This document shows positions 1 to 64,000 of a stretch of DNA of 64,000 nt, piece after piece. Position 1 is the stretch's first letter; each line of letters opens with the position of its first letter. The stretch is from Rebecca billardiae RCC1528 (lineage: Eukaryota; Protista; Haptophyta). The DNA is taken from positions 2,108,001-2,172,000 of the forward strand of contig OZ251234.1 of NCBI GenBank assembly GCA_965240325.2. The letters run 5' to 3'. The position numbers were made by a program, and so were the translations under genes. The notes below the pieces were generated by a model that saw only the letters and a list, made by a program, of their open reading frames with translations, did no database searches and was not told the DNA's origin.

Positions 1-5
1 CTCAC

Positions 6-1787
6 CGGGGGCATCGGAGTGCCATCGGCCTCGGCTGCTGCCGCCCCAACCGGCACTGGCGAGTCCCGCCCCGCCGCATGCCCGCCTTGAGCAGGGCGGC
101 GGCCATGCTGCCGCTGCGGCGGGTACCAGTTATGCAGCAGAAACATCAGACACCGGTGCTCGCGCTGGGCCTGCTCCCGCTGCTGGGGCGTGATCTGCTG
201 CTGGCGCAGCTCCTCCTCCTCCCGATCCTGCCGCTCCAGCTCCCTCTCCCTCTCCCACCACTCCAGCCACTCCGGGTCCTCCCCCGCCTCCTGCTGCCCC
301 TGCTGCTGCCCCTGCTGCCCCTGCTGCGGCTGCTGCGGCTGCGGCTGCTGCTGCTGCGGCTGCCCCTGCCCCTGCTGCTGCGGCTGCTGCGGCTGCTGCG
401 GCTGCTGCTGCTGCGGCTGCTGCGGCTGCTGCGGCTGCGGCTGCGGCTGCGGCTCCGGCTGCGGCTCCGGCTGCCCCCGCTGCTGGCCCTGCCCCTGCTG
501 GTATCCCTGCCCCTGCGGCTGCCGCTGCAGCGCACTGAGCAGGCTCAGCCAGTGCGCGCCCATCGCCGCCTCCGAGGCCGCGCGCGCCGTCTCGGCGGAT
601 GCCGCGCCGCCGCGCACGCAGCTTGGCGGCAAGGGTGGGCGCGGCGTCGGAGCAGCCGCGGGTGGGCCGTCGCCGGGTGCGCCGGCGCCGCGGGGCGGCT
701 CCGGCACGTCCGCGTCGGAGACGGACCACACCACACTCTCGGCCGCGCTCGAGCTGCTGCCCTGCTTCGTCAAGTCGATCACCTCAGCGGCGGCGGCGGT
801 GGCGGCGGCGGCGGCGGCAGCGGCGGTGGCGGGCGCGAGCGCGGCCGCCGGGGTGGCCGCCGCGCCCTCTGCGGCTGGCGCGGCGTGCTTGCGCGGGCGA
901 AGGCATACCCGGCGCTGAGGGAGGCCGGGCGGCTGCGCGGCCGCGTGCGCAGCCTTGCGCTTGCTCCCAACCGCCGCTGTCGCCTCCCCCGCTGCTGCGG
1001 GCGGCGTTGCAGTCGTTGCCGCGGCCGGCGCCGCGGGCGCTGCCGCCGCCGCCGCCGCTGCCGCGGGCGGCGCCGCGGGCCCTGCCGCCGCCGCGCCGCT
1101 GCCACCAGCACCGTCTTCCGCCTTGACCCGCGGCGGCGCCCTTTCCAGCGCCGCCCCGCCGCACGCCCCGCCCTCCGCCTCCGCCTCCGCCTCCGCCTCC
1201 GCCTCCTCAGACGTCCCGTCGAGGTCGACCACGCACCCGCCGCGCGGCGCGGGGCCTGCGCGCGCGCCCTCGGCCTCCGCGACGAGCTCGAGCTCGGCGG
1301 CGTCCTCGTCGTCGGCCGCGGCCGAGTGCGACGAGGCCAGCGGCACGCGCCAGCCCGGCACGTACGCCGTGTGCAGCCGGTTCACCAGAGCGTTGTGCGC
1401 CGCGTCCGCCTGGCTGCACAGAACCCACAGCTCAAGGCCGTCGCGCCGCTCGATCGCGCGCTCGAGCGCGGCGCGCAGCCGGCGCAGGTTGTGCGGGTTG
1501 CGCTCAAAGTCCTCGATGAGCGGGTGCACGACGCAGCCGAGCGAGCGCGCCTCGCGCGACGCCCCCGGCCGCGGGCAGATGTGCGTCGCGTGCCCGCAGC
1601 GCTCGTGCTCCGTGAAGAGGCATTCAAACAGGCTGAGCTCGTCGGGGCGCATCGCGTGGAGCGAGGGGCACGCGTCGCGGTTGCGCCGCTCGGTGGGGTT
1701 CTCCTGCCAGAGGGGCGGCGGGGGCGGGAGCTCGAGCAGCTCGCTGTCCCGTGGGCGCTTGAGCGCGTGCCGCGACGTGCTGAGCAT
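6..1787 (-). CDS. First exon of an unknown low-complexity (Q/P/A-rich) protein; gene continues past the window start
   Basis: ATG at 1787 (MLSTSRHALKRPRDSELLELPPP...). The frame appears open to a GTGAG donor at position 5, which would explain its absence from the ORF track. Contains a SIM-like VIDLT and a QPQQ tract from CAG/CCG repeats at about 280-480. Confidence 0.6.
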
Positions 1788-1883
1788 GGCCGCACGGCCA
1801 CGGCCGGCACGGCTCCGGCTGGTTTTCCCCCTCTATTTCTTTGGTTTTCCAGCCGAGAAGCCGGCACGCTGTCCGGTATTGTA

Positions 1884-1925
1884 CCTGCCTGAGCTGTGTG
1901 CCTCTCTTATTCTTAGTAAACTGTA
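1884..1925 (+). mobile_element. 5'-truncated retro-type insertion, family A 3' end
   Basis: CCTGCCTGAGCTGTGTGCCTCTCTTATTCTTAGTAAACTGTA matches the copies at about 2420 and 27407, and is flanked by TGTAC on both sides. Confidence 0.6.
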
Positions 1926-2411
1926 CATGCAGGCCAGCATGAGCGGCGGGGTGGCATCAGAGCCGGCCCCGGCCCGCAAACGCAAACAGCCGGACGCCCC
2001 GGCCCACACAGCTGATGCGCCAGCAAACCCTGCTCCGGGCCACAGAACCCTGCCGCCGGCTTTGAGGCCGACACGCCACACTGGGGCACATATCACCTGA
2101 GGGCCGGGCCTTCTGAGTTCTGTGTGATAAGCTACCCCAGTCATGCCGCTTGATACACACCTTCCCCAACTGACAGTGGGGCTCTACATTCCCTACTACA
2201 TCCTCATCCTGTCGGCGCGCTGTCGCATCGGCGCCCAGTCGGCGAGTTCGGACGACGACGTTTTGTGGACGACGGTGGGGCGAGGACGACGGGCGCTGGC
2301 GCGCCGCGAGGCGGCCGCAGCCCTCATCCAGGCCTCGCAGGCGGACGGCTGAACGAATTTTTCCGGCGGCGCTACCATCGGCGACGGCTTCATGGGCGGT
2401 GACAGTTGGCG

Positions 2412-2634
2412 GGCGTCAATCTCGCCTGCCTGAGCTGTGTGCGTCTCTTATTCTTAGTAAACTGTTCGGGGCGGCCGCTTGCTGCAATGGCCGCCTCTGA
2501 ATCTGATGAGGTGCGGCCGAACGCGCCCCTCACCTGCCTGCGCCGGTCTGTTTTGTGGCGGTGTCTTTGTGCAGTGTTGGATGGCGTCAATCACGCCTTA
2601 ACCAAGTGTGCACGTTAAAACATAGTAAACTGTA
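2412..2634 (+). mobile_element. Head-to-tail retro-type fragments, family A then family B, both ending TAGTAAACTGT(A)
   Basis: 2412-2465 matches 27407-27456. About 2467-2634 matches 28158-28315. Confidence 0.65.
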
Positions 2635-2672
2635 AGTATTGCGTCCGGACCGAGCGGCCCTCAGTGGCTGCG

Positions 2673-3845
2673 TCATCTGCCGCCGCGCTCGTCCGCGGCG
2701 CGCGCGCGCCGCGCGCCGCCGCGCTTGGCCCACAGCGCGAGCTCGCGCTCGCGCGCGAGGTCCACCTCGCACGCCGGCACCCACGCGTCGCCGAGCATCG
2801 GCGCGAACTCGGTGCCGTCGAGCGCGGCCGCGAGCTGGGCATAGTTGGCGAGCTGCGAGGCCAGCGCGGGCGCGGTCAGCTTCTTCATCGACGGCGCGCG
2901 CAGCGGGCGCACGGGCACGCGCAGGAAGCGCTGCAGCGCGGCGGCCTCCGCCTCGAACGCGTGCAGCAGCCGCTCGTACGGCAGCAGGTACACCGGCACG
3001 TGCGCCGCGTACCTGCGGCACATGTGCGTGAAGCGCGCCAGCCTGCGCTGCGTGACACCCAGCTTCTTGAGCGTCGGCCTCACGCCGAGCGAGAGGTTGG
3101 CCAGTGTGGACGCGGCGCACGAGTAGTTGGCGAAGGCGCGGCCGCCGCCGCGCAGCCCGCACCGCGCGCGCAGCCCCTTCGTGCGCACGTGCGACACGTG
3201 GTGCTTCAGCAGGTTGGCGCGGTAGTAGCACACCGCGCGGTACCCGTACGCGCGCAGGTGCGCCCACCAGTGCAACGGGAATTCCATCGCGCCCACCTTG
3301 CGCCCGACCGCGCTGAACGGGCCGCGCTCGCGCTGCTCGCGGGAGCACCAGTGGTCAAGCCGGCGGAAAGACTCGAGCGCGCGCGCGTTGCCCGAACCCA
3401 TCACCGCCTCCGGCCGCAGCCGCTCGAGCTCGCGCAGCGCGGACGCGCCGCCGCCACCACCGCCGCCGCCGCCACCGCCGCCCGCGGCGCGCAGCGCGTG
3501 CACGTACGCGTGCGACGAGTTGTACCACGGGTCGACGGGCTCGCCCGCGCCCTCCAGCCCGCACCGGACGTGCGGGTGCGACTGCAGCAGCTCGACCAGC
3601 CACGTCGAGCCGATGCGGTAGCCGCCCATCACGATCACAAACTTGACGTACGGCGAGGCGCCGCGGCGCAGCGGCGCGGGCGGCGTGCACGAGGGCGGGA
3701 GCGGCGCGTCGGCGGCGAGGGCGGTGGCGCACGGGCCGATCGGCCCGGCGGAGAGGCACTCGCCGCCGACGCGCCCGCGCGCCCGCGCCGCCGCCGCCGC
3801 GAGCAGCAGCGCCAGCACGGGCGCGCGCGAGCGCGCGGCCGCCAT
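2673..3845 (-). CDS. Secreted/Golgi sulfotransferase-like protein (Stf0/NodH-like P-loop fold)
   Basis: Hydrophobic N-terminus (PVLALLLAAAAA), a PAPS-binding-like FVIVMGGYRIGSTWLVELLQSHPHV, YYRANLLKHHVS and LPYERL...LQRFL. Confidence 0.7.
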   Translation of the reverse strand: MAAARSRAPVLALLLAAAAARARGRVGGECLSAGPIGPCATALAADAPLPPSCTPPAPLRRGASPYVKFVIVMGGYRIGSTWLVELLQSHPHVRCGLEGAGEPVDPWYNSSHAYVHALRAAGGGGGGGGGGGGASALRELERLRPEAVMGSGNARALESFRRLDHWCSREQRERGPFSAVGRKVGAMEFPLHWWAHLRAYGYRAVCYYRANLLKHHVSHVRTKGLRARCGLRGGGRAFANYSCAASTLANLSLGVRPTLKKLGVTQRRLARFTHMCRRYAAHVPVYLLPYERLLHAFEAEAAALQRFLRVPVRPLRAPSMKKLTAPALASQLANYAQLAAALDGTEFAPMLGDAWVPACEVDLARERELALWAKRGGARRARAADERGGR

Positions 3846-3898
3846 GCTGCTGCGCTTGAGCTCGCGCCAGCCGTGACACGCGACCGAGTGAGGAAGCA

Positions 3899-5569
3899 AT
3901 GGCGGCCGCCCCTGCGGCCGCGGCCTCGCAGCTCGTCGTCGCCGCGGCGCCCGCCGCGTCGGCGGCGGCGGCGCGCCGCCCGAAGCGCTTCGGGCACCAG
4001 ATCCCGTCGTCCATCACCGACGACCCCGCCCTGCGCGACGCCATGGCCGCGCTCCCGCCCAACTACAACTTTGAGGTGCACAAGACGATCTGGCGCATCG
4101 CGCAGGCCAAGGCGAAGCGCGTCGCGCTGCAGTTCCCCGAGGGGCTGCTCATGTTCGCGTGCACGCTCGCGGACATCATCAGCTCGTGCGCGCGCGCGAC
4201 GCCGCGCCTCCGCGCCCGCCCTCCTCGCGCTGTCGGCCGACGCGCCTCGCGCCGCCGGCTCGGCTCGGCGCGCGCGCGCGCGGCGCAGGTTCACCGGCGC
4301 GGAGACGGTGATCATGGGCGACGTGACGTACGGCGCGTGCTGCGTCGACGACCTCTCCGCCTCGGCGCTCGGCTGCTCGCTCCTCGTCCACTACGGCCAC
4401 TCGTGCCTCGTGCCCTCGCTGCCGCAGGACGACGCGGGCGCCGGGCACGGCCGCTCGCGCGCGCCCGGTGGCGCGAGCGGGCTCGTGCCGATCCCGGTGC
4501 TGTACGTGTTCGTCGAGATCGCGATCGACACGTCGCACTTCGTCGAGACCGTCGTCGCGCACATCCCGGGCCACACGCGCCTCAGCCTGCTCGGCACCGT
4601 CCAGTTCCTCAAGGCGGTGCACGGCGCGCGCGCGCCGCTGCGCGAGCGCTACGGCACCGGCCAGGGCGAGGGCGGCGGCGTCGACGTGCCGCAGGCGAAG
4701 CCGCTCTCGGCGGGCGAGACGCTGGGGTGCACCGCGCCGCGCATCGCGCGCGCGCCCGGCGCCACGTCCGGGCCCGAGCCCGAGTCCGCCATCGTGTTCC
4801 TCGCGGACGGCCGCTTCCACCCGGAGGCGGCCATGCTGATGAACCCGGGCGTGCCGCTGTACCGGTACGACCCGTACAGCCGGCTGCTCACGCGCGAGGA
4901 GTACGACCACGCGGCGATGCGCGCGCACCGCACGCGCGCGCTCGAGAGTGCGCGCGGCGCGCGCGTGTGGGGCCTGATCCTCGGCACGCTCGGCCGGCAG
5001 GGCTCGCCCGCCCTGCTGTTGCACCTGCGCGCGCTGCTGTCCGCGCTCGGCCGTGAGCACGTGGTGGTGCTGCTGTCGGAGATCTTCCCGGCCAAGCTGG
5101 CGCTCTTTCGAGGGGTGGACGCGTGGGTGCAGGTGCGGGAGGGCGGGGCGCGCGGCGGAGCTGTGCGGGGTGGTGGCTGGTGGCGCGACGCCATGCACGC
5201 TGAGCGACCGCGCGCGCCGCACACACCCACGTGCCCGCTCCCTGGCACCGGCCCAACCCCCGGCGCGCGCGCCCCTACGCACCCGCGCGCCGTGTGGCCG
5301 CGCGCACGGCGGCGCAGGTCGCGTGCCCTCGGCTCTCGATCGACTGGGGCCACGCGTTCGACGCGCCGCTGCTCACGACGTTCGAGGCGGAGGTGGCGCT
5401 TGGCGCGCGCGAGTGGCGCCCCTCCGAGGGCGAGCACTACCCCATGGACTACTACGCGCGCGCGGGCGGCTCGTACGCCAACTACGCGACGGCCGACGCG
5501 CGCGAGGCCACGCGTGCCGCGTGCTGCGAGGCGCGCGAGAGGGACGGCGGGGCGTGCTGCCGCGAGTGA
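3899..5569 (+). CDS. DPH1: Diphthamide biosynthesis protein 1, 3 exons (3899-4185, 4289-5132, 5318-5569)
   Basis: [72 protein letters not shown] and [16 protein letters not shown] introns join the frames. Confidence 0.95.
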
Positions 5570-5777
5570 TGGCGGCCGCCATGAATAAAAGACGAAAAGA
5601 CCCGCGCGCGAAAATAGTAAAAAGCCGCCCGCGAAAAACTGCAACTACAAAAAGCCCCGCAGCCGCGCACGCTGGAACGCAGCGCGAGCGTCGAAAAGCC
5701 GGCACGGCTGTTTCAGCTCATCCACGAAGGCTGCCGCACCCGCTCCACCGGTGGTGGTGGCGCTCGCGCGGCGCACG

Positions 5778-7040
5778 ATGCCCGGGATGGAGGAGAGCAT
5801 CTACAACCTGATCCCGCCGACGGTCGAGGCCGGGTCGAGGGCACCCATGTACCGCTCCAAGTTCCCCCGGGGCGTCGCGCCCACCGCCTCGACCTTTGGC
5901 ACGCACGGCACGAGCAAGCCGGGCGTGAAGAACGTGGGCGGCCAGATCGAGGAGTACGACGGGCCGCACCCGGCGAAGAAGGGGCACGCGACGTTCGGCA
6001 AGACGAACAACCGCAGAGAGCCCACCGACATCCTCCGGGCGACCAAGCCCACGCTGCCAGATCGTGCGCGCCGCGCGCCGCCGCGCGCGGAGCGCGGCGC
6101 CCGCGCCCGCGCCCGCGGCCAGGCGCTCACGCGCGGCCCGCGCGCCCCGGCCGCGCGCGCGGCGCCACCGTCGCGCAGCGACGCAGTGGGAGCGGCCACT
6201 CGTCGTCGAGCCCAAGCCCCCGCTCCCGTCCCGCGACGAGTTCGTCAAGGCCGAGCGCCTGATCGAGGAGGCTGAGAAGCCGGTCGAGAAGAACTTTGTG
6301 CAGGCGAACGCGGTCGAGAACATTCTCTCGCAGCCGAAGAAGGCGCCGGAGCCGATCGACTGGAGGAAGCGGCCATCGTACGGGAAGGTGCCCAACTACC
6401 TCAAGAACATCAAGAAGGAGATTGATGAGGAGGTGCGCCGCCGCGCCGCGCCGCGCCCGCGCCGAGCGCAACTGGAGCCGCCCGGCGCGCGCCGCGCTGC
6501 AACTGCCGCCGCGCGCACGCCCCCCCCACGGCCGCGCCGCGCGCTCACCGCCGCCGCCGCGCGCCGCCGCGCGCCCGGCGCGCCGACCGGCGCAGACGTC
6601 GTACATGCGCGCCGTGGGCGAGGCGCAGGCCGCCGCGCCGCCCGAGGGCATGCGCCTCATGTCGGACGACGAGCGCGAGGGCATGGTGCGCGAGCTCAAG
6701 CAGAAGTGGGACAAGATCAACGAGGACTACCAGAAGTCGAGCACGCTCTCGCTCGCCTCTCTCGACACCATCGGCAAAGTGAAGCGGTGCGCGCCGCGCG
6801 CACGCGAGAGCGCGCGCGCCCCGGCCCGTCGTGCACGCGCGGGGCGGGGGCGCGGCTGGATGCCGGATGCTGACGCGCCCGCCTCCGCCGCGGACGGCCG
6901 TTGCCGCCTGCCGCCACGCCGCTGCTGGCCGCGTGCGTGCGCGCAGGAAGGAGCAGTACGAGGCGCAGCTCGCACAGATCGAGAAGGACATCGAGAAGCT
7001 GTCCAAGCCGGTCATCTGGGTGCACGACGACTCGCGCTGA
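5778..7040 (+). CDS. ENKUR: Enkurin (flagellar protein), 4 exons
   Basis: ESIYNLIP, MYRSKFP, PTASTFG, KNFVQAN, YGKVPNYLKNIKKEI, LKQKWDKINEDYQK, DTIGKVKRKEQYEAQLAQIEKDIEKLSK. GC-rich introns start at about 6064, 6433 and 6787. Confidence 0.9.
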
Positions 7041-7290
7041 CCGTCAGCCGCGCGTACCGGGACGCACCGTCCCGGCACTGACCGCAAGCGAGTAGCCGCG
7101 CTGCAGTACGACGTAGTCGCTCGGCAGCCCGGGGCGGGAGTCGCTGTCGTAACGGTCCTGCGGTCGTCACGGCAATGGGTCGGCTGACCCGCTCCCGTGG
7201 CCGGAGTCGGCCCCGGCTCCGAAGCTACGATGCGATATCATATGGATCGAGTGGGGTCCGAGAGCTCCCGCGACCGTTAGGCGTTACTGA

Positions 7291-9704
7291 TAGGGGGTCC
7301 ATGACAGCAGCCCACTGAATTGTGATTTTCGACAACCATACGATTTAGGTGTCTGACGAGCGTGGCGCTTGCGGAGGCACCCACAAATATGTCCTGGAAC
7401 CCAGCCCAGCCGTCAGAAGCACCCAAAACCGACTCCGCGTGTCGTCGCGCGGTCGTGCGCGCACGCCAGCTGCGCCACTGTGTCACATACAGATTCAGCC
7501 AAACGTCAACGACTTGTTATGGCGGCTAAATGACGGTATGTCGTCGGACTTACTTATTCATAACCGTTGCAGCCCGCCCCAACAAAATTAAGGTGGACTT
7601 GCTAATTTTTTGTAGGCACGATGAGTGCGCGTAGAGGTCGGTGAAAAACTACTCCAAGATCGAGCGTGTTACCCACTTAATTAGAGACACATACCCGTAT
7701 ATATGCACTTACCTACCCGTTTATTATACAATGCGGTTGGGTTTTAAATATATATTCAGGGTGGTGTCAATATGGGGGTACCTTGTTCACTATTCGTGCT
7801 GGGTCATCCGAATAGGCCGCGCCGCCGCGCGGAGTGACGGCGGGCTTGTCATGCCACCGTCAAACCGTCCCGCAGCAGGCCCGGACGGACCTGATGCGGG
7901 CGGCGGGCTGCGTGCCGAAGCACACTACCAAGCGCACCTCTGAGCATGCCACCATCCCCATAGTCGTGAAGGAGTCCTCCGCCATCGACGCTTGCGTGCG
8001 CAGACTAGCAGTCATCGCCGCCGCCGAGCTTGCCATTCGGAGCTTGCCGCGTCCGTTCGGCGACTTCCGTGCCCGTGCTCTGTGTCACCGGCGTCGTCGC
8101 CGTTCGTGTTACCCCAGCCCACGCGAGGCCGTCACCGGTCCACCGGTACTGCGGCGGACTGCGCGCGCTTCGCCGCGCGCTCGCCCTCGAGCTCCGCCGC
8201 TCTCCTCTCGCGCTCGAACTGGACGCAGTCGGCAGCCATGGCAGCCCGCTCGGCCGCAGCGCGATCTGTGCCCCCGCGCGCGCTGCGCTCGGTTGCGTCG
8301 GCGCGCAAGCTGGCGCGCGCAGCGTCGGCGACGGCGCGCGCGGTCGCCTTGCGCGACGAGTCCAGCTCCACCTGCTGCTCCGTCAGGCGCACCTGCTGCT
8401 CCAAGATGATCGCGTGCTCAGCAGGAGTCACGCGCTGCTCGTGCAGCGGCACCTGCACGCGGCCTGCCGCGGACGCGCGCGGCGCGCCGGTGTCGGGGGG
8501 CGAGTAGAGGTCGCGGAAGGGGCAGCTCTCGTCGCCGGCGCCCAGCGACGTGTCGTCGGCATCCAGCTCCGCCTTCCTCTCCGCCGCCGACGCGCCCTGC
8601 TTCCGGCTCAGGATGCGCTCCATGTCCTTGTTCTTGCCCTTCCACCACCTGTGCACGGTCATCAGCCAGATGCCGATCACCTCCAGCAGCGGCGAGTCGT
8701 GGCGCGCCGAGATGCCGAGCGCATCCGCGCAGACGAGCGCGAGCGCCTTGGACTTCTTCGTCCCACCGTCGCGCGCGGTCTGGGCGCACGCCGGGGTGAA
8801 CACTCTGACCAACGGCTTGTGCTTCTTCAAGTTCTCGAGCATGAGGTCCATGAGCGTGCGGAGGAGGTCGAGGAGCATGAAGTTGAGCACCGATGCGTAC
8901 CGCGGGCGAGTGCCGGCCACGAGCCGACCGGTCAAGGGCTGCAGCACGTGGATGGCGCGCGCCGCCACCGCCGTCTCCTCGAGCTGCTGCGCGCTGACGT
9001 TGACGTCAGGCCGTAGCTCGGGCCTGCACGGTTGCACACAGCCGAGGCCGTCCGCGGAGGAGGCGAGCCCCTCGGCGGTGCCGGCGGGGACCTCAGGCGG
9101 GTCGCACACATCCATGGGCACGCGTGCATCATCATCTGCCGCGCCCTGGACCTCGTCATGCCCGGCACAGCGGTCCGCAAGTTGGTCGGCGGTAGCTGGC
9201 CCTTGCGGCAGAGGCGTCGCGGGCACGTCCGAGGGCGAGAAGGCAGCGTCGGGTGGGGAAGGAGACAGCGTCGAGTCGTTGCCGATGCCTATCCCACCGC
9301 GTTGCGCATGTTCGTCTCCGCGTTGCTCGCCTGCACGTGCTCCTAGGACGCGCTCCTTGGTCGCGGGCAGCACACGTTGAGCACGCAGATTCAAATCATG
9401 AAGCACGAGCGTCAACCGGCCAGCGACTCCCAGCGAGAGCCCGGTCCACACGACGTATGGCTACCTGTCCGCAGCCGCCCAGCCGCTCGGCGAGGCGCCT
9501 GCGCCGAGGTGGGTGCGCCCAATGGCGAGCGGACGGCCGTCGACGAGGGCCATCAGCCTTGCCGACCCCGTTCAGAGCTCCGCTCCCGCGCCGGGCCGAG
9601 CCGAGCGCGGATTTGGAATCTGCCGATCGCGAAAACACGCCGAACAAGTTCTGAAAAGGAAAAGAAAAGAAATCAAAACTCGATTTAATCAGATGGACCC
9701 CCTA
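7291..9704. mobile_element. Candidate non-autonomous hAT-like TIR element (2.4 kb)
   Basis: Perfect 12-bp TIR TAGGGGGTCCAT (7291) / ATGGACCCCCTA (9693-9704). GGCGTTAC lies at 9705-9712 and at 7280-7287, 3 nt from the left end. Subtermini are AT-richer. Confidence 0.5.
8132..9451 (-). CDS. Unknown protein with a helical core and C-terminal coiled coil
   Basis: 439-aa ORF with protein-like composition (LNFMLLDLLRTLMDLMLENLKKHK; LEQQVRLTEQQVEL). No recognisable domain; start uncertain. Confidence 0.45.
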   Translation of the reverse strand: MWTGLSLGVAGRLTLVLHDLNLRAQRVLPATKERVLGARAGEQRGDEHAQRGGIGIGNDSTLSPSPPDAAFSPSDVPATPLPQGPATADQLADRCAGHDEVQGAADDDARVPMDVCDPPEVPAGTAEGLASSADGLGCVQPCRPELRPDVNVSAQQLEETAVAARAIHVLQPLTGRLVAGTRPRYASVLNFMLLDLLRTLMDLMLENLKKHKPLVRVFTPACAQTARDGGTKKSKALALVCADALGISARHDSPLLEVIGIWLMTVHRWWKGKNKDMERILSRKQGASAAERKAELDADDTSLGAGDESCPFRDLYSPPDTGAPRASAAGRVQVPLHEQRVTPAEHAIILEQQVRLTEQQVELDSSRKATARAVADAARASLRADATERSARGGTDRAAAERAAMAADCVQFERERRAAELEGERAAKRAQSAAVPVDR

Positions 9705-10221
9705 GGCGTTACACTCCCGAGTGACACTGAATCTCCCGAAATCTCGAATAAATATGAATAAATATCGATCTTCTCGGTTTGTAACTGTTTGAGTCCATTT
9801 AAGTTCGTTTAGGCATATAATTCCAGGGTCGTGTAGAATCCGCCTGCTGTGCCAATTTCAGACTGCCAAAATGTGATCTAGACGGTGCGATTCTGGTGCA
9901 AATAGCGAGATCATCTTGGAGATCGTGTTTCTCCCCTACTATAGTACTAATGTTGCCGAGATCGCGTCGAGATTGAGGTCGTATATCTCCAGTATGTGGC
10001 ATTTTTTCGCAAAACTTGTCAGCGTGACCCCAGCTCATATATTTCAGGCGAATATTGACATCCCGAAGTTTGAGAGCCTCATATCAAGACGACAGGAAGT
10101 TGGATTTTGGGCCACGCACCCCCCAGTGGGGCTCTGGGCCCCTCTATCATATGGACCCCGGCCGTCGGCGGCGGTAAAATTATTCAATATATATATATAT
10201 ATATATAATATATATATATTT

Positions 10222-11973
10222 AACGACGTGGCAGCATCGGACAAGCGTCAGGCTCAGAGTGCAACAGACACATAGAATGCGTCCGCGCCTTCCGTCCAGG
10301 TCAGACAGTGCGCCACCCGCAGCCCTGCCCCCCTACGGGAGCGGGGCCGGGATGGAGCACCGCCTCGGCCTGGGGCACGCGGCGGCGACGGCAGATGCCG
10401 CCGCGGCCGAGCGCCTTCCGGAGCACTTGGATGAGGGTGAGGTCGTAGTCGATGTCGCCGCCCGCCGACCTAGCGGCGAGCAGCTCCGGCAAGCGGCAGC
10501 CGCGGCTGTCGCCCCCGTGCGCCCGCGTGGGCGCCTGGATGAGGATGAGGTCGTAGTACAGGGTCGCTTTTTTGGGCTTCGGCGCACGGAGCGCCGATCT
10601 CGTCAACGAGCGGCCATCGTGAATGAAAGCGCGCGAAAGCTGCGTTTGCGGGGGCTCGCGCTGCCGCGGTCGTGCGACGCGGGCGAAGGGCGCGCGGCCC
10701 CTGGCGCTGGTCGGCGGTGACGAGGACACCCAGGTGCGCCATCTCGCGCGCCGCCACGCCCCTCTCCGCGTCTGCCTCGCGCACGCGCGGCGATTGCATT
10801 TGGATGTTGCATTCTTGCGCATGCTTGCGCGCCACGTTGCGGGACGAGAAAAAGCGTCATGCGGTTAGGTTTGGCAGTTTGAGATGGTTCAGATGATGTT
10901 GTGACAGGAACTGGAAGACCTAACCGCATGACGCCCCACCTGCGCGCGCTACACGCATCACGTGCTCTCCGCGCAGGTGAGCTTAGAAAAATGAAGCTGC
11001 TGCTCCTCTGCGAGGCCATCGAGGCGAGCGGCGGCTAGCATGGCGCAGCGCTCTCCCCAGCTGTCACGGCCAGCCACCTGCACCCGGCTGTGCTCGCACT
11101 CGCCTTGAGTGTGTGCACGGTCAACGTGTCGACGGTGCTCGGCGGTGTGTTTTTGACTGCTGGTTGGTACGCACGCAGCATGGGCCCACAGTGGAGTTGG
11201 GGTGCGTGCCGTGGCTGTGGCGCGCACGCGATCGACCCATACTACACACGCACAGCGCAGCTCGGCATCGTTACTGGCTTCAAACGTTGGCCACAGCTTA
11301 TTTGCTATCCGCGTGCGGCGATCGTCGGCTCCGAGCAATCCACGAGGATGACAACAGGCGGTGCGTACGCTCTGTGACGGCGTTGGGAGCGGCGCCTGCT
11401 GGCTGTGCAATCGCGCCTGGGTACGGCTCGCATGCTGCGCAGCGTCGGATACCAGCCTGATGCGGTTTGACGCACGGGCAGTCATCTGCTTTGCTCTGCA
11501 CGCGTGGCCGGCTGATCATCCTTTCGCAACCCGTGTCTGCGCGTGCAGTGACTGCTCCCAGATGGGCTCGACGCGAGGCAAACGCGTGCGTGACTCGTCG
11601 ATACGGAGCTCCCTTCCAGGCAAGCGAGCTTTTGAGCGCGCTCACCTCGCCCATGCCTACCCACGCGCATGAATTGCGCGGCCCACCGGTTCGACTGACG
11701 CGACGCGGTCGGTGCGGCGTGCTCGTGGGCAGGAGTGCGCGCTCAGTCGACGGTCAAGACGCGCGCCACGAGGAGCAATCATGTGCCCAAGGTCGCTCGA
11801 CCAGCGCGCGACCAACGGCATCCGCGTAGGGCAGCGCAGGAGCTCGCGTTTGACACAGTGGAGCGCCACTGGGGCGGACGGGCGCCATGGGCGCCCATCG
11901 GCGCTACCAGCCCTCCCGTGCGCCGAAGCCAAAAAAATTGACCCATATGTATGTCCGATGCTGCCACGTCGTT
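10222..11973. mobile_element. TIR element inserted in TA-type microsatellite
   Basis: Perfect TIR (T)AACGACGTGGCAGCATCGGACA at 10221-10243 and 11952-11974. Flanked by (TA)n on the left and (TATG)n on the right. Confidence 0.8.
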
Positions 11974-14513
<2,540 letters not shown>

Positions 14514-14665
14514 TCCGCTGACCGGATCTGCATCAGCCATCCTTATATATAAGCCTTAGGGCGTCACTCCGCGCGCAGATCGAGTCGACAAATAAGTGCG
14601 CTGTGATGCGCTCATCAAGTCTAAGCTACTATATATATAAGACTATCTAGTGCGTATGATACTGT

Positions 14666-14667
<2 letters not shown>

Positions 14668-14746
<79 letters not shown>
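14668..14746. repeat. (TA)n microsatellite
   Basis: Read directly from the sequence. Confidence 0.95.
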
Positions 14747-15019
14747 CCGAAGCTACTGTTCAGCCCGTACGGATGAGCTGTGAGCGTCTCGTATTCTACG
14801 CTTAGTAAACTGTAGTAGGGCTAGTCTTAGCCACCCGCGTGCCAGTCTGCCTCACCGCACCGATGTCATCAAGAAACCGAGTTCAGCACAGAGCACTCAC
14901 AGCAGAGTTAGTCCGATGCGCAGTGGATCGGGGTCCGCAGATATCGTCGCGCGTCGGTTCCGAGCACGCGCAAGTTACCGCCCTTGCGCAAGTGGTCCCT
15001 GCTCAGCAATCCTGCGGAC

Positions 15020-15289
15020 CGGCCGAGGCGATGCAGGCGCTGAGTCACTACTCGTACCACCAGCACCGGCGGCTTCTGCGTGCTGTGCGACCTCCAGGGC
15101 GGTGTGTACCGCGACGGAGTCGTCCTCTCAGACCCAATTATCATGACGCGCGAGGCGGGCAGGTACGGCGGCGGCGACCTCGGGCCGCGAGGGATCAGCA
15201 CCTTCTTTGCTAACCACGTGTGCAACGATTGGTGTGAGGCGGACTGGCAGCTGCCGCGCGATCGCTCGCGCGCTACTTCCGCTCGGTGA
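15020..15289 (+). pseudogene. Alpha-kinase (eEF2K/MHCK family) C-terminal fragment, frameshifted
   Basis: MQALSHYSYH in one frame, then VLCDLQGG...LSDPII...YGGGDLGPRGISTFFANHVCNDWC in another. These match the alpha-kinase SH(F/Y)xY, DxQG, DP, GxGxLG and HxCNxxC motifs. Confidence 0.8.
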
Positions 15290-15436
15290 AAGGCTCGTCA
15301 TTGCTGGGGAAAGGACAGGTGCAGCCTGCGCGCGCGCTTGGCACAATGGCACGCTGGCACCGCTGGACGAATGCTGGTCCGGCGAGGGGGACAGCAGCGA
15401 AGCCGATTGAAATCCTGCTTATATATGGGTCGTAGT

Positions 15437-15503
15437 TTCTATGTGTCTGCTGCACTCTGAGCCTGACGCTTGCCGGTTGCATACTGCATACCACGTCGTC
15501 GTT
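15437..15503. mobile_element. Terminus of the AACGACGTGG TIR family
   Basis: Similar to 13535-13590. Ends CCACGTCGTCGTT followed by AAATATAT. Confidence 0.7.
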
Positions 15504-16260
15504 AAATATATGGGTAGTTGGAGCTCCTGCTGCAACTCTGCTGGCTGGAAACCTGTTTTATTTAGACCAGCGGGCCTGGCAACCTGTCTGAGTCGCGTAT
15601 AGTCGTCGCGCCCACGACGGCGTGTCGACGGCCAGACTGCACCCGTATCGTTATAATATATTATTATTACTATCTCTTCTGAGTAGTGATGACTTACCGA
15701 TCGTCAGTTATTATCATCATCAGCATTGCCATCAGTCGTTATTCGCGCGGGCGGCGCGGTTATCTTCCGCCGCCCGCTCTCTGCCTCTGCGGCTCTGACG
15801 TAATCGGACGATGACTATCATCGGCGGCTGAACAAATGACTGCTCAGCACTCATGCCGATACTTATATATATATCGTCAATATGCGGCACGGCGCCAGCA
15901 GTAGGCAACAGTAGACGCACATGGCACTATAGTCACCGCCGTCCGGCGAGTACTGACTGTAGTTGACAATTCGACGACGACGCAGGTCGCTCACCTCAGT
16001 CACACCGGAGTGATGCACCCCGCGGGGCCACCCCCGCGGGTTACTAGTTAGTAGTAGAAGGCAGACTATCCGAGTTATACGCCGCTGGCGGCACTGAGAG
16101 TGTAAGCCTCACCCCGCCCGATCAAGTCATGCTTGTGCGGCGTGCTGCCCGCCTGGAATATGACGCGATTACTCGCAACACCAAGGGCGGCAGTGTGGCA
16201 CCAAGGCAGTGCGTCGAGCGCATTCACCAAGGGTGGCGCAGCGGCACCGAGGTCGGCGCA

Positions 16261-16788
16261 TCAAGCGTGCTCGCAGCGGATGCGACGGGCGAGCTGGATA
16301 TCCTTGGGCATGATCGTGACGCGCTTGGCGTGGATTGTGCACGCATTCGCATCCTCAAAGATGCCCACGAGGTACGCCTCTGCCGCCTCCTGCAGAGCAA
16401 GGAGGGCCTGTGATTCATAGCGCACCCCTGGCTTGAAGTTCGCGGTGAGCTCGCGCACGAGGCGCTGGAAGGGCAGCTTGCGAACGAGGAGCTCGGTTGA
16501 CTTTTGGTACTTACGGATCTCTCGGAGAGCAATACTCCCCGGACGAAAGCGGTGCGGCTTTTTTACGCCGCCAGCCGGTGGCGGCTGTGCATGCCGGGCT
16601 GCGCGCGTAGCAAGCTGCGCAGCGCAAGACGCGCAGCGAGGGGGAGGAGCGTAAGGTCAGGGCTCGCGCGGAGGCGCGACACCCCACAACAGTCGTCGCT
16701 GCGATTCGCATGCGCCGAGGCTCACCATCTTGCGCTGCACACCGACGCCACCCGTCGACTTGCGCGCGGTGAGCTTCGTGCGCACCAT
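16261..16788 (-). CDS. Divergent histone H3 variant, 138 aa, 2 exons (16788-16726, 16614-16261)
   Basis: [21 protein letters not shown]|[55 protein letters not shown]...[23 protein letters not shown]. The 111-bp GTGAG...GCAG intron is phase 0. Confidence 0.92.
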
Positions 16789-17290
16789 CCGTCGTGTTCA
16801 CGTCCGTGCTGCGGTGGACAAGTTTGGACGTGTCCCTTTTCGCTCTCGGCCGGGCGCAACGGATCACCGAGCGAAGGACAAAGACAACCCCCCGGACTGG
16901 GAACTGGGGTGGTCGGAACTCGCGGTTCGCAAGAATGCCTTGTCCTTCGCTGTTCGATCTCATCTCTCACTCACTCACACTGTATCATCATCATTTTGTC
17001 GGTAGTGGTTTAGGTCACCACGACCGACCAGGCAGTGCTCTGACTCAGATGCGCGTGGGCAGGGAGGGGAGTTCCCGCCCTGCAGTGTGGGTTTGCTCTT
17101 GGGCAACGCTGATGACTCTCAATGGGCTACTCAAACGAATTGTCTGTGCCGGAGCCACGACGACGTCACTCCGGCCGTCGGTCCGAGCGGTCAGACTGGC
17201 TGACCCGTGTCCGTGACTGCAGTGCGTGTGCACGCCGGCAGGCCGGACAACCTTTTGGGGCCTGCAGGATGCAGCAATTCATTTGAACTG

Positions 17291-18319
17291 CTAGAGCAGG
17301 AAGTCACACTCCGTGGACTCGTTGAATACGCCATCGACGTCGCAGTCGTCAATCTCGAAGAGTTCATTGGTCAGGTACGACGCGCAGCCTGCGTCCTTCA
17401 ACGCAGCTGAGCTTGAGCTCGAACCATGCCCAACGGTGGCCATGTCGTCGTGTGGCTCACCGCCCGCACACTCCTCGTACTTCTCGCGCTGCGGCTGCGC
17501 CTGCTGCTCCAACTGCTCGCGCAGCCGGCAGATCTCCTCCGACTGCACCGCAATCTGCTCCTCCGCCCGCATCCATTTCGACAGGATGCACGCGTCAACC
17601 TGCTGGTCCGAGATCAGTAGCCCACCCGGAGCGTCGACGTCGCCTGGGTGCTCCGGCTGGGGCTCCCCATGCGCAGCGGGCATGAGGTCGGGCACTGTAG
17701 GGCCCACATCCCGCATCACCCGGTCCTCCTGGCTGACTCCCTGCGATGATGCGCCGCGCGGCTCGTCGCAGCACCCGCCCTCCGCCGTCCCTACCAACGC
17801 GCATGCGGCGGTCGCAGTGGGCGCTGACTCGGTCGCTGGTGCAGCCGCAGTCGGCCGAGCTGGCGCGGCGATGGGCGCAGAGGCTGGTTCGGCGGGCGGG
17901 GTGGGCTTCGGGCGCTTCGACGCGCGCTGCTCCTGCTTCCAGCCATTCCATCGCTCCCGCTGCTCCGGGGTCGCCTTGCACTCCACCCGCGGCAGGAAGA
18001 GGGGCCAACCGCCCTGGCTCTTGGGCGCGGTGCACACCTCGTACAGGTGCGCGCGCTCATACCGGGGGGGCGTGTGCGCGGACCACTCGGCTTCCTCGCG
18101 GTAGCGGCGTTTCAGCTCTTCCTTTGCGTCATCAACGGACAGGTCTGTCTTCTTCGCGTAATCTTCCGCCAGCCTCTTCCAACGCCGCGTGTGACTAGTC
18201 CACGCCTCCTGCGTGCGCGGGGCCCTCAGCATGCACGGGAGGAAGACGGCCTCCTGTCGGGGCGCGGTGCACGGGGCGCCGCGCAGACGCGCGCTGAATG
18301 CCATCCGTACGACAGCCAC
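17291..18319 (-). CDS. Hypothetical protein (342 aa)
   Basis: Charged helical N-terminal region, P/A-rich linker, coiled coil (EEQIAVQSEEICRLREQLEQQ) and acidic C-terminus. No known domain recognised. Confidence 0.5.
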   Translation of the reverse strand: MAVVRMAFSARLRGAPCTAPRQEAVFLPCMLRAPRTQEAWTSHTRRWKRLAEDYAKKTDLSVDDAKEELKRRYREEAEWSAHTPPRYERAHLYEVCTAPKSQGGWPLFLPRVECKATPEQRERWNGWKQEQRASKRPKPTPPAEPASAPIAAPARPTAAAPATESAPTATAACALVGTAEGGCCDEPRGASSQGVSQEDRVMRDVGPTVPDLMPAAHGEPQPEHPGDVDAPGGLLISDQQVDACILSKWMRAEEQIAVQSEEICRLREQLEQQAQPQREKYEECAGGEPHDDMATVGHGSSSSSAALKDAGCASYLTNELFEIDDCDVDGVFNESTECDFLL

Positions 18320-21300
18320 GTGCGTACGCGATCACACCCGCGCGCGCCCAACCCCGCAGTCCACGCCCGTCTGCGCGCGCGCAGGTCTCAAGAAATGCGC
18401 GTGCGGCGCATGAGACGGCCGAAGCACAGGCTCACAGCACCTTCGGAGGCTGCCGGGAACGGGCGCGGGCGGGGGGAAAGCGATAATCAGGCTCCAGCTT
18501 GGCAGGAGGAGCCGACGACGACATCTCGGCGATGCGCGCGACGCGGGACGCGGCGGCGCGAGGAGGCGACGCTCGTGGCGACCTCGCACGTCGCTCGGGC
18601 TTGGCTCGGGTTGGGTGCGCGGCTGGACGCGAGCCGGCGCGGCGTGCGCAGCCGCACCGGCAGGTGTCGCTCGACTTTCCGGAATCCGGGACCGCGAAAT
18701 GCGCGGTTGCCTCGCGCCGTCGCCCGTCCTGGAACTTGCCGTTGGTCAAGCTGCGCGCGCACCCGAGGGCTGCTGCGGACCCTGGCTGCGGCGGCTTTCG
18801 CGCCCCAAACTGACCGAAGAGACTTCCACTTTCCGCCAACCGCGCTATGTGCGAATCAAGGCCTATATGGCCGGCCATGACCGATGATATTGGCCGCTAG
18901 GCGGCCATGGCCGATGGTTAGCGGTCGACCATCCATCTCTGGCCGATGGGTCTTGGCCGATGGCCGTCCGGCGGCCGGACCGCCGTACTCGTAGGCCGCG
19001 CCGGACGGCGGCACGGCCACGGCGCCGGCGCGTGATGGCCGCGTGAGCACGCCGCGCGGGCTGCAGCACTGTCCGACTCTGCACGGTCGTAGTTCGAGAG
19101 GGCGGCCCCGGGGCTCGGCCGACCCAATTGGTGGACTTGTTGAGCCCCAGTGGCGGTCTCGACCGAGCTTGGCAGGTGTGTGTGTGTGCCTGTGTGTGTT
19201 AATCTGATATACTATATCAGTTACAGGCGACTAGTTATCAGTTATGTCTATTGCGATGTATTTGCCGATTCTGCGCGCCGGCCCGGCGAGTGAAGGACGC
19301 GAGGTGCAGCAGGCGGCGAGCCCGGCGAGACTCCGAGGGCGAGTCAGCGGCCGCACCCGCGCCCGCGACCGCGCCCACGCCCGCGCCCACGACCCCTACT
19401 TCTGCCACGGCTCGCGCTTGCACTGCCAGCAGCGCTGCGGCATCGTCTCACGCAGACCACGTCTGCCGACGCGGCGACTGCGGCAGCCTCGCGGCGAGCG
19501 GACCGGAGCGGTGGCTGCCGCAGCACAGTAGTCGGCTGCAAGCAGCTTCTGCGACGAGATCATGCCCAGACAGAGTCAAGCCGACCTCGTTGGGGTACCA
19601 TACGTTCTGCCCGAGTGGTGAATAATCATCTTTTGCCGAAAAAGAAAAAGGGGTGAATGAATATGGCGGGCCGTAGGTCCGCCCCTTGTAGTGCCCGGGA
19701 AAAAGATAAGAAAAAGAAAATGAAAAAAGAAAATCGCCTCGCAAAGAAAAGAAAATCGCCTCGCTCACTGCCGGGTCGCTTCGCTCACTACCGGGCGCCC
19801 TCGCAGCTCCCACTGGGGACGCTCGGCCGAAAGAGAGTCCTGGATGGCGCGGAGCGCGTGGGCCGCGCGCGCCGAATCCAACGCCGGAGCGGACATCGTG
19901 AGAAGACTCCCGAGGGGGGTTTTCGCCCGATTCGCGATTGCTGCCCTCGTCGTCTCGCGTGCAGGTCGAACGGGGGCTAAATCGACGCGTTTGGAGCGGT
20001 ACGCTCGGCGCGTCGACACGATCGTGCGACCTGGGGCGATCCTCGCCTGACGTGCACGTCGAAAGCTCGCACCGGCCATAGCATCAAGCGCTGCGCACGA
20101 TGGCCGCCTCGCTCGATTCACCGTCGCGCGTCGGGCTCGGTGCGGAACGGCCCTCATCACGAGGCGTCTCGCGGGCGGGAAGCGCCATCGCACGCGACGC
20201 AAGATTTGGCGCGGCCTTCTGAACACCATAACCGGAATCCACACACCGGACTGTCGCGTGCCCCGGTCCAGTGGTCAGCAAGGTCGGGCGCATGCAAATC
20301 CGTTTGCTACGATCGGTGGTGTTCCAGCGCGGGCGATCATGTTTCGCGCTCGCGAGCTCGCGGCCAAAGATCGCTCGGCGCTCGAGGGCCCACGTCCGGC
20401 CTGCATGGCGCCGACGGTGACCAATGCGACGGAGGGGCAGCGCAAAGCGGCGTACGACGCGCACCGCACGCACCTCCCGGGTTTGCAGCCGTGGAAGGAA
20501 CCGCGTCTTGGCGAGTCGGCGGCCCTCGTCGCACAGCGCTATGACCGATTGACCGATCCCAGAGGCGCATCCGCGACGAGCTGAAACGCCGAGCGTGCAA
20601 CATTGTCGCCCCATCCTCCACCATGTCACGAGCGCTGCGGGACGAGGCCGACGTCGTGAAGCCAGTGGCACATGCGCTGCGCTTCCTGTGCCTGCTCGAG
20701 CAGCGCGTGCCGGCACCCTCGATCGCGAGTGGCACACGCTCTCGCACTGCGCGCGCGCGCACCGCACTTCCAGACGACCTAAACAAATGAAACATGACAT
20801 CACACTCCGCCACCACTGTTTAGCTCCGAGGAAATTGAACCGTCACCGTCAGGCGTCACAAGCAAGCCGCCGTCGCACGCCAATCAGTTATTGGCCAGTG
20901 CGTGCGCACAGTCGACGGCTCGGCTGTCGGCACCCGGGATGACGAGTAGCGCCGAGTGGGTGCACGAATACACGCGCAATCACACTGTCGGTGAGATCAC
21001 CAGAGTCATCTGTCGCGTTATTATTCGTCAGTGAGTCAGGTAGCTCACCATCATCTGTGTGTCGCATTGTAGTATTCGTCATCCTGCCCGTCAAACCGCT
21101 AAATAAAAGCAGCGCGAACCCGCTGGGGAAATATTGCGACAGCACTGGCACGGCCCGCCGACCCCCCCGCCCGCCAGGGCAGAGTTTATATATATATATG
21201 TATTCATTTATTCATTTATTCGTCGTAGTCGGCCACTGGCCGATGAACGGGCAAAAGTGGGCATCCTGTGGCCGACGGGTTGGCCGACGCCCGTCGAGGC

Positions 21301-21360
21301 TTGATTCGCACACAGCAACCGCGGCGACGACGCCGCTCGGTCCTTGCGTCAACACGCACA

Positions 21361-21930
21361 ATGCCGTCTCCGCCGGAAGCGCTCGCGTCCACCGCGCCGT
21401 ACGCCAACGCCCGCCTCCTCGACGAGGAGGCGCAGCAGCCGGTCGAACCCTCTGGCTCGCCGCGCGCGACGCGCGCCAAGTACGCCACCGCCGTCTTTGG
21501 CACATTGCTGCTGGCCGCGCTGTGCGTCGGCGCGCTGGGCGCATCGGGCGCGCGCGCGCGCGACGCTACGCCTGCGGCCGACCTGCCCGTCCTCCGCTGG
21601 GAGGAGTGGAAGCCGTTCAAGCCGTTCGAGCCGTTCAAGCCATTCAAGCCGTTCAAGCCGATGGACCAGATCGTCGTCGTCCGCGACCATGACGACGGCT
21701 CGCTCAACGTGCGGTGCGTCGGGTACGCGTCCAGGTACGGCACGGAGGGCTTCGACTACACGCTGAGCGAAGGGTCGAAGACAGTGCAGATCCAGGCGAC
21801 CGGGCACGGGCACGCGAGCCAGTCGTCGGCGAAGCTGCCGCAGGCGGTCTCGAGCCCGAGCGAGGTCGAGGTCGGCACCATGGGCGACGACATTGTGATC
21901 CACATCCCTGCCAGCGCACTTGGCGAGTGA
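21361..21930 (+). CDS. Type II membrane protein with (KPF)n repeat and C-terminal alpha-crystallin/HSP20-like domain
   Basis: TM segment AVFGTLLLAALCVGALGA, WKPFKPFEPFKPFKPFKPM, and a beta-rich end ...KLPQAVSSPSEVEVGTMGDDIVIHIP. Confidence 0.65.
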   Translation: MPSPPEALASTAPYANARLLDEEAQQPVEPSGSPRATRAKYATAVFGTLLLAALCVGALGASGARARDATPAADLPVLRWEEWKPFKPFEPFKPFKPFKPMDQIVVVRDHDDGSLNVRCVGYASRYGTEGFDYTLSEGSKTVQIQATGHGHASQSSAKLPQAVSSPSEVEVGTMGDDIVIHIPASALGE

Positions 21931-22177
21931 TGCGCTCGAGTGATGCGCACGGACCGAGCTCCCGGGCGGACCGGGCCGGACCGTCTCAGCACCCCCGGGC
22001 TGACCGCCCACGGTGGTTCCGCACGGTCACAGTCTGCACGCACGTACTACTATCATCATCATCTGCGCACGTATATGATACTAATCAGACTCGAGTGAGT
22101 TCAATTAATAGTTCAATAATTATCAGATGATGACTAATAACGGTTCGATCACTAATTTAATAATATAATAAGATATA

Positions 22178-22215
22178 ACGACGTGGCATGCAACGCAGCA
22201 ACGGGCAGGCGTCAG
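22178..22215. mobile_element. Isolated truncated AACGACGTGG-family terminus
   Basis: AACGACGTGGCATGCAACG...GGGCAGGCGTCAGAG, resembling 12221, following an AT-rich TA context. Confidence 0.55.
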
Positions 22216-23876
22216 AGAGAGAGAGAGAGAAGCTCACAAATAAGCCACTGTACTGCCACCTTTTAAAAATATTATAGGACGAGTAATAATCATCGCCATA
22301 CATCGGACTCAACTAGAGAGCCTTACTGAGTCTCAGTCTAAGTTACGTCTGAGTTAGAGTTAGAGACCTGCTCAGACGCGAGACTGTAGTCTGTACCTGC
22401 AGGTCTTTATTAGCCGCGCGGGACCTGTGCAATACTGCTGGCTATATACGTCTGCTAGTTAATGCCCACCTTCACTCGGTAGTCACAGCTTGTGCCGCGG
22501 GTCAACTATCCGCGGCGCCGACCCGCTGCGCGGGCCCGAGTCTCACCCTCAGCGTCGGAGTCGGCTGAGGCCCATCGGCGCGAGCGCGGGCGATCAATTC
22601 TCACCGCCATGTCAGGGGTCCGGGGGTGCCGGCCCGGAGGCCGGACTGACGATCATTCGCGGCCATTCGGGGCGTGCGGCCAGCAGTGGCCAGTGTCGGA
22701 TAACGGTGGGATATATCCGCGTGCTGAGCCTGAGAGCGAGACGAAGCACGCGACGTCGCTCACAGTCACACGGCCGCCCATGCCTAGGTACGAGGATCGC
22801 CCGTCGATTACTGGCTCGACGGGCCCGCTGTGCTGCAGCAGAGTGCACGCGCAGCGACGTGCGGAGAGCGTAAGGAACGCTCTTTGACTAGCGCTAGCTA
22901 GTTAGCCGTTAGGCCAGGCGCCATTGACGCTGCGCCTTGCCTGGCTTGTGAAGCATGACGGGCGCACGCGTCGTCCAGGCGAACTTGCCAGTCGATGGCG
23001 CCGTCGCCGGCGAGCGCATCGATAAGTCGGTCTTCGGTGGCCAGGTCGTGCACCCGCCGCCGCCGCCGCGCCTCCGCGGGCTCCGGTCCCGGTCCGCATT
23101 CGCCGAGCGAGCTACGCCGCGCGAGCCGGTCGTCCACGGCGTCAACGGCGCCGTTGCCCGCCGGTTGGGAGCTCATCGCCCGCCCGCACTAGTGAGGATT
23201 GCTGCGCAGTATCCCCTGGCACCTGTGAGTGTGAGTGTGAAGAAATTCTCGTCGACCAGTGCGACTGATCCCCGGCCCACCTGTACTATCTATCATAGAT
23301 AGCGGGCGTCAATCTCCCCTGAGCTGTGTAAATTATACAGTCTACTACGTGCCTCCGGACGGGCATGGAGCCGTGGCGAGGTCGCTAAATCGCGTGGCGC
23401 GGTCCCAGAGAAGGCTGCTACTATCCCTGACCAGCTTGCTAGCCATGCCGGTCGTTGATCACCCCGCCGTTGTCAGGCGCGCACACGCCACGCGTGAATC
23501 GCATGGCAGCCGTGTCGGACGGCGGTCGCACGACTACCGCGCAGCCAACATTGATCGTCAGACTCACGACGTGTGGGGTCAGGCAGAATATTGATAGGTC
23601 TGCACCCTCGCCTGGCATGCCCCAGAGGTCAACACAGCCATCAGAAGGGTGATCCTGCCCGCTACTTGCCCATCCTTCCCATGCTCAGCCTCACGCGCGC
23701 CGGTCACACGATGACGTGGACGTGGACGTGAGAGAGTGGTCGAAAAGTCGGAAGGGAAGCTGCCACTCACGCACACGCGCGCGCACGGCGACGCCGACCT
23801 GCCTACGCCACGCCCCGGTGACCGGGCCGTGGCGCTGGGGCCTCAGATCGCGGTGGGACGTGCATTCACGCCCGCC

Positions 23877-25436
23877 ATGGCTTTCTTCCCTTCCCTTCCG
23901 TCCGGGTTCTCAGCCGCGGACGGACTTCGGAAGCACGCCATGGCGGCGGCGGCGGTGGACTTTGGAGGGGAAACTTTTCTGAGGCGAGCTCGTGCATGTC
24001 GCGGGCGCGCGCGCTTGTGGCGCGCGCCGAGCGCTTCCACCGCGAGCCGCACTCCGCTGTCGGTTCTCCTCGTCTTGGCGCTGCAGCTCTCGGCTGCGCA
24101 GGCCGCGCAGCCTCTCGCGCCGCTCAGGGAGCTCGGGCTCATGGGCGTTGGCGTCGGCTCGCTGTGCGCCAGCAACGTGTGCACTGGCCGGCTGCTCGCG
24201 TGTTGCGGCTGCGCGTCGTTTCCGGCGCCCATCGCGTCCATGATGCTCGCCACCGCCGGGCTCTGCACGCTCGATGCGGCGGCACCGCGCAGCGCTGCCT
24301 ATGTGCACCGCCAGCTTGCGCCCAGCGGCCGCCTCCTCAAGCGCATCTACTCGCTGTCGTTCATCCCGGGCCAGGTGTCTCTACCATTCGTACTCCCGCC
24401 GATGCGCGCAGCGGACGGTCTCGCCTTCGCCGCGTTCTGCGTCGTGTCTGCCGGCGCGAACACAGCGCTGAGTGCGCGCATGGCCGAAGCGGTCGCTGCG
24501 CGCACACCGCCAAGCCAGCCCGGGGACACCTCGCGGGGCCGGGCGGTGACGAGCGGGGCTGTGAGGAGGCGAGATGCGCCCACGTTGCCAGCCGCACAGC
24601 CGACGGCGCCCGCGCATGCGCAGAGCGCGGCCACGGCATGGCCGAGCACTGCGCGCGCCCCGCTGGTGGGCGTGCTCGGCCTCGTGGCGATGGCGACGCG
24701 CTCCGCGCTGGCGGTGCAGGCGAGCTTCCTCCTCGCCACCCTGCTGGCGTACTTCGCCGCAGAGGGCCTGCCCGCGCGGTTGCACGTGCCGCTGCCGACG
24801 CTGCCCGTGGCCTCCGTGCTCACGGCAGCGCTGCTGAGCGTGCTGGGGCGCGGGCTCGGGCAAGGCATGGCAGAGACTGTTGCGCAGTACAACGCCGGCG
24901 CAGGCGCCCTGCTCCGAGCCATCGCGCGCCCGGCCATCGTGGCGTTCGCGCTCGACCTCTTCGCGCACAGGCACGCGATCTGCGCGCGGGCTCCGGCCGT
25001 CGCAGCCGCGATCTTCGCCTCGGTGGTGGCGAGCCTCGTGGCCGGCGCGCTGGCGGCGCGCGCCCTGGCGCTCCCCGTCGCCCTGCGGCTGGCGCTGATC
25101 CCGCGCGCCCTGACCACCGCGCTGGCGCTCGAGGCGGGCGCGCTCGTGCGCGCGAACGACGGCCTCGTGCTGATCAGCACGTTTGCCACCGGGATGACTG
25201 GCCTCGCATTCGGCCAGGCGCTCCTCAAATTGTTCCGTGTTCGCAGCCCGTTCGCGCGCGGGCTCTCGCTCGGCTGCGCGACGAACGGCGGCGGCGTGGT
25301 CGCGCTGCTCGACGAGCCTGAGGCGCTGCCGTTTGCGGTGGCCTCCACCGCGCTTGGGGGCGCGTTGACGGTGCTGCTCATGGGCTCCCCAAGCTTGCGC
25401 TCGGCGCTGCTCTGGCTCGCAGGGTGCCTCGACTGA
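23877..25436 (+). CDS. LrgB-family membrane protein (PLGG1-like glycolate/glycerate transporter family)
   Basis: Many TM helices. LALIPRALTTALAL, TGMTGLAFGQALLKLFRVRSPFARGLSLGCATNGGG and EPEALPF resemble the LrgB domain. Start uncertain. Confidence 0.8.
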   Translation: MAFFPSLPSGFSAADGLRKHAMAAAAVDFGGETFLRRARACRGRARLWRAPSASTASRTPLSVLLVLALQLSAAQAAQPLAPLRELGLMGVGVGSLCASNVCTGRLLACCGCASFPAPIASMMLATAGLCTLDAAAPRSAAYVHRQLAPSGRLLKRIYSLSFIPGQVSLPFVLPPMRAADGLAFAAFCVVSAGANTALSARMAEAVAARTPPSQPGDTSRGRAVTSGAVRRRDAPTLPAAQPTAPAHAQSAATAWPSTARAPLVGVLGLVAMATRSALAVQASFLLATLLAYFAAEGLPARLHVPLPTLPVASVLTAALLSVLGRGLGQGMAETVAQYNAGAGALLRAIARPAIVAFALDLFAHRHAICARAPAVAAAIFASVVASLVAGALAARALALPVALRLALIPRALTTALALEAGALVRANDGLVLISTFATGMTGLAFGQALLKLFRVRSPFARGLSLGCATNGGGVVALLDEPEALPFAVASTALGGALTVLLMGSPSLRSALLWLAGCLD

Positions 25437-26030
25437 GGCATCCGCCGCAGCAACGGACACGAGTAGTCAGCAATAATAATTTAAAAATAATCACTACTGG
25501 ACCATAGATGCCAGCAGGTGCTGTCAAATCTGAATCGGCAGGGAAGCGGAAGGAGCGCGCCACCTAGCGTGCGGCTCGTGCTGGAGGGCGGCCCGGTCGG
25601 ACGCACTACTCAGTACTCGGTACAGACGCCCGTTACCGGCCCGGTAGTGCTGGTAGTGGTGATGCGGGCCGTAGCGGTGGTCATCCAGGTGCCGTGAGCA
25701 CTCAGTCCGACAGGTCTGGGGCTCTGGCCAGGCTTCAGCGCCGCACGATGACCCCGGCTCGGGTCGTCATCGGCCGTGCTGGTGAGGCGGGCCGTACGGG
25801 TGGTCAGGTGCAGTGACTGACTGACTACCACTCAGTCGGGCACTCTGGAGTCACAGCGGGACCCCGGCTGGTCGTCACCCAGGGCCAGTCTCCAGGGGCG
25901 TTCCCCGCACTGATGGTCATACGCCAAATCGAACCGCGTTCCTATTGAAATTGGCTTCCTCTATTTCAAGCGGGTACATTTGATTACGGCCCGCGCCAGT
26001 CCGGTAGCAATGCCCCCCCCAGGGGGGGGC

Positions 26031-26930
26031 ATTGACACTGGCCCACAGGGGGGGGTTCCGAATTGGTCCCCCGACCTCGAGCTCGATGGCTGCCGCACGT
26101 GCGTGCCCAGCGTGCCTCGCGCGTGTACGTGCACGGTAGGGCGTCCCGACAGCGGCGGGGTGGCGTAGATGGTCGCATGGGAGGTGCATCCGTGTGTCGG
26201 AGACGTCTCGGCGCCTCGGTGGCGTGCCCACACCTCTCCTTGTCGCCGCTTGCCTGCTGCGTGCTCGGCCAGCCGTTTGGAGTGCACGCCTGCACGTGCA
26301 CGGCCAGTGTCGGGCGGATCGAGCCGTAGCGAGTGTGCTTGCGGGTACTCCCACCCGATGCGGCTCTCTGCCGCCGTCGTAGTAGCTCTCGTGCATCAAT
26401 CCCAAGCCGTGCACTCCAACCCACGACGTGTTCAGTGTTGTCATGGTGGTACACCACATGCTGTCCAGTTTTATTTTCAAATAGCGCATTTCTGATGCGA
26501 TTCCTGGGCAATGTTCGCGAGCATGTTGGGCGCATGCCTGACTAGATTCGGCAGGTTCCAGGACACGCGCGAGGGCTTGCGACGGCGGCAGAGAGCCGCA
26601 TCGGGTGGGAGTACCCGCAAGCACACTCGCTACGGCTCGATCCGCCCGACACTGGCCGTGCACGTGCAGGCGTGCACTCCAAACGGCTCGGGCCGAGCAC
26701 GCAGCAGGCAAGCGGCGACAAGGAGAGGTGTGGGCACGCCACCGAGGCGCCGAGACGTCTCCGACACACGGATGCACCTCCCATGCGACCATCTACGCCA
26801 CCCAGCCGCTGTCGGGACGCCCTACCGTGCACGTACACGCGCGAGGCACGCTGGGCACGCACGTGCGGCAGCCATCGAGCTCGAGGTCGGGGGACCAATT
26901 CGGAACCCCCCCTTGTGGGCCAGTGTCAAT
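26031..26930. repeat. Foldback: about 350-bp near-perfect inverted arms (26031-26379 / 26580-26930) around a 200-bp spacer
   Basis: The arms are reverse complements with few differences, and the ORF track is mirrored across them. Confidence 0.9.
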
Positions 26931-27406
26931 TGCTTTCGGGAGCGTGTGGCAGGATCCAGGGAATGCCCTTGTCAACAGATGCCCGGTCGGCTAAGTTGGT
27001 CCAAATGGTCACACTCACCGTCACCGTGTCGGTCGTTATTCAGACAGACAGTGAGATGTGAGAGTGGTAGCCAGTCAGTCGCTGCCACTTGCCAGTAGTG
27101 CCAGTCACCGGTGAGTCAGGCCGCTCGAGGCGGATATCGTTTGCGTAGCACGGCCGGGGCCGCGGATCTTTTCCCTCGAGTTATGCTTTTTTTGCCCGTC
27201 GGAGTCATGTTCTTCGCTTGGGTCTTCGTGCACTGAAAACCCTATTTTCAAGAATGAATTTTAGCGCGCGCGGGCGGCAGCGGAGCGCAACCAACCCGCG
27301 GAGTGTCCGAAGGAGATCTCCGAGACGCAAAATGTGAGCCAATTCTTGTCGCGTGCGCCCCAGCCTTGCGCCCGGGAGCGACTATCAAAGTGGAGTAAGT
27401 CTCCCG

Positions 27407-27453
27407 TAATCTCGCCTGCCTGAGCTGTGTGCGTCTCTTATTCTTAGTAAACT
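27407..27453 (+). mobile_element. 47-bp retro-type insertion (family A) with 12-bp TSD
   Basis: GTAAGTCTCCCG occurs at 27395-27406 and 27454-27465. Confidence 0.8.
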
Positions 27454-28157
27454 GTAAGTCTCCCGGCGCTGTACAGTGTACGGTTATTAACCTCAGACAG
27501 AGATCGGGCCCGTGACGAAACATGGCAGCGCCTCGGGACGCGTTTGGCCGGCGCTGGGGGGCGACACGCGTGGTGCTCGTTTGGCGTGGCGCGGTGTCGG
27601 ACCGGTCGCGCGCTTGGAAGATGGACGCACCTTCACGTTGTTCGGGCACCCCCGCATCAGGTCTATCACTCTATGCACGCGCGTCTCTCTCGCCGCCCGC
27701 GCGGGGCTCGCTTTCCGATCCGCCGCTGACATCTCGGCTGGGGAGGGATCGGCATGCCGGTGTCACGACGAGCCCGGGCACACGGAACTAATCGTCTACT
27801 CCCAAGCCGCGCGCACCTGGCGGGAAGTGGCTGGCGAGCAAGTTGGAACCGAATGCAATCATGATGGCACTCTACGCTCTGCTCAGCCTTGTCAGTGCGA
27901 GCACGACGGGAACGCCGTACGCGAGGCGAGGCGGCGCAATGAAGCGCGCCCCGATGGCGGAGAGCTCACCAACATGATCGAAGAGCCCGCCCGCACCCTC
28001 AGGCGTGGCTGCGGGGCGCGCGTCCGGGACCGCCTCAGGCCCCTGAGATTCGCCCCGGCCGCTCTGCGGGCATGGGTTCCCGGCATGCGCAGAGCGGTAA
28101 GGGTGTGTATCGGCCAGTGTCGGTCCATACGCGCTCCCGAGCGCGTGCCTCCGAGCG

Positions 28158-28373
28158 CGGGGCGGCCGCTTGCTGCAATGGCCGCCTCGATGAGGTGCGG
28201 CAACGCGCCCCTCACCTGCCTGCGCCGGTCTGTTTTGTGGCGGTGTCTTTGTGCAGTGTTGGATGGCGTCAATCACGCCTTAACCAAGTGTGCACGTTAA
28301 AACATAGTAAACTGTACTGTTTTGTGGCGGTGTCTTTGTGCAGTGTCATTCGGGCATGGCGTCAATCACGCCT
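28158..28373 (+). mobile_element. Family B retro-type fragment plus a partial tandem copy
   Basis: Matches about 2467-2634, then restarts at CTGTTTTGTGGCGGTG at about 28317. Confidence 0.65.
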
Positions 28374-28492
28374 GTCAGAACAGTCACGGCGGGAATTCGC
28401 GCGTTGGGTTCAACACAAATTTGCAGCATGATGGTCGGTCAAAAGAAAATGTCGAACCCGGAGCCGAATGACCGGGGGGATCGAACCTGATA

Positions 28493-29286
28493 TAGTGACC
28501 CACAAATTTAGTTGCCGGCTGCAGCAGGCACGACTTTGTCTCAGCCCGCACGCCCGCTACGCGCCGACCCGGGCAGAGCCCATCCGCCCGCGCATGCACC
28601 AGGCCCAGCCGCGTCAGTACATACCCACCCGGCCGCGGCACCCGCGCTCTGTGCGCCACGGTGTCGATGCGCCCGGCAGTCGGTGCGCATGCACGAGCCA
28701 GCCGGCGGGCAGCTACGGGCTGGTTTTCGGCGTGGAGCGCGGTCGTGTGAGCTGCATTAATTCAGCTGACCCCCGGCTTTTGTGCATTCGGGAGTCGTGC
28801 TGCTACGGTGGGCGTGCCACGCGCCAACTCGACGCTGGCAAAATTAGGCGACGAAAGTGCACGCGCAGCCACACGCAGCCCATATTGATGCTCTCGGAGC
28901 AGGCTCGGGCATGCACTCGATCGGCTCTGGCTGACGGCAGCGCCAAGCTGGCGGCGCGGCGCGAGGGTGCATGCGTGGCGTGGGCGGAGCTACGTCGCAC
29001 ACGCACCGCGCGGCGCGCGGCTCAGCGCACGGAGGCTGCCGACAGCCGGCGGCACGCAGGCAGGTCTGCTCGCCGCCAGTCGAGCTCGCCGGCCGCCGGG
29101 TACCAAACGTCAACCCAGGATGCACAGCCACGCCTATTTGCGAGGACTCGAGCAATCGGGTCCGGGCGCACCTCATGTGCACGGCAGTGGAGTGGGCCAA
29201 GTACGCCCCTGGTATGGTGGCGCGCCGCTGCTTTGCTGCGCTGATATGGCGAACAATGTCGGGAGGCTTAAACTTGTGAGGGACTA
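28493..29286 (+). repeat. 794-bp terminal module, copy 1 (MITE-like, own imperfect TIRs)
   Basis: No differences seen from 38300-39093 (offset 9807). Confidence 0.95.
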
Positions 29287-29291
29287 AGTGA

Positions 29292-32200
29292 GCAGCCTCG
29301 GCTGAGGCCGTGAGCTGCCGTAGGCTGATCTGACCCGACAAAAGTCGGCGCGCGAGCGCGCGCGCGCGCGGCGCGGCGCCGCCCCGCTGGCACGTGGGCT
29401 CGGTGTGCCTGGGCCGCGCCGAGTGCCCCGCACCCGGATCTCGCCCAGCTAGCTCGTCCTCGCCGCGCTCTGAGGCCCCCGTAGCAGTCGTAGCTGCTCG
29501 CCGCCGCCGCAGATCGTGAAGACCAGCTGCTGTCAGCTGCTCGCTCTGAGCCGGGACATGGGGCCGCGTGGAGGAGGCGCCGTGCGGCCGGGCGCGCGCG
29601 TGCGCGTCGAGCGGCCCCTGGGCGCACTGCTCACGCGTCGGCGCGCCCGCCCGGCGCGCGCATCATCGCTCAGTCGCGCCGCTCTGCTGAGCTAGCCGCC
29701 GCTGGTCGCAGCCGTCGGCTGAGGCCGTGAGCTGCCGTAGGCTGATCTGACCCGACAAAAGTCGGCGCGCGAGCGCGCGCGCGCGCGGCGCGGCGCCGCC
29801 CCGCTGGCACGTGGGCTCGGTGTGCCTGGGCCGCGCCGAGTGCCCCGCACCCCGATCTCGCCCAGCTAGCTCGTCCTCGCCGCGCTCTGAGGCCCCCGTA
29901 GCAGTCGTAGCTGCTCGCCGCCGCCGCAGATCGTGAAGACCAGCTGCTGTCAGCTGCTCGCTCTGAGCCGGGACATGGGGCCGCGAGGAGGAGGCGCCGT
30001 GCGGCCGGGCGCGCGCGTGCGCGTCGAGCGGCCCCGGGGCGCACTGCTCACGCGTCGGCGTGCCCGCCCGGCGCGCGCATCATCGCTCAGTCGCGCCGCT
30101 CTGCTGAGCTAGCCGCCGCTGGTCGCAGCCGTCGGCTGAGGCCGTGAGCTGCCGTCAGCTGATCTGACCCGACAAAAGTCGGCGCGAGCGCGCGCGCGCG
30201 CGCGGCGCCGCGCCGCCCCGCTGGCACGTGGGCTCGGTGTGCCTGGGCCGCGCCGAGTGCCCCGCACCCGGATCTCGCCCAGCTAGCTCGTCCTCGCCGC
30301 GCTCTGAGGCCCCCGTAGCAGTCGTAGCTGCTCGCCGCCGCCGCAGATCGTGAAGACCAGCTGCTGTCAGCTGCTCGCTCTGAGCCGGGACATGGGGCCG
30401 CGTGGAGGAGGCGCCGTGCGGCCGGGCGCGCGCGTGCGCGTCGAGCGGCCCCTGGGCGCACTGCTCACGCGTCGGCGCGCCCGCCCGGCGCGCGCATCAT
30501 CGCTCAGTCGCGCCGCTCTGCTGAGCTAGCCGCCGCTGGTCGCAGCCGTCGGCTGAGGCCGTGAGCTGCCGTAGGCTGATCTGACCCGACAAAAGTCGGC
30601 GCGCGAGCGCGCGCGCGCGCGGCGCGGCGCCGCCCCGCTGGCACGTGGGCTCGGTGTGCCTGGGCCGCGCCGAGTGCCCCGCACCCCGATCTCGCCCAGC
30701 TAGCTCGTCCTCGCCGCGCTCTGAGGCCCCCGTAGCAGTCGTAGCTGCTCGCCGCCGCCGCAGATCGTGAAGACCAGCTGCTGTCAGCTGCTCGCTCTGA
30801 GCCGGGACATGGGGCCGCGAGGAGGAGGCGCCGTGCGGCCGGGCGCGCGCGTGCGCGTCGAGCGGCCCCGGGGCGCACTGCTCACGCGTCGGCGTGCCCG
30901 CCCGGCGCGCGCATCATCGCTCAGTCGCGCCGCTCTGCTGAGCTAGCCGCCGCTGGTCGCAGCCGTCGGCTGAGGCCGTGAGCTGCCGTCAGCTGATCTG
31001 ACCCGACAAAAGTCGGCGCGAGCGCGCGCGCGCGCGCGGCGCCGCGCCGCCCCGCTGGCACGTGGGCTCGGTGTGCCTGGGCCACGCAGAGCACCCCGCA
31101 CCCGGATCTCGCCCAGCTAGCTCGTCCTCGCCGCGCTCTGAGGCCCCCGTAGCAGTCGTAGCTGCTCGCCGCCGCCGCAGATCGTGAAGACCAGCTGCTG
31201 TCAGCTGCTCGCTCTGAGCCGGGACATGGGGCCGCGTGGAGGAGGCGCCGTGCGGCCGGGCGCGCGCGTGCGCGTCGAGCGGCCCCTGGGCGCACTGCTC
31301 ACGCGTCGGCGCGCCCGCCCGGCGCGCGCATCATCGCTCAGTCGCGCCGCTCTGCTGAGCTAGCCGCCGCTGGTCGCAGCCGTCGGCTGAGGCCGTGAGC
31401 TGCCGTAGGCTGATCTGACCCGACAAAAGTCGGCGCGCGAGCGCGCGCGCGCGCGGCGCGGCGCCGCCCCGCTGGCACGTGGGCTCGGTGTGCCTGGGCC
31501 GCGCCGAGTGCCCCGCACCCCGATCTCGCCCAGCTAGCTCGTCCTCGCCGCGCTCTGAGGCCCCCGTAGCAGTCGTAGCTGCTCGCCGCCGCCGCAGATC
31601 GTGAAGACCAGCTGCTGTCAGCTGCTCGCTCTGAGCCGGGACATGGGGCCGCGAGGAGGAGGCGCCGTGCGGCCGGGCGCGCGCGTGCGCGTCGAGCGGC
31701 CCCGGGGCGCACTGCTCACGCGTCGGCGTGCCCGCCCGGCGCGCGCATCATCGCTCAGTCGCGCCGCTCTGCTGAGCTAGCCGCCGCTGGTCGCAGCCGT
31801 CGGCTGAGGCCGTGAGCTGCCGTCAGCTGATCTGACCCGACAAAAGTCGGCGCGAGCGCGCGCGCGCGCGCGGCGCCGCGCCGCCCCGCTGGCACGTGGG
31901 CTCGGTGTGCCTGGGCCGCGCCGAGTGCCCCGCACCCGGATCTCGCCCAGCTAGCTCGTCCTCGCCGCGCTCTGAGGCCCCCGTAGCAGTCGTAGCTGCT
32001 CGCCGCCGCCGCAGATCGTGAAGACCAGCTGCTGTCAGCTGCTCGCTCTGAGCCGGGACATGGGGCCGCGTGGAGGAGGCGCCGTGCGGCCGGGCGCGCG
32101 CGTGCGCGTCGAGCGGCCCCTGGGCGCACTGCTCACGCGTCGGCGCGCCCGCCCGGCGCGCGCATCATCGCTCAGTCGCGCCGCTCTGCTGAGCTAGCCG

Positions 32201-35200
32201 CCGCTGGTCGCAGCCGTCGGCTGAGGCCGTGAGCTGCCGTAGGCTGATCTGACCCGACAAAAGTCGGCGCGCGAGCGCGCGCGCGCGCGGCGCGGCGCCG
32301 CCCCGCTGGCACGTGGGCTCGGTGTGCCTGGGCCGCGCCGAGTGCCCCGCACCCCGATCTCGCCCAGCTAGCTCGTCCTCGCCGCGCTCTGAGGCCCCCG
32401 TAGCAGTCGTAGCTGCTCGCCGCCGCCGCAGATCGTGAAGACCAGCTGCTGTCAGCTGCTCGCTCTGAGCCGGGACATGGGGCCGCGAGGAGGAGGCGCC
32501 GTGCAGCCGGGCGCGCGCGTGCGCGTCGAGCGGCCCCGGGGCGCACTGCTCACGCGTCGGCGTGCCCGCCCGGCGCGCGCATCATCGCTCAGTCGCGCCG
32601 CTCTGCTGAGCTAGCCGCCGCTGGTCGCAGCCGTCGGCTGAGGCCGTGAGCTGCCGTCAGCTGATCTGACCCGACAAAAGTCGGCGCGAGCGCGCGCGCG
32701 CGCGCGGCGCCGCGCCGCCCCACTGGCACGTGGGCTCGGTGTGCCTGGGCCACGCAGAGCACCCCGCACCCGGATCTCGCCCAGCTAGCTCGTCCTCGCC
32801 GCGCTCTGAGGCCCCCGTAGCAGTCGTAGCTGCTCGCCGCCGCCGCAGATCGTGAAGACCAGCTGCTGTCAGCTGCTCGCTCTGAGCCGGGACATGGGGC
32901 CGCGTGGAGGAGGCGCCGTGCGGCCGGGCGCGCGCGTGCGCGTCGAGCGGCCCCTGGGCGCACTGCTCACGCGTCGGCGCGCCCGCCCGGCGCGCGCATC
33001 ATCGCTCAGTCGCGCCGCTCTGCTGAGCTAGCCGCCGCTGGTCGCAGCCGTCGGCTGAGGCCGTGAGCTGCCGTAGGCTGATCTGACCCGACAAAAGTCG
33101 GCGCGCGAGCGCGCGCGCGCGCGGCGCGGCGCCGCCCCGCTGGCACGTGGGCTCGGTGTGCCTGGGCCGCGCCGAGTGCCCCGCACCCCGATCTCGCCCA
33201 GCTAGCTCGTCCTCGCCGCGCTCTGAGGCCCCCGTAGCAGTCGTAGCTGCTCGCCGCCGCCGCAGATCGTGAAGACCAGCTGCTGTCAGCTGCTCGCTCT
33301 GAGCCGGGACATGGGGCCGCGAGGAGGAGGCGCCGTGCGGCCGGGCGCGCGCGTGCGCGTCGAGCGGCCCCGGGGCGCACTGCTCACGCGTCGGCGTGCC
33401 CGCCCGGCGCGCGCATCATCGCTCAGTCGCGCCGCTCTGCTGAGCTAGCCGCCGCTGGTCGCAGCCGTCGGCTGAGGCCGTGAGCTGCCGTCAGCTGATC
33501 TGACCCGACAAAAGTCGGCGCGAGCGCGCGCGCGCGCGCGGCGCCGCGCCGCCCCGCTGGCACGTGGGCTCGGTGTGCCTGGGCCACGCCGAGTGCCCCG
33601 CACCCGGATCTCGCCCAGCTAGCTCGTCCTCGCCGCGCTCTGAGGCCCCCGTAGCAGTCGTAGCTGCTCGCCGCCGCCTCAGATCGTGAAGACCAGCTGC
33701 TGTCAGCTGCTCGCTCTGAGCCGGGACATGGGGCCGCGTGGAGGAGGCGCCGTGCGGCCGGGCGCGCGCGTGCGCGTCGAGCGGCCCCTGGGCGCACTGC
33801 TCACGCGTCGGCGCGCCCGCCCGGCGCGCGCATCATCGCTCAGTCGCGCCGCTCTGCTGAGCTAGCCGCCGCTGGTCGCAGCCGTCGGCTGAGGCCGTGA
33901 GCTGCCGTAGGCTGATCTGACCCGACAAAAGTCGGCGCGCGAGCACGCGCGCGCGCGGCGCGGCGCCGCCCCGCTGGCACGTGGGCTCGGTGTGCCTGGG
34001 CCGCGCCGAGTGCCCCGCACCCCGATCTCGCCCAGCTAGCTCGTCCTCGCCGCGCTCTGAGGCCCCCGTAGCAGTCGTAGCTGCTCGCCGCCGCCGCAGA
34101 TCGTGAAGACCAGCTGCTGTCAGCTGCTCGCTCTGAGCCGGGACATGGGGCCGCGAGGAGGAGGCGCCGTGCGGCCGGGCGCGCGCGTGCGCGTCGAGCG
34201 GCCCCGGGGCGCACTGCTCACGCGTCGGCGTGCCCGCCCGGCGCGCGCATCATCGCTCAGTCGCGCCGCTCTGCTGAGCTAGCCGCCGCTGGTCGCAGCC
34301 GTCGGCTGAGGCCGTGAGCTGCCGTCAGCTGATCTGACCCGACAAAAGTCGGCGCGAGCGCGCGCGCGCGCGCGGCGCCGCGCCGCCCCGCTGGCACGTG
34401 GGCTCGGTGTGCCTGGGCCACGCAGAGCACCCCGCACCCGGATCTCGCCCAGCTAGCTCGTCCTCGCCGCGCTCTGAGGCCCCCGTAGCAGTCGTAGCTG
34501 CTCGCCGCCGCCGCAGATCGTGAAGACCAGCTGCTGTCAGCTGCTCGCTCTGAGCCGGGACATGGGGCCGCGAGGAGGAGGCGCCGTGCGGCCGGGCGCG
34601 CGCGTGCGCGTCGAGCGGCCCCGGGGCGCACTGCTCACGCGTCGGCGTGCCCGCCCGGCGCGCGCATCATCGCTCAGTCGCGCCGCTCTGCTGAGCTAGC
34701 CGCCGCTGGTCGCAGCCGTCGGCTGAGGCCGTGAGCTGCCGTCAGCTGATCTGACCCGACAAAAGTCGGCGCGCGAGCGCGCGCGCGCGGCGCGCCGCGC
34801 CACCTCGCTGGCACGTGGGCTCGGTGCGCCTGGGCCGCGCCGAGCACCCCGCACCCGGATCTCGCCCAGCTAGCTCGTCCTCGCCGCGCTCTGAGGCCCC
34901 CGTAGCAGTCGTAGCTGCTCGCCGCCGCCGCAGATCGTGAAGACCAGCTGCTGTCAGCTGCTCGCTCTGAGCCGGGACATGGGGCCGCGTGGAGGAGACG
35001 CCGTGCGGCCGGGCGCGCGCGTGCGCGTCGAGCGGCACCCGGGCGCACTGCTCACGTGTCGGCGCGCCCGCCCGGCGCGCGCATCATCGCTCAGTCGCGC
35101 CGCTCTGCTGAGCTAGCCGCCGCTGGTCGCAGCCGTCGGCTGAGGCCGTGAGCTGCCGTAAGCTGATCTGACCCGACAAAAGTCGGCGCGCGAGCGCGCG

Positions 35201-36391
35201 CGCGCGGCGCGCCGCGCCACCTCGCTGGCACGTGGGCTCAGTGCGCCTGGGCCGCGCCGAGCGTCCCGCACCCCGATCGCGCCCAGCCCGCGCGTCCTCG
35301 CCGCGCTCTGAGGTCCCCGTAGCAGTCGTAGCTGCTCGCCGCCGCCGCAGATCGTGAAGACCAGTTGCTGTCAGCTGCTCGCTCTGAGCCGGGACATGGG
35401 GCCGCGAGGAGGAGGCGCCGTGCGGCCGGGCGCGCGCGTGCGCGTCGAGCGGCCCCGGGGCGCACTGCTCACGCGTCGGCGTGCCCGCCCGGCGCGCGCA
35501 TCATCGCTCAGTCGCGCCGCTCTGCTGAGCTAGCCGCCGCTGGTCGCAGCCGTCGGCTGAGGCCGTGAGCTGCCGTCAGCTGATCTGACCCGACAAAAGT
35601 CGGCGCGAGCGCGCGCGCGCGCGCGGCGCCGCGCCGCCCCGCTGGCACGTGGGCTCGGTGTGCCTGGGCCACGCAGAGCACCCCGCACCCGGATCTCGCC
35701 CAGCTAGCTCGTCCTCGCCGCGCTCTGAGGCCCCCGTAGCAGTCGTAGCTGCTCGCCGCCGCCGCAGATCGTGAAGACCAGCTGCTGTCAGCTGCTCGCT
35801 CTGAGCCGGGACATGGGGCCGCGAGGAGGAGGCGCCGTGCGGCCGGGCGCGCGCGTGCGCGTCGAGCGGCCCCTGGGCGCACTGCTCACGCGTCGGCGTG
35901 CCCGCCCGGCGCGCGCATCATCGCTCAGTCGCGCCGCTCTGCTGAGCTAGCCGCCGCTGGTCGCAGCCGTCGGCTGAGGCCGTGAGCTGCCGTAGGCTGA
36001 TCTGACCCGACAAAAGTCGGCGCGCGAGCGCGCGCGCGCGCGGCGCGGCGCCGCCCCGCTGGCACGTGGGCTCGGTGTGCCTGGGCCGCGCCGAGTGCCC
36101 CGCACCCCGATCTCGCCCAGCTAGCTCGTCCTCGCCGCGCGCTCTGAGGCCCCCGTAGCAGTCGTAGCTGCTCGCCGCCGCCGCAGATCGTGAAGACCAG
36201 TTGCTGTCAGCTGCTCGCTCTGAGCCGGGACATGGGGCCGCGTGGAGGAGGCGCCGTGCGGCCGGGCGCGCGCGCGCGCGTCGAGCGGCCCCGGGGCGCA
36301 CTGCTCACGCGTCGGCGTGCCCGCCCGGCGCGCACATCATCGCTCAGTCGCGCCGCTCTGCTGAGCTAGCCGCCGCTCGTCGCAGCCGTCG
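29292..36391. repeat. Tandem array of 17 x about 417 bp with 2-mer and 4-mer higher-order structure
   Basis: ORF-track period is 417. The array starts and ends at the same phase, GCAGCC(G)TCG. Confidence 0.97.
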
Positions 36392-36519
36392 TGAGACGTG
36401 ACGTTACTCCGCGTTAGACGTAGAGTAAGCTATAGCCTATAGGCTGATATGATATGACTCGAGATCTACTATTAACTGAGCAGCTAATAAACTATACCAT
36501 CATTGTCCGACACTGCTCT

Positions 36520-37821
36520 TCAGCGCACGCGCTGCTCACCCTTGGTCTCGACGCAGTCCTGCAGCCGACGCCGATAGGATTTGAACAGCGCCTGGATGAA
36601 CTTCTTGTCGTTCCGTACCTCCTCGAACTTAGCCTTCACCACCTCCTCGAACTCCTTGAAGGTTGGCCGCTGCTTGCTCGGGTTGTCGGTGCACCACTTG
36701 TGCTTCCATGCGTTGAGAAGCTGCTCCACGCGCGCCCAGACATGCTCAATGAGCGACAAGTCGGCGCTGTTCGGCGGCCAGCTACGGCCCGGCTGACCCT
36801 CGGTCGACTTGGGGCCAAGGTGTCCCTCGGGGCCAAACCGCTCGTCGAGCCATTGGCGCACAGCCAGCGCCGTGTGGGGTGAGGCACTGTCCTGCTGGAA
36901 GATCATCTGGCTGATGAAGTTGCCGAAGAGCGCCTGGGCCTCCTTGTCCAGGAAAGGCAGCACGTCGTTCAGGTACTCCTTCCAGCACACGCCACGGCAC
37001 TGCTTGCCGCGACCATTCTCATGCGTGCGGCCGTGAGTGCCCGTGGCAAAATAGAGCGGCGTGATGCCGCGAGAGCAGGCGCCGGCGTAGCCATGGATCA
37101 CGCAGTCACCTGCCTGGACCTGGTTCAGCTTGCGCTTGGGCTCGTCACGCAGCGTCCACGACATCACCGTGCTCCGGTTCGTGACGTCGAACTTGAAGTA
37201 CTTCGAGTCGGTGAAGAACAGCCTGTCAACCATCGCCTTGACTCTCTGCAGCCACCGTGCGAACGCCACCCGCTTCTTCGCCTGCTGAGCCGTGATCTGC
37301 TTCCTCACCTTGAGCGGCTCCCAATCCATCTTCTTCCGCGCCGCGCGGCGTAGCGTCTCGTCGGAGACGTCGAGCGCGGACGCATCGAGCGATCCAGCAC
37401 CGACGGCGCGGCACGCAGCCTTCCGCACACTCTGACCAGCCGGCCCGGCGCTGAGCTCGGACGTAAGCGCCGCCTGCGCCTTGGCACTGAGGCGTGGGCG
37501 TGGACCGCGCTTCGGCTTCCCGTCAGCATCGATGTGCCAGCCCTCCGTGTGCCAGTCCATGAACCACTTCTTCATCGTCTTCTCGGTGACCTCGGCCGAC
37601 CGCGCCGCCCTCTGGAAAGCTGAGGCCAACGGAGAGCCTTCATTGAGGCACAGCACGCACGCGCCGATCGCATGGTGAAACCTCTCCGCAGGGCCCAGGG
37701 CCTTCGGGTTGTAATCCAGAGCAATACACTCCCGCGATACCCGCCTGTTCGGAGCGTAGCCGACGCGGTGGGCGCCTTTGCGCCCGCGCCGATCTTTGGG
37801 CGCGGTCGGCGCGCGGCCCAT
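36520..37821 (-). CDS. IS630/Tc1-mariner superfamily DDE transposase, 433 aa, intact, intronless
   Basis: GPRPRLS linker, VSDETLRR HTH, KKRVAFA, LFFTDSKYF (D1), IFQQDSASPH (D2), WPPNSADLSLIEHVW (E), and C-terminal SYRRRLQDCVETKG. Confidence 0.93.
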   Translation of the reverse strand: MGRAPTAPKDRRGRKGAHRVGYAPNRRVSRECIALDYNPKALGPAERFHHAIGACVLCLNEGSPLASAFQRAARSAEVTEKTMKKWFMDWHTEGWHIDADGKPKRGPRPRLSAKAQAALTSELSAGPAGQSVRKAACRAVGAGSLDASALDVSDETLRRAARKKMDWEPLKVRKQITAQQAKKRVAFARWLQRVKAMVDRLFFTDSKYFKFDVTNRSTVMSWTLRDEPKRKLNQVQAGDCVIHGYAGACSRGITPLYFATGTHGRTHENGRGKQCRGVCWKEYLNDVLPFLDKEAQALFGNFISQMIFQQDSASPHTALAVRQWLDERFGPEGHLGPKSTEGQPGRSWPPNSADLSLIEHVWARVEQLLNAWKHKWCTDNPSKQRPTFKEFEEVVKAKFEEVRNDKKFIQALFKSYRRRLQDCVETKGEQRVR

Positions 37822-38299
37822 CAGCCGCCGCCGGCTGCTTGGCCACGACCGAAGATGAGTGCACGTTACGTCCCGAGCCGCCCAAAGTTGATCTTACAGC
37901 TGACGAAGCGGTGTGGCCTCTATTCGAACTCGTTCCGTCCATGGCGAGCGCCCCAGCGACGCAGCCGCCGCGTGCGCTGGGGCCGCACGCCCTCGCGGAT
38001 GTGCGCTGGGCACGAGCTCGGCGCCACGGGTTGAGCTCGTCGAGCTATGACAAGCGGCGTGGCGCAAGTCCAACCCAGTGGAGGCCCCAACTGCCGGCCC
38101 CGCCGCCGCGCGGGAGCGTCCGATTAACCTCAGCTGCTCTGCGCAAGATGTGGGCTCCTGTGCCCCACCAACTCGCCGGAGGCGGACGACGCGCTGGGAT
38201 CGCTGCACGGCGGGAATATCCCCGACCCATGTGGACCGACGCCGGCCTCGCTCGCCGTCGCCCTCGCCCTCGTTCCGACTTTTCTACTACCTGCTCACT

Positions 38300-39093
38300 T
38301 AGTGACCCACAAATTTAGTTGCCGGCTGCAGCAGGCACGACTTTGTCTCAGCCCGCACGCCCGCTACGCGCCGACCCGGGCAGAGCCCATCCGCCCGCGC
38401 ATGCACCAGGCCCAGCCGCGTCAGTACATACCCACCCGGCCGCGGCACCCGCGCTCTGTGCGCCACGGTGTCGATGCGCCCGGCAGTCGGTGCGCATGCA
38501 CGAGCCAGCCGGCGGGCAGCTACGGGCTGGTTTTCGGCGTGGAGCGCGGTCGTGTGAGCTGCATTAATTCAGCTGACCCCCGGCTTTTGTGCATTCGGGA
38601 GTCGTGCTGCTACGGTGGGCGTGCCACGCGCCAACTCGACGCTGGCAAAATTAGGCGACGAAAGTGCACGCGCAGCCACACGCAGCCCATATTGATGCTC
38701 TCGGAGCAGGCTCGGGCATGCACTCGATCGGCTCTGGCTGACGGCAGCGCCAAGCTGGCGGCGCGGCGCGAGGGTGCATGCGTGGCGTGGGCGGAGCTAC
38801 GTCGCACACGCACCGCGCGGCGCGCGGCTCAGCGCACGGAGGCTGCCGACAGCCGGCGGCACGCAGGCAGGTCTGCTCGCCGCCAGTCGAGCTCGCCGGC
38901 CGCCGGGTACCAAACGTCAACCCAGGATGCACAGCCACGCCTATTTGCGAGGACTCGAGCAATCGGGTCCGGGCGCACCTCATGTGCACGGCAGTGGAGT
39001 GGGCCAAGTACGCCCCTGGTATGGTGGCGCGCCGCTGCTTTGCTGCGCTGATATGGCGAACAATGTCGGGAGGCTTAAACTTGTGAGGGACTA
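38300..39093 (+). repeat. 794-bp terminal module, copy 2
   Basis: Direct repeat of 28493-29286. Confidence 0.95.
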
Positions 39094-39165
39094 TACACGC
39101 GGGCAGCGCGCCCGTCCGGGCCTTGACGCGCGCTGCCGCTCCGCCTACGGGGCACGCGGCGGGGA

Positions 39166-40400
39166 TGCTGAGGCGATGCCAGCGTTCGAGTCCCATCCTC
39201 CTGCGCGCGCTTGTGCTGCTCGTCGCGCCCCTCATCATGCACTGCGAGGTGTCGAAGAGTGCGCCGCCTTCCAAGCAGCACGCCTTCTTCTCGCCCACCG
39301 CGCTGGTTGTCGCGCAAGGTGGGCATGCTGCCGAGCAGGAGCGATTCAACGCCATCCTGAGCGGCTCCACGGCGCATCGCCTGGTCGTGGTGAACGCGTT
39401 CGGGCGTGTGTCCACCGCGCGCATCATCGCGCACAATCTCGCCGCCCACTTCGCCGATGGGTCCGAGTGGGAGCGAGTCGCCTTTGCGTACGCGCACGGC
39501 GAGGTGCTGCGCGACGCGCTCGACGCCGATCCGAAGTTCAAGGCCTCGGGTGGGGGCTGCACTGTGTTCGAAGTGCGCGGGCGGTACTGGGGCGAGTTCC
39601 TGAGCTATCTCCGCGCAGACGCTGTCTCTCGCTTTGAGCACGTCTTCCTGCTGCTCGACGACCTGCTGATGCCCAGCTCTGGCGCTCTGCGCGTGAGCGT
39701 GCCGCGCCTACTCCACTCGATGCGCGCTCTCGGCGTCAGCCTGATCTCGCCAGCGATCGAGGGCAGCCAGGTGCTCTACGTGGCGATGCGGGACCTGACG
39801 GCCAACCGCTGCATACGCCGCGTGCACACCATCGAGCTTTTTGCGACGCTCTTCGAGCAGCGTGCGTGGGCGTGTTTTATGTCCATGCTCGACAGCTCGC
39901 ATGTCGGCGGCTGCGGCTATGACGCGTGCTTTCCCAAGCACTGCCCGCTGTACCGCGCGGCCATCGACGACACGGCAGTGGCTTACCACCTCGAGCGGCG
40001 GTGGCCAAGCCACCATGCCGTCCTAAGCATGTCCAACTCAGAGCGCATGCTTCTCTTCACGCTCCAGCACAATAGCGCTGGCACTGGCGACAAAGGCCAA
40101 GGGCAAGGAGCTGTCGGCAGTCGCCTCACACGCAATGGTACGCGCAGCACTCACGGGTGGAAGAAGAAGCACCGGATCGGAAAGATGCGTATCAACCCGT
40201 GCTGGCGTGAGAAGACGACGCAGCAGCATCGTCTTGATGAGCATCAGGGCGGCGTTTTAGGCGCTGCGGAGCTGTGGCGCAAGCTGAACTGCACCCCGAC
40301 CAGGGATCTGCTGGCTGCGGACGCCATCCCCCAGGATGAAATGCGGCTAGCATGCCAACCCGCACCCGCCGGCCCGAACCCATCGCCGTACGCCTCGTGA
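39166..40400 (+). CDS. DUF707-like putative glycosyltransferase, copy 1
   Basis: Signal anchor, FEHVFLLLDDL, LISPAI, IELFATLFEQRAWACF and GCGYD. These resemble the DUF707 YIFLWDED / VExxAPVFSRxAWRC / GWGLD motifs. Confidence 0.7.
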
Positions 40401-40490
40401 CACTATACGGACTCGCCGCAGTGACGATCACGGTGACTCATCACGACTGGCGAGCCGCGCGCTGCTAGCGACCATCATGAGCTCTGCTTA

Positions 40491-41018
40491 CAGGCAATCG
40501 CGGGCAATAAGAAGTCAGAGATCTCGCGGCTAGCCTCGGTTTCTTAGCCGTTCGGTAGCCCGAGCGCCTACGGAGTCTCAGTTTCTTAGCTAGGTCCGCC
40601 CGCCGCGCAGGCGCGGGGGGCGCAGGGGGCGGCAGAGCCACCCGCTGAGTCTTTAGGCCCGGCCGGCGAGGCCGAAGAAATTTTTGGGCCTTTTTGGAGC
40701 AAATCTGGCATGATGTTGCATGGATGCTGCGGTGCACTGGCCAGGAGTCAGTCATCAGGAGAAGTCGGGACTTGGCCTGTACTCGTAGTCGGGCCGCGCG
40801 CCGCGTCGCCGACTGGCCGACTGCGCCTCGCCCTCGGCCAGGCCCCGCTCGGCGGACCGACTCGTAGTCGTCAGCCGGGACGACGTAGTCCCGGTTTCTT
40901 AGTGTGCCTATGCGTATAGCGAACCAGCCAATCGCTAGTCTCAGTTTCTAGGCCAGATCCGCAGATAGCAAGCCCCAGTTTCTTAACGTGACAGCTCCTT
41001 ATTGCCCGCGATTGCCTG
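40491..41018. mobile_element. 528-bp Tc1/mariner-type MITE
   Basis: 21-bp perfect TIR CAGGCAATCGCGGGCAATAAG with TA on both sides, and repeated internal GTTTCT(T)A motifs. Confidence 0.9.
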
Positions 41019-43087
41019 TATCATAATCAGTCAGCAGTACATGCATTCAACGTCAAAACATGGATATATATTATATATATAAGCAGAATCTTCTGCTCCG
41101 TTTTTCGCCTATATATATAGCGTCAGTTTGACGAAATAAGGTCCTGGGAGTGCTGGGACGACCACGCTAACTAGTAACTGTAGCCTGGCGTCCAATTCCA
41201 AACGGCCCATTGGAGCACTTTCGGGGATTTTATATCGCGCCAAATGAACGCGCGGGCCCCTAGGCACGCGCTCACACCCGGAAACAGCACTGGATCGCTG
41301 AGACTCGATCGCTGAGCCGGGTGTGAACCCTGATGGCGTTGGGAGTGACGGCGGATGGAGCGGATGGGGCATGGGCACTCAGGCCCAAGAAGATGATGAT
41401 GTGACGCAAGGGTGATCGTCTGCAGCTGCTCTGGGTGCTCATCCGCACACCGGCGGTACGCATCACGCGGATGTGGCGGCGCGTGAGGCGGATATCCCAC
41501 TGCAACAGATAGGATCTGATCCTATATGGCATAGCAGGATGAGTTCACCAGAGCGCCAGCGCCTCAGTTCTGCGCATACGATCATCGGTGTTGCTATATC
41601 GTATGCGCCATGCGTGTGCAGCAGTCGATTTACGCGACGCTCGACCCGCACGCTCTTGGATTCGTGGGCTCGTGGTCCACAAGGACGGCCGCCACCATCG
41701 TGGAAGGTCCGTGGCCGCACGCACGATGGCGGTTGCCCTCTCTTCGCCCCGCCCAAGAGTCGCAAAGCGGCAACGGCCGCGACGGCTTCACGCGCTCCAT
41801 CCGTGGAGCCCAAAACATGCGGTAGACGACACGTGACGGTCACGGCACGACGAATTCGTCCCAGCCCTGATCGTCGAACCATCAATATGGGTTGGCGCTG
41901 CGCGTCAACTTGGGCTGGAAACCTGTTTCTGAAACGCATGATGGCTCGCAGCCAGTAGCCCGAGCTCGGAATTCTGACGCTGCCAACGGCGCCACAGGGG
42001 CGCAGCGGCAGGGCTGACGACGCGCGCGCGTGTGCACGTCTGACCACGGAGTGCGCGCTGCAATGACTGGCCCGTCCGCAGCACCACGCCCCGCGCTGTG
42101 AGTGAGAGTGTGGCCCGCGCCCAAGCGAGAACGCGGGCCGGGCGGCACTCCGCCGACCTCGCCGGCCGCCGACCAGCCCGCGGCCGCCTGCTGCAGCTCG
42201 TGGAACACGCAGTCGCGCGCTCGCGCGTGGAGGGCGGACCTGCGCGTATGCGCCCGCCGGGCTTGCCGCTTCATCCGCTGGCACCGCAGTGCAGGTCGAG
42301 CCGTCCGCCGCCCACCGAGCAGGCGCCACACCTTGCGCTCGTGCTCGAGCTGAGGCGGCGCGTGTCGCCGGAGCCGGCGGGTTCGCGCGCGTGCGCGTGG
42401 TGGGCAGCCTCGCGCGTGCGCCCGCCGCGCGCCCCGCGTCGCTCGCTTGGCGCCGCACGCGAGCCGCTCGTCGCGCGACCGAACGAGACGTCAAGGGCGA
42501 CCCTTGGAATGGCGTGGGCTCTCCGCCTGTGTCCTGCACGGGACGTCGTCGACGCGAGGCCGCGCGAGGTTGCTCCGATGCTCGTAGTCCAATGCAAGAT
42601 GATACCCGCGTGCCGCTATCAGCGCGCCCTTTCGCTCGTAAATTGTCTAGCGAGAATGTGACGGTTCGTGTGAATTTGAAGTGTGAACTCGCGACACGAC
42701 GAATAATGCGCCGATGCGATTCGCGCGCGAATGTGAGTACGCAAAGCGCCGAACGACGAGCGGTTTTGGACCGAACGACGAGCGGTTTTTGTCCTATCGA
42801 GCGCGTAAGCGGGTGAATTGCGCATATGTGACCCATAGGCGACTGGGCCGGTGGTGAGCCGGGCGTCAAAAAAAGGCCTGCGAGTGCGACGGGCTGGTGA
42901 GCAGTGCCTCCGGCAGCGTTTATAGCGTGAAGTCGTTTTAAATTCCCCTTTATAACGGGCTCCGGGTGATGCCTTTGTTCTCGTGGGTTTCCAGAATTTG
43001 TTCTCGTGGGTTTCCAGAATAATAATAGTATAAGTTCCAAAGTGAATTGATGACGCGCGCTGCCGCTCCGACGGGCACGCGGCGGGG

Positions 43088-44308
43088 ATGCTGAGGCGAT
43101 GCCAGCGTTCGAGTCCCATCCTCCTGCGCGCGCTTGTGCTGCTCGTCGCGCCCCACATCATGCACTGCGAGGTGTCAAAGAGTGCGCCGCCTTCCAAGCA
43201 GCACGCCTTCTTTTCGCCCACCGCGCTGGTTGTCGCGCAAGGTGGGCATGCTGCCGAGCAGGAGCGATTCAACGCCATCCTGAGCGGCTCCACGGCGCAT
43301 CGCCTGGTCGTGGTGAACGCGTTCGGGCGTGTGTCCACCGCGCGCGTCATCGCGCACAATCTCGCCGCCCACTTCGCCGATGGGTCCGAGTGGGAGCGAG
43401 TCGCCTTTGCGTACGCGCACGGCGAGGTGCTGCGCGACGCGCTCGACGCCGATCCGAAGTTCAGGGCCTCGGGTGGGGGCTGCACTGTGTTCGAAGTGCG
43501 CGGGCGGTACTGGGGCGAGTTCCTGAGCTATCTCCGCGCAGACGCTGTCTCTCGCTTTGAGCACGTCTTCCTGCTGCTCGACGACCTGCTGATGCCCAGC
43601 TCTGGCGCTCTGCGCGTGAGCGTGCCGCGCCTGCTCCACTCGATGCGCGCTCTCGGCGTCAGCCTGATCTCGCCAGCGATCGAGGGCAGCCACATGTTAT
43701 ACGTGGCGATGCGGGACCTGACGGCCAACCGCTGCATACGCCGCGTGCACACCATCGAGCTTTTTGCGACGCTCTTCGAGCAGCGCGCGTGGGCGTGTTT
43801 TATGTCCATGCTCGACAGCTCGCTTGTCGGCGGCTGCGGCTATGACGCGTGCTTTCCCAAGCACTGCCCGCTGTACCGCGCGGCCATCGACGACACGGCA
43901 GTGGCTTACCACCTCGAGCGGCGGTGGCCAAGCCACCATGCCGTCCTAAGCATGTCCAACTCAGAGCGCATGCTTCTCTTCACGCTCCAGCACAATCGCG
44001 CTGGCACTGGCGACAAAGGCCAAGGGCAAGGAGCTGTCGGCAGTCGCCTCACACGCAATGGTACGCGCAGCACTCACGGGCGGAAGCAGACGCCCCGGCG
44101 GATCGAAAAGATGCGTATCAACCCGTGCTGGCGTGAGACGAATGCGACGCAGCATCAGGGCTTTCGTGGCTCTGGGGAGCTGTGGCGCAAGCTGAACTGC
44201 ACCCCGACCGCGGATCTGCTGGCTGCGGACGCCATCCCCCAGGATGAAATGCGGCTAGCATGCCAACCCGCACCCGCCGGCCCGAACCCATCGCCGTACG
44301 TGGCGTGA
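43088..44308 (+). CDS. DUF707-like putative glycosyltransferase, copy 2
   Basis: Near-identical paralog of 39166-40400. Confidence 0.7.
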   Translation: MLRRCQRSSPILLRALVLLVAPHIMHCEVSKSAPPSKQHAFFSPTALVVAQGGHAAEQERFNAILSGSTAHRLVVVNAFGRVSTARVIAHNLAAHFADGSEWERVAFAYAHGEVLRDALDADPKFRASGGGCTVFEVRGRYWGEFLSYLRADAVSRFEHVFLLLDDLLMPSSGALRVSVPRLLHSMRALGVSLISPAIEGSHMLYVAMRDLTANRCIRRVHTIELFATLFEQRAWACFMSMLDSSLVGGCGYDACFPKHCPLYRAAIDDTAVAYHLERRWPSHHAVLSMSNSERMLLFTLQHNRAGTGDKGQGQGAVGSRLTRNGTRSTHGRKQTPRRIEKMRINPCWRETNATQHQGFRGSGELWRKLNCTPTADLLAADAIPQDEMRLACQPAPAGPNPSPYVA

Positions 44309-44580
44309 CACTACTGAAGCGCCGTGACCGGCGATTCATGATGAGCATCGTCGCCACTCACTCATACGACTACTATATATATAAATATATATACGACTGA
44401 CACTGATGCTGACTATAATTATATTCGCGGCACCGCCGCGCGGAGTGCAGCGCGGACGACTTGGCTTAGCAGTTAGCATGGCAGCATGGCTGACACTTGA
44501 CAATGACAGGCTGTGGCGGCATCACTCGGCGACTCACTCGTAATGCGCTGTCGTCCGAGCAGTCGATCAGACGGCTGCTG

Positions 44581-45008
44581 CTACATGGGTGGGCACGCGA
44601 GCCTCGTCGGCGTGTGCGTCGGCAGGGGGGGCGGCCCCGCGCTGCCAGCGGCGGCACTCCTCCGCCCCGCCCCGCCGCCGCCGCCCGCCCCGGCAGCGGC
44701 GGCCGCAACGCCATCAGCTGCACCCCCGTCTTCATCCGCGCGGCGGCGCCACTCGGCCACCGGCCGCAGCCCCTCGAGCACCGCCGCCAGCGGCACGGTG
44801 GCGAGCGCGGCCGCGCAGTCGTTCACGCCGTACGGAATCAGCAGCTCGTCCGACGCGCGGCCGACGGGCGTGCGCTGCCGCCAGCTGGAGTTGGTGCTCG
44901 CGGTGGGCGCGCGGCTGCCCCCGGGCCCGGGCTGCACGGCCATGGAGAGAGCGAATTGGATCAAGTCGCACTCCTCCTCCTCCTCCTCCTCCTCCTCCTC
45001 CTCCTCCT

Positions 45009-45039
<31 letters not shown>

Positions 45040-45720
45040 TGCTGCTGCTGCTGCTGCCGCGGCCTCCACCCTGGCGGCGGCGGCGGCGCCGAGGTGCGCG
45101 CCGCCCGCGCCTCGCCACGCGCCCCGCTGCTGCAGCGCGCGCCCAGCGCGGCCAAACACGCGGGGAGCGCCCGCGTACGCTCGGCCCGGGGCGCTGGTGT
45201 GCCCGCGCGGGTGTGTGCGGGAGCCGCCGGGCCGCTGCGGCGCGTACCGCGGCCACGCCGCCGCCCACGCTGCCGCGCCGCCGCCGCCCCCGCCGCGCCA
45301 CGCGCCGGCCGGCGCCGCGTGCCACCGCCCCGGCTGCTGCCGCCGGTAGCGCGCGGCCAGCGCGGGCAGACAGAACTCGGGGCCGAGGCGGCGCAAGCCA
45401 AAGGGCGGCGCATCGGCGAGCGTGGCAAAGAGGTGCGTGTAGTGCGTGCCCCAGCCCGCCACCTTGCGCGCCGGCGTCGAGCCCGGCGCCGCGCCGTTGG
45501 GCGGCGGCGCCACCGCCCCGCCGGCTCGGCCGGCGCGTTCGGCCGGCGTGGCGGCCATGCTGGCCGGCGCGGCGGCCATGCTGGCCGGCGCGGCGGCCAT
45601 GCTGCTTTGCCACAGGTCCCGGCGCGCGTGCAGCAGGACGAGGAGCTCGGCGCTCTCAGGCAGGTGCACCGGACCCGCCGAGTTGTGCAGCAGCCGGTGC
45701 ACGGGGCCGAGCGCGCGCAG

Positions 45721-45751
<31 letters not shown>

Positions 45752-46773
45752 TCGACCACCTCGACCGGCGGCGGGCAGCGCGCGCCGCCGCCGAGCGCGT
45801 CGGGGCCCGCGGGCGGCGACGCGGCGCGCGCCGGCTCGGGCGCGGCCGCGGCTTCGCTGAGCGCCGGCAGGCGCACGACGACGGGCGCGGGCCCGAGCTG
45901 CCACAGCAGGTGCAGCTCCGAGCGCGCGCCCGGCGGGCGGAATGGCAGCTGGTTCTTCTGGAAGTTGCCGCCGCACCAGCGGCCGGAGGGCGGGTGGCGC
46001 TCGGCCAATAGGAAGCAGCCGTTGGGCACGCGGCTCATGTGCTCACCGCCGGGCGCGCGGCGGTGCGCGGCGAGGTGCGCGCGCAGGCCGCCGGACGGGG
46101 GGCGGTGCAGGGCGAGCGGCGCGAGGAAGGGCGCGGCGAGCCGCGGCGGCGTCGCGTTCCGGCACATGCACGACGCCCACACGCCATCCAGCGCGCCGGC
46201 GGACGCGGCGAGGGCGGCGGACGCGCCGCGCGGCAGGCGATCGGCGCCGCCCGCCGCCGAGCCGGCGGCGCGCTCGGCGCGCTCGCCACCGCGGAAGAGG
46301 CGGCAGTCCTCGAGCTGGCCGCCCGCGCAGCGCGGCGTCTTGGCGAGCAGCGGCGCGCGCTGCAGCGTCGCCAGCCCAGCCGTGAGCAGCACGACCATCG
46401 TCAGCTTGCGCGCGGGCGGCCAGCCGCGGCGCGCGGCGACGGCCGCGCCGATCGACGGGCACTGCGCGCCCTTGCCCACGCGGAGCGCGCCGACGAAGCG
46501 CGCGCGCGGCTCGCCGAGCGCGAGGGCCTCGGCGCGCGTGAGCTCGAGCACCGACGGGTTGAAGCCCTCGCCGTACGCGCCGCGCGGCAGGCTGGCGTCG
46601 AGCGCGCGCGCGCGCGTGCCGCGCGGCGCGCGCTCGGGCGCGCGGCAGCCGCGCGCGCGCTCGGCGGCGCAGAGGAAGGGCACGCGCGACACGAGGTCGC
46701 CGCGCTCGAGTGCGGCCCGGCCGAAGAGCCACTCGCGGCCGAAGCCCGTCAGTGGCGCCGCCGGGCCGCTCAT
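44581..46773 (-). CDS. Putative five-bladed beta-propeller glycan enzyme (GH130/GT91-like), probably with an intron near 45030-45300
   Basis: FNPSVL, LEDCRLF, QKNQLPF, YTHLFATL, IQFALSM and LLIPYGVNDC motifs. Confidence 0.55.
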
Positions 46774-46956
46774 CGACTGCCCGCGTGCGCGCTCGTGCCG
46801 GCCGCCATCGCCGCCGTCTTGCCAGGCGGACCAGGTTGTCCGCAGCCGGCTGGCTGCGTGCGCGCGGCCGCGCGCGAGCAGGCGGCGGCGCGCGGCGTCA
46901 TCAGCACTGCAAGGGTGGCCGCGCGGCGCCTGAGCGCGCGTGCACGCACACCGACG

Positions 46957-49950
<2,994 letters not shown>

Positions 49951-51068
49951 GCGGCGGAGGGGGCCGCGAGGGAGTGCGCCGGTGGTGGCTCGGCGCTGCC
50001 ACCGCCTCGCCGCCCAGCCAGCGGCGGCGTCACAGCGGCCTTTGCGCGCCGCCGTCGTCGTCGTGGCCCGTGGCCGGCCGGGGTGGCGGCAGGCTGCGCC
50101 ACTCCGCACTCGGCCCGGACGCGAGAGCCGCGCGACAAAATAATCCCCGCCGCTCGCTGCCTGGCCGCCGCGGCGTATCCAACCGGTCCAGACCTCGGGA
50201 TTTGCCAGCCAAAACCAAAACCCACCCCAGGTGGGTTTCCGGGTGGAAATCTGGGCGCCGCGCTCCCGGACTCAGCTGAACGCCGCCGCCGCCGCCACCT
50301 CGCTCGCGCCTACCGCCGCCAGGGCGAGGCCGCGCGATGTCCAGTAGAGCTTCCGATGGGACGCAGCGGGGCGGTAGCGAGGCGGTGAACTACTGTAGCT
50401 TGCGCTTGGCGCAGCGCTTCGCGCCCTCGCACCTGGAAGGTCAGCTTGAGGCCCGCGCGAGCGCGAGCTTGCGCCGCCGCCGCGTTCAGCCAGAGATATG
50501 GGCGCCTTGCCTGCCGAGGCAGCAGAGAGGCACGCACGCGCGGGAAGCCGCTGGGCACCATGGCGCGCGCCTACGATCGTACTGTAACATGGCTCACGCC
50601 TTCCTGGGATGCGCGCCTCGGGTTGCTCTCAGCGCGCGCATACTTTGCGGGGATGACAGCACGGCTGAAGTGAGAGGCGGCGCACACGTCCGTGCGGGCT
50701 CAAGGCGCGGAGAAGATGGGCAGACGCGAGTCGCCCGGCGCAGGGCGGCGCAGAAAGGCTCTATGCCTCTGCCCGACGGCGTGCGCCATCGCCGCGTGCA
50801 CGTCTACGACCGCGGCGGCGCGGCAGCCGGCGGCGCCTCGCGGCGGATGGCTGTGGCGGCGCACGCGGCGCACGCGGCGGGTTTTGAATTTCCGAGTTTC
50901 CCAAATCCTGAGGTCTGGACCGGTTGGAAATCCATGCATCAGTAAAAAAGAAATACTGTAAAGATGAAATGCAACGACGCCGCGACGCGCGCGTTCTCGC
51001 GCATCCGCTTCATCGCCATCCTCGCCCGCGCGCGGGAGCGCCCGCCGTCCGTGCGGCGCCGCGCGGGC

Positions 51069-52373
51069 ATGCGCGCGCTGATCGTCGACACGGATGTGGC
51101 GATCGACGACGCGATCGCGTTCGCGATGCTCCCGCCGCCCGTCCTCGTCACCACCGTCGGCGGCATGCTGCCCGCGCGCGTCGGCGCGCCGGCCGCGCTC
51201 CGGCTGCTGCTCGCGCTCGCCGACGCGCGCGCGCCGCGCGGGCGCGAGGCGCGCGTGGTCGCGGGGCTCGAGGCGCCGCGCGACTGGGTCGGCGCGGCCT
51301 CGTGGGCGCCCGGCTACCGCCGCCGCTGCGAGCGCATGCTCGACGACATCCACGCGCCGCCGCTGCCGCTCGCGGCCGCCGACGCGGCGGCCGCCACGGC
51401 CGGCACGGCGGCGGCCGCGGCCGCGCTGGTCGAGGCGGCGCGCGCGCACGCGGCGGGGGGCGGGGCGAGGCTGGTCTGCCTCGGCCCGCTCACCAACGTC
51501 GCCGCCGCCATCGCCCTCGACCCCGCCTTCCTCCCCTCCCTCGCCGAGCTCGTCGTCCTCGGCGGCGCGGCGCGCGCCGCCGGCAACGGGCCGGGCGGCG
51601 CTGAGTGGAACTTCTGGTGCGACCCGGGGGCGGCGCACGGCGTGCTGGAGGCGGTGCGCGTGCTGCAGGCGGCGGGGCGCGCCGCGCCGCGCGTCGCCAT
51701 GCTCGGCAACGAGGTCGTCAACGAGCGCGCCTTCGACACCGCGTCCGCGCTCGGCCGCGCGCTTGCGAGCCCGACAGAGGGCGCGCGCGCAGACTGGCCG
51801 CGCGCGTGGTGCGGGCGTCGGCTGATCGCGCTGCAGCCCGAGGCGCTGGCGATGGACCCGCTCGCCGCGGCGTACGTGCTGCGCCCGTCCGTCCTCCACC
51901 TCGAGACCGCGCACGTCGCCGTCGACCCCGCCACCGGCGTCTGCGCGGAGGACGGCGCGCGCGGCGCGGCCGTGCAGCTGGCGACGGCGGTCGACAGCGG
52001 CGCGTATGGTCGGCTGCTGGCGCGCTGCTTCGTGCGGCGCGGGCGTGGGGGCGCGCGCGGCGAGGAGGAGGAGGGGGAGGAGGGCTGGGAGGAGGACGCG
52101 CCGCGCCCGAGCGGCGGCGCGCGCGCTCTCTGCGCCGGCTGCGCGCTCGGCTGGCGCCGGCTGGCGCGCGCGCTGCTGCGGCGCGCCGCGCCGGCGCGCG
52201 CGGCCGCCGCCTTTGCCCCGCTGCCAGCAGGCGCGCGCGCGAGCGCGCGGTCGGAGGAGGGCGCGGCGCGGCGAGGGAGCGCGCGGCGTGTCGCGCCCGG
52301 TGGCGCGCGCGCCGAGCCCGCGTGGCGCCCCCCGACCGACGTCGAGCACATCGACCCGAAGCTGTACCTTTGA
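51069..52373 (+). CDS. Inosine/uridine-preferring nucleoside hydrolase family protein
   Basis: LIVDTDVAIDDAIA, LVCLGPLTNVA, LVVLGGA, GN...AEWNFWCDPGAA and DPLAA. Confidence 0.88.
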   Translation: MRALIVDTDVAIDDAIAFAMLPPPVLVTTVGGMLPARVGAPAALRLLLALADARAPRGREARVVAGLEAPRDWVGAASWAPGYRRRCERMLDDIHAPPLPLAAADAAAATAGTAAAAAALVEAARAHAAGGGARLVCLGPLTNVAAAIALDPAFLPSLAELVVLGGAARAAGNGPGGAEWNFWCDPGAAHGVLEAVRVLQAAGRAAPRVAMLGNEVVNERAFDTASALGRALASPTEGARADWPRAWCGRRLIALQPEALAMDPLAAAYVLRPSVLHLETAHVAVDPATGVCAEDGARGAAVQLATAVDSGAYGRLLARCFVRRGRGGARGEEEEGEEGWEEDAPRPSGGARALCAGCALGWRRLARALLRRAAPARAAAAFAPLPAGARASARSEEGAARRGSARRVAPGGARAEPAWRPPTDVEHIDPKLYL

Positions 52374-52917
52374 CGCCGAGTAGAGTAAGTGACCGTGGCG
52401 GCGGACTGAATCGCTTAAGAGCTATACTAGCTATATAGTGTCAGTGATGATGCCGAGCGTCGTCGCTGGCGCGCAGCGATGCGCCGCCGGCGCCGCGATA
52501 CTACAGCGAGTAACTGCTACACCGGGACCTAGCAGCTGGATATACGTGCTACGGCGTGCTATTATTCATGGCCCGCGGTGCAGGGCGGAGCGCGTAGCGT
52601 GGAGCCACGCCGGGGGCCCTCACTACGTTGGAATCAAAAAGAGCTTTTGCATGATCAAAGAAAAGGGGATGATGGGGGACGATTAAGATTTTGAGGGCTG
52701 TTGGAGGGTGAGTTTTCGACTTTTTGAGGGGGGGTATGGCTGTCCATCACAGCTTAAAAGGCCGCGCCCGCTGCAATTCTTGTATCTACTATGGACGGAC
52801 GTGGGATCAGATACCCCGGGGGTGAAACAAGTGAGTATTCCCATCCCTCTTGTATGCTGAAGTACGAGTTTGCCGAGCGACGTTTGATTGTTTTGGGTCG
52901 AAACCAGCTATGAAGCC

Positions 52918-53197
52918 AGATTCTTTTGAATAGTGCTTGTTCAAATACGTTACCCGTCTGTCTCGATGGATGAACCGCCTCGTCATATTAAAAGAGATTC
53001 CTTTCAATAGCGCTTGTCCAACCAAGTTACCCGCCTGCCTCGATGGATGAACCTCCTCATAATATTGAAAGCTAGAGATTCTTTTGAATAGCGCTATTTA
53101 AAGCCAGTTACCCGCTTGCCTCGATGGATGAACCTCGTCCTGTGCCATAAGCCCATAATGAAAGAGAGGCGCTTGTGAAAACAGGTTACCCGCCCGC
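52918..53197. repeat. Degenerate AT-rich tandem repeat, about 3.5 x 77-81 bp
   Basis: GTTACCCG at 52949, 53026, 53107 and 53185. CTCGATGGATGAACC occurs three times. Confidence 0.85.
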
Positions 53198-53759
53198 CAG
53201 CGTTTGCGGGAGGCGCGACACGCCCGAGGCAGCGGGCGAGGATGCCGTGCAAAGGCGTGCGCGCCGCGCCGGTGCCCTCGCGCCGGTGGCGTGGGCTGGC
53301 TGGCTGCTGGTCTCGCCCACGCGCCCCACTCGCCCCAAGCGCGCAACGCCTGCGGGAAGCGCCGGCACCATACCTAACTAACCTGCGCGTCGACGCCCGT
53401 CCTGCCGCGGCCCGCGCCCTCGATCGATCGTCGATTGCACGCGACGAGGAGGTGCCCAGCGCGCACTTTACGCTGCGCGCATCATCGAGTGGTCGCCCAG
53501 CGAGCGCGGGCAGCCACCGGGCCGGCTGACGGCGGGCGCAGCAGCGCAGCTGCCAGCTGCGGACGCGCAGCGGGCGCGGAGTGGAGGCCGGCGCGGCGGC
53601 CGGGCAGCGGCGGCCGGCGCGGCAGCACGCTCGTATACATCGCGGCAGCTACCGCCGTCGTGCGGGGAAAGCACACGCTCTCGGCGGCTTCCAAGATGCC
53701 GACGGGCCACGGCGTGCAGGCTGCGTGCGCGCTGCAGTGGCTGTGTCGAGCTGCTGCGG

Positions 53760-54460
53760 CGTGTGCTCGAGGCGCGGCGCTCGCACGGGCTACGCGGGCG
53801 CAGCGGGTGCGCGCAGCTGGCGCACGCAGTGCCACGTCCTGCGGCGCCAGTTTGGCGGCCGTCCGCCCCCCCGAGCTCGAGTTCTGCGCGCTTTGCGACG
53901 GCGCGGCCGGCCGCGCCCATCTGCCTGCTTGCTTGGGCACGCCAGCATGGCCGCCGCCGGGCCTGCTACGCGCGCCGAAGCTGGAGGGCGGAGGAGGGCG
54001 CTGGGCTGCTCCTACGGCGTGCTGCAGCCCGGGCAGGCTCTACCGCGGCGCGGCGAGGCCGTCGCGCCTGCTCGCCGCCGTCGAGTCGCCCGTGCTGCGT
54101 GACCCTCGGCCGCACGTGCTCGGCGGCACCGCAGCAGCGGCGGCAGCAGGCGTCCCATACCAGTATGCTCGAGCCGCTGTGCGCACCCAAGGCGCGAGCT
54201 GCTCGAGCGGGCCAGGTGGGCCCAGGGGGTGCGCGCAGCTGGCACACGCAGCCCCGCGTCATGGGGTGTCGGTTTGACGGTCGCCAGCCCCTGTGGGCTC
54301 GAGCGCTGTGCGCTTCACCACGGAGGTGCCGGCAGCGCCCCGTGGCGCGCAACGGCGGGGCAGCATGGCCGCCGCCGGCGCCGCCGCACATGCCGCCGCT
54401 TACGGGCAGTCGAGAGCTTGGGGCAGCACCTACGGCGCATGCTGCAGCTCGGGCGGGCTC
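53760..54460. repeat. Old degenerate direct duplication, period about 420 bp
   Basis: GGGTGCGCGCAGCTGGC at about 53805 and 54227. CAGCATGGCCGCCGCCGG at about 53943 and 54361. Confidence 0.65.
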
Positions 54461-54886
54461 TGCCAGCCTGCTGTGGCGTGATCGCGCATTTTCCAGACCG
54501 TCGACTCGCCCGCGCTGCATAATATTCCATTAGTTTGTTTGCCGCGCGTGCTCGACGGCGCTCCGCGCTGCTGCTGCCGCTACGGCCGCGCGTTGGACGG
54601 ACAGCATATGCCGACGGAGGGTGCACCGCGGGCCCCTAACTACATTGGTTCTATGGATAATGGAAGGACCGCGGAACGCGGTCACTATTGTATATATAGT
54701 ATATAGTATATATCATATAGTAGCGTATATATATATGCTGATAGTACGTCGTATCGTAGTAGAGTAGTAGTAGAATCGCGCGTCGTCGTCTGCTGAGGCG
54801 CGGCCCCGCCAGTGCCATATCGTCATGCATGCTCAGATGCCGCTGCGCATCATCGTCGTCATCATCATCGCGCGCCGTCAGCCCGC

Positions 54887-56425
54887 TCATGGTGACAGTG
54901 GTGGGCTGCTGCGTGTTCGGCCGCGCCGCCGCTGCTGCTGGCGCCGACGTGTCGACCGCGCGGCGCCAGCAGCCCCCCTTCGCTCGGCGGCGTCTGCGCG
55001 CGCGCCCATCTCCACCAGGCTGCCGTAGGCGCGCAGCAACAGCCCCACGTAGAGGTCCACGTCCCGCACGTCCAGCTGGCGCAGCACCACGCGGCGGCCG
55101 GCGGCGGCGATCGCCTCGGCGCGCTCGGGATGCGCGCGCGCCCACGCGATGCGCGCGCACAGGTCGGAGAGGTCGGCCGCGACGGGCACGTAGTGCACCC
55201 ACGGCGCGAGCAGCCCGTAGTAGAACTCTCTCCAGCCGCCCGGCTCGACGATCAGCAGCGTGAAGCCGAGCGCCAGCAGACGCCACAGCCGGTCCGCGAA
55301 GCCGTTGTTGCCCACGTGCACGTACAGCCGCGCGGCGGCGGCGAGCTGCTGCTCGGGGATGCGCGGGCCGAGCCAGCTGCTCGCGGTGCGCTCGCCCACC
55401 TGCGCCTTCACGAAGCGCGAGTGCTCGTTGTACCCGCTGAAGCGCGCGTCCAGCACAGCACCGCCACCGCCGCCGCCGCCGCCGTGCTCGCCGCACGTGC
55501 CGTTGACGCTGAGCTCGACGAGGCGGACGCGCTGGTGGCGGCGCCAGAGGCCGGTGAGCGTCTCGCACCCCCACGCGCGGCCGCGCGCCGCCGGGTCCCA
55601 CCCCTTCTTCACGTCCTCCGCGCAGCGCGCGCCGCGCGGCGCGTGGTTGGCTGGGTAGTAGAGGTCGCCACGCGCGCCGCAGCCGACCGCGCAGCCGAGC
55701 GAGCCGCGCCAGATTGCGCGGTCCGGGCGCGCGCGCCAGGGCGCGGCGTCGGCGAGGGCGAGGAGCTCGGCGCGCGCCGCCTCGAACCCGTGGCCGAACT
55801 GCCCGCGCGTGTGCGTCGGCAGCAGCACCTCGAGGAAGCCGCCATTGTTCTGGATGCCAAACACGGCCGGCAGGCCCGACGCGGCCGCCTCGCGCACCGG
55901 GAACTCGGGCCAGTCGAGGGGCGTGACGAAGAGGTCGAGGGGGCGCGCGGGGCGGAGGGAGGGGTGCGCGAGCAGCGCGCGCTTCACGTGCACCTTCTGG
56001 CCCTTGTCCTTGCTCGTCAGCTCGAGCTCGCTCGCCGGCGCGCCGCGCGGCGCGACCGTGAGCCGCTGCAGGCGCGGCACGGTCGAGCGGCGCGCCGCGG
56101 CGAGGTGGCGCTCGCGGATGCCGCCCGCCGCGAGCCACGGCGCGAACTGCGAGCCGATCGCCTCCTCGACGCTCATGCTCCACCGCCACGTCGCGTTCGG
56201 CGGCAGCTCGGCGACAACCCACGCGCGGCGCGTCGGCGCGGCCGCGCCGTCCGCGCGCCGCGCGCGCGCGCCGCCGCCGCCCGCCGGCGGCGCGGAGGGC
56301 GTGTGGTTGCGCGCAGCTGCGCTGGGTGGCGAGTGTGCTGCGTGGTCGCGCGGCGGGCGCCCGACGGCACAGGCCGAGATCAGCGCCAGAGCGAGCGGCA
56401 TCCGACGCGAGCGGCCGGACGCCAT
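54887..56425 (-). CDS. Glycosyltransferase family 90 (CAP10/POGLUT-like)
   Basis: PWRARPDRAIWRGS, LDARF, GNNGFADRLWRLL and EFYYGLLAPWVHYVPVAADLSDL...WARAHPERAEAIAAAG. Confidence 0.88.
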   Translation of the reverse strand: MASGRSRRMPLALALISACAVGRPPRDHAAHSPPSAAARNHTPSAPPAGGGGARARRADGAAAPTRRAWVVAELPPNATWRWSMSVEEAIGSQFAPWLAAGGIRERHLAAARRSTVPRLQRLTVAPRGAPASELELTSKDKGQKVHVKRALLAHPSLRPARPLDLFVTPLDWPEFPVREAAASGLPAVFGIQNNGGFLEVLLPTHTRGQFGHGFEAARAELLALADAAPWRARPDRAIWRGSLGCAVGCGARGDLYYPANHAPRGARCAEDVKKGWDPAARGRAWGCETLTGLWRRHQRVRLVELSVNGTCGEHGGGGGGGGAVLDARFSGYNEHSRFVKAQVGERTASSWLGPRIPEQQLAAAARLYVHVGNNGFADRLWRLLALGFTLLIVEPGGWREFYYGLLAPWVHYVPVAADLSDLCARIAWARAHPERAEAIAAAGRRVVLRQLDVRDVDLYVGLLLRAYGSLVEMGARADAAERRGAAGAARSTRRRQQQRRRGRTRSSPPLSP

Positions 56426-56920
56426 CGTGTGGGCACGTCGAGGCCTCGACAGCTGAGGGCTGGTCGCCGAGCTCGCAGTGGCGAGATACGCGAAGGGAAA
56501 ACTGAAAACGGCGTCGCAACCCGCACGGACGTCTTCGATCTACGCCCAGCAAGCGGGTAAAAGCGATCAACATTTCGCGCATGATTGTATCAGCCGTGCG
56601 TGTGGGTACCTATGTGGCCGCCGACGGTTTCATTACCACGCGGCCCGCAAGTACTCGTTCGGGCCGCGCCTTTTTTTCGGGCCGCGCTTCGTCAGCATCC
56701 GGCAAGCGAAGTTCGCTTCCTGCCTCGCAGCGCGATGGCGAGGTGCGCGAGCGGCGCGCGTGGTCGCTCGGCGTGCGAGGACTAGCCCCGCGCGTCCCTT
56801 GTCGCGCGCGCGTTGTGTCGCCCGCCTGAGCCGCCGACGACCACTTGCGCTTGTGCGCGCGCGCGCGCGCGCGCGCGCAGCCAGCACCCGCCACCAGCGA
56901 ACGGCACGTCCGCGGGCGGC

Positions 56921-57999
56921 ATGGGCGACATGGACAAGGAGAAGCTGAAGCAGCAGGCGGCGCAGGCGCAGCAGCTGCTGCTCGAGCGCACGAAGACCGC
57001 GTACGAGGGCTCCAAGTCCCTCCTCCGCGCCTCGCACGTCATCAACCAGTACGTGTCGATCGTGGCGGGCGGGCTGGTGGCCGTGTCGGCCGTGCTGGCG
57101 ATCATCGACATCCTGTACAAGATCGGCTCGACGAAGAACTGGTTCTGGGGGATCCTCACGCAGGTGTACATCGTCGCCTTCGGCGTCGCGATCATCGTGC
57201 TCGAGGTGCCCATCGTCGAGCGCACCAAGCCCGTGATGGCGTTCAAGGTGTTCGTGGACCGCTGGCTGCGCGCGCTCTCGAGGCTGACCGCGCGCGGCAT
57301 CGTGTACTTCACGCACGCCGTGCTGATCATCGACGCGCAGCACGAGTTCTCGAGGCTGGGCGAGTTCTGCGGCTACTTCCTCTTCGGCGCCGGTATCTTC
57401 TCAGCGCTCGTCGGGTGCGCGCGCGCGCGGCGCGGCGCGCCCGCCGCGCCGCGCCAGCGCGCGGCGCGATCGGGGCTGCGCGCGCCGGCGCTGAGGCCGG
57501 CCTGTGGCGCTGCGCTCGCGCCCGCGGCCCGCCCCGCAGGTACACCACGACGCACGACCTTCTGAAGCTGAAGGAGAAGGTGCGCGCGGAGAACGATCGG
57601 AACGGCGTCGTCGCCACGGCCAAGGCCGTCTTCGAGCAGCACGACAAGGACGGCAACGGCACGCTGTCCATTGACGAGGTGCGGCGCTGCACGCGCGCGC
57701 GGAGGCACGCACGCGCACGCACGGCGGCGCGCCGTCTGCGCCGCCGCGCCGCGCGTGCTGCCGCGGCGCGGCGCGGGCCTCGCCCGGCGCGGCTGAGCCG
57801 TGCCGCGCGCCCCCGCCCCGCCGCGCGCCCACGCGCGCAGGTGCGCAAGATGGTGCTGGACACCAACCCCGAGATCACCGATCTCGAGCTGCGCGTCTTC
57901 TTCATCAACCTCGACGTGAACCGCGACAACGTCATCTCCGAGGACGAGTTCATGGTGTGGTACGAGTCCTCGGGGTTCTCGGCGAACGACCTGGCCTGA
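56921..57999 (+). CDS. Multi-pass membrane protein (TVP15/COPI-associated-like) with two EF-hands, 3 exons
   Basis: YIVAFGVAIIVLE...LSRLTARGIVY TM block. EF loops DKDGNGTLSIDE and DVNRDNVISEDEF. Confidence 0.8.
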
Positions 58000-58519
58000 G
58001 CGCGGGGGCGGGCGGGCGACGCGAGCGAGGGGCTGCGCGGCGCCCACGCGGGGGATGAGGCGCGGCCGCGCTGACTAACATGTCGCCCGCCGGGCTAAGA
58101 GAGTGCCGGCGGTCACGGGTCAGGCGCGGAGAGCGCTTGCAAGCGGCTTGGGGCGACCCGCGGACTTAGCACGCGGATCGCGGTGCCGTTTACGGACTGC
58201 TATGGTCGTGTCAGCCAGCGGAATATGCACGCATTCGGGCGGCAGCGCGCCGAATGCCGCCGCCGATGACATAGCGTCAACGGTAGCGATGAGAGGGTGG
58301 CCCACGATACGTCAGCGCCAGCGCGGCGATCAATGCCAATGGTCGTCGAATCAGCAGGGAAAATCGCAAAATCCGCCACGAGCGGTAAAAAATTAAAAAA
58401 ACGCGCGAATAACCGGCAACCGCCATCGTCAAACTCGCGCGCCCGCCGCCAACCGCCGGAAAAGGCGCACCCAGGCAAGCCGCACAAGCAGCAGGGAGGA
58501 AGAGCCGCCGTTGGTTGTG

Positions 58520-61500
58520 ATGGCGCCAGCCGCCGCGCGCCGGCTGTGCGCGCTCGCGCTGTGCGCCGCGGCGCTCGGCCCGGGCCGCGCGGCCGATCCG
58601 ATTCCGACCGATGGCACCTGCTCCAGCTCGCACTACTTCGACATCTCCGCGCTCCAGTGCCTCAAGTGCCCGGACGGGCAGGAGCCGCACCCGTCGGGCA
58701 AGGCGTGCGTGTGCGCGGGCGAGAACGTGCCCGTGTCGCTGGGCGCGGCGTACGACGCCGAGGACGAGTCGGACGAGCACTGCGTCCCGTGCCCCTCGCG
58801 CACCGTCCCGCCGCGCTCGCCCATCTTCGCGACGCGCGTCGCCGAGACGGCGACATGCCTCGCGTGCGCGGCCGCGCTCGACGACAAGGCGCTCGCGCCG
58901 CCGCCGTTCCCGCCGCCGCTGCCGCCGCCGTCGTCGCCGCCGATCGACGCGAACGCGACGGCGCCGCCCTCGCCGCCGCCCTCGCCCTCCGCCTCCCCGG
59001 ACAACGCCACCGCCTGCGTGCCCGGCGCGGGCGGCGCGCTCGTCTCCTCGCTCGACCCGTCGCTGCTGCGCGATGGCACGCTCGGCGAGTGCGGCGGCGC
59101 GGGCGGCGCGGCGGCGGACGAGCGGTGCTCGGTGTCGGACGCGGTGCTGCCCGAGTGCGCCTGCCCGCCCGGCATGGTCGCCGCCGACACCAACGCGCAC
59201 GGCTACCCGCTCGCGTCCAAGGTGTGCGAGCGGTGCTCGCCCAACTCGTTCCCTGACCCGTCCGCGGGCTCTGTGTGTGTGCCGTGCGAGGACGAGCGCA
59301 TGGAGTGGACCGAGGAGGTGCGCGCGCGCGCGGGCGCCCGCCGCGCGTGCGTGCGCGTGCGCGTGCGCGTGCGCGCGCGGCGCGCGGGGCTCACTCGCCG
59401 CGCCTCGAGCCGCGCGGCCCCGCCTGCCCCCGTGCCTGCCTCTGCGCGCGCCTGCCTCTCTGCGCGCGCCCCCGCGCGTGCGCTCTGGCGCGCTCCGCAG
59501 AACGGCTGCTCGTGCCCCGACGGCTGGTCGGAGGTCTCGCACGCGAGCGGGCTGTGGGGCCGCGAGAAGACGTGCGTGCTCACCTCGGCGCGGCGGCACG
59601 TGGAGGACACCGTCGACGCGGACGTGGCGACCACCATCTCGTACAAGCACGTCGGCGCTGTCACGGGTGCGCGGCCACGCGCCGCGCGCGGCGCGAGCGC
59701 GCGCGCGCGCGCCGCGCGCGCGCCGCGCGCGCTGCCCGCGCTCACGCGCCGCGCGCGCCCGGCCGCGGGCGCAGGCAACAACGACGGGCGCGTGGTGACG
59801 ATCGACTCGGCGACGCTGCAGCAGCTCTTCCTGCCCGCCGCGACCGAGTGCCGCATCGAGGTGCTCACCGGCCGTCCGATCCAGCCGGGCGTGCGCTCCG
59901 CGTGTCAGGCGCTGGCCAACCTGTGTGTGCTGGTCGATTATGACGAGGGCGCGCCCGCCTGCCGCTACTTCGCCGAGCTGCAGTCGGAGGTGTCGGGCGC
60001 GGTGCACGGCGAGACGGAGTGGCGGCCGTCGATGCCGTGGCTCTACTACAAGGACTCCGTCTCCGCGCTCACCGACACCACCCTCGAGCTGGGCATCGCC
60101 GTCTCGCCCGACGCGTCCGCGCTCGGCCGCGGCGACTCGCGGCTTCGGTTTGTTCTCAACTCCTACTCGCTCAACGGCACGTGGCTCGGGCTGACGAACC
60201 TGACGACGGAGCTGCAGCTGTGCGGCGGGCCGGCGGTGGAGGGCATCGCGTTCGCCGACGTGGGCACCCACTTCACCTCCGCCTGCGAGCTCGGCGTCGA
60301 CGGCGAGCTCGCGTCTCTCTTTGACGAGATTGGTGGCGTGCACGCGCCCGACTCGAGCGTGGCCGCGCGCGCGAGCCCGTACCGAAACTCGGCGCCGGGG
60401 CTGGGTGCGCAGCTGCGCGGCGCGTTCCACGAGCTGTACGTGCGCGACCGCGAGGAGCGGCTCTTCGCCGTGCCCGTGCGCGTCTTCAACTTTGACGGCC
60501 AGGTCAACGTGAACGGCGACGGCACGCCGTGGGGCTCGCTGCCGTCGGTGCGCGCCGCGCGCCGTGCCGCGCGCCGCGCCGGCCGCCGCGCCGCGCGCCG
60601 CGAGGCCGCGCGCCGCCTCGCTGCCGCGACTTGGACGTCGGGCGCGGGCGGCCGGGGCGAGCGCGGGCGGGCGAGCGCGCGCGCGCGCGCGCGCGCACGC
60701 GCCGTCGCGCCGTGCGCTCACCCCGTGCGCGCGCGCGCCCTCCCTGTGCCTCAGGTGTCCGACCTCTCGAGCCGAGACGACCGCCTCACGCGCCGCTTCT
60801 TCCTGCTGGACGCGCTGAGCGGCAGGGAGGACGGCGCCGAGCGGGGGGAGGGGCCGTCGGTGGTGCGGTACGCGGCGGAGCTGACGATCGGCGTGAAGGT
60901 GCAGGAGCTCGACGCCTCGTCCATCTACCCGCCCGTCCTCTCCGTGCGCTACGCCGAGGCGCAGCCGTCCGCGCCGAGCGCGGACGGCGCCGAGGGGTCC
61001 TCTGCGGGCGCGGGCTCGGCCGCGGGCGCGCGCGCGCAGACGGTGGCTGTGCGCTTCAAGTCGGTGTACACGATGGAGCTGACGCAGTACTGGCAGACGG
61101 TGACGATGCTCGTGGTCTTCGCGTGCGTGCTCGTCTTCTTCCTCTTCATCTTCTCCTCGTACGTGTACATGCGGCGCAACCAGAAGATGGTGCTGGACGG
61201 CGAGTTTGTGTGCGCGGCCATCGTGCTGCTGCTGCGCGCGTACGCAGACGTGTTTGTGTGGCTGCTGCTCGGCTTGTGTGCGCACTGGTACGTCTTCTTC
61301 AAGGGGCAGGCGTCGGCGTTCATCATGCTGCCCGCGGAGGAGTCGACCGGCCCGATCGTCGTCATGCTCGTGCTCTGCCTCGCCGCGAAGGTGCGCGCGC
61401 GCCGCGCCGCGGGCCGCGCGCGCGCCGCGCGCGCGCCGCGCTCACGCCCGCCGGCGCCTGCCGCGCGCGCGCGCGCGCGAAAACGCGAAAACGCGAAAAC

Positions 61501-63139
61501 GGCTGGCAGGCGGTGCACGTGCTGAGCATTGTGCTGCAGCAGAGCCGGGCCGACGTGTTCCTCATCGACTGGGAGGGTGCGCGCCGCCGCGCCGCGCGCG
61601 CGCTGCTCCTCGCCGGCCGGCCGTCGCTCCCGAGCCCCGCGCCCGCTGACCGAGAGCCGCGGGCCTCGCCCCGCGCGCGCGTGTGCGCTCCGCTGTTGCG
61701 CGTGCGCGCGTGGCGCGCGCGTGCGTGCGTGCGTGGCCGCGCGCAGGCTCGCACGGCACGCTGCTCAACAAGGGTGGCGACGGCGGCGAGCCCGCGCCCG
61801 TCTCGACGTGGCGGGCAATCTTCGCGGCCAACGAGCTCAACGAGCTGCAGGCGCGGCGCTTCTCCTCGCCCGCGCTCTCGCTGGTGCTGCTGCTGCTGCT
61901 GCTCGAAGGCGCAGACCTCAACTTTTACGCCAAGGCGATGCCGGGCGGCGCCGAGCGCTCGGGCGCGCACGTGCGCTCGCACGTGCTGCTGCGCTTCGCC
62001 GTCTCCTCCTTCTGCTGGGGCGTGGTGCTGCTCGGGCAGGCGCTCGCGCTGCGGCTGCTCTGGCTGCCGTACGTCGAGGACAAGGTGGGCCAGTTCGTCG
62101 ACCTGCTCAGCGTCGCCAACATCTCCGCCCTCATCCTGCCGGAGCAGCAGTGCGGCTACTACTTGCACGGCCGCTCGGTGCACGCGCACGCGGACGCCTC
62201 CATGCTCGAGCTCAACCGCCAGCTGCGCGCGGAGGAGGACGGCGTGACGAGCGGGCGCGGGCTCTCGCCCGTCTCGGACGTGCAGACGTTCGAGGTCTTC
62301 CTCACGCGCGGGCTGCGCGAGCTGTACGACCAGAAGTTCTTGCAGGCCGCCGCGTCGGCCGCGGCGGGCGCGGCGGTGCGCGCGCGCGGCGCGCGCGCGC
62401 ACCGCGATGCGCGCGCGCGCGCGGCGCGCGCGCCGCCTCCGCCGCGCGCCGCCTCTGAGCAGGCCGCGCCTCCTCCCTCCCGGCCTCCCCCCCTCCCTCG
62501 CTCGCTCGCTCGTCGCGCTGCGGCGACCAGGCGGGCGGCGACCCGACGGGCACCGGCGGCCTCCGCCGCGCCGGGCGCGGCGGCGGGGCGAACCCGACCA
62601 ACCTGCAGCTGCGCGGCCTCACGCTCGAGCGCGCGCGGCGCGCGGGCGACGGCTTCCGCGCCAACCCGGAGGGCGCCGTGCTGCGGTACGTGGAGATGAA
62701 CGCGCTGCTCAAGGACTTCATCGACGCCAACCTGGGGCACCACGAGTACCAGATCCGCGAGAAGCTCTACGTCGAGCGCCTCTTCGGCCTGCCCCCCGAC
62801 ATGACGTTTGCGCGCGACTCGCTCTTTCTGTACGACGGCGCGGGCGGCTGGACGCGCGCGCTGCTGTACGGGCGCGAGTACGACCTCGCGCTCTTCGAGG
62901 TGCGCGGCGCGCGCTCGGTGCGGGTGGCGCGGCGCGCGCGCGCGCTCACGCCGCCGCCGCGCGCGCGTGCGAGCGCGCAGGTGCTCGTCTTCTCGGTCGC
63001 CGACCTCTCGATGCGCTCCGCCTTCCTCGCCGCGGCCATCACCTACCTCGTGAGCGTCGCGCTCGGCGCGCTGCGCTCCGCGCTCGGCCAGGGCAACCTC
63101 GCCAGGAAGACGCTCATCGACGATCGGTTCCTCATCTAG
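58520..63139 (+). CDS. TMEM67: Meckelin (ciliary transition zone), multi-exon
   Basis: Signal peptide and Cys-rich repeats, CQALANLCVL, MPWLYY, LTRRFFLLD, DVFLIDWE, PVSTWRAIFAANELNELQ, QFVDLLSVANIS, GYYLHGRSVH and NLARKTLIDDRFLI-stop. Confidence 0.95.
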
Positions 63140-63651
63140 CCCGTAGGCTCGAGCGGCGTCAGCAAGGTCGTTGTCGTGCGACGCGCAGACGACCTTGTCC
63201 GCGATCCCGCCACCGCGGGCGCCACGCCCACCGCGAGCGCAAATCGACCAGCTGGCACAGTCCGGTCAGCGGATCAACGATCGAACTCGGCTGGTGTTAT
63301 ACTGTTATTTTGACGATAATACTTGAGAATCATGAAGTATCAGCATCATCACTAGGTTGTTCGGCCCCGCTCGTCCCGGGCGGGCGCGGCCGGCCCATCG
63401 AGCAAAGGATCATTGCGGGCACCACCGCATTGACAAGGACACGTCGCGGAGCCCCGCTCGCCTGGCAGTCGTGCCCGGGGCCGCCGGCTCACATTGACCG
63501 GCTGTGAGGCGGCTTGGAAGAGTGCTGCAAAGTGTTGTTCGGCCCCGCGCGACCATGCGCTCGAGGTCGGCGCGTTGTCATAGATAATGCAGCTGGCAGC
63601 AAGGCCAACGCCGGTCATGGCACGCGGTTGGCAAGCCACCCGCGCGCCCTG

Positions 63652-63947
63652 CACGTGCTCGAGCTGCGGCGTCATCGTCATCTCATGCTGAGCTGCCATC
63701 GTCCCTGTCTTGCCGGCAGCGGAAGGGCGAGCTCGAGCGGCGGCGCGCGGCCGCATCCGAGGCGAACGTCGGCGGATGTGCAGCGAGACGGTTCGATGCC
63801 AGCACGTGCTCGAGCTGCGGCGTCGTCATCTCACGCAGCCGCCATCGTCCCTGTCTTGCCGACAGCCGAAGGGCGAGCACGACGGCGGCGCGCGGCCCGC
63901 ATCCGAGGCGAACATCAGCGGATGTGCAGCGAGACGGTTCGATGCCG
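63652..63947. repeat. Tandem repeat, 2 x about 150 bp
   Basis: GCACGTGCTCGAGCTGCGGCGTC...GAGACGGTTCGATGCC occurs twice. Confidence 0.85.
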
Positions 63948-64000
63948 GCTGGACGCTCGTGGAGCAGTGCATGTCCCTGCAGAGCTGGCCGTGCTCTGCG

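Follow-up and report, generated by a model that had tools for sequence, protein, structure and literature searches.

A Tc1/mariner-type transposon of the haptophyte Rebecca billardiae with a gene-bearing core between two direct non-coding modules

We analyzed a window of 64,000 nt from Rebecca billardiae RCC1528 (Haptophyta; GCA_965240325.2, OZ251234.1, 2,108,001-2,172,000, forward strand). In this window, positions 28491-39095 present a base-exact order of TA, a 794-bp module (M), a 9013-bp core (C; 29287-38299), a second 794-bp module and TA. The two modules (28493-29286 and 38300-39093, both on the plus strand) are found in the same orientation and are 100% identical, including a rare T at module position 4. 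They are non-coding and possess imperfect inverted ends (TAGTGACCC... and ...GGGACTA): by direct reading, 14 of 19 positions agree between the end TAGTGACCCACAAATTTAG and the reverse complement of the opposite end, TAGTCCCTCACAAGTTTAA. Terminal inverted repeats are therefore carried at the outer ends of the proposed mobile unit. The TA that we interpret as the target-site duplication lies directly outside the modules, before the 5' end of the first (28491-28492; also seen at 12 other loci) and after the second (39094-39095), and the flanking bases beyond it are unlike each other on the left and right sides. The inner junctions (...GGGACTA|AGTGAGCAG... and ...CTGCTCACT|TAGTGACC...) carry no extra TA. 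This analysis reproduced exactly the layout, coordinates and module identity given in a preliminary description of the locus, together with its imperfect module ends and its outer-only extra TA.

Inverted ends are also present on the core itself, as the preliminary description did not mention: AGTGAGCAG at 29287-29295 and CTGCTCACT at 38291-38299 (both plus strand) match perfectly over 9 bp, with a chance probability at fixed positions of about 4e-6. A 417-bp satellite of 17.0 units (29292-36391, TRF), with 96% matches between units, begins within the core 5' end. It is followed by a single-exon gene for a 433-aa protein on the minus strand (36520-37821). On the same strand, the less GC-rich stretch after the stop codon (36392-36519) was read directly as a putative 3' UTR, and the stretch upstream of the start codon (37822-38290) is, by its position, a putative promoter and 5' UTR. 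The open reading frame is uninterrupted, so that the intact gene and the array of 17 x 417 bp previously ascribed to the core both stand. Likewise, no reverse transcriptase, which the preliminary description had also failed to find, and no other Pfam domain were detected in the ORFs of at least 100 aa of core or module. No tRNA or Rfam features were found near the insertion site. By eye, a candidate subterminal motif (roughly CGAC-T/A-TT-GT) was recognized that the four ends have in common with every unit of the satellite.

Assigning the 433-aa protein required an exhaustive HMMER search and a family profile, since single-sequence Pfam comparison was uninformative: the protein scored 15.8 bits against DDE_3 (E=0.013), below the gathering cut-off of 28.6 bits. 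A word-indexed protein search with the transposase returned only itself, a single-sequence phmmer search of the PDB returned nothing, and the single-sequence AF2 model was uninformative (pLDDT 41). The HMMER search yielded 409 relatives. Across 40 aligned relatives, D205, D311 and D354 are invariant, giving a DD42D spacing; 36 of the 40 match Pfam DDE_3 at E<=0.001 (best 9.9e-16) and 22 match HTH_Tnp_Tc3_2. The family profile matched Sleeping Beauty (5cr4, E=5.9e-38), Mos1 (E=3.8e-16) and the DNA-binding domain of Tc3 (1u78, E=4e-7), and it also matched Paired (1pdn). An AF2 model (pLDDT 84) matched Mos1 (4u7b, E=2.8e-11) and presented helices at residues 44-162 of the N-terminal region. A bipartite, paired-like helix-turn-helix at the N-terminus is thus indicated by the profile, by the Pfam matches of relatives and by the modeled helices, and a DDE/DDD triad in an RNase H-like domain by the alignment, the profile and the model. 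Judged from sequence comparison and predicted structure, the protein is a Tc1/mariner-type DDD transposase, in agreement with the Tc1/IS630-type assignment first proposed.

The same arrangement was found throughout the 72-Mb genome. At least ten further module-core(n)-module copies are present, as the preliminary description had anticipated for a mobile unit. They lie at unrelated loci and between unrelated flanks, with a TA outside each of the two outer ends; these copies share the base-exact layout at ten independent loci on nine contigs, and TA flanks both outer sides at 13 loci. The copies at C39 and C33 are each exactly 6001 bp long, and their flanks are 28% identical, as expected for random sequences. 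About 40 module copies were found. The solo modules that the preliminary description had also anticipated exist (C13, C8 and C35, each with TA on both sides), as do multimers and one module dimer with a single common TA (G000:C1:2318313-2319898). All 23 core copies lie between modules. Of these, 22 are complete, each in direct contact with a further core or with a module, while the 23rd is truncated by an assembly gap. Since no core was found outside modules, the one-off nesting that would have been inferred from cores occurring elsewhere alone is not what the genome presents. The joints comprise 15 module-core, 6 core-core and 1 module-module cases, each with a single TA and all 22 head-to-tail; the core 5' end AGTGAGCAG recurs at the 15 module-core and 6 core-core joints. 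The only public run with the family, X1, consists of short contigs; it contains a core-TA-core joint and module junctions, and covers the core-module junction and the module, not the unique flanks of the window locus. A large array of the family lies on C1, and module relatives at 83-84% identity exist. In the large arrays of the family, a gap and one unusual junction in inverted orientation were also seen.

The copies are nearly mutation-free in a GC-rich host genome, and the transposase gene is intact in all 14 copies examined. The family is very young and probably still an active transposon. Two core subfamilies are distinguished by a 3-bp indel and SNPs in the region 37822..38290. Some 9 SNPs per 1.9 kb separate them, whereas the modules are identical across both; at that rate one would expect about 4 differences in each module between subfamilies (P ~0.02 for the observed identity). 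This uniformity of the modules, which speaks against movement as one unit, hints at partly separate histories of modules and cores. Only 6 differences separate the transposases of the subfamilies, 4 of them non-synonymous, which are too few to inform on selection. Private variants are shared within a copy: G4T is present in the two modules of the window copy and C649T in the two of the C33 copy, a pattern that would fit a monomer cut from an unequal-crossover multimer. The rare T4 variant is also present in the solo module at C13. The number of satellite units varies from 5 to 17 among copies, and all 150 of the listed genome matches to the 417-bp unit fall inside elements of this family.

We searched the flank repeats and paralogs of the same genome for an empty site and found no clean one. 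The only repeat in the left flank stops 172 bp short of the insertion and the paralog of the right flank begins 30 bp past it, while the insertion site of a different copy has an 83%-identical paralog, with which duplications of 2 bp and of 4 bp agree about equally well. A TA duplication with TAG...CTA ends is consequently not formally separable from TATA with 790-bp modules; we read the duplication as TA, the 4-bp TATA being the formal alternative.

Metagenomes contain distant relatives (28-34% identity) that follow the same layout rules. In L053/L054, a 796-bp module and a 2200-bp core are arranged as M-C-C-M-C; L056 presents a 797-bp module and a 2420-bp core; and in L061 abutted ends are joined by one TA. 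The inverted repeats of these modules are 25-26 bp long and begin with TAGGGG or TAGTGGGG. Contigs of relatives carry terminal overlaps, indicating circular or tandem units. No module sequence or protein is common to the three lineages, and no module ORF of the window family is conserved with the modules of relatives. Module length (794, 796 and 797 bp) is therefore kept without conservation of sequence.

The paired direct end-module layout is so far described only for KolobokP, which belongs to an unrelated superfamily. In this family of animals, long terminal direct repeats (LTDRs) with short inverted ends flank a transposase-encoding internal part, INT (Kojima & Bao 2022, Mob DNA 13:24; PMC9587614). 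Its forms include solo LTDRs, (LTDR-INT)n-LTDR and LTDR-(INT)n-LTDR, up to LTDR-(INT)4-LTDR among those reported; abutted INTs share one copy of the terminal motif, LTDR length appears constrained, and the multimers were tentatively ascribed to an encoded homing endonuclease (PMC9587614). The preliminary description knew of no eukaryotic family with such a layout, a statement that KolobokP corrects (PMC9587614). Both families possess direct repeats with their own inverted ends, solo repeats, multimers and a single shared motif at joints. They differ in that KolobokP encodes a Kolobok transposase, whereas ours is Tc1/mariner by sequence, profile and fold; in target-site duplications of 3-5 bp with RR...YY ends rather than, as we read it, TA with TAG...CTA; in repeats of about 450 or 660 bp rather than about 795 bp; and in animal hosts rather than an alga whose core carries a satellite. 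KolobokP also encodes a homing endonuclease of the His-Me finger (His-Cys box) type, which was not detected in the window family: no Pfam family scored above its cut-off in the other core and module ORFs of at least 100 aa, so that a short or spliced nuclease gene would have gone unseen. In the open-access literature that we searched, which does not include Repbase, long terminal direct repeats are described for no family of Tc1/mariner elements.

In canonical Tc1/mariner elements, one unit is enclosed by a pair of inverted repeats. The window family shares with Tc1, Tc3, Sleeping Beauty and Mos1 the paired-like helix-turn-helix and DDD domain, the probable TA duplication and YAGTG-like termini, which are here on the modules. 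It differs in that the presumed insertion ends lie on separate direct 794-bp modules, whereas the core with the gene is bounded by inverted ends of no more than 9 bp, and its DD42D spacing sets it apart. Bacterial composites (Tn9/IS1, IS26 units) likewise move bracketed DNA between two direct units with terminal inverted repeats and leave solo units, but their flanking units encode the transposase, whereas our modules are non-coding and the transposase lies in the bracketed part. A bacterial-type composite was rejected, as the modules have no Pfam match and no ORF conserved with the modules of relatives. LTR retrotransposons, solo LTRs and TRIM arrays are comparable in their identical direct repeats, solo copies, repeat-sharing arrays and private variants common to both repeats, but our family lacks reverse transcriptase, integrase, PBS and PPT and has true inverted ends on its repeats. 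An LTR retrotransposon was also rejected: no reverse transcriptase is found in the ORFs, the ends are TAG...CTA rather than TG...CA, and the flanking repeat is read as the 2-bp TA rather than one of 4-6 bp.

We consider it likely, from the arrangement of copies and joints, that this is a Tc1/mariner lineage with a fixed two-part architecture in which M-C(n)-M is mobilized whole by way of the outer ends of its modules. The core supplies the transposase and, in this alga, carries a satellite that has probably grown from its own 5' end; it sits between two direct copies of a non-coding module of about 795 bp bearing Tc1-like inverted ends (TAG[G/T]G...). The most likely substrates of the transposase are the left module's 5' end and the right module's 3' end, so that M-C(n)-M would be excised as one piece and inserted at TA, which is duplicated. 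Solo modules could arise by module-by-module recombination or by a module moving alone, (M-C)n-M by unequal crossover between modules, and core-core or module-module joints by loss of an inner unit or by an excised unit that circularizes and recombines back; these derivative forms would follow the pattern proposed for KolobokP. With transposases of the Tc1/Tc3 type, the cut in the non-transferred strand falls 2 nt within the transposon, while Mos1 and Sleeping Beauty leave a 3-nt stagger. If the Tc1/Tc3 cut is assumed, self-complementary TA overhangs would be left on the excised unit as well as at the donor gap, both of which could be resealed without a footprint, and seamless single-TA joints would follow from all units ending in the palindromic TA; a 3-nt stagger as in Mos1 or Sleeping Beauty would not give them. 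We rejected the idea that the chains stem from random sticky-end ligation of excised units, since none of the 22 joints is inverted. The preliminary description had likewise proposed movement as one unit with the transposase in the core. We infer such movement only from the copies at unrelated TA sites, having seen neither an empty site nor an excision footprint, and neither circles nor polymorphic insertions. An opportunistic composite is not the reading that we retain: bounded by TA and bearing inverted ends of its own, the core is a discrete unit that also forms core-core tandems, which points to a fixed architecture, common to distant relatives.

The perfect 9-bp inverted ends of the core, with TA on both sides, are what an independently inserted Tc1-like element shows, and this counts against movement as a unit. 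The core could thus be an autonomous element that targets the TA of a module dimer or the TA beside another core, the modules being an unrelated or parasitised MITE. Indeed, the dimer at G000:C1:2318313-2319898 has the exact sequence of an unoccupied site, and core-core joints read end-TA-end. Yet this one dimer stands against 15 module-core joints, canonical insertion of a TA-ended element into the joint TA would double the TAs, which was never seen, and either orientation would be possible whereas inverted joints number 0 of 22. The same module-core order in distant relatives would moreover need conserved targeting, and we regard this explanation as quite unlikely.

A somewhat less improbable alternative, though still an unlikely one, is that composites are assembled in place: modules would transpose alone, and a circle of one module plus one core, set free when two modules recombine, in the manner of IS26-type translocatable units, would recombine into a resident solo module to give M-C-M at a new locus. 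Such a route was considered for KolobokP by Kojima & Bao (PMC9587614). It is consistent with the solo modules and multimers, the uniformity of modules across core subfamilies, the terminal overlaps in contigs of relatives and the solo module with the window's T4. No circles were observed, however, and one crossover between a solo module and a circle would place a private variant in one module only, whereas G4T and C649T are each in both. Finally, a misassembled repeat or a segmental duplication rather than a mobile unit is very improbable. No read spans the window locus, and the gap and odd inverted junction in the large arrays would suit an artefact, but nine contigs carry the base-exact layout with TA flanks, at ten independent loci in all, the independent run X1 contains the joints as well, and relatives from unrelated metagenomes have the same layout.

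Returning to movement of M-C(n)-M as a unit, the family may represent, with a probability that we place a little short of even, an undescribed Tc1/mariner clade of algae and other microbial eukaryotes defined by obligate, length-constrained modules of about 795 bp, a core and single-TA joints, independent of KolobokP and without a homing endonuclease. The same architecture and derivative forms in a superfamily without the nuclease suggest convergent evolution, and the occurrence of these forms in a nuclease-free Tc1/mariner family suggests that a homing endonuclease is not needed for the layout. If such a clade exists, the direct-repeat layout, the multimers and the concerted identity of ends would follow from transposase chemistry and host recombination alone, and such elements could seed and spread satellites. 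Being nearly mutation-free, with all examined transposase genes intact and a small algal genome as host, the family would be a practical system to ask how a transposase of the cut-and-paste kind deals with four candidate ends, what keeps module length conserved (794/796/797 bp) when sequence is not, and by what route the end of a transposon turns into a satellite that numbers from 5 to 17 units in different insertions.

The element in the window consists of two direct copies of a 794-bp module (28493-29286 and 38300-39093), identical at every position, around a core of 9013 bp, with a TA directly outside each module (28491-28492 and 39094-39095). This is the layout given in the preliminary description. 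Beyond these outer TAs, the bases of the two flanks are unrelated. The inner junctions read GGGACTA followed by AGTGAGCAG (module 1/core) and CTGCTCACT followed by TAGTGACC (core/module 2) without a second TA, which confirms that an extra TA is found at the two outer ends only. The inverted ends of each module are imperfect, as had been reported, with 14 of 19 positions identical. The core also presents its own perfect 9-bp inverted ends (AGTGAGCAG...CTGCTCACT), a feature missing from that account. It carries the tandem array of a 417-bp satellite (29292-36391; 17.0 units) and a 433-aa open reading frame on the minus strand (36520-37821).

Several other repeats were found in the window. A ~190-bp repeat (28130-28320, also 2467-2634), 172 bp left of the insertion, has hundreds of genome copies of 99-100% identity (626 first-look candidates) and probably represents a MITE or SINE of very recent origin. 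Immediately to the right of the element lies a 370-bp stretch (39124-39493) that is repeated 4 kb downstream (43051-43416; 98% identity) and on other contigs (84-86%); a 40-nt piece of it (39394-39433) shows 75% similarity to a segment of the satellite unit. Finally, positions 9783-10230 are an 83% paralog of the flank of another element copy; beyond them, near 10190, lies a long (TA)n tract.

The single transposase sequence matched Pfam DDE_3 marginally (E=0.013), and the motifs FFTDS, QQDSASPH and NSADLSLIEHVW were recognisable by eye. An exhaustive HMMER search identified 409 relatives. Among 40 aligned relatives, D205, D311 and D354 do not vary, DDE_3 is matched by 36 sequences and HTH_Tnp_Tc3_2 by 22; the second and third D are 42 residues apart in the window transposase and 27-41 in the relatives. 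The family profile matches the catalytic domain of Sleeping Beauty (E=5.9e-38) as well as Mos1, SETMAR and the Tc3 DNA-binding domain. An alignment-based AlphaFold model (pLDDT 84) matches full-length chains of the Mos1 transpososome (E=2.8e-11), and a language-model atlas search agreed with the assignment from profile and model. The protein is a complete, one-exon DDD transposase of the Tc1/mariner superfamily, in line with the intact DDE-type transposase originally noted in the core. No other open reading frame of 100 aa or more in the core or module presented a Pfam domain above cut-off.

The R. billardiae genome (G000; eukaryotic, 72 Mb, 41 contigs, GC ~68% around the element) contains ~40 copies of the module, 23 of the transposase segment and at least 240 satellite matches; the 150 satellite matches listed all lie inside elements of the family. 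With M for module and C for core, M-C-M is found on contigs C39, C33, C35 and C10, twice on C1 and in the window, with longer forms on C30 (M-C-C-C-M), C7 (M-C-C-C-C-M), C3 (M-C-[200-N gap]-M-C-M) and C1 (M-C-M-C-M-C-M-C-C-M). An M-M dimer with one common TA lies at C1:2318313-2319898, and solo modules with TA on both sides were found on C13, C8 and C35, together with truncated, older modules. Satellite unit number varies by copy (5, 6, 6, 7, 14, 17 and others), and flanks are unrelated from locus to locus. Both the further copies at unrelated TA sites and the solo modules had been named in advance as supporting evidence. Had the element been a one-off nesting, the core might occur elsewhere without modules; all 22 complete core copies adjoin a module or another core, and the 23rd is interrupted by an assembly gap. 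When joints were counted by sequence pattern, 15 were M>C, 6 C>C and 1 M>M; each contains a single TA and is head-to-tail (0 of 22 inverted). The transposase frame is intact in the 14 of 14 copies examined. These repeated forms, joints and intact frames indicate that the family is mobile and recently active rather than the product of a single nesting event.

Some loci present additional features. The 200-N run in the dimeric element (L038:7306-7505; G000:C3, ~3676769-3676968) leaves the assembly unresolved at that point. A ~110-kb cluster of the family (G000:C1:2318313-2431806; L018-L026, L029) presents the outer flank TACAAGTTGTTTTC twice in inverted orientation (L019, L024) and a partial minus-strand copy continuing into plus-strand satellite, which reflects either a large inverted duplication or misassembly. 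A C35 solo module (L050:1401-3097; G000:C35:669670-671366) carries, between module positions 398 and 399, an insert of 1.7 kb that belongs to a different transposon family and has inverted ends GCCTGTTTTATTTCTAC; this junction is also present in X1, the only public sequencing run containing the family. Module-like sequences at G000:C11:554068-554812 and C3:716219-716936 represent an older sister module family, given their 83-84% identity.

The nearest proteins with usable sequence context share the same module/core grammar. Metagenome scaffold L053, encoding P0004, reads M(796)-C(2200)-C-M-C, with joints CCACCCC-TA-TGTGCG, ACACA-TA-TGTGCG and ACACA-TA-GGGGAGG and an outer TA-TA end; on L054, module plus core recur with a period of 2996 bp. 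P0005 (L056) is associated with a 797-bp module with TAGGGG ends and a 2420-bp core (period 3217), L061 has abutting ends with one TA between, and P0006 (L057) precedes a 775-bp module with Tc1-like TAGTGGGGTGCAAAAG ends. The three best-resolved modules (794, 796 and 797 bp) have no detectable DNA or ORF similarity; the modules are conserved in length, not in sequence. Metagenome contigs L054, L056, L059, L060, L061 and L068, which encode transposase relatives, present exact terminal overlaps of 55-127 nt and correspond to tandem or circular units whose periods range from 2.07 to 3.2 kb.

The boundaries of new insertions are always module ends with TA outside. The original proposal of movement as one unit with the transposase in the core is supported; we infer that the outer ends of the modules are the substrate of the transposase and that M-C(n)-M is mobilised as one piece. 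Tc1 and Tc3 cut the non-transferred strand 2 nt inside, and Mos1 and Sleeping Beauty leave a 3-nt stagger. Each unit, with its TA counted, terminates in TA. A Tc1/Tc3-like cut would leave 2-nt overhangs of self-complementary TA, and such overhangs on TA-ending units can explain the uniform single-TA joints. If an inner unit were lost, the ends would reseal seamlessly (M-C-M to M-M, or C-M-C to C-C), and an excised unit might form a circle with a single-TA joint that recombines homologously into a resident copy, a proposed step that would preserve orientation. The 22:0 orientation of the joints rules out that excised units were ligated at random. A search of the genome for the empty, pre-insertion site found none, and run X1 contains the family's joints, with neither coverage of the unique flanks of the window element nor reads spanning the locus.

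Sequence variants give clues to the dynamics of the family. Both window modules carry T at position 4, where nearly all others carry G; the T is also found in the C13 solo module and an older module subfamily. C649T is common to both modules of the C33 copy, and C147T is present in only one of the two modules of a C1 copy. Two core subfamilies differ by ~9 SNPs and two indels in 1.9 kb, and their modules are identical. One crossover joining a circle to a solo module would not be expected to leave the same private variant in both modules. This pattern is expected where modules first undergo unequal crossover to yield a multimer with a hybrid middle module, from which a monomer is then cut out and moved. 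Multimers are plentiful in the genome.

The preliminary description knew of no eukaryotic family with this layout, but KolobokP transposons of animals have it, so the direct-module architecture was already described. These elements, reported as unique (Kojima & Bao 2022, PMC9587614), have long terminal direct repeats (LTDR) with their own short TIRs flanking an internal region (INT), and form solo LTDRs, (LTDR-INT)n-LTDR and LTDR-(INT)n-LTDR, with INT-INT joints that have one common terminal motif (PMC9587614). The R. billardiae element likewise presents direct terminal repeats with inverted ends, solo repeats and multimers. In contrast to KolobokP, it belongs to Tc1/mariner, lacks the His-Me homing endonuclease among its ORFs of 100 aa or more, and has different ends and probably different TSDs. 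No Tc1/mariner counterpart with this layout was found in the open-access literature searched. The element is a KolobokP-like architecture in Tc1/mariner.
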